Source: Mobula hypostoma
Taxonomy: Eukaryota
NCBI RefSeq assembly: GCF_963921235.1
Contig: NC_086097.1
Coordinates: forward strand, 75,950,001-76,014,000
Length of the DNA: 64,000 nucleotides
Direction: 5' to 3'
Shown here: positions 1-64,000 of the stretch, piece after piece
Position numbering within the stretch: position 1 is the stretch's first letter
Layout of the letters: the number at the start of each line of letters is the position of its first letter
Notes under the pieces: generated by a model
Database searches by the model: none
What the model was told of the DNA's origin: nothing
The model's input: only the letters and a program-made list of their open reading frames with translations
Made by a program: the position numbers and the translations under genes

Positions 1-349
1 ACAGTACAGCATGTGACAGCTGGAGGTACTTGAAACTGGCAAACTGAGTAATAATTTTGTGCCAAACATGTTGCCATTCCATCAGCGGCTGCCACATAGC
101 AACCAGTGGTCAAAAGCAAATCCTTAACTCGAAGTTCTTCTCCCAGGAAATGAGAATATGACCTACAAACTGATCCACAGAACACTCTTGTAATAGATGC
201 AACTTAGACTCCTCGAGAGGATTCATTTGGCAGTCTCTTGGAGAGCAGCACAAACTCAAATGGTATATTTTTTCTTATTATATAGGTCCATGTCTCTTGA
301 ACAAAAGTGTTGAGTGGTGTTTAATGCTGTATGACATTGTTCAAACCAT

Positions 350-520
350 ATTAACATTCTGTAAAGGACTGAAGATAACTTCCCCACATTTAATTGGAGG
401 AAATTGTAGGCGTTCATGTTCTGGATCTTGATCAAGCAGTCTGACAAGACATAAGCACTACTGTATCCAAGAGAGGAAAATAGTGGTGAGATAGAGCTGT
501 GGGTAAGGCTCCCATCACTA
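350..520 (-). mobile_element. Degraded L2 LINE RT fragment
   Basis: The minus strand gives PQLYLTT...LSDCLIKIQNMNAYNFLQLNVGK, the L2 motif that follows YADD (QLY...LSDCL..I..WM..NFLQLN..K). Confidence 0.65.
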
Positions 521-3102
521 GTCTCCACAATCTGCCAGCAAAATCATAGCTAATCATCTTGCAGAAGAGTTGTAGAATCTTTCCAGAGAAAAACAAATGC
601 TACAGATCTGTAAACTTTTATCTTTCTCGATTACAAACCTTACTTTATAAAATGAAATCTATAGAAATTAGCTACATAGAATGTCTTCCTTTATGCAGCT
701 GGCACAGTGTTGTAGCGGCGTTCAGCATTTATGGCTTCTCTTGTTCTCATTAAAGTTATATCCTCTCTCCGTTATAATATCAATGACACAATAAACATTA
801 CAATAAAGTTCAGGTGTAATGATTCATAACAAGTAACCTAATTAACTATGATAAACTTGTAAGCATCCTCCATATTCTAATATTAAGCACTCTTCAAAAT
901 ATTCAGGTCAATACTTTGGATGTTTTGAGGACCATGGTTCCTATATCCATTGCCTTCATGGGAGTACAAAACATTTTCAAGATCTGCATTAATAAAATTT
1001 CAAGATCTGAATTTCTCAAAGTCAGTAGAATTCCATAATGCCTAAAATCAGAAGATATGGTTGCATAGAATTGTGCTGGAGAGAGAAACACAACTTGGGT
1101 GTTATTGCATGACCCATCTCTTCCCAATAACACTCAATTCTATCAGTTCATGGAATTAGCTATCAGGCAAAAAATGCAATGAATTATGAATCTTAAAATC
1201 TCATTCTGCACAAATTTCTCTTTAGGCTTTCAAGCAAATGCAATATAGTATCAGGACAATATAAAGGCAAATTTTTAAGTTATCAAACATATTAATATCA
1301 TAAACAAAAGGCAAGGTCTTGTACTCCAATAGTCCAACATACTTCCAATCAAATGCTCTAGCTTAGTGTTAAGCAACAAAGAGGCTGTACCCCTTCCCTC
1401 TGTAGTATAGGCTGAGAAGCTGACTTACTGATTCAATGCACTACTGTGCAGTATCAAGTTGCTGGAATGCCACCAAAGAACATTTGAATATGCTACTATT
1501 TACTTGTGTTCCCTCTCCCCACCCACCCAGGGTTTACCCATCATTTTTTTCCATTTGAGAGTAGTTTCTCTTTCTTCTCCACACTATGCCCAAAAGGACC
1601 CATGTCCCAGCTTTCATCAAATCTGTTCTAAAACTGGCTACATTTATTTATTGAATAGGCAGCCAATGTATATTTCTTCAAATGCTGCCTGGTTCCCTGC
1701 CAAGCACCCAGCATTTGGAAATTTCCCACAACATCCCCAGCTCTGAAAACTGATAGCTGCAAGCACTAGAATATATTGAAAGCATCAGAATTTACAGCCC
1801 TCCACAATGTAACCAGTTCAATCCTGGCAACTGATTAAAATCATCTTATTACGAATGTAAAAATGAAATTCTCCAATAATCAATAGATTTTCCATGTGTT
1901 TCATACGTCTACTGATCTAACAAGAAATGATTAACCCAAGCACATGTATTGGTAATCAAAGGGATATTAGTAGTGGAAAGAAGAAAAAGTGCAAAGAAGA
2001 GAAAGGGCATTATTGGAAGATATAAAATTTCATGGCAGAAAGACAAATCTACTCAAATACTTTTTATTATATCCTTTAATGTTTTAATAGAGATATTGCA
2101 CTTCTTTGTACGTGCTAGCCTTGTCTTTGCTGATATTCTTCCAATTTATTTTGTTTGTAAGTTGGAAATCTGAAATCCAGTTCCTAAATTGGAGTCTAAT
2201 AGAATACAGCTCATAGCTTTCTCTGGTTTCATATACTTTGAGCAGATGGGGAGCAAAATTGTCATATCTACTATGCTTGAGTAACGGTAGAAAAAACTGC
2301 TTCTATAGTTCTACTGGAAAGAAGTGCATTAGTGCACCAAGTCGAACTGCTGCCTCGCAGGTGCAGCAGCCAGGGATCAATCCTGACCCTTGATGCTGCC
2401 AGTGTAAAGTTCAACCAAGCACACCAATAATCTTCCAGGGCAGTCCTGTTAGTCGACGCTAGAGCTTTTTTCTTTGCTGTAAATTCCATGTAATTTGTCA
2501 TTATTATGGCATGTCATTTCAAAGCTCATTACATGGCAAGAAACATGGCTGTCATTTTTATGCACAGCAACACAAGCTTGATGATTACCAGAAATTATGT
2601 TTCTGTGGTGTTGATTGGAAGATAAATATGATCCAGGTTATGAATAAGATCAATAGTGTTGATTTTGAATATTGAGTGAAAGAGAATCTGTGAGGCAGAC
2701 CTCAGCAAGGATACAATATTCCCAACTGATGATCAGTTTTTAAAATACCAACAAGGTAACAGTATTTTTCCATGGATTCATAGTCATTTACAGAACTGAC
2801 TTGCTTCGCATGACAATGATCCTTGTGAGGCTAATAATAGGAGCTGGTGGGCTTCAAGGGATGCAGCTTGTTATTTTTCAAGCTAACTTGCCAATTGGAA
2901 ACTCTAATTGGGAAGAATACTGGCTTTACACCTCACCTCCAATGACTTTTACAGAGCATTAAATTGTGCAGGGTGTTTTACTAATCTTTCACCCAGTCTC
3001 ATCAGTTTCTAACAAGTGAGTTATGTTAATATTTCACTTGAGTTGGTGGATTGTGAGGTACATCATCCTTATTTCACTACTCAAAGCATGGATGCTATTG
3101 TA

Positions 3103-4676
3103 CAGTGCCTTGAAAAAGTATTTAGCCCCCACAACTATTTTCACATTTTGCTGTCTCATTTTCTAAATTTAAAATACTGAAGTGGGTTTTTTTTTGAGCT
3201 AAACTACAAAACATTATGTATCATGTCAAATCAAAAGAAAAATTCCAAAACCTGCCAACAATTCACTAAAAATTAAAAACTAAAATTGAGAGGTTGAAAA
3301 AGTATTCATCCCCTTTGTAATTACTATGCTAACTTTCCTGAGGTGAAATAATGTATATTACCTACCAACTCACCCAATTTGTTGATGTAAAAAATTGGAG
3401 GATCACCTGTTTTCAATGAATTCATAAGAATAAATATCCCCTCTCTCTGAAAGGTCCAACAGTATGGTAGATTTTCAACAGACCAAACCAAAACGAAGAC
3501 AAAAGAGCATTCAAGACAAGTCAGAGAAATGATAATAGAGAAGTATAAAACTGAACAAGACCATCTCAAACATATCTCGGATTCAGTGCGATCCATTATG
3601 AAAAAGCAGAAAAAATATTAACATACAGCTATACTACCTAGGTCAGGCCCACCCCTCTAAAATTAGTCACTGGAGAAGAATGGTACTCATAAGAGAGGCT
3701 ACTGAGACACTAACATTTGCCTAAGCCGCAGAAGTCACTGGCTGCAACTGGATTTGAATTTCATGACTCCACAACCTCTAAGGCTTTGCACAAAAAAGGT
3801 ATTTATGAAAGAGTGACAAGGAAGAAGGTCTGACTAAAAATAAAACATAACCTTGTACATAAAAGCATTGCTTTGCAAAGCATCACTTACAAGATGAGCA
3901 AGAAAGTCTTGCGGTCAGATGGACTCAACATTGAGCAGTATGTGTGGCGTAAATCTAATACTGAATATCGGCCAAGTAACACCATCCCTACTGTAAAGCA
4001 TGGTGGAGGTAGCGTCATGCTATTGGGATGCTTTTCAGCAGCAGGGACTGGGAATCTGGTCAGATATGAAGATTAATGCTGCTAAACACAGAGAGATCCT
4101 GGATAAAAACCTGCCACCCTCTACCAAAAAGGTTAAACAGGGGTGGATGTTTGTCTTTCAGCAAGACAATGCCCCAAAGCACACTTTCAGAGCAACCATG
4201 AAGTGGCTTCAAATGAAGAAAATTGATGTCCTTAGGTGCCCAGTCAGAGTCCTGACCTTAACCGATCGATCAACTCTAGCAAGACCTGAAGATTGTTGTC
4301 CACTGTTGCTCCCCAACAAACCTGGCACAGCTTGAGCACTTTTGCAAGGAGGAATGGGCAAATCTTGCTCCATTATGTTGTGTAAAGATAAAAGACACCT
4401 ACCCAAAAAGAGTACTGACTGTAATAGCTGTGAGAGGTGGTCAACTAAGTACTGAGCAAAGGGGGGTGAATACTTTTGAACCGCTGTCATTTCAGTATTT
4501 GATTTTTTAGTTTTCATGCTTTACAATTTTCCCTGTTTTTTGAGGGGGTCTCTACTGTGAAAATAAGGAGCATGTGATTCACAAATAAAAATTCTCAGTT
4601 AAATTGATTAAAATTCCAGATTGTAATACTTGTTTATGTGAACAAACTGGGGATTGAATACTTTTTCAGAGCACTG
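3103..4676 (+). mobile_element. Full-length, inactivated Tc1-like (DD34E) DNA transposon, IR/DR type
   Basis: Ends TA|CAGTGCCTTGAAAAAGTATT ... AATACTTTTTCAGAGCACTG|TA, with inner direct repeats near 3293 and 4465. Transposase relics are [51 protein letters not shown] and C-terminal GSTKY* (stop ends 4455), with frameshifts and stops. Confidence 0.93.
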
Positions 4677-5241
4677 TAAAGAGTATTTATAAATGGAAAA
4701 TGGGATGAAAACCTTTTGTTCTTGTCCTCTTCTGAAGATGTGCCATACTAGCAAAGAAAGTGGAAAAATGACCAAAAGATAAGGAATAGCATCTGAATGG
4801 GATAGTTCAGAGACTGGTACGAATCAAAATACAGTGGATTCTGCCTAATTGGGTCATATTGGGACCAGTATATTTTAACCCAATTAGCTGAAGTTTCATG
4901 GAAATAGTTAAACAGGCATTTTAAAAAACTAACTATCCTTTAACTGAGAAACAAATTATCTATTCAAATAAAATACGGAATAAATTAGAATACTACCAAA
5001 ACTATTACACTACTATAAAACTCTATTAATTGCTAATAGATCTCACAGAGGAATTCATTCACTGTACATTGACATATTATTTTGATTGACTGCAAATGAA
5101 CAAAGTCAGAGCTGACCCCTACTGCAGATAGTGGATTGCCTTCAAACAGTGCTTTCAACAATTGTAACATTCATTGTAACATTTCATTGTAACATTCAAA
5201 ACAATTGTCAATACCTTCAAATTCTTCATAGTTCCTAATTT

Positions 5242-8200
5242 AGACCATAAGACCATAAAACAAAGGAGCAGAAGTCGGCCATTTCGCCCATCAAGTCTGC
5301 TCCGCCATTTTATCATGAGCTGATCCATTCTCCCATTTAGTCCCACTCCCCCGCCTTCTCACCATAACCTTTGATGCCCTGGCTACTCAGATACCTATCA
5401 ATCTCTGCCTTAAATACACCCAATGACTTGGCCTCCACTGCCGCCCGTGGCAACAAATTCCATAGATTCACCACCCTCTGGCTAAAAAAATTTCTTCGCA
5501 TCTCTGTTCTGAATGGGCGCCCTTCAATCCTTAAGTCATGCCCTCTCATACTAGACTCCCCCACCATGGGAAGCAATTTTGCCACATCCACTCTGTCCAT
5601 GCATTTCAACATTCGAAATGCTTCTATGAGGTCCCCCCTCATTCTTCTAAACTCCAAGGAATACAGTCCAAGAGCGGACAAACGTTCCTCATATGTTAAC
5701 TATCTCATTCCCGGAATCATTCTAGTGAATCTTCTCTGAACCCTCTCCAACACCAGCACATCCTTTCTTAAATAAAGAGCCCAGAACTGCCTACAGTACT
5801 CCAAGTGAGGTCTTACCAGTGTCTTAGAGAGCCTCAACATCACATCCCTGCTCCTATACTCTATTCCTATAGAAATGAATGCCAACATTGCATTCATCTT
5901 TTTCACCACCAACTCAACCTGGAGGTTAACCTTAAGGCAGCGGTCCCCAACCACCGGGCCGCAAAGCATGTGCTACCGGGCCGCAAGGAAACGATATGAT
6001 TTGGTGATATGAGTCAGCCACACCTTTCCTCATTTCGTCACGCCCACTGTTGAGCTTGAATGCATGCGCGGTCATTACGCACGTCATCCATGTCAGCGCG
6101 GGAAGGAGATCAACTCCTCGAGCTTGCCAATGACGGCGGGCTGAAAAGTGTGTTTGACATAACATCTCTGCCGGCATTCTGGATCAAAATCAAGGCTAAA
6201 TATCCTGAGATAGCCACAAAAGCACTGAAAACATTTCCAACATATCTCTGCAATGAATGCAACGAAAACTAAATTGCAGAATAGACTGGTCATAAGGAAC
6301 TCCTTTCGAGTATCGCTGTCTCCCATCACTCCTCGATGGGACCGTCTTGTTGCAAGGAAACAAGCCCAGGGCTCCCACTGATTCAACGATATTGGTGTGT
6401 TGCAATGATTTTATATCTTCATACGGGGAAAATATGCGCTGTGTGTTTAATATCCAAATGTTACTTAAAATGTTATGATGCTATTGACTTATAATTGACT
6501 TATCACTATATTCATGCGAGGAAAATATGCGCTGTGCGTTTAATATTAACCTCGTTAGATAAACCCTTTTAGAAACGAAATTGAGTGTATTAGCCTCATC
6601 ACCTATATTCCGGTTGTGATTAACACCCACTCTCCTGAACAGAATCACCATAAACGATCTGTAGAAAAAAAAATCGGCACGTACACACATGCGCACTGGT
6701 GCCCGCGCAAGGCTTCATGGTCATGGTAGTCTTCTCGGGGTAAACACAACGTATTTGACGGTTACTCTTGTCCGTTGGCAACCCTACCCCACCCCCACCA
6801 GTCGGCGGTCCGCAAGAATATTGTCAATAATAAACCGGTCTGCAGTGCAAAAAAAGTTGGGGACCCCTGCCTTAAGGGTATCCTGCACGAGGACTCCCAA
6901 GTCCCGCTGCATCTCAGAACTTTGAATTCTCGCCCTATTTAAATAATAGTCTGCCCGTTTATTTCTTTTGCCAAAGTGTATAACCATAAACTTTCCAACA
7001 TTGTATTTTATTTACCAATTCTTTGCCCATTCTCCCAATCTATCCAAGTCTCTCTGCAGACTCTCTGTTTCCTCAGCACTACTGGCCCTTCCACCTATCT
7101 TTGTATCATCAGCAAACTTAGCCACAAAGCCATCTATTCCATAATCCAAATTGTTATGTACAACGTAAAAAGAAGCGGCCCCAACACGGACCCCTGTGGA
7201 ACACCACTGGTAACCGGCAGCCAACCAGAGTAGGATCCCTTTTTTCCCGCTCTCTGTTTCCTGCCAATCAGCCAACGCTCTATCCACGTATGTAACTTTC
7301 CCGTAATTCCATGGGCTCTTATCTTGTTAAGCAGCCTCATGTGTGGCACCTTGTCAAAGGCCTTCTGAAAATCCAAATATACAACATCCACTACATCTCC
7401 CTTGTCTAGCCTACTTGTAATTTCCTCAAAAAATTGCAATAGGTTTGTCAGACAGGATTTTCCTTCAGGGAAATCATGCTGAGTTTTGCCTATCTTGTCA
7501 TATGCCTCCAGGTACTCTGTAACCTCATCCTTGACAATCGACTCCAACAACTTCCCAACCACCGATGTCAAGCTAACAGGTCTATAATTTCCTTTTTGCT
7601 TCCTTGCCCCCTTCTTAAATAGCAGAGTGACATTTGCAATCTTCCAGACCTCCGGAACCATGCCAGAATCTATTGACTTTTGAAAGATCATCGCTAATGC
7701 CTCCGCAATCTCCACAGCTACTTCCTTCAGAACACGAGGGTGCATCCCATCTGGTCTGGGAGATTTATCTACCTTTAGACTATTCAGCTTCCCGAGTACT
7801 TTCTCTGTCGTAATTGTGACTGCGCACACTTCTCTTCCCTGACACCCTTGAGTGTCCGGGATACTGCTGTCTTCCTCAGTGAAGACTGATGCAAAATACT
7901 CCTTCAGTTCCTCCGCCATCTCCTTATCTCCCATTACAATTTCTCCAACATCATTTTCTATCGGTCCTATATCTACTCTCATCTGTTTTTTACTCTTTAT
8001 ATACTTGAAAAAGCTTTTAGTAACCTCTTTGATATTATTTGCTAGCTTCATTTCATAGTTCATCTTTTCCCTCTTAATGACCTTCTTAGTTTCTTTCTGT
8101 AAGCTTTTAAAAATTTCCCAATCCTCTGTCTTCCCACTAATTTTTGCTACCTTGTATACCCTCTCCTTTGCTTTAACTTTGGCTTTGATTTCTCTTGTCA

Positions 8201-8360
8201 GCCACAGTTACATCCTTTTTCCATTCAAAAATTTCTTTTTTTTTTGAATATATCTGTCTTGCACCTTCCTCACTTCTTGCATAAACTCCAGCCACTGCTG
8301 CTCTGCTGTTCTTCCCGCAAGTGTCCCTTTCCAGTCTACTTTGGCCAGTTCCTCTCTCAT
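5242..8360 (-). mobile_element. 5'-truncated CR1 LINE (ORF2 RT region), interrupted by a hAT
   Basis: 309-aa ORF 8063-7134 with KSPRPDG, NYRPVSLTSVVGK, YLDFQKAFDKVPH and SGVPQGSVLGP; KFADDTKI follows, then C-terminal RRNFFSQRVVNLWN and a 3' microsatellite (TCTTATGG)n at 5242-5257. Confidence 0.96.
5938..6869 (+). mobile_element. Non-autonomous hAT (Buster/Charlie group) with transposase C-terminal remnant
   Basis: Perfect 8-bp TSD CCTTAAGG (5930-5937 and 6870-6877) and TIRs CAGCGGTCCCCAAC / GTTGGGGACCCCTG. Dimerisation-domain relic SLPAFWIKIKAKYPEIATKALKT..FPTYLC ... ITPRWDRLVARKQAQGSH*. Confidence 0.95.
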
Positions 8361-9171
8361 TTTGTTGAAGTTGTGAAATTGTTGGCATCTCCAAGCCTGA
8401 ATATTTGAAAGGACAGTGAGCAGAACATTTCTGAATTGTCTGTTTATTCCTCGCCAGCTATCAGTGACAAAAATCACTGTTTTTTGAACACAAACACGCA
8501 AGTGACATTATTTAAAAACCATTCACTTTAAGTGCAGTGTAGTGTCTAATGACCACACACGACTGACGCTGGTTGAAAAATGTTTGGCAACTAAGTGGCA
8601 GAGTGTTCCAAAGAAACAAAGGAAACCCTGGCTATTTTCTTGATTTGGTTTTGTTCTATAATAGTTGTTCCAAATAAGCAGCTGCCCTGATTAGCCATGG
8701 GCCCAATTAACTGGAATTCATTATATCTAAATCTGAGCATTACTTTCTACATAGCTACAAAGGGAAATCATATAATGTCATCTTCAACGTTTATGGAAAC
8801 TCTCTGAACCAGGTGATCTGATTAAATCTGAAGTCATCCTTCAATATACCTAGAGTCATTCTGAAAAAAAAACATTGCCTTCTCAGTGTAAATTACATTA
8901 AGGTTCCCATCTCATCAAGGTAAAAATGCATTGGATGAATGAAGCAGTGACAGTGTGTTAATTAAATGAAGCTGCAAAAGAAAACCTTACTATCACTTTC
9001 CTTTGCAACCAATCTACAGAGGAGAATAAAAAGGAAACAACTGTACAGTTCCCAGTATTGATTTAGTCCCCAGATTATAAATAAACACAGGCAGCTGGAA
9101 CTGGGTCATATTGCAGAGCTATTGGAAGAAAATTTGATTATATATGGGATTTCAGAAGACCCTGTTGTTAC

Positions 9172-10030
9172 CAATTCAAGTTTAATTGTCATACAACCAC
9201 ACACATGTATACAGTTAAATGAAATAGTACTCCTCCGGGAGAAGGTGTAAAACTATAACAGCTGTCACACACACTTGCACACAGCACATGCAGTTACAAC
9301 AGCAGAAATACATAAAGTCACAGCAAATTACTATAGCCCAAGTCTCTGAGGGGCAGGGCCTGAAGATTGAAGGTGCATGGGATGGCCATCCTGGAGCCAT
9401 GATTTGGCAGGAACAAACACACAGCAGATCCTCACATGTTCAAGTGCAGCTGTAGACAAATGCAATCCAGGTTCTCTTCCACCAAACATTGGAAGGCAGC
9501 ACCAATGGGAGGGGCGAGACCCAACCCAGCATGGAATCCAGCACACTCACTGTACCCATGCGCTCACCCCCATCATCTCGAGCACCTCCCCCCTTGACCG
9601 GCTGCAACACGTGACACTGTAGCATGAGAGCTTAGTCGGCGCAACAACCGAGGCCACACAGCTCCCCCACCATCCGTCTTATCAAATAGCCAGGACTGCA
9701 TTATCTTATATTACCAATGTCCAACAGGGTCTTGCAATCACAAGAAAAACGTCCAAGACAATAATTTGCATCACCTGTTGGACCGCGCACTGCCTCCGAG
9801 CACCGTGTCCACCGTGGATGTAGCGGGCGACGACACAGTATACAATAAGCTCATGCTGAGCTCCACCACTATACAGCAACTCGCTAGTGGGGTAAATCTG
9901 CAGTATTTGGGGTGTTCTTAATATCCAGCTGTGTCTTGCAATTGTAAGAACGATGTAAAGGATGAACAACTACACCACTGGTTGGACCCAGAGAGGCCGC
10001 TGCGACCAAGCACGCTGCCATTTTACTAGA
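9172..10030 (-). mobile_element. Probable non-coding retroposon copy (LINE 3'-UTR-like tail)
   Basis: Abrupt GC/CpG-richer block ending on the minus strand in TGACAATTAAACTTGAATTG, a tail type similar to the Rex1-like copies in this window; family not established. Confidence 0.45.
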
Positions 10031-12255
10031 TGATCCTCTCATCAGACAATGTTATTAAAATCCCCAAAATGAGTCAAAGTTCAATTTTAAATTATCCAAC
10101 TATGGAGGTGGGTAGAAGGATAAAGACCAAGATTTCTTATCATCTATAATTGCATAACACAGTCCAAACCATTAATTACTCTGTGGTTATTGTCAGTTTA
10201 TCAGGAAGACTCTCCTTATCCAATTCACATAACCGAACGAAGGCTCAATCAAGTGAATTTGTAAAAAAATAGCAAATGCTGCTGCAATCAACCGACTGTA
10301 GTTGAAGGAGGGATACGAGCTGCAATTCGTTGAAATAGTATGAATGCAAGTAGATGATACCCCAATGAAGTGTGAAATTTTGGAGAAATGCAGACACGGG
10401 TTACAACTTAAACTTTGGACAGAGCAATCTAGATGGTGGTAGAAGTCAATGTTGCAGCATTATGTAAAGTGTGATTGACATACCACAGTGAGAAAGCCTA
10501 TCTGCCTGCATTAGATCCCAAAGATACTTTGAAAATAATATTAATGTTTTAAAAAAATGGCTACTTAAGGTTTTCAGCAGGTACTATTATTGTATAAAAA
10601 GTAGTAAAATCTGATTGGTACTTCAGAAATTGGCTTTTGTTTCATGCATGTCATCATCCTATAACTGAAAGAATCTTACCAGAACAGAAAGAAATGGTGA
10701 TCTTATTTTAATAGTTGAATAATACAAAGAAATGCTGTTACATTGAATACTACGGTAGTTATACACCCTGATAGGAATGTAAACACACATCCATCAAGTA
10801 GTCCAATCACAAAAAGACAAGGTACCTAACATTCTAAGTTTAAAGTTATGAAAATTCTTCATGAAACTAGAAGTTGAAAATTGTTTTAAAAATTTTTAAA
10901 TGTACTGTAGATTAAACCTTAAAGATTGAAATGATTAGGATGAAGTTTTGTTACCAATTTATTCAAAGGATTGATCTGCTATAATCTGTTTAAGATGGAA
11001 AAATTATATATTAACTGTTTATAAATTTTCTTCACAAGCACATTAACCAAATGGGATTATCTCTAAGTCCTGTGTTTATGATGCAAATGGCACAGGATAT
11101 TGGCACATTATGTTTTCTGGAACTCAGGGTAATGGAGGCGTAGTCTTGAACACCTGAGAGGATATTTGCTTCTATATTTAAATACCTCTGGGTATCATTG
11201 TGGACTGACAAAGATTTTCAAAAGAAGACAAATGGCAACAATGTCTAGGACAATTAATGTCTCCAACAGAGTTCTCTCATAAAACGTTTTATCTTCTATG
11301 TCCACCAAACCTTAGCCTGATTGGAATATGCTGCTTTACAATGCCATGGCACCACAATGCAGAAAATAATGGGGAAAGTGTTTAAGTAATTGTATGTGCT
11401 TTTTTTCTCCCTAGTGATAAACTATTTAAGGATAACCACCATTAAGCCTCACTGGAAGTTGGCTGAAGTATCAAAATATACAAAATAAAAGTGAACTCTG
11501 TGAGATGATCATACTGTATTTTCTCAAATCACTAGCATTCATTAGCTTGTGTCTGATTAACCTCTTTCCCTGACTTATGTGTGAACAAAGACAAGATTCA
11601 CAAATGTATTCCTGAATAGAACAGTTTCCATCCATTTTCCTCAGTAACTGCCCAGTACATAACAATTCTCTCAAATCTCAGACAAAATAAATCGTTGAAA
11701 CTCATATGGACACTGGTATTGAAGGAATAATCACAAAAATATTTCAATATTTTTCTCTAAATAGAGAAATAACTGAGTTTTTATCTTATTGAATAAAGTA
11801 CTTAATTTTAAATTTCCAGACATCGATTTTGTGTATAGTTAAGTAACAAATTGAATAAAATATCAATGCACTTCAATATTTTGGCTGTTACTTTTTTTTA
11901 AAGCCCACGTTATTCCTGTACAAGCTGACAAAGATGGTTTTAAACTGTCTATTAAAACAGTACCTTAAAATGAGAATATATCAGGGCTATTTACATTTTA
12001 TAAACCCATTACCTTTATTCCACAGAAACTAATAAACATTTTGTTATGGGCAGCTTATTCATATATGTAGAATGAAATCTAAAATGGATTAATAGTTATA
12101 AAATCAGGGAAAAAAAACATTAAAAATGCAACTGCTTCCAAAATAATTAAACAGCTATTGATTTAAAGATATCTGTTGTCTTGGGAAATGGTCTATTGAG
12201 GAGACTCCAATCTGCTAACAACAATGAGTTCCACTGTAACGAAAGTAAATCTTAC

Positions 12256-12430
12256 CAAAGGACTGAATGCAGGTCTCCAGTAGGTCATCTAGACTGGCCC
12301 CTTTAGATAGCTGACCAACAGACATCATGCTCACTCGAGTGATCGGAGCAAGGTTTAAGCTTGATATACTGTAGCTCGCTGTTTAGGAGCAGTGGCAACT
12401 TCAAGATTTCTGCATTCTTGCCGGGGTTTC
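12256..12430 (-). CDS. RASGRP1: RASGRP1 (RAS guanyl-releasing protein 1) exon 2, N-terminus and start of REM domain; frame discontinuity as written
   Basis: 12328-12256 translates [24 protein letters not shown](D), matching human RASGRP1 [26 protein letters not shown], and ends at a phase-1 donor TTTG|GTAAG. The acceptor tttcatcttccAG|G at 12431/12430 is followed by KPRQECR (human KPSHGCR). Confidence 0.93.
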
Positions 12431-14029
12431 CTGGAAGATGAAACAGTAGCGTCCGATTTGCTCAGCTGAATCTCACATGAGTATAGCATCAGGACTGAAC
12501 ACAAAAGATAAAAGCAAAACCCCCTCGAGCTGGACTGGTAGGAGCCATCACCCTTTGGCAACTGAAACAAATAAGACACATTGTGGAGGCTGCATTTCAT
12601 ATGCAAATTAAAGTACTTGTAAAAAAAGTTCACTGTAACCTGCGAACATAGGCATGTTGTTTCGAACTAAACAGCCACAGAAAACAGAAGCAATGTATGA
12701 CACCTACAGTGCACATGGTCATACAGCAAAGAGACCTTGTATTCTGTTTGTTTCGCGTGAAACATTTGGTCATTTTGATGTTTTAATAATGTAGACGGTT
12801 GGTGTAATAAATTCATGACATGCTGAAAGTCTCAACTCACATGCCAATTGTGTCATTTATTAATTTTAGATAAAGATTCAGATAAGCAATACACCAGCTT
12901 AAGTGCAAGAAATTGCTACTTTTATATAAGGACAACAAGACCTTATTTTCTCCAAATTATTTACAATTACTTATGATGCAGAATCTAAATTTGACATTCA
13001 CCACTTTAACATGCTAGATATTCAAGTATTTTCAAGAATATATAACTGAGATATATGTTTTAAAAAGACTGATCTTTACCATGCTAATAGATTGGGAACT
13101 TTCCAGTAGCTAAAATGTGGGATTTCCAAGCTATAATGTAAAGTGCAGTTAACCGTCCTATTTATTGTATAGGCAACTTTCTGACGGGTGCAACATGTTT
13201 AGTAAATTCTAAACTCAATACAGGAATTGATGCCTGCTAAAATTATAGTCTCAGAAATAACGATGATTATAGTCAAGAAATGCAAATTTCTCATCCACTA
13301 TCCTTCACCTATTCTTAGCATTACGGTTTTTGTAAAAGCTACATATTATTTCAATGTTACCTATTTAAACAAGCACAGCAATAATCCAAGTAGCAATTAA
13401 CAAATAAACCAAAAATGCCAGGAATACTGATTGGGTCAGGCAGCATCGGACACTAAAACAGGATTGGACAATGGCCTTTAATTGGTTATGGTGAAGGGTC
13501 TTTATTTTGAAACATTAAATTGAGTATTTTTCTCCAAAAATGCTCCCTGACTTCCTGTATGTTTCTGGTATTTTATACCTTGATTTCAACTTGGAATTTG
13601 AACTTTGAATTTTACTTTGACGGCATCTGCGGGCTTAAGTGTTTATAAGTAAATATTTTAGGTTTGACGTATAGGTTGCACATTCGTCTAATTTTCCTTT
13701 GAAAGTATCGAATAATGGCCCACATTCTCAATATTGAAAGCTTAGGTGATGTAGGGTTGAGCAAGCCAGCAATTAAAGCCCACATTATATGAGCCTTTTG
13801 TAACTCAGATGGAAGACTGTGACTTTCTGTACTCTTCAGGGACAGCAGCAAGACTTATTTATGTTATACCATTATTCTATTTTTGTTGAAAACTTGAGAC
13901 TCTGCTTCAACCATGGCTGGAGGTAGTACCCATAAGGAGAAGAGGGAAGAATAGTTCGACAAGAAATTTCTGACAGCTATGTAACACAGATTTTGCACTT
14001 CTATGAGCATACAGGCTTTATCGAGGTGG

Positions 14030-14430
14030 CAAGGTCCAGGCACCAGAGTGTACTGAGGTGACCGAACCTGATGTTTGGACTTTGATTTAGACACCGGGCC
14101 AGATTGAAAAGGTCAGGGTGTTGGGGTCCGAGGCAAGGGATGGGTCGGTTCAGCTCGCTGCTCCACTATGTTTACTCGGCTCTGTGCTGAACTATGGATC
14201 TCTGACTGTTTTTGTGGACTTTAGTTCAGAACACTATTTGCTTGCAGTTATTGTTCGCATGATTTGTTTTCTTTTCGTTCTCTGTACATTGGGTGTTCGA
14301 CGGTTTTTTTTTTATGGGTTCTTTTGGGTTTCTTTGTTTCATGGCTGCCTGTTAGGAGATGAATACGTACATACAAAGTATACATACTTTGATAATAAAC
14401 GTACTTTGGACTTTGAACATTTGACTTTTT
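14030..14430 (+). mobile_element. Retroposon 3' fragment (Rex1-type tail)
   Basis: Ends ...ACATACTTTGATAATAAACGTACTTTGGACTTTG, the same tail as the Rex1-like copies at about 54550 and 62160. Confidence 0.55.
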
Positions 14431-15477
14431 GTTAGGCTCATGATGTCACATTCATCAAAAGTGTTCTGATCATCAATTCAAAAGATTAATTGTGTTCCTC
14501 TCTTCACAGATGCAGTCTGGCCTTTTCTGTAGTTTTGTAGTTTGTTTTATATGAGACATCTAACAGCTGCAGTATTTTGAATTTCCCCCATCCTATTGAC
14601 TGAACACTTTGTCCAGTGTTATTGATCACGTGAAATTTACATTAAATGCCACTAATATCTACCTTTCTAAGTGGTCATTGTCAATTTGTTAAGTGTAAGA
14701 GTGCTGTGAGGGGGCGAGAATGACAGAAGAAAATGAAGTATAAATGCATTCATTATGGTTAAAAAAAAACATTATATGCACTGTAAAATATCCTGAATGG
14801 TTCCAAGTTTCTTTCATCCTTGAAGCTTTGATAAATATGTTAAATTTTTTCCTGCTCTTCAAAGGGAACCAACCTATATGATATTTGCTGAATCTGCATT
14901 AATAAATTATAATTTACTACACAAGATTTTAATGGTCTCCATTTCACCAAATATTTAATTTCCTTTAGTCTCTGTAAATAACCCATAAAATAATGGTTAC
15001 ATTATTAGTGAAGCATGATGAAACAGTGAACATGATTAGGGAGTTAGATGCAAAAAACAAGGAACTCCAGCTTCTTAAAATAATCTCTTTGATAACGTGA
15101 AGGATCAAATGATAATATAAATAATCTATATTTTAAGTATATTTTTCCTATCCATTTCAAGTCTTTCTATGCCATCATTATCTTCAGCTCCATAACTTTA
15201 CACAGCCCTCCAAGATCTCAGTAGGTCGGCATCCTTTAGCTTTGGTCTCTTGTTCACCCCAATTCAGTTAAGCTGTGGTAATAGATTAGAAACTGATTAA
15301 AAACAGGAAACAAGTGATCAATACGAATGTCATACCAGAGTTAGTGATTAGTGCAAGGACCATTATTATTTCTAATTTACATAAGTGACTGGATTTAGAA
15401 ACGTAATGCAAAAGCATCATACTTTTTCAAACCAAGGGCAGTGGAAATGGAAAAAAAACAGCTCAGAAAATAAGAAC

Positions 15478-15658
15478 AAGAGAAAATCTGCAGATGCTGC
15501 AAATGCTAGAAACACACACAAAACTCTGGAGGAACTCAGCAGGCCAGGCAGCATCTACAGAAAAGAGTACAGTCAGAGATGAAGGGTCTCGGCCCGAAAC
15601 ATCGACTGTTTACTCTTTTCTGTAAAAGCTGCCTGGCCTGCTGAGTTCCTCCAGCATT
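15478..15658. repeat. Palindromic Penelope-derived mini-element with relic hammerhead core
   Basis: Arms CTGGAGGAACTCAGCAGGCCAGGCAGC / GCTGCCTGGCCTGCTGAGTTCCTCCAG flank CAGTC-AGAGATGA-AGGGTCTCGGCCC-GAAA-CATC-GACTG (15570-15608). Confidence 0.8.
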
Positions 15659-15989
15659 AGAAAACATGAATGAAGTAAACAATGTGCTTAATAATGTCAG
15701 ATGAAAATTAGGTAAATAAAGTAAAAAATGCAGTAGCTGATATTACAAGCACTGCAAGTTAACTTACACTCACACTCAAACACACCCACACTCACAGATT
15801 CAAGCTAGAAACAAGCACTTCAGGAGAGCATGCCATTGCTTTGTGCACAATGCAGGACCAATGCGTGGAATATCTACTGTCTTTAGTAGTGGAAGCAATA
15901 AATTTGCAATCACTTAAAAACTATCTGGTGTCATAACCATCATCTTGAGTGAATGAATGAAGATTGACCAAGTCCCTGATTTATAGTTA

Positions 15990-16775
15990 TCCTATGTACA
16001 GAAAAAAATGACAGGTACGCCATTTCATCCAACAGAAGCATTTAAAGGCCCTGGAGTAGATAAAAATCTAGTTCTCGCATCTTCTGAGCTTGCTCAGGAG
16101 GATACTGTTAGAAAGCAGGGAAGCTTTGACGGAGGTTGAGAACCTGACCACCACTGAAAAGGAAACTAATTCCCTTAAAAAGGGAGGGATACTATCACAC
16201 TGGAAATACAAAAATATCTGTAATAATCTGTTGAATATGGAGAACAGTAAGATAGAAGGTGAGAATGGGGTGGATCTATTAGGAAGTCTGATAGGGAAGA
16301 GGGCATTTTTAGAACAGATGTATCAAAGAAAGTTAACATAGGTGAATGTAACTGAGTTGTAACAGAGTAGGTGGGAGAGAAATCAAAGCAGCTGAGGGAG
16401 TCAGCAATCTTGAAGCAAATTCTGATTATTGTCAGAAATGGGGATAGAGGAACTCAGGCGAGAAAGTAAAAGTAGGGGGTATTGTCGTTTGCTAGCTGAG
16501 TTGTCAATGTTTTTCCAATTATCATCAAGAACAGGAAATGTATGAAGCTTTCATCAATATGCAAGAAAAAGAGTCAAGAGAACTCGAGTAAGGTTGGAAC
16601 AAAAATGTTCATTTCCTGTGAAAAAGCAAACTTAACTACAACTCATGTGTTCCAATGGCAGTAACTTTTAATTGGAGGAAGTGAGTAGAGTAACAGGAGA
16701 AACTGTTCATTCAATGAACAAGTTCAGTTAGGAGAATTAGAGTAGTGAGAGACATCTGTTTTGGCCTTCTTTCAA
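15990..16775 (-). mobile_element. Old Penelope-like element RT fragment
   Basis: The minus strand near 16640-16750 reads TTLILLTELVH*MNSFSCYSTHFLQLKVTAIGT, matching the PLE RT motif LLRLAELVLTLNNFSF.SSHFLQ.KGVAMGT. Confidence 0.7.
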
Positions 16776-18942
16776 TCACAATGCTTCAAGTATTCTATTG
16801 AAATTTACACGTTTTAAACACCTATAATAAAATAAAAATATTTTGAACCAGGAATTTAGAAACTTGAAATGGTCGAGCTTATCTGAGCATATAGAGGTGG
16901 GAAAACTGGTTATGGGGTAAACAGGGCTAAGATAAGGGGGGAATATGGGATAGGAATCAACTGAAATAATACATCTGTCAGGAAGTTTTGTGATTTTAGA
17001 CACCAGAAAGAGAAATACTTTTATCTCAGAGTGCAAACTGCAAAAGATGAAATGAAACTGTGGACCAGGAGAACTGTGAAACTGATCTTGTGCTGTTTCA
17101 GACACAGGATTCATTTCTATATGAGCTACAAAATGCAAAGCAATGCAAGAACCGACAAGAAGAAACCTGTTGCCACAAAGAGCAGAATTATGACAAGACC
17201 AATATTCCTGGAAGCAAAAAAAGAAAGTGCTGCAAAAACTCATAGGGTCACCCAACAACATTAAAGAAATATGCAGGGCTTGTATTTCAGTAAAACTGGA
17301 AAAAGAATAGGATTTCACAGGTTTTAGATGCAATCACAGGGAGAAAGAAAAGGAGACAACAAAAGCCCAACTTTGTTACTTTCCATTCCAATCATAACAA
17401 GGTGTTCAGTTTACTTTTTAACAGGTTTAAAGGACATGTATGTAATTAGTAACAGTCTTTTGATGGATCTGCTACTCTGAGGAGATAATTGTTAATTTTG
17501 TAACATCATTTTTTAATCTAATTGTATTAGCATTGCAGTTGCTTTGCGTGTATTATCTGTGCTTCAATATTAAAACTCCAGTGAAAACAGCCTCATTTCT
17601 GAGTCTTTATAAAGAAGCACTTTGTACTGTGCACTACTTTTTCCTCAGTAAACATCCTGACCTCAATCAAGTTAGACACAATTTTTCACACCTTCTAAAC
17701 TATTGTCTAAGCAGAAATTTGCACAATTGCCCTGCACATAAATTATTAGTTTGCTTAATATGCTAACACTTGAATTGTTTCCTTTTTTATTTTTTTAGTG
17801 AAACCAAAGTGTTATAGAGTATTTCTCAGTACTAAAGTAAAGAGTATTATATTATTCAATATTAAAATTTGAATGCAATCCCTTAGCTTATGAACTTAAT
17901 TGATTCAATTCTCTGAAAGTTACCTTTTATGTATTACTCTCATGGCAACGTCAATATCCTCCTCCAGATCTTTTTTTTAAAAAGCAGTGTGAGCAACATG
18001 ACCAGGAAGATACTTCTGTTAAAACTGAAGTAGTCACTATTCCCAATAACAACTTTCCACTGATCATAATCTATGCAATTATACTTAGTATCAAGCTGCT
18101 ACTTAAATTTCAACTAGGTCACTCCCAACGTTAAGACAAAATACTGAATCTCCACAGAGGTAGCGCAAAAGGAGTTTGTTTACCTTTATACATTTAGTAT
18201 CATCAAAGAATATCACAGGGGAGGAGTGAGTGGGGAGTGCTGAAAAGGGGAATAAATACTGTCCCCAGGTATTAATTGAGTACACATTAAAGGTGCTATT
18301 TGCACTTCCTGCATTTTACTTGCTGATGATGCAGCCAGTTCTCTTCCACTAGTGAAAAAAATTCTGCCTACAGGTAAAATTAAATCTGATTTTATGACAG
18401 TAAAACTTACAAGGAACCAACACAGGCATCATTGCCAGGAAAAGTGAAACTGTTAAACAAGTTTAACAGGATGCTTTTCAGAGATATTGTTGACTTCTAA
18501 TTGCAACATTGAGGTAATTACTCTGATGTGCTTAACCACATAATGTCAAATCAAACAATAGTCCTAATACTGAGACTCATCAAAAAGAAGCACGGAACTT
18601 TGAGGTACAAAATTTCTGTATTATATGAAAAGGTTACAAAAATCAGTTAGCTGTGATAGCTAAATTATGGAGCATCTGGTTGTATAAAACCACTAAAGTA
18701 TTAGAATTACAGGTAGAGTTGTTTCTTTTGCTATTATTTCAGTATAAGAGACTGAGCTACAAGGGTTGAGGCAGTTTTGAACTGAACTGAAGCATAATAG
18801 CCATGGTGCTTTAAAAATAAGCCAAGGGGCCTGGTTGCAAGACCCACCAAGGCTGCTGGAAATTTTAATGTGATATATCAACTAACTCTAAATTATATTT
18901 TGAAAAACTAGAATCAGCAACAAAACTGAAATATATACAGTC

Positions 18943-19547
18943 ACAAGGAAATCTGCAAATGCTGGGAATTCAAACAACACACACACACAAAATGCTGGTG
19001 AACGCAGCAGGCCAGACAGCATCTATAGGAAGAGGTACAGTCAACGTTTCAGGCCGAGACCCTTTGTCGGGACTAACTGAAAGAAGAGATAGTAAGAGAT
19101 TTGAAAGTGGGAGGGGGAGGGGAAGATCCAAAATGATAGGAGAAGACAGGAGGGGGAGGGATGGAGCTAAGAGCTGGAAAGTTGATTGGCAAAAGGCTGG
19201 AGAAGGGAGAGGATCATGGGACGGGAGGCCTAGGGAGAAAGAAAGGGGGAGGGGAGCCCAGAGAATGGAGAGCAGGCAAGGAGTTATAGTGAGAGGCACA
19301 GAGGGAGGAAAAAAAGGAGAGAGAAAAAAATGGGGGGGGGATAAATAAATAAATAAGGGATGGGGTACGAAGTGGAGGAGAGGCATTAACGGAAGTTAGA
19401 GAAGTCAATGTTCATGCCATCAGGTTGGAGGCTACCCAGACGGAATATAAGGTGTTGTTCCTCCAACCTGAGTGAGGCTTCATCTTGACAGTAGAGGAGG
19501 CTGTGGATAGACATATCAGAATGAGAATGGGATGTGGAATTAAAATG
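18943..19547 (-). mobile_element. Penelope-like element 3' end (GIY-YIG C-terminus plus pseudo-LTR)
   Basis: HFNSTSHSHSDMSIHSLLYCQDEASLRLEEQHLIFRLGSLQPDGMNIDFSNFR*, then a pyrimidine-rich 3' UTR and a pLTR with a hammerhead-like motif at 19038-19075. Confidence 0.9.
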
Positions 19548-19549
19548 TA

Positions 19550-19720
19550 CAGTCATCTGGTTCACCTTTAGAAAAGGAAATTGAACCTCACCCACAGCAA
19601 TGAGACTGCCTCTCAACTGCCTTCTGAAATTGTCCAGTAAATCACTCAGGTCAAAAGATAATTTTGGAAAGGCGATAAATGCCAGTGTTGTCAGCCACAT
19701 CCCATGGATGAAAAAAAAAA
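19550..19720 (+). mobile_element. SINE 3' half with LINE-derived tail
   Basis: CATCTGGTTCAC...AAGGAAAT...CCCACAGCAATG...CTGCCTTCTGAAAT...GATAAATGCCAG...CACATCCCATGGATG followed by poly-A; the tail resembles the LINE end at about 23250-23300. Confidence 0.55.
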
Positions 19721-19829
19721 TTCCCATCATGGAAACTGCTTAAAAGAGAAAAAAATCCCACAAGTCTTTGCACTATACCAGGAATATGAGGAGCTACCTC
19801 AAGTCATTTTCAATTTGAACTCCACAATT

Positions 19830-20600
19830 TTTAAAAATTTTCTAGCTCTGCATTGCAATCCTTACCAAAATCATAAAAGGCATGTTTTGGATACGTGAGA
19901 AAGGTGATAAACTTCTCCTTATCCTTCTTGAACTATCTGCAGCCTTTAACAGAGATGACCACGCTATCCTTAAACAATGCTGCTCCCGCATTGTCCAATT
20001 AATAGGCTCACATTTATCTCCTTCAATACTTATCTCTTGATGATAGAGAATCACAATTAACTTTCCACTTTCTGTCCACTCGCACAGTATCCCTCAGCAA
20101 CTGGTGACCCCTCCCATCCTCTTTCTATTTCTCTTTTATGTGCTGATATTTGGCAGAAGTATCTAAAATTGCAGTATAATTTTCTAATGGGCACCGATGC
20201 TAGAAATTACATCCAACTCAATATATTGAAATTCATATTAATTACTCACAGAACCTCCAAAACAAACTCTATTCCTTAGTGATGACTTTAATTTTTTTCC
20301 TGAAAATGGTAAGAGCTATATCAGAATATGCATAACATTGTTTCTTATTTGATCCTGTGTTCATCACTGTGACTACATATTTCCTCTTCTGAAATGCTAT
20401 CTGACACCACCCTTGTGTCAAAACATCTGTAACTGAAACACTTATGCCTTTTTTAATAACTAAATTTGACTATTAGCATTCAGTCCTCACCCATCATCTC
20501 AATCTATACGTAGCCTTGAAATCATCAAAAATATTGCTGCCAATGTCTTAAGTCTGACCAAATTCAAGCATGCCACTCTGTTTGGTACACTAGCATATTG
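19830..20600 (+). mobile_element. Degraded L2 LINE
   Basis: LLILLELSAAFNRDDHAILKQ near 19910-19980 corresponds to L2 LLVLLDLSAAFDTVDH.IL; further L2-like relics follow. Confidence 0.7.
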
Positions 20601-20696
20601 TAGGTAAATACCTCCTAACGAATAGCATTGAAATATGTGCCTCATCCATTTTGAGTTCACTTGCAGGAAGAATTCTCAAAAACTGAACACAGTTTC

Positions 20697-20920
20697 CTGC
20701 CACTGTCTGTAAGGAGTTTTTACGTTCTCCCCGTGACCGTGTGGGTTTTTTTCTGGGTGTTCCAGTTTCCTTCCACAGTCCAAAGATGTACTGGTTGGTA
20801 GGTTAATCGTTCATTATAAATTGTCTCGTGATTAGGCTGGGGTTAAATTGGGGAACACTGGTGGCGCAGCTCAAAGGGCCAGAAGGGCCAATTCCATGCT
20901 GTATCTCAATAAAATAAATA
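20697..20920 (+). mobile_element. V-SINE (HE1-like), 5' truncated
   Basis: V-domain GTTCTCCCCGTGACCGTGTGGG...TTTCCTTCCACAGTCCAAAGATGT...GGTAGGTTAAT, a CR1-like tail GGGCCAGAAGGGCC...TGCTGTATCTC and an AATAAA-rich end. Confidence 0.8.
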
Positions 20921-20949
20921 GATTAACATAGTCAATGGAACATAATAAA

Positions 20950-21192
20950 ATCAAGCACCCATTTACACTAACGTTCTTGATTCCCCCTCACTCCTAATAA
21001 TTCACAACAGATTATACACTCTCCTACACAATTTACAGTAATCAATTAACCTACTGACCTGCACAAATTTGGGCTGTGGGAGGAAACTGGTGCACTTTCA
21101 GAAAAACATGCAAATTCCATGATTATACAGGAGGTCACAATTGAATACTGTCATTGGAGCCGTGAGGCAGCAGCTCTGCTAACTGTGCCACT
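20950..21192 (-). mobile_element. Older V-SINE copy
   Basis: Antisense V-domain CAATTAACCTACTGACCTGCAC...TGTGGGAGGAAACTGG and tRNA-head end GTGAGGCAGCAGCTCTGCTAACTGTGCCAC. Confidence 0.7.
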
Positions 21193-21639
21193 CTAGATGT
21201 TGGACAATTCAAGTTTTACAATTGTACATAGCCAGAACTTTCAGAATTCACTTGCTCAGAGAGCTGACGGAAAATTGTGGAATGGGATCCAGGAACCAAA
21301 ACTGCTGGATAGAGACGTACGGTAATTGAAGCTTGGTCTAACTGAATGACAGAACAGACTAAAGGAAGAGGATGGTCTACTCTTGTTCTTATGCAAAATA
21401 TAAGTTGTCATAAACTTCAATTTATATTCATAAGAAAAAGTCCATAATAAAATACTCTTGTAGAATCTCTATGAAAAGTTCCGACTTAAACTACTTCAAA
21501 GCAACACAAAATCCACAATCGTCAGAGTATAATATTGATGAGAAACAAAATGGTTTACATTAAACTAAATAAAAAGCTGTAAGTAAAATTATTAAATAAT
21601 AATTGCTGATACATGAAGTGCAAGCAAATTGCGACTCAC

Positions 21640-21689
21640 TGAGATTCTTTCATTCCCATTACTGTTTGTATACTGTCCAAAGCTGACAT
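21640..21689 (-). CDS. RASGRP1: Predicted RASGRP1 first coding exon (MSALDSIQTVMGMKES-Q)
   Basis: The ATG has A at -3 and an in-frame upstream TGA. The exon ends at a strong donor CA|GTGAGT in phase 2, which joins exon 2 to give ...MGMKESQKPRQECR, the same phase and position as human ...GKAREAPR|KPSHGCR. Promoter-like CpG-retaining sequence is adjacent. Confidence 0.72.
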
Positions 21690-21699
21690 GTTGCATTTT

Positions 21700-21960
21700 G
21701 TCGGTATCTCATTGTTTGTACAGAACCAGAAAGAATAAAATGACAGATTTCATCTCATGCTTCTTGGGCAACGGCCAATCTCTCGCACAGTCGCTGTTAA
21801 AAGTAACTTCAAAAGGAAATGCACTATTTCACAAGCAGTGTATATTTCCGACCTATGAATTGAGATCTTATCATCCAATAGACTGGAGTAGCTGTTTGTC
21901 TGAAGGGCAATGATCATTGGCCTGTTCTAACATTGATATGCAAATAAGCCTGCCTTAAGA
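21700..21960 (-). promoter_or_regulatory. Putative RASGRP1 5' UTR / proximal promoter
   Basis: Non-repetitive, locally CpG-retaining block directly upstream of predicted exon 1. Contains CCAAT motifs (about 21776, 21875, ATTGG about 21916), ETS-like AGGAAAT/TTTCCG and octamer ATGCAAAT at 21938-21945. Confidence 0.55.
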
Positions 21961-22489
21961 AAACATACCATAAATATGTCTTAACAAGCAGAGGTAATTG
22001 TACAGACTAAAGCTCCCCTCACAAGATGGTATGGCAATTATAATTTGCAGTGAACCTGAATATCCATGCGCTAAATATCACTATATTATGGATGTTCTTT
22101 TAATGGTTATTGTTCGTAAACTTTGACAGAGATTTTAGCATAGATAACTAATGATAGTGGCAAAAATGGCATTTAGTAAAGATATATTATACAAGACGAC
22201 TGATGAAAATTAATTGGAAATAAATATCTTAAGGAGACAACTAGCCTTTATCACTCTTTAAAATATTTCCTCTCATATTCTCTTATACTAAATACTACTT
22301 GCAATTTTATCATTGAGCACATATATTAGCCAGTTTATTTTGTATCTAAAAATTTGACTTCAGGTTTGAAATTAGAATTGCATAATTTTGACGGTGAATT
22401 AAAAAAAAAATCAAGTTTAGCTTTTGTAAAACACTATTTGTCTCCAGCAGTAATTTTTTTTGTCAATTCTTGGCTCTAGACTTCACCAC

Positions 22490-22790
22490 TTCACGGTAAA
22501 AGTAAAGTCAATTTATTATAAAAGTACAGATGCATCTCCATATACAACCCTAAGCAATAAATATCAAGAACATATGATGAATAGTACTTGGAAGTTAGTC
22601 CATAGTTCATGGGAACATTTCATTGATGAAGCAAGTGAAGTTGAGTGAAGTTATCCCCTATGGTTCAAGAGCCTGATGGTTGAGGGGTAATAACCATTTC
22701 TGAACCTGGTGGTATAAGTCCTGAGGCTCCTGTACCTTCTTCCCGATGACAGCAGCAAGAAGAGAACATGGCACTACTGGTGAGGGTGTA
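22490..22790 (-). mobile_element. Rex1/Babar LINE 3' fragment
   Basis: Antisense TTCAAGAGCCTGATGGTTGAGGGGTAATAAC...CTGAACCTGGTGG...GAGGCTCCTGTACCTTCTTCCCGATG, homologous to the C-terminal region of the 52.8-54.5 kb copy. Confidence 0.75.
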
Positions 22791-23244
22791 AGAGTGATTT
22801 TTGGGTTTAGGTCATATACAGTTGGTAATTGACTTTGGCTACCTGTCTTCACATCTGAAAATGAATTGTGCCATTAATTTGGAGTGCATCTCTGAACAAT
22901 GGGTTCCTAAAAGCCATGAATCCCAGTCCAGACAATGCTGATTAAAATTCATCTGGATGTCTGTGGCGTGGATTTGAACCAGGAGGTGTGAAGGTTGTAT
23001 GTATTTTCAAAGAAAGCATTGTCCATACATTGTAAATATGGAATTGTCCTTTTCTGGCACATAAAATGTCAAGCCCCATGTTAGGCTAGCCAGACCTTTT
23101 GACTGAAAGTGTCTCTATATGATGCCTGCTGTGCCTTGTTTTGTCAAATAAAGAAGCTGCTTTGTATCTACCAGTACTTTTCTCCCGTGACTTCATTCAC
23201 GCAACAACAGAGGGTCCCTGATGATGGATGCTACTCTCCTGCAA

Positions 23245-23950
23245 TAACATCTGGGCAAGACCAACATTTATTGCCCATCTTTAACTACCCCTGGTAAGCC
23301 ACTGCCTTAAACTGTTGGATAAGGTGTTCCCACAGTGGTGTTGGGAGGGTGTTTTGGGATTTACAACAGACAACATAATACCAGATTGGGATAATGTGCA
23401 ATTTGGAGGAAATTTATGGGTGGTAGTGTTCCCATGCATTTGCTGCCTTTGTTTTACTTGGTTGTAAACATTACTCTCAGGTTAGTTTAGGTAAGTAATT
23501 GCAATACATTTGATAAATGATACACATTGCTACTACATACATTGATGAGATTCTATAGAATCAATGGAGCACCTTCAGCCAAGTGGAGGGTATTCTATTT
23601 CACTCATAATTCGTGCCTTGTAAACAGTAAACAAACTTTGAGGTGTCAGAAGTTGAATAACTCCCCACAAGATACCCAGCCACTGACTTGCTCCAGTAAC
23701 CTAGGTTGCTATGCAGCTGACCCAGTTGAGTTTCTGGCGAATGATGGCCCAGAACGTTGATGGTGGAGCACTCAATAATGGTAAGGTCATTAAATATCAA
23801 AGATAGGTAATTCGATTTTCTCTTGGGGAAGAGAATTATTGCCAATGAATTTTGAGGCAAACAAGTTTCATGTCGCTTATCAGCCTATACTTGGATGGTA
23901 TATAGGTCATGCTCTATGTGCAAGCAATGAACTGCTTTGTTTGCAAACAT
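23245..23950 (-). mobile_element. Old CR1/L2-group LINE 3' portion
   Basis: Minus-strand tail GATGGGCAATAAATGTTGGTCTTGCCCAG, with degraded RT C-terminal coding sequence upstream. Confidence 0.6.
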
Positions 23951-25644
23951 TTCCACCTGATTGTTGTTCAAAATTTAGTTAATCCAGACTTATCCAAATT
24001 ACATATTGCTCATTTCTTTTGAAATTTAGATTGACAAAAGTAAGTGAAATCTGTTCACAGCTAAAATCAGCATGCAGTAGATGCCTATGGATAAACCTAA
24101 GGCACACTCAAGAGGGGCCCCATGGCCTGATTTTTCCAGTAATCTAGGAAAATTAAAAGGATATACTGTGCTTGCTCAATGAGATAGAGTCCTCATTGAA
24201 ACTCATTGCCAGTGGCATCTAGGCAAGTACCAAATGAACAGTGAGCGATCAAGAGAAGAGACCCCACATAAAGTTTTTGAGATAATGTTCTGAGTGGCAA
24301 TTGTGATTGGAAAAATGAGTGATGGTTTGAATTGACTGTAATTTAAAGTAACAATACATTAACCTTAATGACAAAGTTCAGTCAGATTCAACGAGGAACT
24401 GATTCCATCAACCTAATCAGATTCTGTTCATTTTGACAACATACCTTTCAGTTTCCTACACAGCTTAGAGGTCTCCCCAGAACAGGTGCTCAGTTCCAAC
24501 AGACAAACTTGATGGTGAAGATTATAGAGACAACCAGGTGTCAAAACGGTAAAATGAGGGTTCATGTGTTCAAGACTGAAGAAATTCTTTCACTCAGAGA
24601 GTGGCAGGTCTTTTCCTTACTCAAGAAGGCTGTGGAAGCTTGGTCACCAGTTATTTTCAAGACAGAGATCGGAAAACATTGGGTTATCAAGAAAATCTAT
24701 AGGTCAGTGGATCATTTTACCTACAAGACCAGCTCAAAATAGATATGGATGCCTGTGAGCTGTTGGACTAACTGCTGGGCTTCAGTTAAGAGCAAAGTTA
24801 ACCAGCATGGCTCCTTTGCCTAAGATTATCACCATCTTCCTTACCCGATACTTTTGTCTTTCCTGGTAGATGCAGGAAAGAAATTACACAATAATTAAAA
24901 GTAGGGAGACAGGAAGAGTCTCCAGATCTGATTGGAAAGCTCTCTAACTCCCTCCCATTGTTTGACAATGACATTGTAATACCGATGTGGAGTATTTTGA
25001 ATCACATAAACTCCTTTACCAAACACCATTTTGAAGAGAATCTCAAGCAGGTAATGGTGGGTAAAACAGAAAACTCTTGGAAGTATTTGGTAGACCTGAC
25101 AGCATCTGTGAAGAAATAAATAAGTGAACGTTTTAGGTTGATTATCTTTCATCAAAAGCTGTTTGTCTTCCATCGGTGCTGCACTATCACCAACATTTTC
25201 CATTTTTAATTTAGCATCTGCAGTTTTTCATTTTGCAATGTTCCTTTAGATCGGGTTTTGGCCTGATGAGCCACCCACTGTCCTACATGTGACTGTATGG
25301 AATGAGCATTGTGAAGCTATCAGGAATTCGAAGTATCTGGCTCAGGAAGATTACAGGCTCTGAAGATGTTGTCAATGACCCTGGATAGACTCTGTCAATA
25401 TTTACTAACAAAATCGCTGCCAGTTTCTAATTCTGTCACTCCCCCTTTCCAGTTTTAGATGGGGGTAATGATGTCTTTCTTCATGATGTCATACTCTGGT
25501 ATGCTGCACTTTCTGTACTTGAAGACTATCCCCAAGAATTAAGAACAGCTGCAGCAGTAAACAATGGCTTCCAGAATCCTACTCTTAAAGAACAGGTCAG
25601 GGATTTCCAGCTCACCCAAAGTCAGCTGCGGATCAATGATTTCT

Positions 25645-26065
25645 AGGCTTATACTCATTGGAATTTAGAAGATTGAGGGGGGATCTTATTGAAATGTATA
25701 AAATCCTAAAGGGATTGGACAGGCTTGGTGCAGGAAGATTGTTCCCAATGTTGGGGAAGTCCAGAACGAGGGGTCACAGTTTGGGGATAAAGGGGAAGCC
25801 TTTTTGGACCGAGATGAGGAAAAACTTCTTCACACAGAGAGTGGTGAATCTGTGGAATTCTCTGCCACAGGAAACAGTTAAGGCCAGTTCATTGGCTATA
25901 TTCAAGAGGGAATTAGATATGGCCCTTGTGGTTAAAGGGATCGGGGGTATGGAGAGAAGACAGGTACAGGGTTCTGAGTTGAATGATCAGCAATGATCAT
26001 ACTGAATGGCGGTGCAGGCTCGAAGGGCCGAATGGCCTACTCCTGCACCTATCTTCTATGTTTCT
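25645..26065 (+). mobile_element. CR1 3' end
   Basis: LEFRRLRGDLIEMYKIL...RKNFFTQRVVNLWNSLP, then 3' UTR GAAGGGCCGAATGGCCTACTCCTGC...CTTCTATGTTTCT. Confidence 0.92.
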
Positions 26066-26465
26066 CACTCACTGTTCTCTAACATCTGATTGATAGCAAG
26101 GCTGAGAGGCTGTGCAGTCAGTGGGTTTTGTATCATGCAGCCAGGTATATAAGGTCGGTTGTCTCTCAGTAAGTAAGGTGGAGAGGACAAAACTGTCTTC
26201 CTTTTTAAAGATGTTCTCATTGACTTCTGCAGCTTTTGGAAATATTAGCATGGCCAGTTTTGACCCTGTTCCATGATGGGGTCACTGGACTCAAAGTCCA
26301 TCTTTGATGCCTTGATGGCAGAAGACAAAACCTAGTGCTTGTACATCTCTTTGTAAAATTCCCCCACATCAAGCCTCATTGGGGTAAGCTTGTATGATTT
26401 TCTACAGCAGTATCATCTCACACCACTTCTGAAGAAGAAGAGCCTCCCTTTATCATGCACAAGAG

Positions 26466-26989
26466 TGTTATGGAGTATTCTGGAATTTTGAGAATATAGC
26501 AGATATCAATTCAAGCAAGAACTGGTCTTCAGTTCTTAATGTAAATTGTAAATTGCAAGCAGTAAATTGAAGTTAAAGGCACACCTTTGCAAATAAACAT
26601 ACTATCCAGGAAGTATAGGCTGGCCCACAGACCAAGGTATATATTTTGCAAAATGGTAACCATGAGATGTTTGGATATGCATCAGCCAATCGTTAAGACA
26701 ATTGCAATTATGTTAATTAGTCTGCATCACTCCAGGCAAAAATGGGTTGCACCATTCTAAACAAATTCAAGGAAGCTTGCAGACTACATCCCCTACTATC
26801 ACTTAGCACTGTAACTATTGAAATTGTATTAAGTCACCTACAGTTACCATTGATCTTAAGGGTATAAAAATGTGAGGTACCTTTGAGTTTGAGAGATTCT
26901 AACAAGAGGATCTCCAGAAGAATGTCTGCTTGTTGTGATGAATAACCAGCTTCAGCGTTGCCCCAGTGACCTTGATCGCGATCACAACA
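26466..26989 (+). mobile_element. Solo LTR of the same family as the 49.5-52 kb provirus
   Basis: TGTTA...ACAACA termini, with reverse-complement similarity along its length to 49513-50224 (e.g. GAATATAGCAGATA, CTTAAGGGTATAAAAATGTG). TATAAAAA at 26863-26870; flanks AAGAG / AAGCG (5-bp TSD, 1 mismatch). Confidence 0.85.
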
Positions 26990-27369
26990 AAGCGCACAAA
27001 AAAAAATCACTCATCTGCACATGAACCAAGTTCTTCGCCAGCTTCATCCATTGTCACCAGACATCTGGAAATTTACACTGGTCCAAGCTGTGTCTGTCTT
27101 TTTGTCGGATATTGGGAACGGTCCTTGCCTCAGTGTCAGACAGGTCTCCTCTCTCAATTGCTTTTCCAGGACATTGGCAACAATCTTGCTGCACCCTCCA
27201 CTTAATATTTTTGCTGCCTGTTTCCACCCTGCTTCATCCTTTACATGGTTTATCTTCAACTCTTCTCGTCTCCTTTTAGATCTTACTGTTTAATTTCAGG
27301 GATGTGTTAGTTTCCATTATCCATTACAAGCCCTCAGGCTGCCACAATTATGTCATTTATACTTCATCT

Positions 27370-27960
27370 ATACAAAGGAATTTGACATGTCTGCTTTTAC
27401 TTTCAACAATTTTTATCAATGCACGATAGAAAGCATCCTGTCTAGATGTCTCATGCTTGGAGTGGTAACTACTGTCTGTGACCACAGGAAACTGCAAAGA
27501 GTGGTGGATGTAGCTCAGCACATCACGGACTCCAGCACTTCTCACCGCTCAAGTAAAGCAGCCAGCATAGTCGAAGAAAAAAATTCATTCCATATGATAT
27601 ACAAGATCTTCACTGTACCACAGTAAATGTGATCATGATAAACCAATTTACCTCTCACACAATGTTTACAAGCAAGAACAAAGTAAAATCCGTGGTAGTT
27701 CAAAGGGGTCACAGTGTTGCCATGCTGAGGTGATGATTAAGGATTTGCTGGTTGGTTCAAGGACTGAATGGCTGTAGGGAAATAGCTACAGCCATTTGGT
27801 TCTTGAACTGGGTGGTGAGGGACTTCAGGCTTCTGTACCTTTTGCCAGAAGGCAGCTGCAAGAAAATGGCAGAGCCTGGAGTGTGGGGGTCTTTGATGAA
27901 AGATGTTGTCTTCTTGAAATACCACCTCATGTAAATACTCCCAATGCAGGCTGGTCCAGG
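27370..27960. mobile_element. Two Rex1/Babar 3' fragments in opposite orientation (27370-27575 +, 27720-27960 -)
   Basis: NFYQCTIESILSRC...HRKLQRVVDVAQHIT on the plus strand; antisense C-terminal segment on the minus strand. Confidence 0.75.
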
Positions 27961-28694
27961 ATAACCGTGAGCTAATTACCTGCAACAGCTCTCAGCAGCA
28001 TTTCACAAATTTAACATATCTCTTTTGTTTCCTCTCCCTCTCCAAATGAGCACAGAGTGAGAGGAGAACTAAGACATCTTACTATTTTACATGATGTCCA
28101 AAAATACAGTATTACATTTTTTTAAAACTTGAATCGTATTATTTTATCCATTGATTAGAAAGCTAAGCTCCATTTAAATGTTGGTAAACAAGTTCTAGGC
28201 TGACATGCTTTTGCATACTATGGAAATTTTCTGTGTGGCATGAATAATATTTCTTCCTTAATCTTTTGCCACTAGATGATCAGTTTAAACTGCTGATTAC
28301 TGTGGCTGCTCGTAATGACCGGTTGATGATTCATAATTGTTATCTCATTTGCCTATGTAATGGCCATAGCAATTCACAAGGAATTAATTGTGGGAAACAT
28401 TTTAGGTGGGATAGAAAAGTAAATAAGTGCTAGCAATATTAATTATGGTACCCATTAGGCTGCCTCTGTAACATCTGTACCTGGACAAATTTAACATAGT
28501 CTGGTTGTCACTAAGTGAGATAACTGCAGACAGTGTATTCAGCTGTAATGCAGCATCGTCATAGGATACTAGCACTTCTAAGTGGTTTCATAGATATGGA
28601 TTGCTAAGTTAAGGAAGATATTTAGGTAAAAGGAAGAAGTAAAGGATTCTCTCAAGCTAACCCACAATACTTTTTGAAATTCTCGTGAAAGAAG

Positions 28695-29330
28695 CAATAG
28701 AACACCATAGATCAGTACAGGACAGGAACAGGTCTTTGGTCTACAATGTTGTACGAAACTAATTAAATATAGATTTGGACCCCAAGATCACTCTGCACAT
28801 CAACATAGTTATAGGTCCAGTAAACACAAGAGATTCTGCAGATGTTGGAAATCTTGAAGACCACACACAAAGAGCTGGAGGATCTCAACAAGTCAGGCAC
28901 TTATGGTAAGGAATAAACCGTCAACATTTTGGTCCTGGTGAAGAGCCTTGGCCAAAAATATCAATTGTTTATTCCTCTCCATAAATGCTGTCTGACCTGC
29001 TGACTTCCTCCAGCACCTTGTGTGTGTGTTCCTGCCAATAACTGTGTATTTTTCTTGATATTCCCAAAGTGCAACACCTCAAGCCTAGCAGGATTAAACT
29101 ACACTTGCCAGTTCTTTGCTCATATTTGCAACCGATCTGTATCCTGCTGGATAATTTGGCAATCCTCTGCACAATCCACAATGCCACCAACCATTGTATC
29201 ATCTGCAAACTTCCTAGCCCGCCCAACTTTCATTGAAGTCATTGGTATGCTAGATGTCACAAACAACAGCGTGCCATTAAGAATCCCAGCAGAATGCCTC
29301 TAATCATGGATCTCCAATTGATGCAAAATG
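28695..29330 (-). mobile_element. CR1 fragments interrupted by a palindromic Penelope-derived insert (about 28820-29028)
   Basis: Antisense of KFADDT..GG..DCAEDCQII (ATCATCTGCAAACTT at about 29200) and a CR1 3' end at about 28700; the insert has the acacacaaa..ctggagga / tcctccagca..tgtgtgtgt arms. Confidence 0.7.
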
Positions 29331-29384
29331 AATCTGACTGAGGCACCATATGTTCAATATAATGAATGACACAAAGAAAGATAT

Positions 29385-29875
29385 GAAAGTAAATTACAAA
29401 GAGAACCTAAAGAGATTTCAAGTGGATGTGGATAGGTTAAACCAGTGGGGAAAAATGGCAAATAGAGTGTCTTTTGTCTTAAGTTTTATAAAACTTGAGC
29501 CTCAACTGGAGTACTGTGTGCAGTCCTGGGCACCACATAATGGGAAGAATATGACAATGTTAGGAAGGATTTAGAAGAGTTTCATTTGTAGTTTGCCTGG
29601 GGTGTACCTCCTCAGTTATGAGGAGAGATCAGCAAAACTTCTTTTTGGAATGGTGGAGGTTAAGAGGGGACATGATTGAGATATATAAAATTATGAGGAG
29701 TATAGATAAGGTAGATTCCAGGAAACATTTTCCTATATCAGAGGTAGACAAAATAAATGGTCATTGATTTGGGATTTAGGGGAGAGAGAGTGTGATCTTG
29801 TTCACCCAGAGAGTGGTGAGTATTTGAAATGTTCTGGTCAAGGGAGTGGTTAAAGCCAGAGTAATGACAGATATT
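29385..29875 (+). mobile_element. Degraded CR1 fragment
   Basis: RFQVDVDRLNQW...PQLEYCVQSWAPH...RLRGDMIEIYKIMR. Confidence 0.8.
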
Positions 29876-30337
29876 CTGAAGTGGATTATTCCACGACTTT
29901 TTTACTGCGGGAAGGTATTGCTCCAAAAACAAGTGTAACATAACAGGCTATATAAAAAAAAACGCTTCATCTTAATGTTACTTCTCTCTCCTTAGGTAGG
30001 TTGCAAACACCAGTGTGTGCATAGTGTGGACAACTACAGCAATCACGATCAATATTCCTTTCCCTTTAACCAGACAATTTCTAGTGAAGATATGGGAAAG
30101 GAACCAGGATTTTTGGGTAACTCCTTCCTCCCCTCACTTATTATCTGGATACCAAGATCAAATATATTGGGGGACAATACTGCAATTCTGATATAGTTAG
30201 AAAGAAAGATAAAGTTGCCATTTATTGGACAATTCAACATCAAGTCCAAAAAGTTGCAACATGCCTAGATGGAAGATGAGGTATCTTTCTCATGTTTGCA
30301 TTGTTCTTTGTACCATGCAGGAGCCACATTCAATTAA

Positions 30338-31290
30338 TCAGAGTAGAACCATAGAACATTGCAGCACAGAAACAGGCCTTTTAGCCCTTCTTGGCTCTGC
30401 CGAACCATTTTGCTGCCTAGTCCCACTGAGCTGCACCTGGACCATATCCCTCCATACACCTCTCATCCATGTACCTGCCCAAGTTTTCTTAAATGTTAAA
30501 AGTGAGCCCGCATTTACCACTTCATCTGGAAGTTCATTCCACATTCTCACCACTCTCTGTGTGAAGAAGCCCCCCCCCCCACTAATGTTCCCTTTAAACT
30601 TTTCCCCATTCACCCTTAACCCATGTCCTCTGGTTTTTTTTCTCCCCTAGCCTCAGTGGAAAAAGCCTGCTTGCATGCACTCTATCTATACCCATCATAA
30701 TTTTATTTGCTCTATCAAATCTCCCCTCATTCTTCTACACTCCAGGGAATAAAGTCCTAACCTATTTAACCTTTCCCTGTAACTCAGTTTCTCAAGTCCC
30801 GGCAACATCCTTGTAAGCTTTCTCTGCACTCTTTGAACCTTATTAATATCCTTCCTGTAATTTGGTGATGAAAACTGCACACAATACTCCAAGTTCGGCC
30901 TCACCAATGCCTTATACAACCTCACCATAACATTCCAACTCTTACCAGCCTATAATTTCCCGGATTACTTTTAGAGCCTTTTTTAAACAACAGAACAACA
31001 TGAGCTATCCTCCAACCCTCCAGTACCTCACCCGTAGATACCGACATTTTAAATATATCTGCCAGGGCCCCTGCAATTTCAACACTAGTCTCCTTCAAGG
31101 TCCAAGGGAATACCCTGTTGGGTCCTGGGGATTTATCTACTCTGATCTGCCTCAAGATAGCAAGCACCTCCTCCTCTTCAATCTGTATAGGTTCCATGAC
31201 CTCACTACTTGTTTGCCTTATTTCCATAGACTCCATGCCAGTTTCCTTAGTAAACACAGATGCAAAAAACCCATTTAAGATCTCCTCCAT
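30338..31290 (-). mobile_element. CR1 with a large internal deletion (junction about 30945)
   Basis: FFASVFTKE...DKSPGP...NPGNYRLV joins directly to MVRLYKALVRPNLEYCVQ, so the RT core is missing; then FFTQRVVRMWNELP and the 3' tail. Confidence 0.9.
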
Positions 31291-31294
31291 TTCT

Positions 31295-31660
31295 TTTGAG
31301 TAGGAGTGGAATGGAGACTTTAAGTGGCAGGCAGAAGGGAGATTAAAGACTGTGGCTGAATGCAGGTGTTCTATTGTAGCGGAGACCACCTTGAAAACCA
31401 CAAATGCAGTACATTAGATTGGGTGCATGTAAATTGCTGTTTCACCTGGAAAGATGGTGTGGATCCCTGAATGGAGGGTAGGGAAAGATATGAGATGATA
31501 AATGTTATATCTCCTATTGTTGCATAGGTAACTACCAAGAAAAAGTGACTTGGTGGTGGTAATGGATGTGAAGAGCAGGGAGTCACGTGGGAGAGATGAA
31601 GTGATTCTTTCAAAATGCTGAAAGAAGATGGTAGGGAAATAAGTATCTACTATTGGGACG
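31295..31660 (-). mobile_element. Penelope-like fragment (region preceding GIY-YIG)
   Basis: SIQGSTPSFQVKQQFTCTQSNV resembles the PLE motif TIQGPKQSFQVRQHFTC.S..V. Confidence 0.65.
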
Positions 31661-33429
31661 ATATTGCTATTTATTACCACATCACTAGAGATCAGGAATT
31701 CTTCAGAGAGCATGATTAAATAAATCATACTGCTCAGTACAAGACCATGTGCTCTACTAAGACAGGAGAATCATATAATATGTACTGATGATCTCATAGG
31801 GACTGCAGCCACAATGAAAACCAACAGTACTTTCATTGCCTCTGAAAGCAATAAGTCTAACAAAACAGTTGCTCTAGTAAATAACACATCTGTAAACTAA
31901 TAATAATCTTCAGAACAATTCAATCTTATTTTTTAATGCAATTTAAGCACCTTCACTGGTGCTTTGTATTTATCATGGAAATCCCCCATGCAGCTTACTT
32001 CACGAAAATGTAATTTTCCATTTCCCTATGGAAACATCCTTTTCAATAAGAGGACAGTGAACCAAATACTCTAACTGCATTTAACAATGTATCATGCACT
32101 GTTCACAATTTTGTGTAAAGTAACTTTTACCACAAACCGAAGAAAACTGACCAAATTAGACACCAGGCTTTCCAATGCAATTTAAGAACTGTGTAATAAA
32201 ATTTTGAAAGACTAAAACAGAAAACAAAAAAAAGGGGTTAAATTCAATGTCAAGACATCTGAAAAAAGAAACACAAAATAAATGAGAGAAAACAGGTCAG
32301 AAAAAAAAAGAAAAAATTATTAAAGGGAGACATTTAAAAACTTCTAAAAATTCAAAATTTGATTCTGCACTTGTAATAGTGTCAGACATGTTAATTTCCA
32401 ATGATCACATCATTAATAGTCTTGTGCTTTATTAATTACTAACACAAAATATTTTTGCAGGGTTTAGTTTGTATATTCTACAATTCAGCAAGCTCATGAA
32501 AATTTCAATAGTGATGCAGGTAGCAAGATGCCATCCACTCAAAGCTAATGTTAGACGGGCACAATTTGGACAGCAAGTTAAACATGTTCATTTCTAATTG
32601 TATATCTTTTTTTCTTACCTAAAGTTGTTGTGCAATTTAAAATTAAGATTTGCCAAAAGCCTCGAAATATTTTGGCCTATTATTTAAGAGGTTGATTCAC
32701 AACGTACCTAATAGTACAGAGTAGAGTTGCAATTGATTTCTAATATGTGGCTGTTAAACAGCTTACTAACTGATTTGAAATACATTTGGAAAATTTTATC
32801 AGCTAGGTTTGAATACCTTTTGTGGTCTTAATGAATTCATCAAAAATCAAGGATAATAATTCAACGTGCTTTGTTACTTGCACTGAAAACATTTGAGAAA
32901 TTACAATAAATTGCTACTTCTAGATTTATAAAAACTAACAACCTGAAATCTATTGAGAGATGTTCATATAATTTATTTCATTATTGAGACCTAATTGACT
33001 TTTTGAATTCTCACTATCCTTAAAATAGAACACTGGAACATATAAAATGTTGGGGGAACATTTATGCAAAGCAGATTGACATTCTCTGCTGTCTGTGTTT
33101 AAGGGTAAACAATTTTATTTAACCTTCCATAATGCACTTCACACAATGAGACAAACTTTCCACTTTATTAATGTAATTGCTTTACCTTGACTTTGTGGGA
33201 GTATCATGCATTATTTAAAGTCGTGCCATCCAGCCCACACAAAAACTAATACCAATGAGTAAAAATAAGAATACTGTAAATCTAGATCTCCAATCAATGT
33301 TGAGCATATTAAGTAACTGAAACATAGGAAATTTTCAATATCTATTTCTTACAGTATCTAAGAGGGGACTCCACATACACAAATCACTGAAAATGATCAT
33401 GCAGGTTCAGCAATCAATTAGGAAAACAA

Positions 33430-35960
33430 ACATCATTGAGTTATATAGCATAAAAATAAAGTCTATGTCAACCAATTTGCCTGCCTGAGCTACTCCCATT
33501 TGGCTCATATCCCTTTAGACGAGGGGTCGCCAACCCATTGATCACGATCAACCGGTCGATCTTTGAGACTTTCCCAGTAGATCCCGAAGAAAAATCAAAA
33601 ATAAATACACAAATACTGTTGTAATGCGAGCATTATAAAAGTAAGTAATACTAATTAGGATAATGGTAATATATCAATATTTTCACTAAAAAGCTGTTTG
33701 TAAAGAGCGATTGTTTCTGGGTTGCGGGGGTTTAGTTCCGTTCTGCCTAGTGCGCATGTGTATAGTTCCCCCGCCATGCACCGTAGCCTGTGCTGCATCA
33801 AAGTGACCAATTAGATTAAGTAACAGTACAGACCGTCGCAAAAATCCATATACGGCAGTGTCCCCAACCTCTGGGCCGCGAAGCATGCAGGGGTGCAGCG
33901 GTAGTCGGGATGCACACAGCACATCTTTAAGAAAAAAAGCCGAAATAAACAAGCTAATTAATGAGGTGAATGTCGGCTCAGATCAGAGGCGACGCAATCG
34001 GTACTCGCTCGTGATACCCTGATATCATGGCGGAGGCTCCACAAAAGACGGCGAAAACGTACAAATTTCATCCAGAGTGGGAAGAGGAATTTCTGTTTAC
34101 CTTGGTGAAAGACAAGTGTGTATTATGTTGTGCCACCAAACACAAGCACTGACTAAAAGAGGGAATCTGGAGCGGCACCGTAACACCAACCACCAGAAAT
34201 TTAAAGACACCTACCCCCCAAATAGCGCAATTCATCCTAGGAAAGTTGAGCTGAAATCTGGGTTGAAGGCCCAGCAATCGTTTTTCACAAAACATGCTGC
34301 TCAAAATAAGGCTGCTATTGAAACATCATTTCATGTAAGTCACCTTTTGGCTAAACACAAGAAGCCTTTTACAGATGACGATTTATTCAAGGAAGCAATG
34401 GTCATTACCGCAGAGACTGTTTTTAATGACTTTAAAAACAAAAATGTCATCACAACCGCAATACATAATATACCGCTTGGCCCTGCAACAGTGACAAGGA
34501 GGGTAGAGTCACTGTCAAGAGGACGTGGATATTTTTCACTACAGTTCGATGACTCCCTGGGTGTAATGCAAACAGCTCAGCTTGTTGTATTTGTCAGAAT
34601 GGCTTTCCAGGATTTTACAACAAAGGAAGACCTCCTCACTCTTTTGCAACTAAAGGAAAGAACGAGAGGTGAGGATATTTACAATGAGCTTAAAAAATAT
34701 GTCCATGAAAATGACATCCTCATTCATAAACTGGTGGCACACACTACTGATGGGGCCGAGCAATGCTTCTTCGGCGTAAAGCATTTCAGCACGAAAGGTT
34801 TCATAGGAACGCTCTACCCTAGCGGGGGAAATACGAGACAGTTGGCAACCCTACACCTCACAGACTGTCTCAGACTGGTTGTCTGTAGTTATGAGCCAAA
34901 TTTCAGGGAACTAGCAGAAAGTATTCAGCCCCAGTCATCACACTGAGTGCAACTGTCAATTTTTATTCATTTATTTTTTGTGTTGAAATAAAATTAAATA
35001 ATGAAACTTAGAATTAAAGGTGTGAAGTATTGTAATATTCTTAAAGAAAGACAGCTATGGCCTGTTTGATATGCTAGTTACAGTGTTTTCTTGTTTGAAT
35101 TAATTTGAAAGTTTGACAAAAGTATTTTGTGTAATTCAAATACAATTCGCCCAAATAAAAGGCCTCAAATTGGAAGTACAATCTGAGCTGTTTTTTCTCT
35201 AAACGATTTAGTAGGTAGATCTTACCTTTCACTGAGGTCGAGGTAGGGGATCTTGGGCTTAAAAAAAGTTGGTGACCACTACTTTAGACCTTTCTTATCC
35301 ATGTTCTGGTTTAACTATTTCTTCTGCCAACTTGTTCCATGTACACACCTCTCAGGGAAAATGCCCCTCAAGTCTCCTTTAAGTTTCCACCCCTTCTCAC
35401 CTTAAACCCATGCCCTCTAACTTTAGAGCCCCCTACTAGAGGGAAAAATACTGTAGCCATTCACTTTATCTATGCCATCATGATTTCAAATATTTCTATA
35501 AGATCACTCCTCAACCTCCTTTGCTCCAGGGGGAAAAAAGCCCAGCCTATCCATTCTCTCATTAAATCTCAAGCCCTCCGGTCCTGGCAAGATCTTTGTG
35601 GATCTTTTCTGCATCCTTTCCAATGTAATGACATCCATTCTATATCTGGGCCTCCGGAAATGCACACAATACTCCAAGTGCAGTCTCAGCAACATCTTGT
35701 ACAATTGTAACACGACATCTCAAATCTTGTACTCAGTGTCCAGACCAACAAAAGCAAGCGTGCAAATACTACCCTCACCATCCTGCCTATGTTGCCACTT
35801 TCAGGGAACTATGTACTTAGACAGTAAATGTCAGGACCCTGAAAGTGTATTGAACAGCACTGTGGTTCAATACTCTTCAGGACCCTGACATTTACTGCCC
35901 AAGTCCTGCTCCGGTTTAACTTCCCAAAATGCAATATTTCACACTTATTCAAGTTAATTT
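33430..35960 (-). mobile_element. CR1 3' portion split by the hAT (33430-33520 and 35282-35960)
   Basis: MLQLYKMLLRLHLEYCVHF...LERMQKR; the CR1 3' sequence catatccctttagac/ctttcttatccatg is continuous across the hAT. Confidence 0.8.
33521..35281 (+). mobile_element. Internally deleted hAT (Buster group, GTF2IRD2/SPIN-like transposase)
   Basis: 8-bp TSD CTTTAGAC (33513-33520 and 35282-35289) and TIRs GAGGGGTCGCCAAC / GTTGGTGACCACTA. The transposase runs from ATG 34027 (MAEAPQKTAKTYKFHPEWEEEFLF..KCV, frameshift, MLCHQ..NLERH) through KPFTDDDLFKEAM, YFSLQFDDS and TTDGA, then jumps to C-terminal LTDCLRL...QPQSSH* (34946). Confidence 0.95.
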
Positions 35961-36887
35961 CAGATAAAAAGACGAAAGAAATGTTGCTCCAAATGTAGCG
36001 GGCTTGGTGAAATCCATTTCTAAAATACAGTCTACTGTCACTCCTCCCTTCATACTTCTGATAGAGTGCAACAAAGGTTCATAAGACTGATTCTTAGAAT
36101 GACAGCTATTGAGTTATACAATAGGCAAACAAGCCTTCAGCCGATGTTGTCTATGTCGACCCAGAAGGCACTGAGCAGAATTACTTCTTATCTTCCAATA
36201 GTTATCCTTCCATTCCTTGTAAAATTAAGTATTTATTAAGATACTTCCTATATGCTATCAGTGACTCTTCTTTCATGTGAAGTCCAATGGCAGAGCACAG
36301 TGACAAATCACTCATTAGCAGCAGGACTTACAATGCATTGGAATGGCTGCTGGTCATAACTTCATCTGGCCCATTATAAATTTTTAAAGTAAAATATAGA
36401 AAATAATTGAATGACAATTAGATTAGTTTTGTACTGACACTGTGTTATGTTATCTGGATCAATTCAGAGAATTTTTAAAAGGACTTTAATGTGCTAGACT
36501 CAGTGATGATTTCTACACAGATTTTTTGTTCAAGGAAGATGAGAACTTCACACATAAAACATAAAATACTGTGAATATTCAGCAGATAAAAGACCTTCAA
36601 CTTGAAGTATTAACCTTGTTTTGCTTTCCAGAGATGATATACGACTTTGGACCATCATTTTATTTTAGATTTCCAGCAGTTGTAGTTTTTTTATTTTTAT
36701 GAGCTTGAAAATTCACACTTTTACAATTGAGTTACAGTGCTTCTAAATTTCTGCACTTTTTATGGATCAAAAATGCTAATTTTGTGAAATTATGCCAATA
36801 TTTTCTTCTGCGGTTAGGATCAAAATATGTACGTATGTAATTTAAATTCATACTGAGGGAGTTAAATGATGCCACATAGTTTCTTTG

Positions 36888-36938
36888 ATATATATAAACT
36901 AATATATAAACTATTATATATTATATATATATATATAA
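36888..36938. repeat. Imperfect (TA)n microsatellite
   Basis: atatatataaact...attatatattatatatatatatata. Confidence 0.8.
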
Positions 36939-36957
36939 TCAGATTTGAAAAAAAAAT

Positions 36958-39680
36958 TGAGTATGGTGCGACTAATGTCCTGAACTGCATATACTTCAAC
37001 ACAGGTAGTATCACAGGAAAGGCAGATGACCTCAGGTCATGGGTCAACACAGGGAACTATGATACTGTAGCCATTAATGAGACTTGGTTGCAGGAGGGGG
37101 AGCTCAATATTCCTGGGTTCCATTGATTTAGACGTGACAAAGGCGTAGCTTTACTAGTAAGGAAAATGTCACAGTAGTGCTCAGTCAGGACAGACTGGAG
37201 AACTCATCTAGTGAGATGTTATGGGTGGAATTGAGGAATAAGAAAGGTATGACCATGTTACTGGGGCTATATCACAGACCATCCAACAGTCCGTCAGATT
37301 TAGAAGAACAAATTTGTAGAGAGACCACAGACTGCTGCAAGAAACATAAGGTTGCTATAAAAGGCGATTTTAACTTTCCACATAATGACTGGGACTCCCT
37401 AACTGTGAAAGGACTAGATGAGATAGAGTTTGTCAAATCTGTTCAGGAAAGTTTCCTTAATCAGCACATAGATGTCCCACCAAGAAAGTGTGTGATATTT
37501 GATCTGCTATTAAGGAATGAGACAGGGCAGGTGACAGAAGTTTGTGTAGGGAAACACTTTGCCTCTGTTGGCCACTATGCCAATGGTTTTAAAGTAAATA
37601 TGTAATAAGATAGGTCTGGTCTGCAGGTTGAGATCCTTAATTGGAGGAAGCCCAGTTTTGATAGCAGCAGAAAGGATCTGGCAAGTGTGGACTGGAACAG
37701 GCTGTTTTCTGGCAAAGATGTACTTGGTAAGTGGGAGGCTTTCAAAAGTGATTTTTTGAGAGTACAACGCTTATATGTGCCTGTTAAAATAAAAGGTAAA
37801 GATAACAGGTTCAGGGAACCTTGGTTTTCAAGGGATATTGAGGCCCTGGTTAAGAAAAAAAAGGTGCTAAGCAGTTATAGGCAGATAGGAACAAATGAGG
37901 TGCTCATGGAGTATAAAAAAAATGCAAGAGAACACTTAAGAAAGAAATCGAGAGAGCTAAAAGAAGGCATGAGGTTGCCTTAGCAATAAGGTAAAAGAGA
38001 TTTCCAAGGGATTCTACAAAGATGTAAAGAGCAAAAGGATTGCAAGGGACAAAATTGGTCCTCTGGATGATCAGAACGGTAATCCATTTGTGGAGCCAAA
38101 ACATATGGGGGAGATCTTAAATGATATTTGCATCTGTATTTACTCAGGAGATTGACGCAGAGTCTATAGAAGTGAGGCAAAGTTGCATGAACTTCATGAA
38201 CCCTATACAGATTACAGTGTTTTCTGTCCTGAGGCAAATATGGATGGACAAATCCCTAGATCCTGAGAAGGTGTGCCCTCAGACCCTGTGGGAGGTGTGC
38301 AGAAGTTGCTGGGGTTCTAGCAGAGATATTTAAATCATCCTTAGTGACAGGTGAGGTACCAGAGGATTAGAAGATAGCCAGCATTGTTGCATTGCTTAAG
38401 AAAGACCAAAAATAAAGCAGGAAATTATAGGCCAGTGAGCCTGACGCCAGTAGTGGAAAGTTATTGGAAGGTCTGCTAAAGGACCAGATATATGAGTATT
38501 TGGGCAGACATGGATTGATTAGGGATAGTCAGCATGTATGGTAGATCATGTGTAACCAAACTTATAGAGTTTTTTGAGCAAGTTACCAGGAATGTTGATG
38601 AAGGCAAGAGAGTAGATATTGTCTACATGGACCTCAGCAAGGCATTTGACAAGGTCCGCATGAGAAGTTGGTCAGGAAGGTTCAGTCGCTTGGCATTCAA
38701 GATGAGGTAATAAGCTGGATTAGACATTGGCTTTGTGGGAGAAGTCAGACAGTGGTAGCCTTTCTGACTAGAGGAGTGTTGCAGGGATCAGTGCTAGTTC
38801 TGTTATTGTTTGTCATCTATATCAGTGATTTGCAGATGACACTACGATGAGGATGCAGTGGACAGCAAGGAAGACTCTCATGGCTTGCAGTAGATCTGGA
38901 TCAGCTGGAAAAATGGGCTGAAAATGGCAGATGGAATTTAATGCAGACAAGTGTGAGGTGTTGGACTTCGGTAGAACCAAGCAGGGTAGGGCTTACACAG
39001 TGAATGCAGGGGCACTGAGGAGTGCTGTAGAACAAAGCGATCTGGGGATACAGGTCCCTTTATTCATTGAAAGTGTACAGGAGATGGGATGTTATCTTAA
39101 AGTTGTATTAGATGTTAGAGGCCTAATTTGGAGTATTGGATGCAGTCTTAGTCACCTTCCTACAGGAAAGATGTAAATAAAGTTGAAAGAGTACAGAGAA
39201 AAATTACAATGATGTTGCTTGGACCGGAGGACCTGATTTAGAAGGGAAGATTGGATAGGTTAGGACTTTATTCCTTAGAACCTAGAAGATTGAGGGAACA
39301 ATAGTTCCAGGTATACAAATTATGAGGGGTATAGGTGAGGTAAATGCAAGCAGTCTTTTTCCCCCACTGAGGTTGTGTGGATCTTCACAAGAGGTCATGG
39401 GTTAAGGGTGAAAGGTGAAAAGTCTAAAGGGAACATGAGGGGAAACTTCTTCACTCAGAGGGTCGTGAGAGTACGGACTGAGCTGCTGCAAGTGGTGCAC
39501 GTTGAGCTCAAGTTCAATGTTTAAGAGAAGTTTGGATAGGTATATGGATGGTAGGGATATGGAGGGCTATATTCCCAGTGCAGGTTGATGGAAGTAGGCA
39601 GCGTAAGTGTGTTGGTATGGACTAGATTGGTCAGAGGGTCTGTTTCTGTGCTGTACTTTTCCATGACTCTATGACACTAT
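36958..39680 (+). mobile_element. CR1 LINE, ORF2 (APE endonuclease plus RT) to 3' end, inactivated
   Basis: LNCIYFN..SITGKADDL...VAINETWL, GDFNFP, DLLL, NYRPVSLT, YMDLSKAFDKV, GVLQGSVL, FNADKCEV, NFFTQRVV; tail (ACTCTATG)n; many frameshifts. Confidence 0.95.
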
Positions 39681-40559
39681 TGTCAATAATGCAGGTATGT
39701 AAAATGTTAATAATAAAGAAATAGGAGGAGGGAATTAGGGAAGCATAGACAAAGAAAGGTAAGGACTTTCTTTCCTTTAACATATGCAAACTATATTACT
39801 GTGAACAACTCCTATTTAATCCTGTTAGGAAAACTCTTGAAAATACTTCCTTGTTTGCAAAGATAATCTGACCCAATTCCAAATTATTTATTCATTCTTC
39901 TGCTTCTACTGTTACTATGCTGTGGTAAAGATACCATGCTTTCTGGATTCAGTCAGATAATATGACCTTTTCCATATTTGTTTAAGCAGAAGCTTGCAAA
40001 GGATATGGGGAAGTCAAAAGATGAACCTGCCATAAGCGTAAAACTAAGTAATTAAAATGTGAGAAGATTGGTACAGAGCATTTAATTTTCCATACATCTG
40101 AAATGCTCTTAAATAATTAATAGGTTAAAGAAATTCAATCAAAATGCTAAACTGATCGATAAAGAATAATTTGACAATACTGCTCTAAATTTTAAAAGAA
40201 AATATCTTTGATATAGTATTCCTTCATACCAGGTGTTTTACCAGTCCACATGTATCAGTTAATTTAGTTCTCTAATTAAAACTCACCTTCTGAACAAACC
40301 TCCACAACACATAGATAAAAATCAATTTCTCAGAATATTGAAACTAAATGTTTTTGATTGACAAAATGAATACTATTTCCTTTGTTGAACTAAATCTCTT
40401 GAATCATTAAATAACAGAAATTCATGGCAATGGAGAGAGGCCTTTCAGCACACATCCATGTCTGCCAAAAAGAGCTACTGCATTCTGATCAATAATATTT
40501 ACCACCTCTTGGTCGAATGCCTTGCTTGTTAAAAAAATAATATCGAATTAGTTGGCGTG

Positions 40560-41020
40560 CAACGAAGATTTATTAGACTAGTTTCTGGAAAAATGGTCTG
40601 CCATTAGGAGAGATCAAATGGACTGGGGTTGTATTTAAAAATGGGCTGGGGAGAAAAAGATATCTGTTCAAAATTTCAAAAAATCTGGATGCAAGGTGGA
40701 TGTTTCCCTTCACTGGGGAGAATAGAGGCAGGAGTACTTTTTATGAATAAGGGATAAGATTGTTTGGGACTGGGATGAGGGGAAATTTCTTCACTTGGAA
40801 GGTGATTAATCTTTGGAGTATTTACTTGGACATCTGTGGAAGCTCTGTCATTGCATTAATTCAAAATTGTGATCAACAGACTTCTGGCATTAAGGCGACC
40901 AGAGGAAATGGGAATAATGTTGTGAAATGTCATGGAAATAGAAGTTCAGGCATTATCTTCATGAATACTGAAGCAGGTTTGAAAGACTAGACAACCAACT
41001 CTGTGCTCATTTCTTATGAT
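40560..41020 (+). mobile_element. Old CR1 3' fragment
   Basis: FGTGMRGNFFTWKVINLWS followed by a CR1-like 3' UTR ending TTCTTATG. Confidence 0.7.
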
Positions 41021-41511
41021 CAGATATGCTGTATTGGTTGTTAACAGAACAAGGAGAGATCAACTGACTTACAAATAGAAGTTGCTTACTTATGTGTAGA
41101 ATGATGTCAAGCTATACCATGTGAATGACAAAGGACACTAAGGTGTATCACTGAAGTTATATAGTAGACAACATTGTAATAGTCGACACAATTTAGGACA
41201 ATAACAGGACAAATGAAAATAGCAGTGACATTCCTTGAGTTGGAGCATATAGAAAAAGTGATCAAAGAAGACCAAGGATAATAGAAGAACATAAAAGGAA
41301 TTGATGATTGCAGTCAAAGTAGATTCAATGCTGTAGGCCAGTCAGGATTTAAATTTAATGGAAACAAGTGTCCAGATTTTTCTGAAAGCAGTGAAGATAT
41401 TTGCCACCAACTTCAAAGAAAAATATCCATTAACATCTGGCAACATCTATAGCATGAAGCTCTCCTTTCCTACAGTGCATTCATTCTGGTGGCAGTAAGA
41501 TGGGATCTATA

Positions 41512-41692
41512 GACACAAGAGATTCTCCAGATGCTGGAAAGCCAGAGCAACACACAAAATACTGTAGAATTCAGCAGTCAGGCAGCATCTAAGAAAAGGA
41601 ATAAACAGTTGATATTTCTGGCTGAGACCCTTCATTAGGACTGGTGAAGGGTCTCAGGCCCAAATATCGATTATTCATTCCTTTCCAAAGAT
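41512..41692. repeat. Palindromic Penelope-derived mini-element
   Basis: ACACAAGAGATTCTCCAGATGCTGG head; inverted GAGACCCTTCA / TGAAGGGTCTC core. Confidence 0.7.
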
Positions 41693-42764
41693 TGGCTGTA
41701 TATTGTTCAGCACCCATGATATTAAGTAGGCCAAACAACTTCAGATGGAAGAGATCTCATTGACCACAATCCAGAAAGTATAAGCTTTAATTTTAAACAT
41801 GCCCATTCAGAGAACTTACTGAGAGAAAAATAAAGACTAAGTCATACAAACAAGGTCAAGGTAGAAACTGTAATATCATTAACAAGTTTTCAAATAGATA
41901 CTTTTAAAAAGTAATTGAAGTTTGATGTCCAATGGAACTGATCATCATGTATAAAATTGCATTTTACAGATAGAAATGACAAGTGGTAATTATAACTTGG
42001 TGCTCCATAAAAATCTCAATACCAGCTCATGCAAGTGTAATATTTTCAATGCTATTATTACAGTCAGAAATAGTCAAGAGTGAAATCTAAATACGCAACA
42101 TCTTTACACATTAGAATTTTTTACAAATCATATGGGAAAAGACTGGCCACTAGGTGACTGATGGGAAATCGTTGACAGCTTCTGATGGTCCACAAGGAAC
42201 TCTGTGCACATTAAAAAACTACTGTTGTCACATTTCCTGCACAATGACCAGAATGGCTCACCTAAATGAGCTACTAAATCAAACCAATCTCCATCATTGG
42301 AATGCGGATTCACCGTGAGCATAGAGATGAGTTATTGTGTATATCTTTTCCACAGCTCATCAGTCAAGATCCACAAACTTATATTTAAAATCCATTGGTA
42401 CTTAAGTGTTTTGGTAAGCATCTCCAGTTAAAAAAAATCATTGGGAACAACCTACGGTTTCTACTATTGCCTGAGGATACATCCTTGCAAACAGGAAAAT
42501 TCCAATTTGATTGAGAAAGCTTACTTAATTATATCCTTCTGTACAATCTTTCTTCCTATTGTGTGTATAGTTTCTTTTTGTCTGGATACTTGAAGTTGGC
42601 TGTTTTTTTTTATTTTGGTCTTTACTTAAAATGATAAACATGGGCTATTTTATGACCATTTTTAGGACAAATTGGATGTGCAATTGTATGCATTGTTTCA
42701 ATTAACATGTCTTTATTAAAGTTTATCAAAACTATCTTGATGATTTGAATATTAATACCTGTCA

Positions 42765-43388
42765 AGCAAACTTGCTCCATCTGCCACAAAAGGCGGGATT
42801 TCTCGGTGGTCTCCCATTTAAATACCACATCAAATTTTCATTCCAACATTTTGGCCCATGACCTCCTCTACTGCCCAATGAGGCTACGCTCAAAATGGAG
42901 TATTAACATCTCATAGTCTGTTTGGGTAGCCTCCAAACTGATGGCATGAAAATCGATTTATTCCGGTAATTTCTCCCCTTACTCCTTTTCTCTTTTTCTA
43001 TTCACTATTCTGGGTTTCCTCTCACCCCTTCTCCTCCCCTGCCCATCACCTCCCTCTGGTGCCTTCTCTTTCCCTTTTTTCTCCTCTCCTATCAGATTTC
43101 TTCTTCTTCTGCCCTTTACCTCTTCCAGCTTCTTGCTTCATCCCCCCCCCCCACCCACTCATCTACCCCCTCACATGGTTTCACCTATCACCTGCCAACT
43201 GGTACACCCTCCCTTCTCTCCAACCTTCTTATCCTGGCTTCTTCCCCCTTCCTTTCCAGTCCTGATAAAGGGCCTTGACCTGAAATGTTGATTGTTCATT
43301 CCTTGTTGTAGATGCTGCCTGACCTCCAGTACTCTGTGTGTATGCACGTGTGTGCTGCTTAAGACATGAAACATCTGCAAAATCTCTC
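42765..43388 (+). mobile_element. Penelope-like element 3' end
   Basis: EATLKMEY.HLIVCLGSLQTDGMKID GIY-YIG tail, pyrimidine-rich UTR, and CAGTC-CTGATAA...GAAA motif at 43257-43294. Confidence 0.85.
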
Positions 43389-44260
43389 ATGTTTATGGTT
43401 AATATTTGTATCAAAGATTGGGAGATTGTTAAGAAAGTACCATCCTTCTCAACTTAAAAAAAAATTATTTCTCTTCCCACAGTTAGTGCCTGATCTGCTG
43501 ATATTTACAGGAATTTTGTTTTAATTTTGATCTTGTAAGCTGCTCTGGAAAGGTCAATTGAATGATCCTTTACAGAATTACCAGATACAATATTTCTGAT
43601 GATTTCATGTTTTGGCTCATTATTGATAAAATGTGGTGTAATTGAAAATTTCTCAGGAGCATTGCTTTATGATGTTAGCTGTGAAAGGACGCATCTCTGG
43701 TAGAGCATAATTAGATTGTGCTAAGATTTTTTTTAAAATAGAGACTAACCTAAGTATCAAGAAAGTCTGAACAACTGGGTTTCCTGCTCAAGAGTGAAAA
43801 GACAGTCCACATTCATAAACAACAGGAATTCTGCAGATGCCTAAAACGTCGACTGCACCTCTTCCTACAGATGCTGCCTGGCCTGCCACATTCATAACCT
43901 CAGTTGTGGGATTTTTCCATTTCCAATCTGAGATGTCATAAGGCAGATTGGATAGAGGCTGGCAATAGTGATGTTAATCAGCATGGCTGCTCAACCTAGC
44001 AAAATTAACAAGTCTTATAGGAAACCAGGAAGTAAAAACAAAAAATTATATAACCCTTCAAATTAAAAACATACATACAGATGTTTAAGGCAGGAACAGA
44101 AATGTTATTGGCCCATTTCAAAATAAGTAATTATTAATTACTTAAATACAAATAATTTGTTTTTCATGTCGTATAAGGTAGAAGTCTGCTCTACTGACTA
44201 CATTTCCAATAGTTCATGATATAGAATTCCTCTATCACAGGCAGGTCTTTCTGTGCCAGT

Positions 44261-46830
44261 CTCCTTCTCTGTAATCTGTACAGGGTTCATGAAATTGATG
44301 CCGCTTTGACTCACTTCTATAGACTCTGTGTCCATCTCCTGAGTAGATAAAAAAAAATTATTTAAGATCTCCCCCATCTGTTTTGGCTCCACACATGGAT
44401 TACCATTCTGATCTCCCAGAGGACCAATTTTGTCCCTTGCAATCCTTTTGCTCTTAACATCTTTGTAGAATCCCTTTGGATTCTTCTTTACTTTGTCTGT
44501 TAGAGCCTTCTTTTAGCCCTCCTGATAATTTTCTTCAGTGTTCTCTTGCATTTCTTATACTCTGTAAGTGCCTCATCTGTGCTCACCTGCCTACACAACG
44601 TCTTTTTTCTCTTAACCAAGGCCTCAATAACTCTTGAAAGCCTGGTATGCTACATTTGTTATCCAAACCTTTCGTTCTGACAGGCACATACATGCTTTGT
44701 ACTCTCAACATTTCACTTTGGAAGGCCTCGCACTTACCAAGTACACCTTTGCCATAATACAGACTTTCCCAAACCACACTTGACGATCATTTCTGATACC
44801 ATCAAAACTAGCTTTTCTATAATTTAGAATCTCAGCCTGCAGACCAGACCTATCTTTTTGCATATTTACTTTAAATTTAATGGCACTGTGGCCACAAGAT
44901 GCAAAGCGTTCCCCTACACAAACTTTTGTCGCCTGCCCTGTCTCATTCCCTAATAGCAGATCCAGTGTCACACACTCTGTCACTGGGACTCCTATGTACT
45001 GATTAAAGAAACTTTCCTGAACACCTCTGACAAATTCTGTCCCATCTAGTCCTTTTCCAGTATGGGAGTCCCAATCAATATGTGAAAGTTAAAATCACCT
45101 ACTGTAACAACCTTACGTTCCTTGCAACAGTCTGCGATCTCTACTAATTTTATCCTTTAAATCCCTCGGACTGTTGGGTGATCTGTAACATGGTCACTCC
45201 TTTCGTACTTCTCAGTTCCACCCATAATGCCTAACTAGATGAGTTCCCTAGTCTGTCTTGATGGAGCAATGCTGTGATATTTTCCTGACTAGTAATGTCA
45301 CCCTGCATCCTCTAACCCCTCCACTCTGACACCTCTAAAACAACGAAACCCTGGAATATTGAGCTGGCAGACCTGCCCCTCCTGCAATCAAGTCTCACTA
45401 ATGGCTACATCATAATTCCAGGTGTTGATCCATGCCCTGAGCTCATCTGCCTTTCCTACAATATTTCTTGCATTGAAATATACACAGCTCAGGACACTAG
45501 TCGCACCATCTTCAACCATTTGATTCCTGACTTTGTCTGAGGTCTTACCAAAATCTGTCTCCACAATCTCTCTACTAACTGTTCTGGCACTCTGGTTCCC
45601 ATCCCACTGCAACTCTACTTTAAACCCAACAATTCAGCAAACCTTCCCGCTTTATATTAGTCCCCCTCCAGTTCAGATGCGTCTGTTCTGTACAGGTCCA
45701 CCTTCCCTGGAAGACAGCCCAATGATCCAAAAACCTTATGCCCTCCCTCCTACACCAACTCCTTAGCCACATACTAAACTGCATAATCTTCCAGTTCTAG
45801 CCTCATTAGCACATGGCATGGGTAGCCTGGAGGTCCTGCCATTTAACTTAGCACCTAACTCCCTGAACTCCTTTTGCAAAATCTCGTCACTCATCCTACC
45901 CATGTCATTGGTACCTGCATGGATCACCACCTCTGGCTGTTCACCCTCACACGTAAGAATGCTGAGGACTCGATCCAAGACGTTCCGGATTCCAACACCC
46001 GGGAGTCAACATACCATCCAGGAATCTCGTTCTTGACCATAGAACCTCTTTTCTGTTCCCCTAACTAATGAAGCACTATCACCACAACTTGCCTCTTCTC
46101 CCTCCTTCGCTTCTGAGTCACAGAGCCAAACTCAGTACCTGAGACCCAACTGTTGTGACTTTCATCTGCTAGGCAACCCCCTATGGTATCCAAAGAATCC
46201 ATATACCTGTTGTTGAGAGTGGTGACAACTGGGGTATTGTGTACGGGCTCCTTAACCCCTGTCCCCTTCCTGACTGTCTTCCAGTTTCCTGTGTCCTGCA
46301 CCTTGGGTGTAACTACCTCTCTATATGTCTTATCTATCAGCCCTTCAGCCTGCTGAATGATCTGGAGTTCATTCAGTTCTAGCTTCAACTCCTTAATGTG
46401 GATTGCTAGAAGCCGCAGCTGGATGCACTTTTCATGGGTGTAGTTGTTAGGGACACTGGAGGTCCACTCATCTTCCCACATCACACAAGAGGAGCATTCC
46501 ACCATCCCGCCTGGCATCTCTACTGTCCTAACTGAGAAAATGTAAAGGGGGGGGAATCCTCTACCTACAGCATCTGCTTTTGCCTTCTCTGAGTGAAGAC
46601 CTAAAGCCTCAAAATCTCCACTCTGTCTCTGTCCACTCCAACGATAGTCGCACTTCTTGCCCACCTTACTCTAATTTGTTTTTGCTAATCAATCCAAACT
46701 GCCGATTAGCCGATAGTCAAAGTCCCAAAAAAAAACCTGCTGTGAGTCACTGCCTTTAATAGTCAGTTACTGAACCTGAGTGAAGTATGTCCTGTCAAGC
46801 TTCTGATCTCTCCAATTGGTGACTGGTCAA
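44261..46830 (-). mobile_element. CR1 5' half: 5' UTR, ORF1 (zinc finger / leucine zipper / SGNH esterase), ORF2 endonuclease and tether
   Basis: MVECSSCVMWE...EKCIQLRLLAIHIKELKLELNEL; PEVVIHAGTNDMGR; VLSCVYFNARNIVGKADELRAW...VAISET; TLDLLLGNE; ends at MNPVQITEKE. Confidence 0.93.
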
Positions 46831-46833
46831 AGA

Positions 46834-48058
46834 GACAGGAGAGGTACCAGAGGATTGGAGGATAGCCAATATTGTTCTGCTGTTTAAAAAAGGCTCTAAA
46901 CATAATCCAGGAAATTATAGGCCAATGAGTCTGACATCAGTTGTGGGCAAGTTATTCTAAGGGACCAGATATATGAGTATTTCGATTGACATGGACTGAT
47001 TAATGATAGTCAGCATGGCTTCGTGCACGATAGGTCATGTCTAACCAATCTTCTAGGGTTTTTCGAGAAAGTTACCAGGAAAGTGGATGAAGGCAAGGCA
47101 GTGGATGTTATCTAAATGGACTTCAGCAAGGCATGGAGGTTGTTCAAGAAGGTTCAATCACTTGGCATTCAAAGTGAGGTAGTAAATTGGATTAGACATT
47201 GGCTTTGTGGGAGAAGCCAAAGAGTGGCAGTAGATGGTTACTTCTTTGACTAGAGGCCCGTGACTCATGGTATGCTGCAGTGATCGGAACTGGGTCCATT
47301 GTTGTTTGTCATCTATATCAATGGTTTGGATGATAGTGTGGTTAACTGGATCAGCAAATTTGCAGATGACACCAAGATTGGGGTGTAGTGGACAGCAAGG
47401 AAAGTTAACATGGCTTGCAGAGGGATCTGCATCAGCTGGAAAAATGGGCTGAAAAAGCAGATGGAATTTAAAGCAGACAAGTGCTAGGTTTGCATGTTGG
47501 TAGGACCAACCAGGGTTGGTCTTACACAGTGAAGAGTAGAGCACTGAGGAGTGTAGTACTACAAAGGGAACAGGGAATACAGGTCTATAATTTGTTGAAA
47601 GTGGTGTCACAGGAAGATAGGGTCGTAAAGAAAGCTTTTGGCTCATTGGCCTTCATAAATCAATGTACTGGGTACGGAAGATGGGATGTTATGTTAAAGT
47701 TGTATAAGAGATTGCTGAGGCCCAATTTGGAGTATTGAAACAGGCTTTTTCCACTGAGGTTGGGTGGGACTACAGCCAGAGGTCATAGGTTAAGGGCAAA
47801 AGGTGAAAAGTTTGAGGGGAACTTGAAGGGAAACTTCTTCATTCAGAGGGTCATGAGAATTTGGAATGAGCTGCCAGCACAAGTGGTGCATGCGAGCTTG
47901 ATTACAATGTTTAAGCCAAGTTTGGATAGGTACATGGATAGTAGGGGCATGGAGGACTATGTTCCCGGTGCAAGTCGAAGGGAGCAGGCAGTTTAAATGG
48001 TTCCACAAGGCCTAGTTGGGCTGAAGAGCCTGTTTACAAGCTGTACTCTATGACTCTA
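46834..48058 (+). mobile_element. CR1 3' half (RT to 3' end, internal deletion about 47737)
   Basis: Starts at TGEVPEDWRIANIVLLFKKG..NPGNYRPMSLT, includes SKFADDTKI and NFFIQRVMRIWNELP, and ends ACTCTATGACTCTA. Confidence 0.93.
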
Positions 48059-48394
48059 TTGAATGAGTTCTGATGGGGAAGTACTCAGCCCATGAAAATG
48101 CCATCACAGACAAATCTAACATCTGACAGCTATACAGTTTAATGTTGTAGTAGGGTCTACTATACAAGAATGAAGTCCAAAAACTGATGCTTTCTCTGCA
48201 TCACCATCAATACTTTACTGATAATGCAACTTGGGGTTACAGTTCATAACTTTTATCATGGGTGAACTTAGATTTTGTTTCTGGGTATCATAGTTATAAA
48301 ATTTTAATATGTACATCAAGTAGTTTGAGAATACAATTATTTTTCTTATTTCTCTATGACAAGTTGCATTTTCTTACCAAAGATAGAAACAACA

Positions 48395-48778
48395 CATTTC
48401 CTAGCCTCCTCACTTTCAAGAGGCAACGCCTCAAAAAGGCTGCTTCCAACATTAAGAACCCTATAATCCAGCATCTACCCTCTTCTTATTGCTACCTGCA
48501 AGGAGGTGGTACAGGAGCCTGAAGACATGCATACACGATGTTTTAGTAGCAGCTTCTTCCCCTCCACCATCAGACTTCTGAATGGGCAATGAATACATCA
48601 ACACTACCTCACTATTCCGTTTCCTCTCTCTTTTTTGCACTACTTACTTTATCTAATTTTTATATATACATCTTATTGAAATTTATAGTTTTTTATTATG
48701 TATTGCAATGTACTGCTGCTGCAAAACAACAAATTGCACGACAAATACCAGTGATATTAAACCTGATTCTGATTCAAT
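48395..48778 (+). mobile_element. Rex1/Babar 3' fragment
   Basis: RLKKAASNIKNP...GRWYRSL; tail GTGATATTAAACCTGATTCTGATTC. Confidence 0.8.
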
Positions 48779-49727
48779 TTGTTGTGCTGTTGCCTTAAAG
48801 TTTCATGCATCATGCCATCAAATAGTGTCCTCTCAGACAAGGATGAATTTACTTTTAAATAAAAATGTTAAGAAAAAAACTTAAGGTGAAGTTTGAATTA
48901 TATTTTCTGACTTAATTTGTGAATGTACCATAAAAATAAAATCACAATTTATTTCTCTACAGATCATTTGCCTAGTTCCAGTTCTGTTTCAGTTTGCTTT
49001 GATTATTTGATGAGATGCAAACGATTCAGTCATTTACAAATGAATTCATGTTACTGTTAATATCTCTCCACAACAAGATTATAAATTGGCAATATTGAAA
49101 GCTATACCGATAAAAGTTTCAAATCTAGCTACTTTCTGCAGTCCGTTGTCCAGAGAGTCATCAAGTTTAATACGCTGCTAAATTTAATTTGCTTTTCTCC
49201 ACATTCAATTATTTACTTATGAAGGATTTGGATGAGGGTATAAGCAGACAATACTGAACTTATCACCAGTTTACATGCCACTCAATTTTCATTTCAATTG
49301 TATAAAAGGAGGAAAATAAAATCAGGTGTATGATGCCCAATCAATGTCAATCATTTCACACTACAAGTTAAAACGGTTAGTTTCTGAAACACAGTGCTTT
49401 GTGCACACGCTGCCACTCAGTCTTCACCCGAGTAACAAAGGTTCTGGATAGCATGCACGAGAAGGATGCTAGCTTTTCTTGTTTTCCCTACTCCAAGAAG
49501 GCATTGTAGGAATGTTGTGACTGTAATTGAAGTCGCCGGAGAGACTCTGAAGCTGGTGACACAGAAGTCTTTAATTGTCACAACAAGCAGGCATCATTCT
49601 GGACTCACTCTTGGTGGAGGCTCTTAACCTCAAAGTACATCATATTTTTATACCCTTAAGGTCAATGATAACGGTAGGTGATTCAATACAGTTTCAATAG
49701 TTACAATGACATCATTTACTTTAATAC

Positions 49728-49901
49728 AACACACACAAAATGCTGGAGGAACTCAGCAGGCCAAGCAGCATCTATGGGAAACAGTACGCTCAACTGTTTA
49801 CTCTTTTCTATAGAAGCTGCCTGGCCTGCTGAGTTCCTCTAGCATTTTGTGTGTGTTGCTTGGATTTCCAGCATCTACAGATGTTCTCTTTTTTATGATT
49901 G
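49728..49901. mobile_element. Palindromic Penelope-derived mini-element inserted in the 3' LTR
   Basis: 14-bp TSD ATTTACTTTAATAC (49714-49727 and 49902-49915); about 58-bp inverted arms (49728-49786 / 49799-49857); absent from the 5' LTR. Confidence 0.9.
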
Positions 49902-50319
49902 ATTTACTTTAATACTTCGGGTTGACAATGCTTCCTTCGAATTATAGATCTACACTGGGAGATCTGAATGTTCAAATACCTTTGCTAATTGCAAGCTTCC
50001 CTGAATTTATTTTCAGTAGTGCAAATTACTTAAATACAGAGCTTCCTGGATTGCTACGGGGCAATTAGCATAACCCCATGGTTACCATTTGCAAACCATA
50101 TATCTTCCTCTTGGTCCAGTTTAACTTCAATTTACTACTCGCTATTTACTATAACAACTGAAGACTGGTTCCACTTTAAATTAATATCTGCTATATTCAT
50201 ATCACTCCAGAATATTTCCTAACACACTCTCCTCTTGGCCCCTGCATAGAAATTTACTGCAGGAAGGCCAAACTTTAAGCAGGGTCTAATTAAGTAGGAT
50301 AGCAAAAATCCCTTCCCCA

Positions 50320-50372
50320 ATATCTACACCATCATCTATATCTATATCTATATCTATACCATCTACACCATC
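50320..50372. repeat. (ATCTAT)n microsatellite with flanking ATCTACACCATC repeats
   Basis: atctatatctatatctatatctata. Confidence 0.8.
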
Positions 50373-50404
50373 ATCTCTAACTGGCTACCTACAACATTAA
50401 ACAG

Positions 50405-51025
50405 AGGTGGCAACATGGCAGACATGTACCCCAGTTGCTGACACACAAAGAAAATACTATGTGTCTTTGCAGCAGGTATATCCACAACAGCTACTTTACA
50501 ACTTCTCTTCCTCCTCCTCTCCCCAGCCCATGATATTATTGCCGGGTAGGTCAATCCCACCGCCATCCCCAAATCTGACACTTTCAGGAAGACTGGATCA
50601 TCCCTCCCTGGATGGTCCAACCCTGAGTTTTCCTCATTCCTCAATATTTATGCTCTGCAATCCATTGCAAGGCTCACCATCTCTCTGAACTACTGACATT
50701 ATTGTCCTCCAGCTACTCTCACCTCCTCTCAGTCACTGCCTCACTTCACCCTTAAGAAAGTAATATTGCTACTTTGTTACTTCCCAACTAGTTGCCCATG
50801 TACCATCCCACATTCCCTGGGCCATACTGCCCCACATATTACTCTGCATTTCGCTTTTACCAACACTTGCATATCTTTTGGGTGGACTTGGTGCATTTTA
50901 ATCATTTCTTTGAGCTTACATCAGAATTCTAAATTTCCACCAGTGACTTTAAGTGAGGGCAGCTCTGACAAAATGCTCTGCTTTTTCCAAGGGCTGAAGG
51001 GATTGTGAAGGGCTTCATATCCCTG
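50405..51025 (-). pseudogene. Degenerate retroviral gag (capsid and nucleocapsid) fragment
   Basis: YEALHNPFSPWKKQSILSELPSLK...LKEMIKMHQVHPKDMQVLV (CA N-terminal-like), SWRTIMSVVQRDGEP (major-homology-region-like), FFVCQQLGYMSA (decayed CCHC knuckle); stops and frameshifts. Confidence 0.7.
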
Positions 51026-52794
51026 TTGTTTTCCTTCCCATAGGAAAGTTTATTACTCCAAGTTTCAAACTTATTCTTAAAACACACAAAACACATTCAC
51101 AAACAAATATAATACTGTACTGTATCCTGATCCTACCCGTACCCCTCTGGCATTCCAAACGGTCAGTAAACACCTCTCGCAACTGGTGACCCTGTCTCAT
51201 CAAGCTACTCAAAATTGTCCGGTAGCTGGTCGCTTAAACAAACACGCACACACAGACACACCCCATGTTTATATCTACCAGTTCAGCTCTGTCGTGTTCT
51301 TAGATACTTCATGATTCTGTGGTTGTTGACTTGAACAGATCTGAGCATGGGTGCTGCTCTTAAAAATACTCCCTTGGACCGCTCAACTTATTGGCCACAC
51401 AGTGGGTCACGAATGTATCCCAGACAAGACCCCAAACGTTGTGACTGTGACTGAAGTCACTGAAGAGACACTAAAGCTGATGATATAGAAGCCTTCATTT
51501 GTTACAATAAGCAGGCATCATTCTGGAGACATTCAGTAGAGGCTTACAAACCCAAAGTACATCACACTTTTATACCCTTAAGGCCAATGATAACAGAAGG
51601 GAATTCAATACTGTTCCAATAGTTACAATGACATCATTTACTTTAATACTTCGGGTTGACAACACTTCTGTTGAATTACATATCTACAGTGGGAGACACC
51701 TTTGAATGTTCAAATACTTTTGCTAACTGCAAGCTTCCCTGAATTTATTTACAATGGTGCAAATTACTTAAACTCATAGATGCCTGGATTGCTGCAGGGC
51801 AATTAACACAACCCCATTGTCAAATGCCAATGCAAGTGCCCCATGGTCACCAGTTTGCAAACCATATCTCTTAGTTTGTGAGCTGGTTTAACCTTAATTT
51901 ACTGTTTACAATTTATAATAAGAACTGAAGAATGGTCTTGCTTGAATTAATATCTGCTATATTAAAGAAAAAACAAGTTTTAAACAAAGTCTGCAAACAC
52001 AAAACTCTGGCACCTCCAGCCATTCGGGATTATTGTGGTTAAATAGTTCAAGTGCTCAGAGATCCAATTGGAACCAAAGGTCAAACAGGCCAGGAGATGC
52101 AAGGGAGAGAAATTGCTCAAATGTGTAGCAACAAACAGAATGTTGGAGGAACTCAGCTCAGGCAGCATCTGTGGAGGCTTTCTGATGAATGTATGAAACG
52201 ATTGGCATTCAAGAATTGATCAAAACCAACATAGCCTCTAGTTTTAATTAGTTATTTACTTTTCATCAGGCCTTGCTAAATGTACTGTCAAAGACGGCAC
52301 CCCAAATCCCCGATCAGGGATACCTACAATATCAGTATAATGATGTCAAAAATTGCTGCATTTTAAAACCATACAATCAAAGCACAATGGCTTGATTAAG
52401 AAGAACTTATGAAAAATGCACACGAATGTGCACCTAAATCTATAAATGACAGATTATGATGTAACTAGGAATACATTTCATTAAAAGTAGTGTCTGCCAG
52501 CTTCTGGGTTTTGGAAAATCATGGCCTTGAGTTCTAAGGATCATACAGTGGGAGAAATAGTGTGTTTAAAAGTGTGGGCCAGTCATGGTGTAGCAGTGAG
52601 GGGGGAAGTAAAAATCATTTATCTGAAATTTTGATGCTCAGTGAAGATTACAGGATAAGCAAAGATTATAGGCAATGGGTGCAGCAGAAAACTGTGTGGG
52701 TTGTTCAAATGCCAGCAGGTGAATATGGAAATATCATTGGATTTTGGAGAATATTAAAAGCAAATGTTGATCATTATCCAATATCAACATTCAT

Positions 52795-54558
52795 ATCTTG
52801 TGGCAGGGTTTGAATGCCCATAACCTCCTACAAAGTTAAATCAAGGGACATGGTGGACAGCAGAGCTTTGCTTCCAGATGAGCTCAATGCCTTCTATGCT
52901 TGCATTGACCACCAGAGCACGGAGGAAGCATTGTGCACACCCACATCTCCCGAAGATCTTTTTGTCTCAGTATCTGAACATGACGTGCGGGCTGACTTCA
53001 GGAGGGTGAATCCAAGGAAAGCATCTGGTCCGGGTGGAGTCCCTGGCCTAATACAGAAGACCTGTGCTGACCATCTGGCTGGTGTGTTCGCAGGTATCTT
53101 CAGCCTCTCATTTTGCCAGAGCTTGGCACCCATCTGCTTCAAGTAGGCTTCAATCATACCAGCGCCCTAGAAGAGCGTGGTAACCCACCCCAGTGACTTG
53201 CCCAGTAGCATTTACATCCACAGTGATGAAGAGTCTTGAGAGGCTGGGGGTTGAAACATATCAGCTCCTGCCTGAGTGGTGACTTGGATCCACTCTTTAT
53301 CTGCCTACCGGAGCAACAGGTCCACAGCAGATGCCATGTCATTGGCTCTTCACACAACCCTGGAACATTCGGACAGCAAAGATGCATACATCAGAATGCT
53401 CTTTATCAATTACAGCTCAACATTTAATACCATCACCCGCTCAAAAGTAACCAATAAACTCCAAGCCCTGGGCGTCATACACCCTTGTGCAATTGGATCC
53501 TGGATTTCCACACTTGCAGACCCCAGTCGGCTCGGATTGGCAAAAACATCTCCTCCACAATCTCCATCAGTACTAGTGCACTGCAGGGCTGTGTGCTTGG
53601 CCCCTCCTCTAGTCGCTTTACACCTGTGACTGTGTGGCTAAGTACAGCTCCGACACCACATTGAAGTTTGCTAATGACATCACTGTTGTGGGCTGTATCA
53701 AACCTGGTATTGAATCAGCATACAGGATGGAGCTTGAAAAGCTGGCTGAGTGGTGTCATAACAACAACCTCTCACTCAACGTCAATAAGACTGAGGAACT
53801 GATTGTAGACTTCAGGAGAGGGAAACCAGAGGTCCACGAGGATCAGAGGTGGAGAGGATCAGTAATTTTAAATTCCTGTTTGTCACTATCTCAGATGATC
53901 TGTCCTGGACACATCATATAAACATAATTGCAAAGAAAGCACAACAGCACCTCTACTTCCTCAGGGGTCTGCAGAGATTCAGCACGTCGTCAAAACCTTG
54001 TCAAACTTCTATAGAGGTGTAGTGGAAAGTGTATTGACTGGCTACATTACTGCCTGGTATGGCAAAACCAATGACTTTGAATGAAAAATCCTACAAAAAG
54101 TAGTGGATTTGGCACAGTATATCATAGGTAAAGCCCTCCTAACCATTGAACTGATCTACATGAAACGTTGTCATAGGAAAGCAGCAGCAATCATTAAAGA
54201 TGCTCACCATGCTCTTTTCTGGCATCAGGTGGAAGGTATGTACCTCAGGACTCACATCACCAGGATCAAGAACAGTTAGCACCCCTCAACCATCAGGCTA
54301 TTGAACAAAAGAGGATAACTACACTTATCTATTAAGATGTTCCCACAACCAATGATCTCACTTTAAGGTCTCTTTATCTTGTTATTTCATGCTCTCATTA
54401 TTTATTGCTATTTATTTATATTTGTATTTGCACAGTTTATTGTCTTCTACGCTTTTGCTTTCATTGATCCTGTTTACAGTTACCATTCTATAGATTTGCT
54501 GAGTATGCCCACCAGAACCACAATCACATGTATGTGACATGTATGTATTCTGATAATA
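52795..54558 (+). mobile_element. Rex1/Babar LINE, 5' truncated, inactivated
   Basis: LPDELNAFYA, VNPRKASGPGGVPG, AYRSNRSTADA, RMLFINYSSTFNTI, KFANDITVVG, WCHNNNLSLNVNKTEELIVDFRR; tail TGATAATAAATTTTACTT. Confidence 0.93.
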
Positions 54559-54877
54559 AATTTTACTTCAAACTTTTATCCTGGATTTCATTGGGCAGGA
54601 AGACTAGGTGTCTTTTTAACAAGGGGAAATGCGGGCATCTACCTTCATGGTTTTATTCAAAGCCCTGTAATGCTACCCCACAGCCATTAAGCATACACAT
54701 GAAAACAAATGGTGCTGGTGGAACTTATTTGGCCAGCCTTTCAAGATAGATTGCTTCTAAAAATCTAAGGCAGCAGAACTTGTCACATTTCTACAGGGCT
54801 CTGTACCCTGTCTGTTTCTTTTTGTGGTTATTTTTCAGGGAGTTGGCTTCAACAGGAGAGGCATGATAAAGCCTCTC

Positions 54878-55280
54878 CTGTCATCATATGAGGAACGTTT
54901 GATGGCTCTGGGTCTGTACTCGCGAGAATTCAGAAGGATGAAAGGGGATCTCATTGAAACCTTTCGAATGTTGAAAGGCCTAGACAGAGTAGATGTGGAA
55001 AGGATGTGTCCCATCGTGGAAGAGCCCTCAGGATAGAGGGGCGCCCTTTCAAAACAGACATGCGGAGAAACTTCTTTAGCCAAAGGGTGGTGAATTTGTG
55101 GAATTTGTTGCCACATGCAGCTGCGGAGGCCAGGTCATTGGGTGTATTTAAGGCAAAGATTGATAGGTTCTTGATTGGACTTGGCATCAAAAGCTATGGG
55201 GAGAAGGCTGGGAATTGGGGTTGAGGAGGAGATTTTTAAAAAAGGATCAGCCATGGTCTTATAAAGCAGCTTATGGTCTT
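54878..55280 (+). mobile_element. CR1 3' end (same subfamily as 5242-8360)
   Basis: SYEERLMALGLYSREFRRMKGDLIETF...RRNFFSQRVVNLWNLLP; tail ATGGTCTTAT. Confidence 0.92.
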
Positions 55281-55324
55281 ATAAATCAGCTTCAATAAGA
55301 TACAAAATATGGCAGTATTTGAAA

Positions 55325-56060
55325 TTCTGAGAACAGCTAAAGACTGCAGAGATCTAAATGGTCCAATCAACTGGGCAGAAAATGTGGCAAAAAGAATTTA
55401 AAGCAAAAACTCCGAGCTGGTGCTTTTGAGTGGTGTGATGGAACAAATGGACCTCTGAGCATATGCCTCGATAACACAAGGCTAAATGTGGTTAAATTGT
55501 GTGTGGGATGCTTCCCCTCAACAGTTGAGAAATCAACTAGAAAAGAAGGGAGACTGCTTTAACTGAATATAAGACTAATTAGACAACAAATTTAGTACAA
55601 TGCATAGCCTGTTCACCACACATTGGAAAGATGTGTTTGCACTGGAGGGGTACAAAAGAAGAGATTTGCAGTGATTTTACCAGAACTGAAAAACTGCATC
55701 TGTAAGAAAAGATTAGCTATGTCAGACTTCTTTTTAGAACAGTGGAAGCAGAAGGAAAACTGAAATGGTGTGTATTAATCTTTGAACAATTGAAGAGACC
55801 CGTTTTCTTTAGTGAGGTGTCTAAGCCAGGCCATAGAGATTTCAACTATCTGGTAGAAGAACGAGAAGGAAGATGATGGGGAAAAATGGCAATAGGTGTC
55901 TTGAATTCACAGCCTTGAGCCACATTTCAAAAAGGTGTACTTGTGACCTGAAGGGCTACATACCTCGTGCTGGAAGGAAAGATGAGGATGGATAATTCTT
56001 TTGACTAGTATATAAATGACCACCCAAATGGTCTTCACCATTATAAGTTTTCTATGGTTA
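55325..56060 (+). mobile_element. Old degraded CR1
   Basis: DCRDLNGPINWAE-like and GAAAGATGTGTTTGCACTGGAGGGGTACAAAAGAAG relics; CR1-like 3' end at about 56050. Confidence 0.6.
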
Positions 56061-56780
56061 ATTAAACTTAGACAGAAAAATTAAAACTGGAAATGGTGCA
56101 AAAAAGGCTCAGATGAAATATTTTGTTACCATCTTGCTGCTTAGCCAAACAAAAGGGCTGCATAAGATTGTCTATCTTTTTACTTATACCAACATTATAT
56201 TGTAGCTGATTGAGTTAAATTTCTGATTAATAATAACAAAACCAATTAGTTTACCTAGGAAAATTAACAAATTGCAGATGCTGAAAAACTGAATTAAAAC
56301 AATAAATGCTAAAAACACTCATCAGGTCAGACAATATCAGCAGAAAGAGAAAAATAGAAACAATCTTTTAGGGCGAAGATCTTGATTCTTAATAATTCTT
56401 TTGAACAACAGAATTTTCTATATTGTACTGGTATTGTAGCCTGAAATGTCAACTCTGTTTCTCCTTCTATTGAAACTGATCTGTTGAGTGTTTCTACCTT
56501 TATTGTCAAGTGCATCAGTAGCCAGTTCCAAACTTCCTCTCAGACTCACCAAATGTAGATAAAAAGAGCTAAACTCCGGTTGCAAGTTTCCAAACCCTTG
56601 GCATCAGAGATAATATTCCATAAATTAGCTCCAATAATTATTTAAACTACTGTGATTCGAATCAAGGGGGAGTACCTCCACTACTGGAATCATATCTCAC
56701 ACACAAGAGTAAAGGGCCATGGTTGGCAGAGGCAATTGCTTCATCAAAAGATATTGCTACAACAGTCACTCTCTTAGCAA

Positions 56781-57895
56781 CATTAACAAAATGCTGGAGG
56801 AATTCAGGTGAGGCAGCATCTATGGAAAAGAGTAAACAGTCCAAATTTCGGGCTGAGACCCTTCCTCAGGACTGAGAGAGAAGGGAGGAGATGCTGAATT
56901 AAATGTAGGGGGAGGAGGAAGAGGCTGGCTGGAAAGAGATAGGTGAAGCCAGGTGGGTGGTAAAAGGTCAAGGGCTAGAAAAGAAAAAATCTGATAGCAG
57001 AGAGAGTGAACAATAGGAAAAAGGAAGGAGGAGAGGACCTAGGGGGAAGTAATAGGCAGGTGAGAAGAAGTAGAAGGTCAGAGTGGGGAATAGAGGAAAT
57101 GGGAGAGGGGAAAATTTGTTCACTGGAAGAAAGATACCATCAGATGGAAGGTACCCAGGGAATATAAAGTGTTGCTCCTCCACCTGGCCTCTTGACACAA
57201 GAGGAGGCCATGGATCAACATGTCAGAATGGGAATGGGAATTAAAATGTTTGGCCACCAGAAAGTCCTGCTTGTGGCAGATAGTGTGGAGGTGCTTGATG
57301 AAGCAATCCCCCAATTTATGATGGGTCTCACCAATGCAGAGGAGGTCGCATCGGGAGCACTGAACACAATAGATGACCCTAGCAGATTTACGAGTGAAGT
57401 GTTACCTCACCTGGAAGAAATGTTTGGGGCCCCTGAATGGAGGTGAGGGAGCAGGTGTATGGACAGGTTTAGCACTTGGGCTGCTTGTAGGGATAAGTGC
57501 CTGCAAGGAGATCAGTGGGGTAGAGATGAATGGATAATGGAATTATGGAGGGAACAATCCTTCCAGTGGGGTGGGGAGGGGGTGAAGGAGGAAGTAAAGA
57601 TATGTTCAGTGGTAAGAACCCTTTAGAGATGCCGGAAGTTGTGGAGGATAATGTGTCGCATGCAGAGGCTGATGGGGTGGTAGGTAAGAACAAGAGGGAC
57701 TCTACTGAGACAGAGGGAAGATGGGGTGAGCACAGATGTATGAGAAATGGAGATGACGTGGGTAAGGACAGCATCAACAGAAGAGGGAGGGAAACCCCAT
57801 TCTTTAAAGAAGGAGTATATCTCTGATGTCTTGGAATAGAAAGCCACATCCACAAACCAGTTACTTTGGGTTTCCAGCATCTGCAGAATTGCTTG
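56781..57895 (-). mobile_element. Penelope-like element 3' half with pLTR and short inverted pLTR at its 5' junction
   Basis: SFFKEWGFP...RVPLVLTYHPISL..RHIILHNFRHL; GDCFIKHLHTICHK..LVAKHFNSHSHSDM; EEQHFIF. Hammerhead-like core at 56837-56874; inverted TTTCCAGCATCTGCAGAATT at about 57870. Confidence 0.92.
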
Positions 57896-58309
57896 TAGTT
57901 ATGATTTGCTACAACTGTTCTTGGTATAGTGATGAATGAAACCATTTTCAGCTGCATTCCTCCATCAGAAATAGCAATTTTAAAAATTGATTAGGAATCA
58001 TACATCACAAACTATTGTTCACTGATATTTGGACAGTTCCTGCAGTGGAACCTGAATAACATTCAGCTTAAACAATAAGTAGGACGTCACAGCCATGCCA
58101 CAGAATACTAGGTAATGATCATCTCCAACAAGTGAGATTGTAATCACCTCTTCTTGACATTCAGCTAGAAAATCAACAAACACATAGGCAATTTCCTAAT
58201 TAACCAGAAATTTAATTTATAAAATGTGATTACAGGAAAAGGAAGAAGCAGAAGATGAGCTGTTTTTATATAGCTTCTTCATTCAAGGTTTTCCAAAAAG
58301 TTTGCAACC

Positions 58310-58800
58310 ACTGATCAGAACAAAATAGCAGGAGTAGGCTATGAGGCCCTTCAAACTTGCCCTGCTATTTAAAATGATCATGGCTGATCTATTCTGAACT
58401 CAACTCTTCTGTGCTATTTGTCCATACTCTAACCCTTTTGCCTTCTTAACTACTTGTTGGAAATTCCTGTCAGCTTTTTGTAATTCATGCACAAGAACAT
58501 CTAGATTACTCAGCACTCATTTCTCTCCATTTAGATAATAATCTGCCTATTGGTTTCTCATAATAAAATGCACAATCTCATTCATCAAAGTCCATTGCAA
58601 GTCTTTTGCTCACTCATTCAGTTTAGATATCCCATTGCAGAATCACAGTATCCTTCTCAACATATTCTTTCATTTATTTTTGTTCCTAGGCAAATTTGGA
58701 GACCTTGCATGCTGTTCCTTCTCCCAACTGATTAATCTAAAATATGAACAATTGCAGATCAAGAACTAATCCCTGCAATACACCACCAGTTATCTCCTTC
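58310..58800 (-). mobile_element. Old CR1 fragments
   Basis: Antisense 3' UTR AGCAGGAGTAGGC..GGCCCTTCAA...TGATCATGGCTGATCT and RT-region relics. Confidence 0.6.
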
Positions 58801-59774
58801 AAATTCAGTTTTTGTGAAAATTGTCAAAAATAACAGCCAATTTTTTTACCAACAAACAGCACTTTGAAAATGACCACACAGCTTGTTATGTTACTTAAGA
58901 GACAAATTGCTGTAAAGAATTTATGTGTGATATGTGCAGAATAAATGCAATTTTATTTGGAGAAAAAAAAGCAGAATAGCTTGAAAATGAAATCTAAATG
59001 TTAAATGTACAAAATTGGAAATCCATAAATCTCTAGGTACATAACAATTTTAGGGAAATTGTAGATTCTACAACATTAGACCCCTACTGCAATATTTTCC
59101 TCCTGGCCATTAATGCTCACTCAATTGCCCACACAGTGACTTTCAATCTCTATTCTGCATGTTCTGCAAAGAGAGAGTGCAAGGGAAACCACAGAGGTGG
59201 TGCAAGGGGAAGCTCACAGAGGATGGGTGCACACAGGCCTATATCACAAACCAACAAGAGCAGGAAAAATGGCAGACATGAAGGATTTCCTGCGGGGTTT
59301 GAATTAGCCTGCCATGCTAATGAGGGATTAAATTTAGCGTTGGGGCAATGCCTCCTTCCTACTGAGAGGGAACAAAGCAGCCTTAATTTCTGAGATACCA
59401 GTGCTAATGCCTCCCTGCTCAATCCCTAGGCCTCACTCAAGAATGATAGCTAATTGATAAGGAAGGGAGCTGCTCAATCTCTGTATCATGTGTTTGTGAG
59501 TGTTTCTGAATAAAATACGTACAAAATGTTTGAATATCACGATTGAATTTTGTAACTTATCACTGCTTAAGAATGTAAATATCTTCCACAAATTTGTCAT
59601 TCTTACATTTCAATTGTATTTCATTTTGAATTTGATCTCACAAACTAAATCAGTCCTTAGTAATGCATTTTGAGGCAGAACTAGGGGCGTACTCCTTTGC
59701 AAAATTATATTTAAGTGATACACTATAGTTGTCTGATATTGCAAAATTAATATCCTAATGTTAAAAATATCTTA

Positions 59775-60540
59775 GAGTAATAGAGTACTAAAATACAGAA
59801 GCAGGACCTTCGGCACATGTAGTCCATGCCAAACTGTTATTCTGCCTAGTCTCATCAACTCGCATCTGGACCAGAGCCCTCCATACCCCTCTTATCAATG
59901 CACTCATCCAAATTTCTCCTAAATGTTGCAATTGAACCTGCATCCAGCACTCCAACTGGCAGGTCATTCCTCACATACACCGCCCTCTGATTGATGATCC
60001 CTTCAGGTTCCCGTTAAATACTTCACCTTTCTCCCTCAACCTACGATCTCCAGTTCTAGTCTCACCCAATCTCCTTGCAGTTATCCTATTGAGACCCCTC
60101 ATAATATTGTATACCTCTATCAAAACTCCCTTCATTCTCCTGCGCTCCAGGAATCAAGTCCTAACTTATTCAACCTTTCTGTATAATTTAGGTCATGAAG
60201 TCTAGGCAGCATCCTTGTAAATTTCTGGGTACTCTTTCGATCTTATTGATACCTTTCCTGAAGGAAGGTGAACAGAACTGTGCACAACTTGGCCTCATAA
60301 ATGTGTTATACTCCTGGATTAAATACTTTGATTTATATTGGCCAATATGCCAAAAGCTCTTGATATGGCCCTATCTAATTCAGAAGCCATTTTCAAGGAA
60401 TTATGGATCTGTATTCTCAGATCCTCCTGTTCTTCCACTCTCCTCTTTCCCCACTATTCATTGTGCATGTTCTACCCTGGTTTGTCCTCCCAAAGTGTAA
60501 CATCTCACACTTGTCTGCATTAAATCCCATCTATCATTTA
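59775..60540 (-). mobile_element. CR1 3' portion
   Basis: Antisense CR1 tail (AGAGTAATAGAG) and RT C-terminal region (CTCACACTTGTCTGCATTAAA = FNADKCE). Confidence 0.85.
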
Positions 60541-60734
60541 ACTTAGCACAACACCCTGAACTCACTTTGCAGAACCTCCTCACCCTTCCTTCTTACGTCA
60601 TTGGTACTGATGTGGACCACAACTTCTGCCAGCTCCCTCAGAGCAGTTACCATCTATCAAAGAAATGACTAGATTCTTCAAGATTCAAGGTTCTTCTTGG
60701 CATTGATATCAATTCTTGCTTTCTTTTTTTACTT

Positions 60735-60960
60735 TGTGTTGGGCACGTGGCCAAGTGGTTAAGGCGTTCATCTAGTTACCTCAAGGTCGCTAGTTCAAGC
60801 CTCAGCTGTGGCAGCATGTTTGTGCCCTTGAGCAAGGCACTTAATCACACATTGCTGTAGTCTGTGCAAGGAGTGGCGCCCCACACAGAGTTCCAATCTG
60901 CACCTTCTAAGGCATGAAAATGCCCGACGCGGGCCTCTCATGGTCTGAGTCGACGTCCCC
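60735..60960 (+). mobile_element. tRNA-derived SINE with CORE-like central segment
   Basis: A box TGGCCAAGTGG, B box GTTCAAGC, central TGTGCCCTTGAGCAAGGCACTTAA; flanked by the direct repeat CTTTTTTTACTT (60723-60734 and 60961-60972). Confidence 0.85.
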
Positions 60961-61257
60961 CTTTTTTTACTTAACCATCTTCATTTATTCAATTTTTCCC
61001 ACCACCAGTCATTTTTGCTCTCTTTTACAAGCCAACTGGTCTAACAATGAATTAAGCAGATGCACTACTGCCACAGATTGCCACATCTCTGCTGATGATG
61101 GAAAGTTCAATTCTGTGAATTCATCTTGGCAGCAAAGGAAGTAATGTAGCCAGTGTATACTGCAAAGCAGTTGACAAGGCTGCCTGCCTGAATGTTCCCT
61201 GCTAGGATGGATGATGGACAGATGATATATATTGAGGCAAATCAAGTTTATAGTCAT

Positions 61258-62175
61258 ACAGACATATAGGAGGGAGATTGAAAATCTGGTTGAATAGTGC
61301 CACAACAACAATGTCTTACTTAACCAAAGAGCTAATTATTGACTACTGGAGGAGGAAACTGGAGGTCCACGACTCAGTCCTCATCAGGGAATCGAGGTGG
61401 ATAGGGCCATTAGCTTTAAATTCCATGGTATTACCCTATCAAAGGATCTGTCCTGGGACTAGCATGTAAGTGCCATTACAAAGAAGGCATGGAAGCACCT
61501 GTACTTTCTTACAAGTTTGGCATGTCATTTAAAACTCTGACAATCTTTTATAGATGCACAACGGAGCGTATACTGACTGGTTGCATCACGGCCTGGTATG
61601 GGAACACCAGTGCCCTTAAACAGAAAAGCTTACACAAAGTCATGGATACAGCCCAGTTATCCATACAAGGAAAGCCTTCCCCACCATTGGGCACATCTAA
61701 AAGGTCACAGAAAGCAGCATCCATTGCCAACAATCTGCACCATCCAGGCATTGTTCTCTTCTCATTGCTGCCATTAGTAAGGAAGTACAGAAGCCTCAGT
61801 CCCCATACCAGCAGGATCAGTAACAGTTATTACCTCTCAACCATCAGGCTCCTAAACCAGAGTGGGTAACTTCACTCACCCCAACACTGAACTGATTTCA
61901 CAACCTATGAACTCACTTTCTAGGACTCTATTCTACAACTCATGTTATCAATATTATTGATTATTTATTATAATTATTTTGTTTTTCTTTTTGTATTTGC
62001 ACAACTTGTTATCTTTTGCACATTGGTTGTCTGTCCATCGTTATTTGTGTGTAGTTCTTCTTGATTCTATCGTGGTTTTTTTGTATCTGTTGTGAATGTC
62101 TACAAGAAAATGAATCTCAGGGTAGTCTACGGGTTCATGCCGTATATGTACCTTGATAATAAATTAACTTTTAAC
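61258..62175 (+). mobile_element. Rex1/Babar 3' portion
   Basis: TKELIIDYWR, FYRCTTERILTGCITAWYGN, KAASI..HHPG..LFSLLP..RKYRSL; tail CCTTGATAATAAATTAACTTT. Confidence 0.9.
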
Positions 62176-63049
62176 ATGTATACAGAGGTTCAATGAAAAA
62201 CTTATTTGTAGCAGCATCACAGACACATTACATCATTACAAGCAGCATTCAGAAAGAAAAATAGCAATAACCACATTAGAAAATACAATTAAAACACAAA
62301 TAGGTCTATTTTAGGGCAGCAATCAGAGTTCTCACTTGGGTTTCTTATTAGAAATTATATTAAGCATGCAGGAAGAAAAGACATTTGGACGCACTGACTG
62401 ATCTGGTTTTTTTTGGGATGAGTATTTATTTCTTGAAACTGTCCCATTTTGTTGGAGACATTGTTTAACTTGTTTTCTTTCATTTTAATAGAACCTGACA
62501 AATGTTGCTAATTTAAATTAATAGTGAATTACATATTTAGCAGCACCTTGATGAAAGAGTTAATTTTGCATTGCCCTTACTATCAGTATAGCTAATTGAG
62601 AATGGATATTGAAGCTTGTAATTAACTAATGATGAGTTTCATCTGAAAAAAATGGAGCATTCTGCCACCTTGACCTTATCGCTGTTCCACACTACTGATG
62701 TTTCTCTCCAAATAGTTGCTGGTATTTTGTATTTTTTGGGCAGCAAAGGAAAGGAAAGATCGTTTAAGTAAATGAAACCACGAAAAAATTATTTTCCTTC
62801 TCTTTTTCGTCAATATAACCACACGTCATGTATTCAATTAGAATTATGGTCACATAATCGGTACTTATCTTGCTTTTAAGCTTACGGTCTTCCAGAGGCA
62901 ATGAAACACTAACACGAACAGAAGTTGGCATCAGCAGCACATATTGCTGCCATAAGCAACTTTGGTTTGCTCTCCAGTTTAGTACATTTCTTCTTTCTAT
63001 ACCAGCCAGAGTTAAAAAATACACATGGACTAAGATGTTAACTGTCCTG

Positions 63050-63112
63050 TGCTATCACCAGTGGGATCATCAGTTGATCTGCCACCAACTGATGATCCCA
63101 CTGGTGATAGCA
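63050..63112. repeat. Perfect 27-bp inverted repeat with 9-nt loop
   Basis: TGCTATCACCAGTGGGATCATCAGTTG-atctgccac-CAACTGATGATCCCACTGGTGATAGCA. Confidence 0.97.
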
Positions 63113-64000
63113 GCCAACAGAGAAAAATACAAGTTATGATTCACCTCAGGAATGCATATAGTCAGTATCTGTACTGGCAACGGGTATAAGACATGTACCA
63201 TAATGGAGGAATATGGAAATTAAACATCCCAACTTTTGAGCCTTGCCACACCATTAATTGCTCCTTGACCTACCAAGAAACATTTGCTAATGTTTTTCAA
63301 AGGACTTCTTGAAACATTGCTAGAATCCAAAAGGGATTATAGTTAGCTGGAGTCACTTGAATAATACTTCTCAATGAGTATTTTCTGTTAAATGTCTGTA
63401 AGCTTTTTTTCTGGTTTAAAACAGAAACCAGCAGATTCATTGAATTCATCTTGCAAAAGTTAGATCTCACTTCACAGAATGTGCATTTCTGATCCAGTCA
63501 CAAAACAGATTCATCATTGCATTGTTTTAAAAGCCTGCAAAATGTGTTCAATATCTGGACCAACAGATATCATAATTTCAAACTCAAGGCTATTTTGCCT
63601 CCAAAATATGAACAAAAATGCATGTTTAACATTTGGAAATCAAATAGTTTATCAATTCTAATATACACTATGCTACCATCCTTGCAGGTGATATTCACCC
63701 AGTTTAAAAGCACACAAGTTCTACATCAGAATGACTCAGTTGCAATTAAACTATCTTCTGTAATGAATCAGCCATAGTACTTTAATGAATATAACCAAGC
63801 ATCCAGTCCAGTTTCTTTTCCTCCTCTCTGTTAGTAATTTAGTCATTAAGGAATATAACACCTGGACCATTAGCGTTACATTTAACTTCACTATCTCTGA
63901 TCGCTGATCTTAAATTCTATTTCAGGACCCAAAAGCCTCTGATTGTGCTCGAGAAAAACAATGAAACAATGACGAAAATCTATGCCCATGACCAAGATTT

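What the first reader, a model, noticed from the sequence alone, without database searches (positions are those of the whole stretch)
49513..51963. Ancient gag-only retrovirus-like provirus with a tRNA-Pro primer site upstream of RASGRP1
Seen: two LTRs with TATA boxes, a PBS adjacent to the 5' LTR, a PPT adjacent to the 3' LTR, and only about 1.2 kb of internal DNA with capsid-, MHR- and CCHC-like relics and no recognisable pol or env. The LTRs differ at 16 of the first 91 aligned bases by hand count, so the insertion is old. Known: PBS-Pro and PFS...H.P.D capsid motifs typify gamma/epsilon-like retroviruses. Inference: an undescribed non-autonomous ERV family of cartilaginous fish, oriented in the same sense as RASGRP1.
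Basis: partly seen in the sequence, partly recalled or inferred. Interest (0 to 1): 0.7.

Follow-up and report, generated by a model that had tools for sequence, protein, structure and literature searches.

The report
Deleted copy of snakehead-like endogenous retrovirus
This is an old, dead viral insertion that has lost most of its middle; it is one of many copies of an envelope-less retrovirus family in a cartilaginous-fish genome, likely related to snakehead retrovirus, which likely spread mostly as crippled copies that borrowed their copying enzyme from complete ones.

Summary
The provirus is real: two LTRs 16% apart, TATA boxes, a tRNA-Pro-type primer site, a purine tract and a broken gag, on the same strand as a RASGRP1 exon 37 kb away. 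It is not a gag-only family. Its deletion joint is shared by 0 of 39 other hits, and contigs from three other organisms match the gag end at 95-99% and leave the window sequence exactly at that joint, so the loss probably came after insertion. The same genome holds partners with the same LTR and primer site that carry protease, RT, tether, RNase H and integrase, with no env hit. Their RT falls outside the gamma/epsilon clade; by hand count it is closest to snakehead retrovirus. LTRs end TGT...ACA and relatives show 5-bp target duplications. The better story is the family: two lineages (Pro and Leu primer sites), each with its own amplified RT-less form that keeps gag-pro or gag-pro-integrase. 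Snakehead-like ERVs are already known in cartilaginous fish. No effect on RASGRP1 is shown. Dfam and Repbase could not be searched.

The parts
51437..51963 (-). 5' LTR, outer ~27 bases missing; TATA box at 51568-51574
51417..51434 (-). Primer-binding site, tRNA-Pro type, 15 of 18; two of the three differences are CpG-type decay
   Evidence: tRNA-Pro complement recalled; 13 matching places in the genome
51011..51416 (-). Leader and 5' end of gag, homologous to relatives (66-76% DNA)
50426..51010 (-). gag relic: capsid (both domains, with major homology region) and half of the first zinc knuckle; several stops and frameshifts
   Evidence: tblastn 40% to family Gag; family Gag profile and model match retroviral capsids
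50425..50426 (-). Deletion joint: rest of nucleocapsid, protease, pol and most of the 3' tail are absent
50237..50425 (-). Last ~200 bases of the family's 3' untranslated tail, with a short simple repeat at 50322-50382
50227..50236 (-). Polypurine tract
   Evidence: same place in relatives
49513..50224 (-). 3' LTR, TGT...ACA ends; TATA box at 49646-49652, ATTAAA at 49570-49575
49728..49901 (.). Later insertion in the 3' LTR: palindromic, very high-copy SINE-like repeat with a 14-bp target duplication (49714-49727, 49902-49915)
12221..12382 (-). Context only: open frame holding the nearest recognisable RASGRP1 coding exon, 37 kb from the element

Best explanation
This is a dead, internally deleted copy of an abundant endogenous retrovirus family whose complete members carry gag, protease, RT, tether, RNase H and integrase but show no env, and which likely belongs to the snakehead-retrovirus-like (class III, clade Huo) group. 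Shown: the anatomy, the partners, the private joint, and presence at the same site in other organisms. Inferred mechanism: an LTR-driven RNA was primed by tRNA-Pro, copied inside the germ cell and integrated with a 5-bp duplication; complete copies supplied RT in trans to RT-less subfamilies (Pro lineage: gag-pro kept; Leu lineage: gag-pro-integrase kept), which dominate the copies sampled. This copy inserted as a longer element and lost its middle by a later DNA deletion in the lineage leading to this genome. It has since only decayed.
For: Family size: 1548 and 2549 first-look candidates for internal part and LTR, 40 scored each (not copy numbers). Pol-bearing copies with the window's LTR and Pro site: L126+L151 and L136; their RT pieces group with the Leu-lineage RTs inside one clade, UFBoot 100 with P0001. 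Domains. Class I clade (gamma plus epsilon, including this genome's env-bearing ERVs) is separate, UFBoot 100. Hand count of L086 RT over 100 columns against rows of the Wang and Han supplement: SnRV 57, HERV-L 46, FFV 45, MuLV 44, Loki 44, WDSV 42. RNase H: MLV/XMRV E 1e-29 against foamy 1.5e-05. No env: 0 of 75 family loci hit by this genome's class I Env; 0 of 6 tail frames hit Pfam; integrase to LTR is 0.8-1.5 kb. RT loss: 0 of 20 gag-picked loci hold the tether; 8 of 20 share a 3' break at 3749-3750 of reference copy L088; 10 of 13 Pro-site loci show no RT. Private deletion: 0 of 39 other rows span the joint; contigs of 3 of the 5 runs laid (X15, X16, X18) match at 95-99% and run on for 99-299 unlike letters from 50426. 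Orthology: X15 and X17 contigs bridge both LTR-flank junctions.
Against: No SnRV, ERV-L, foamy or Loki sequence could be placed in the tree; the SnRV call rests on a hand count, and the deep nodes of the non-class-I group have UFBoot 59-73. The Gag model's top viral match is an epsilonretrovirus Gag (WEHV-2), the Pro site is typical of class I (recalled), and the RNase H reads by eye much like WDSV's. The letters that the other organisms' contigs hold beyond 50426 were not shown, so an insertion there in those genomes is not excluded; X17 and X19 listed no such piece. Only 40 of 383 candidates were scored in the joint search. A divergent env would be missed by the probes used. Missing domains in old copies may reflect 10-kb cut-offs or the 65-70% identity to the reference. 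Trans-mobilisation is inferred from shared breaks, not tested.
Confidence: 0.78

Rival explanations
1. The short form is itself a mobilised gag-only subfamily, like zebrafish Bik-1/Bik-2.
For: All signals needed in cis are kept. Other gag-only copies exist (L047, L053). Gag-only families are known (bioRxiv 2024.03.25.586437, passages).
Against: 0 of 39 rows share the joint; L047 and L053 break elsewhere and belong to the Leu lineage; orthologous contigs leave at the joint; the joint cuts the zinc knuckle.
Confidence: 0.07
2. The family is class I (epsilon-like), or a recombinant with class I gag, primer site and RNase H on a class III RT.
For: Pro primer site; Gag model best matches WEHV-2 Gag by E-value and MLV capsid by TM-score 0.50; RNase H best matches MLV.
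Against: RT outside class I; only 1 of 39 Gag homologues hits Gag_p30; two zinc knuckles; 5-bp duplications and TGT...ACA ends; an MLV-type RNase H group covers all retroviruses other than lenti, foamy and Loki (PMC7947760).
Confidence: 0.08
3. It is an env-less lokiretrovirus or Odin-like element, the first in cartilaginous fish.
For: Dual RNase H without env is the Odin layout (PMC9040795); RT shares the first conserved block with Loki (25 of 53 by hand); integrase relatives are annotated NYNRIN-like.
Against: Second RT block 19 of 47 to Loki against 29 of 47 to SnRV; RNase H is not of the foamy/Loki group; automatic NYNRIN-like names also sit on class I Pols.
Confidence: 0.04
4. The relic has been kept as a regulatory element or alternative promoter of RASGRP1.
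For: Same sense as the gene; present in several organisms; 50426-50611 differs at 1 of 186 letters in X15 and X16 while flank contigs differ at about 6%.
Against: X18 differs at 8 of 152 there; the LTRs decayed by 16% and took an insertion; 37 kb from the first known exon; one low-divergence stretch among many examined; sample carry-over not excluded.
Confidence: 0.05

Closest known systems
SnRV-like clade / clade Huo (PMC6001957, PMC4977317, PMC12193657: passages read); CmiERV lineage I of elephant shark (PMC4422223, part 1 of 2 read)
   Same: RT closest to SnRV among the reference rows counted; class III-type LTR ends; relatives in shark, turtle, eel and cyprinid records, fitting the wide host range of Huo; the clade is already known in cartilaginous fish.
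   Different: CmiERVs were defined by having env and the lineage I copy spans about 9.5 kb; complete members here have about 5.8 kb between LTRs, no env hit, and most sampled copies lack RT. CmiERV sequences were not compared directly.
ERV-L and XtERV-S (PMC8278194, passages read)
   Same: Largely env-less class III; TGT...ACA ends; a Leu-type primer site in the sister lineage (ERV-L's Leu primer is recalled).
   Different: RT 46 of 100 to HERV-L against 57 to SnRV; no dUTPase hit in the Pol frames scanned; Pro site in this copy's lineage.
Zebrafish BHIKHARI Bik-1/Bik-2 (bioRxiv 2024.03.25.586437, passages read)
   Same: LTR-gag-LTR layout in a fish.
   Different: Bik is a recently active lokiretrovirus family with intact Gag frames and a role in development; this is a single decayed deletion product of another clade.
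Non-autonomous ERV derivatives mobilised in trans (mouse ETn/MusD, MaLR, IAP deletion types: recalled; cattle ERV in PMC10924933: search listing only)
   Same: Shared internal deletions amplified with help from complete copies.
   Different: Here two lineages lost RT separately, one keeping integrase and one not.

Membership tests
Retroviridae (ERV) | Tether plus second RNase H in Pol | tested here: met
   RT_RNaseH and RNase_H in one frame of L081; tether and RNase H covered in L136
Retroviridae (ERV) | RT closer to retroviruses than to Ty3/Gypsy | tested here: met
   Foamy E 2.6e-57, MLV-type 1e-48, Ty3 2.6e-26; trees
Retroviridae (ERV) | Retroviral capsid fold and CCHC nucleocapsid | tested here: met
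   Model of L049 Gag, pLDDT 86, matches HTLV-1 and MLV capsids; zf-CCHC
Retroviridae (ERV) | env gene | tested here: not met
   No hit in 75 loci or in tail frames; env-less ERVs are known
Class I (gamma/epsilon) | RT inside the class I clade | tested here: not met
Class I (gamma/epsilon) | 4-bp target duplication (recalled) | tested here: not met
   Read from printed ends: 5 of 5 in L055, L056, L084, L088; 4 of 5 in L047, L057, L060, L036, L037, L142; L085 fits 4 bp; other old copies unreadable
SnRV-like clade (Huo) | RT groups with SnRV in a tree | tested here: inconclusive
   No SnRV sequence available to the tree; hand count favours SnRV 57 of 100 against 42-46
SnRV-like clade (Huo) | Class III LTR ends TGT...ACA | tested here: met
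   criterion from PMC8278194
Lokiretrovirus / Odin | RNase H of the foamy/Loki group | tested here: not met
   criterion from PMC7947760
Lokiretrovirus / Odin | Env like paramyxovirus fusion protein (PF00523) | tested here: inconclusive
   No match in the genome, but the control was silent too
Gag-only non-autonomous family | Several copies share one deletion joint | tested here: not met
   0 of 39 rows
Any family in Dfam or Repbase | LTR or internal match to a library consensus | not testable with these tools
   No such library held

The most novel reading that the evidence does not exclude
The gag-end segment of this orthologous provirus (50426-50611) has been held under constraint as a RASGRP1 regulatory element, and its family is the elasmobranch counterpart of an env-less retroviral superspreader that switched primer tRNA and twice spawned RT-less parasites of itself.
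Probability: 0.06. Interest if true: 0.6.

Novelty: new member of a known kind. Interest (0 to 1): 0.27.

Why it matters
The locus itself is ordinary debris. The family is of use to paleovirology: SnRV-like ERVs in cartilaginous fish were known from few env-bearing copies in elephant shark, and here is a high-copy, env-less one with two primer tRNAs and two separately amplified RT-less forms, old enough to be shared at one site by organisms 6-10% apart. It also shows that Pro primer sites and MLV-like capsid motifs misclassify such elements.

Tried and rejected
An apparent target duplication at the stated ends was rejected once the true LTR start was found; the first tally was offset by one base and redone, where the Leu-type start was offset by four and the duplications were read from the printed ends. 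Loki/Odin reading rejected (and hand count). Search of viral contigs with the RT: 7 stretches matched, none confirmed. PF00618 search did not list the window's exon. Exon 1 of RASGRP1 not found by motif or CpG scan over the window plus 30 kb on one side and 20 kb on the other. Sequencing runs: no RNA holder listed, so expression is untested; both lay calls went to DNA-type runs. Rfam: 7 matches, all under the curators' scores, six on the palindromic insert. L082's 1.7-kb extra is a LINE-like insert by eye, no env hit. Tree rows left out: P0171 and P0006 as too short; L083, L099, P0200, P0173, P0174 dropped. Five look-ups of earlier findings gave nothing on this family. PMC3358877 is not held; only its title was seen in a reference list. 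Supplements of bioRxiv papers were not seen and may list such repeats.

Full report
Observation. The element lies on the minus strand. The LTRs differ at 16 of the first 91 columns and at 79 of 492 overall, K2P 0.184. Comparison with other copies moves the true LTR start to TGTTAG at 50224 and shows that the 5' LTR has lost its outer ~27 bases. A 174-bp palindromic repeat with a 14-bp duplication sits in the 3' LTR. The primer site matches the tRNA-Pro complement (recalled) at 15 of 18; 13 places in the genome match a pattern of LTR end plus this site, none the reversed control. The internal frames hit no Pfam family but match the Gag of relatives at 40%. A RASGRP1 exon lies at 12221-12382 on the same strand; exon 1 was not located.

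The family. The window's genome gave 1548 first-look candidates for the internal part and 2549 for the LTR, of which 40 each were scored. The best gag hits mostly belong to a sister lineage with another LTR and a Leu-type primer site, 4.1-4.5 kb between LTRs. Their frames encode Gag with zinc knuckles, protease and integrase but no RT domain. Searching with the closest database Pol (P0001) brought 15 loci at 43-64% identity that carry RT, most with tether, RNase H and integrase, and about 0.8 kb from integrase to the 3' LTR. Copies with the window's own LTR and Pro site that carry pol also exist: L126 continued by L151, L136, and part of L131.

Class. The RT matches foamy virus (E 2.6e-57) better than MLV-type (1e-48) and Ty3 (2.6e-26) among solved structures; the RNase H matches MLV/XMRV (1e-29) far better than foamy (1.5e-05), which argues against the foamy/Loki RNase H group of PMC7947760 (main text parts 1-2 of 4, supplement parts 1 and 68 and passages read). 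In RT trees of 43 and 46 rows the family, including Pro-lineage pieces, groups with Pols whose records or clusters are named from Mustelus, Heterodontus and Pimephales (UFBoot 92-96) and stays outside the class I clade (UFBoot 100), which holds this genome's env-bearing ERVs. No named SnRV, ERV-L, foamy or Loki protein was available for the tree. I therefore counted identities by hand between the L086 RT and rows of that supplement over two blocks, 53 and 47 columns: SnRV 57, HERV-L 46, FFV 45, MuLV 44 (its insert skipped), Loki 44 (Pma for block one, Aro for block two), WDSV 42. LTR ends TGT...ACA fit class III (PMC8278194, passages) and most readable duplications are 5 bp. The Gag model (pLDDT 86, 39 rows) has a retroviral capsid fold but does not tell the class: HTLV-1 and MLV lead among solved structures, WEHV-2 among predicted ones. 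Gag homologues with names come from turtle, whale shark, eel, minnow and a characiform; the closest is a Mobula record at 87%. This fits clade Huo (PMC6001957, passages), known in elephant shark (PMC4422223, part 1 of 2; PMC4977317, passages).

No env. This genome's class I Env hit 0 of 75 family loci; six tail frames from two copies gave no Pfam hit. A search for a Loki-type Env was silent in the control too. A very divergent env in unsampled copies is not excluded.

RT-less subfamilies. Mapped on copy L088, 0 of 20 gag-picked loci hold the tether; 8 of 20 resume at 3749-3750 and 5 of these leave at 2128-2130, keeping integrase. In the Pro lineage 10 of 13 primer-site loci show no RT, and L043, L054, L137, L138, L141 and L142 share a jump from about 1850 to an island at 3660-3860 and on to about 4700, keeping gag and protease only. 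Shared breaks at many loci imply amplification after the deletion, hence RT supplied in trans; this step is inference.

The gag-only form. The window's joint lies at 50425|50426, inside the first zinc knuckle. None of 39 other rows spans it (40 of 383 candidates scored). L047 and L053 are gag-only with other breaks. Five runs of other organisms were laid. X15 and X17 have contigs that bridge both LTR-flank junctions at about 6-10% difference, so the insertion is shared. X15, X16 and X18 have contigs that match the gag end at 1 of 186, 1 of 186 and 8 of 152 differences and run on unlike the window from 50426; no listed piece crosses the joint. The onward letters were not shown. The simplest reading is a deletion after insertion.

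Age. At 0.5e-9 per site per year (assumed for catshark in PMC10699275, part 2 of 4) the LTRs give 184 million years; at 1e-9, 92; at 2.2e-10 (PMC4422223), 418. The rate is not known, so 'old, probably around a hundred million years or more' is all that stands.

Novelty. Seven paper searches listed no description of this family; two ray genome preprints (passages) give only repeat totals. Dfam and Repbase were not available. Env-less class III ERVs, non-autonomous derivatives and gag-only fish ERVs are all known kinds, as is the dual-RNase-H, env-less layout of Odin (PMC9040795, part 1 of 4). Verdict: a real but ordinary dead copy of a probably unnamed member of a known clade. Interest 0.27.

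Noticed in passing
window 50426-50611: Contigs of X15 and X16 differ from the window at 1 of 186 letters while flank contigs differ at about 6%; chance, constraint and sample carry-over were not told apart.
   Followed up: partly
window 49728-49901: Palindromic insert made of two head-to-head halves of a very abundant SINE-like repeat, with a 14-bp target duplication; single halves occur near 52130 and 56780.
   Followed up: partly
L061:4218-6395: Family copy whose internal part is cut by an LTR in inverted orientation.
   Followed up: no
L084:8645-8841: A short inverted duplicate of LTR end plus primer site faces the normal one.
   Followed up: no
L096-L100: A separate epsilon-like ERV family with env and long open pol frames in the same genome.
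   Followed up: partly
L044:6196-8190: Copy with an exact Pro primer site but no match to the window's LTR, and a partial RT: LTR, primer site and internal part may have been reshuffled between lineages.
   Followed up: no
window 3834-4335 and 33686-34946: Relics that read by eye like a Tc1/mariner and a hAT transposase; names recalled, not tested.
   Followed up: no
window 16072-16341: An 89-residue plus-strand frame rich in charged residues, of unknown origin.
   Followed up: no
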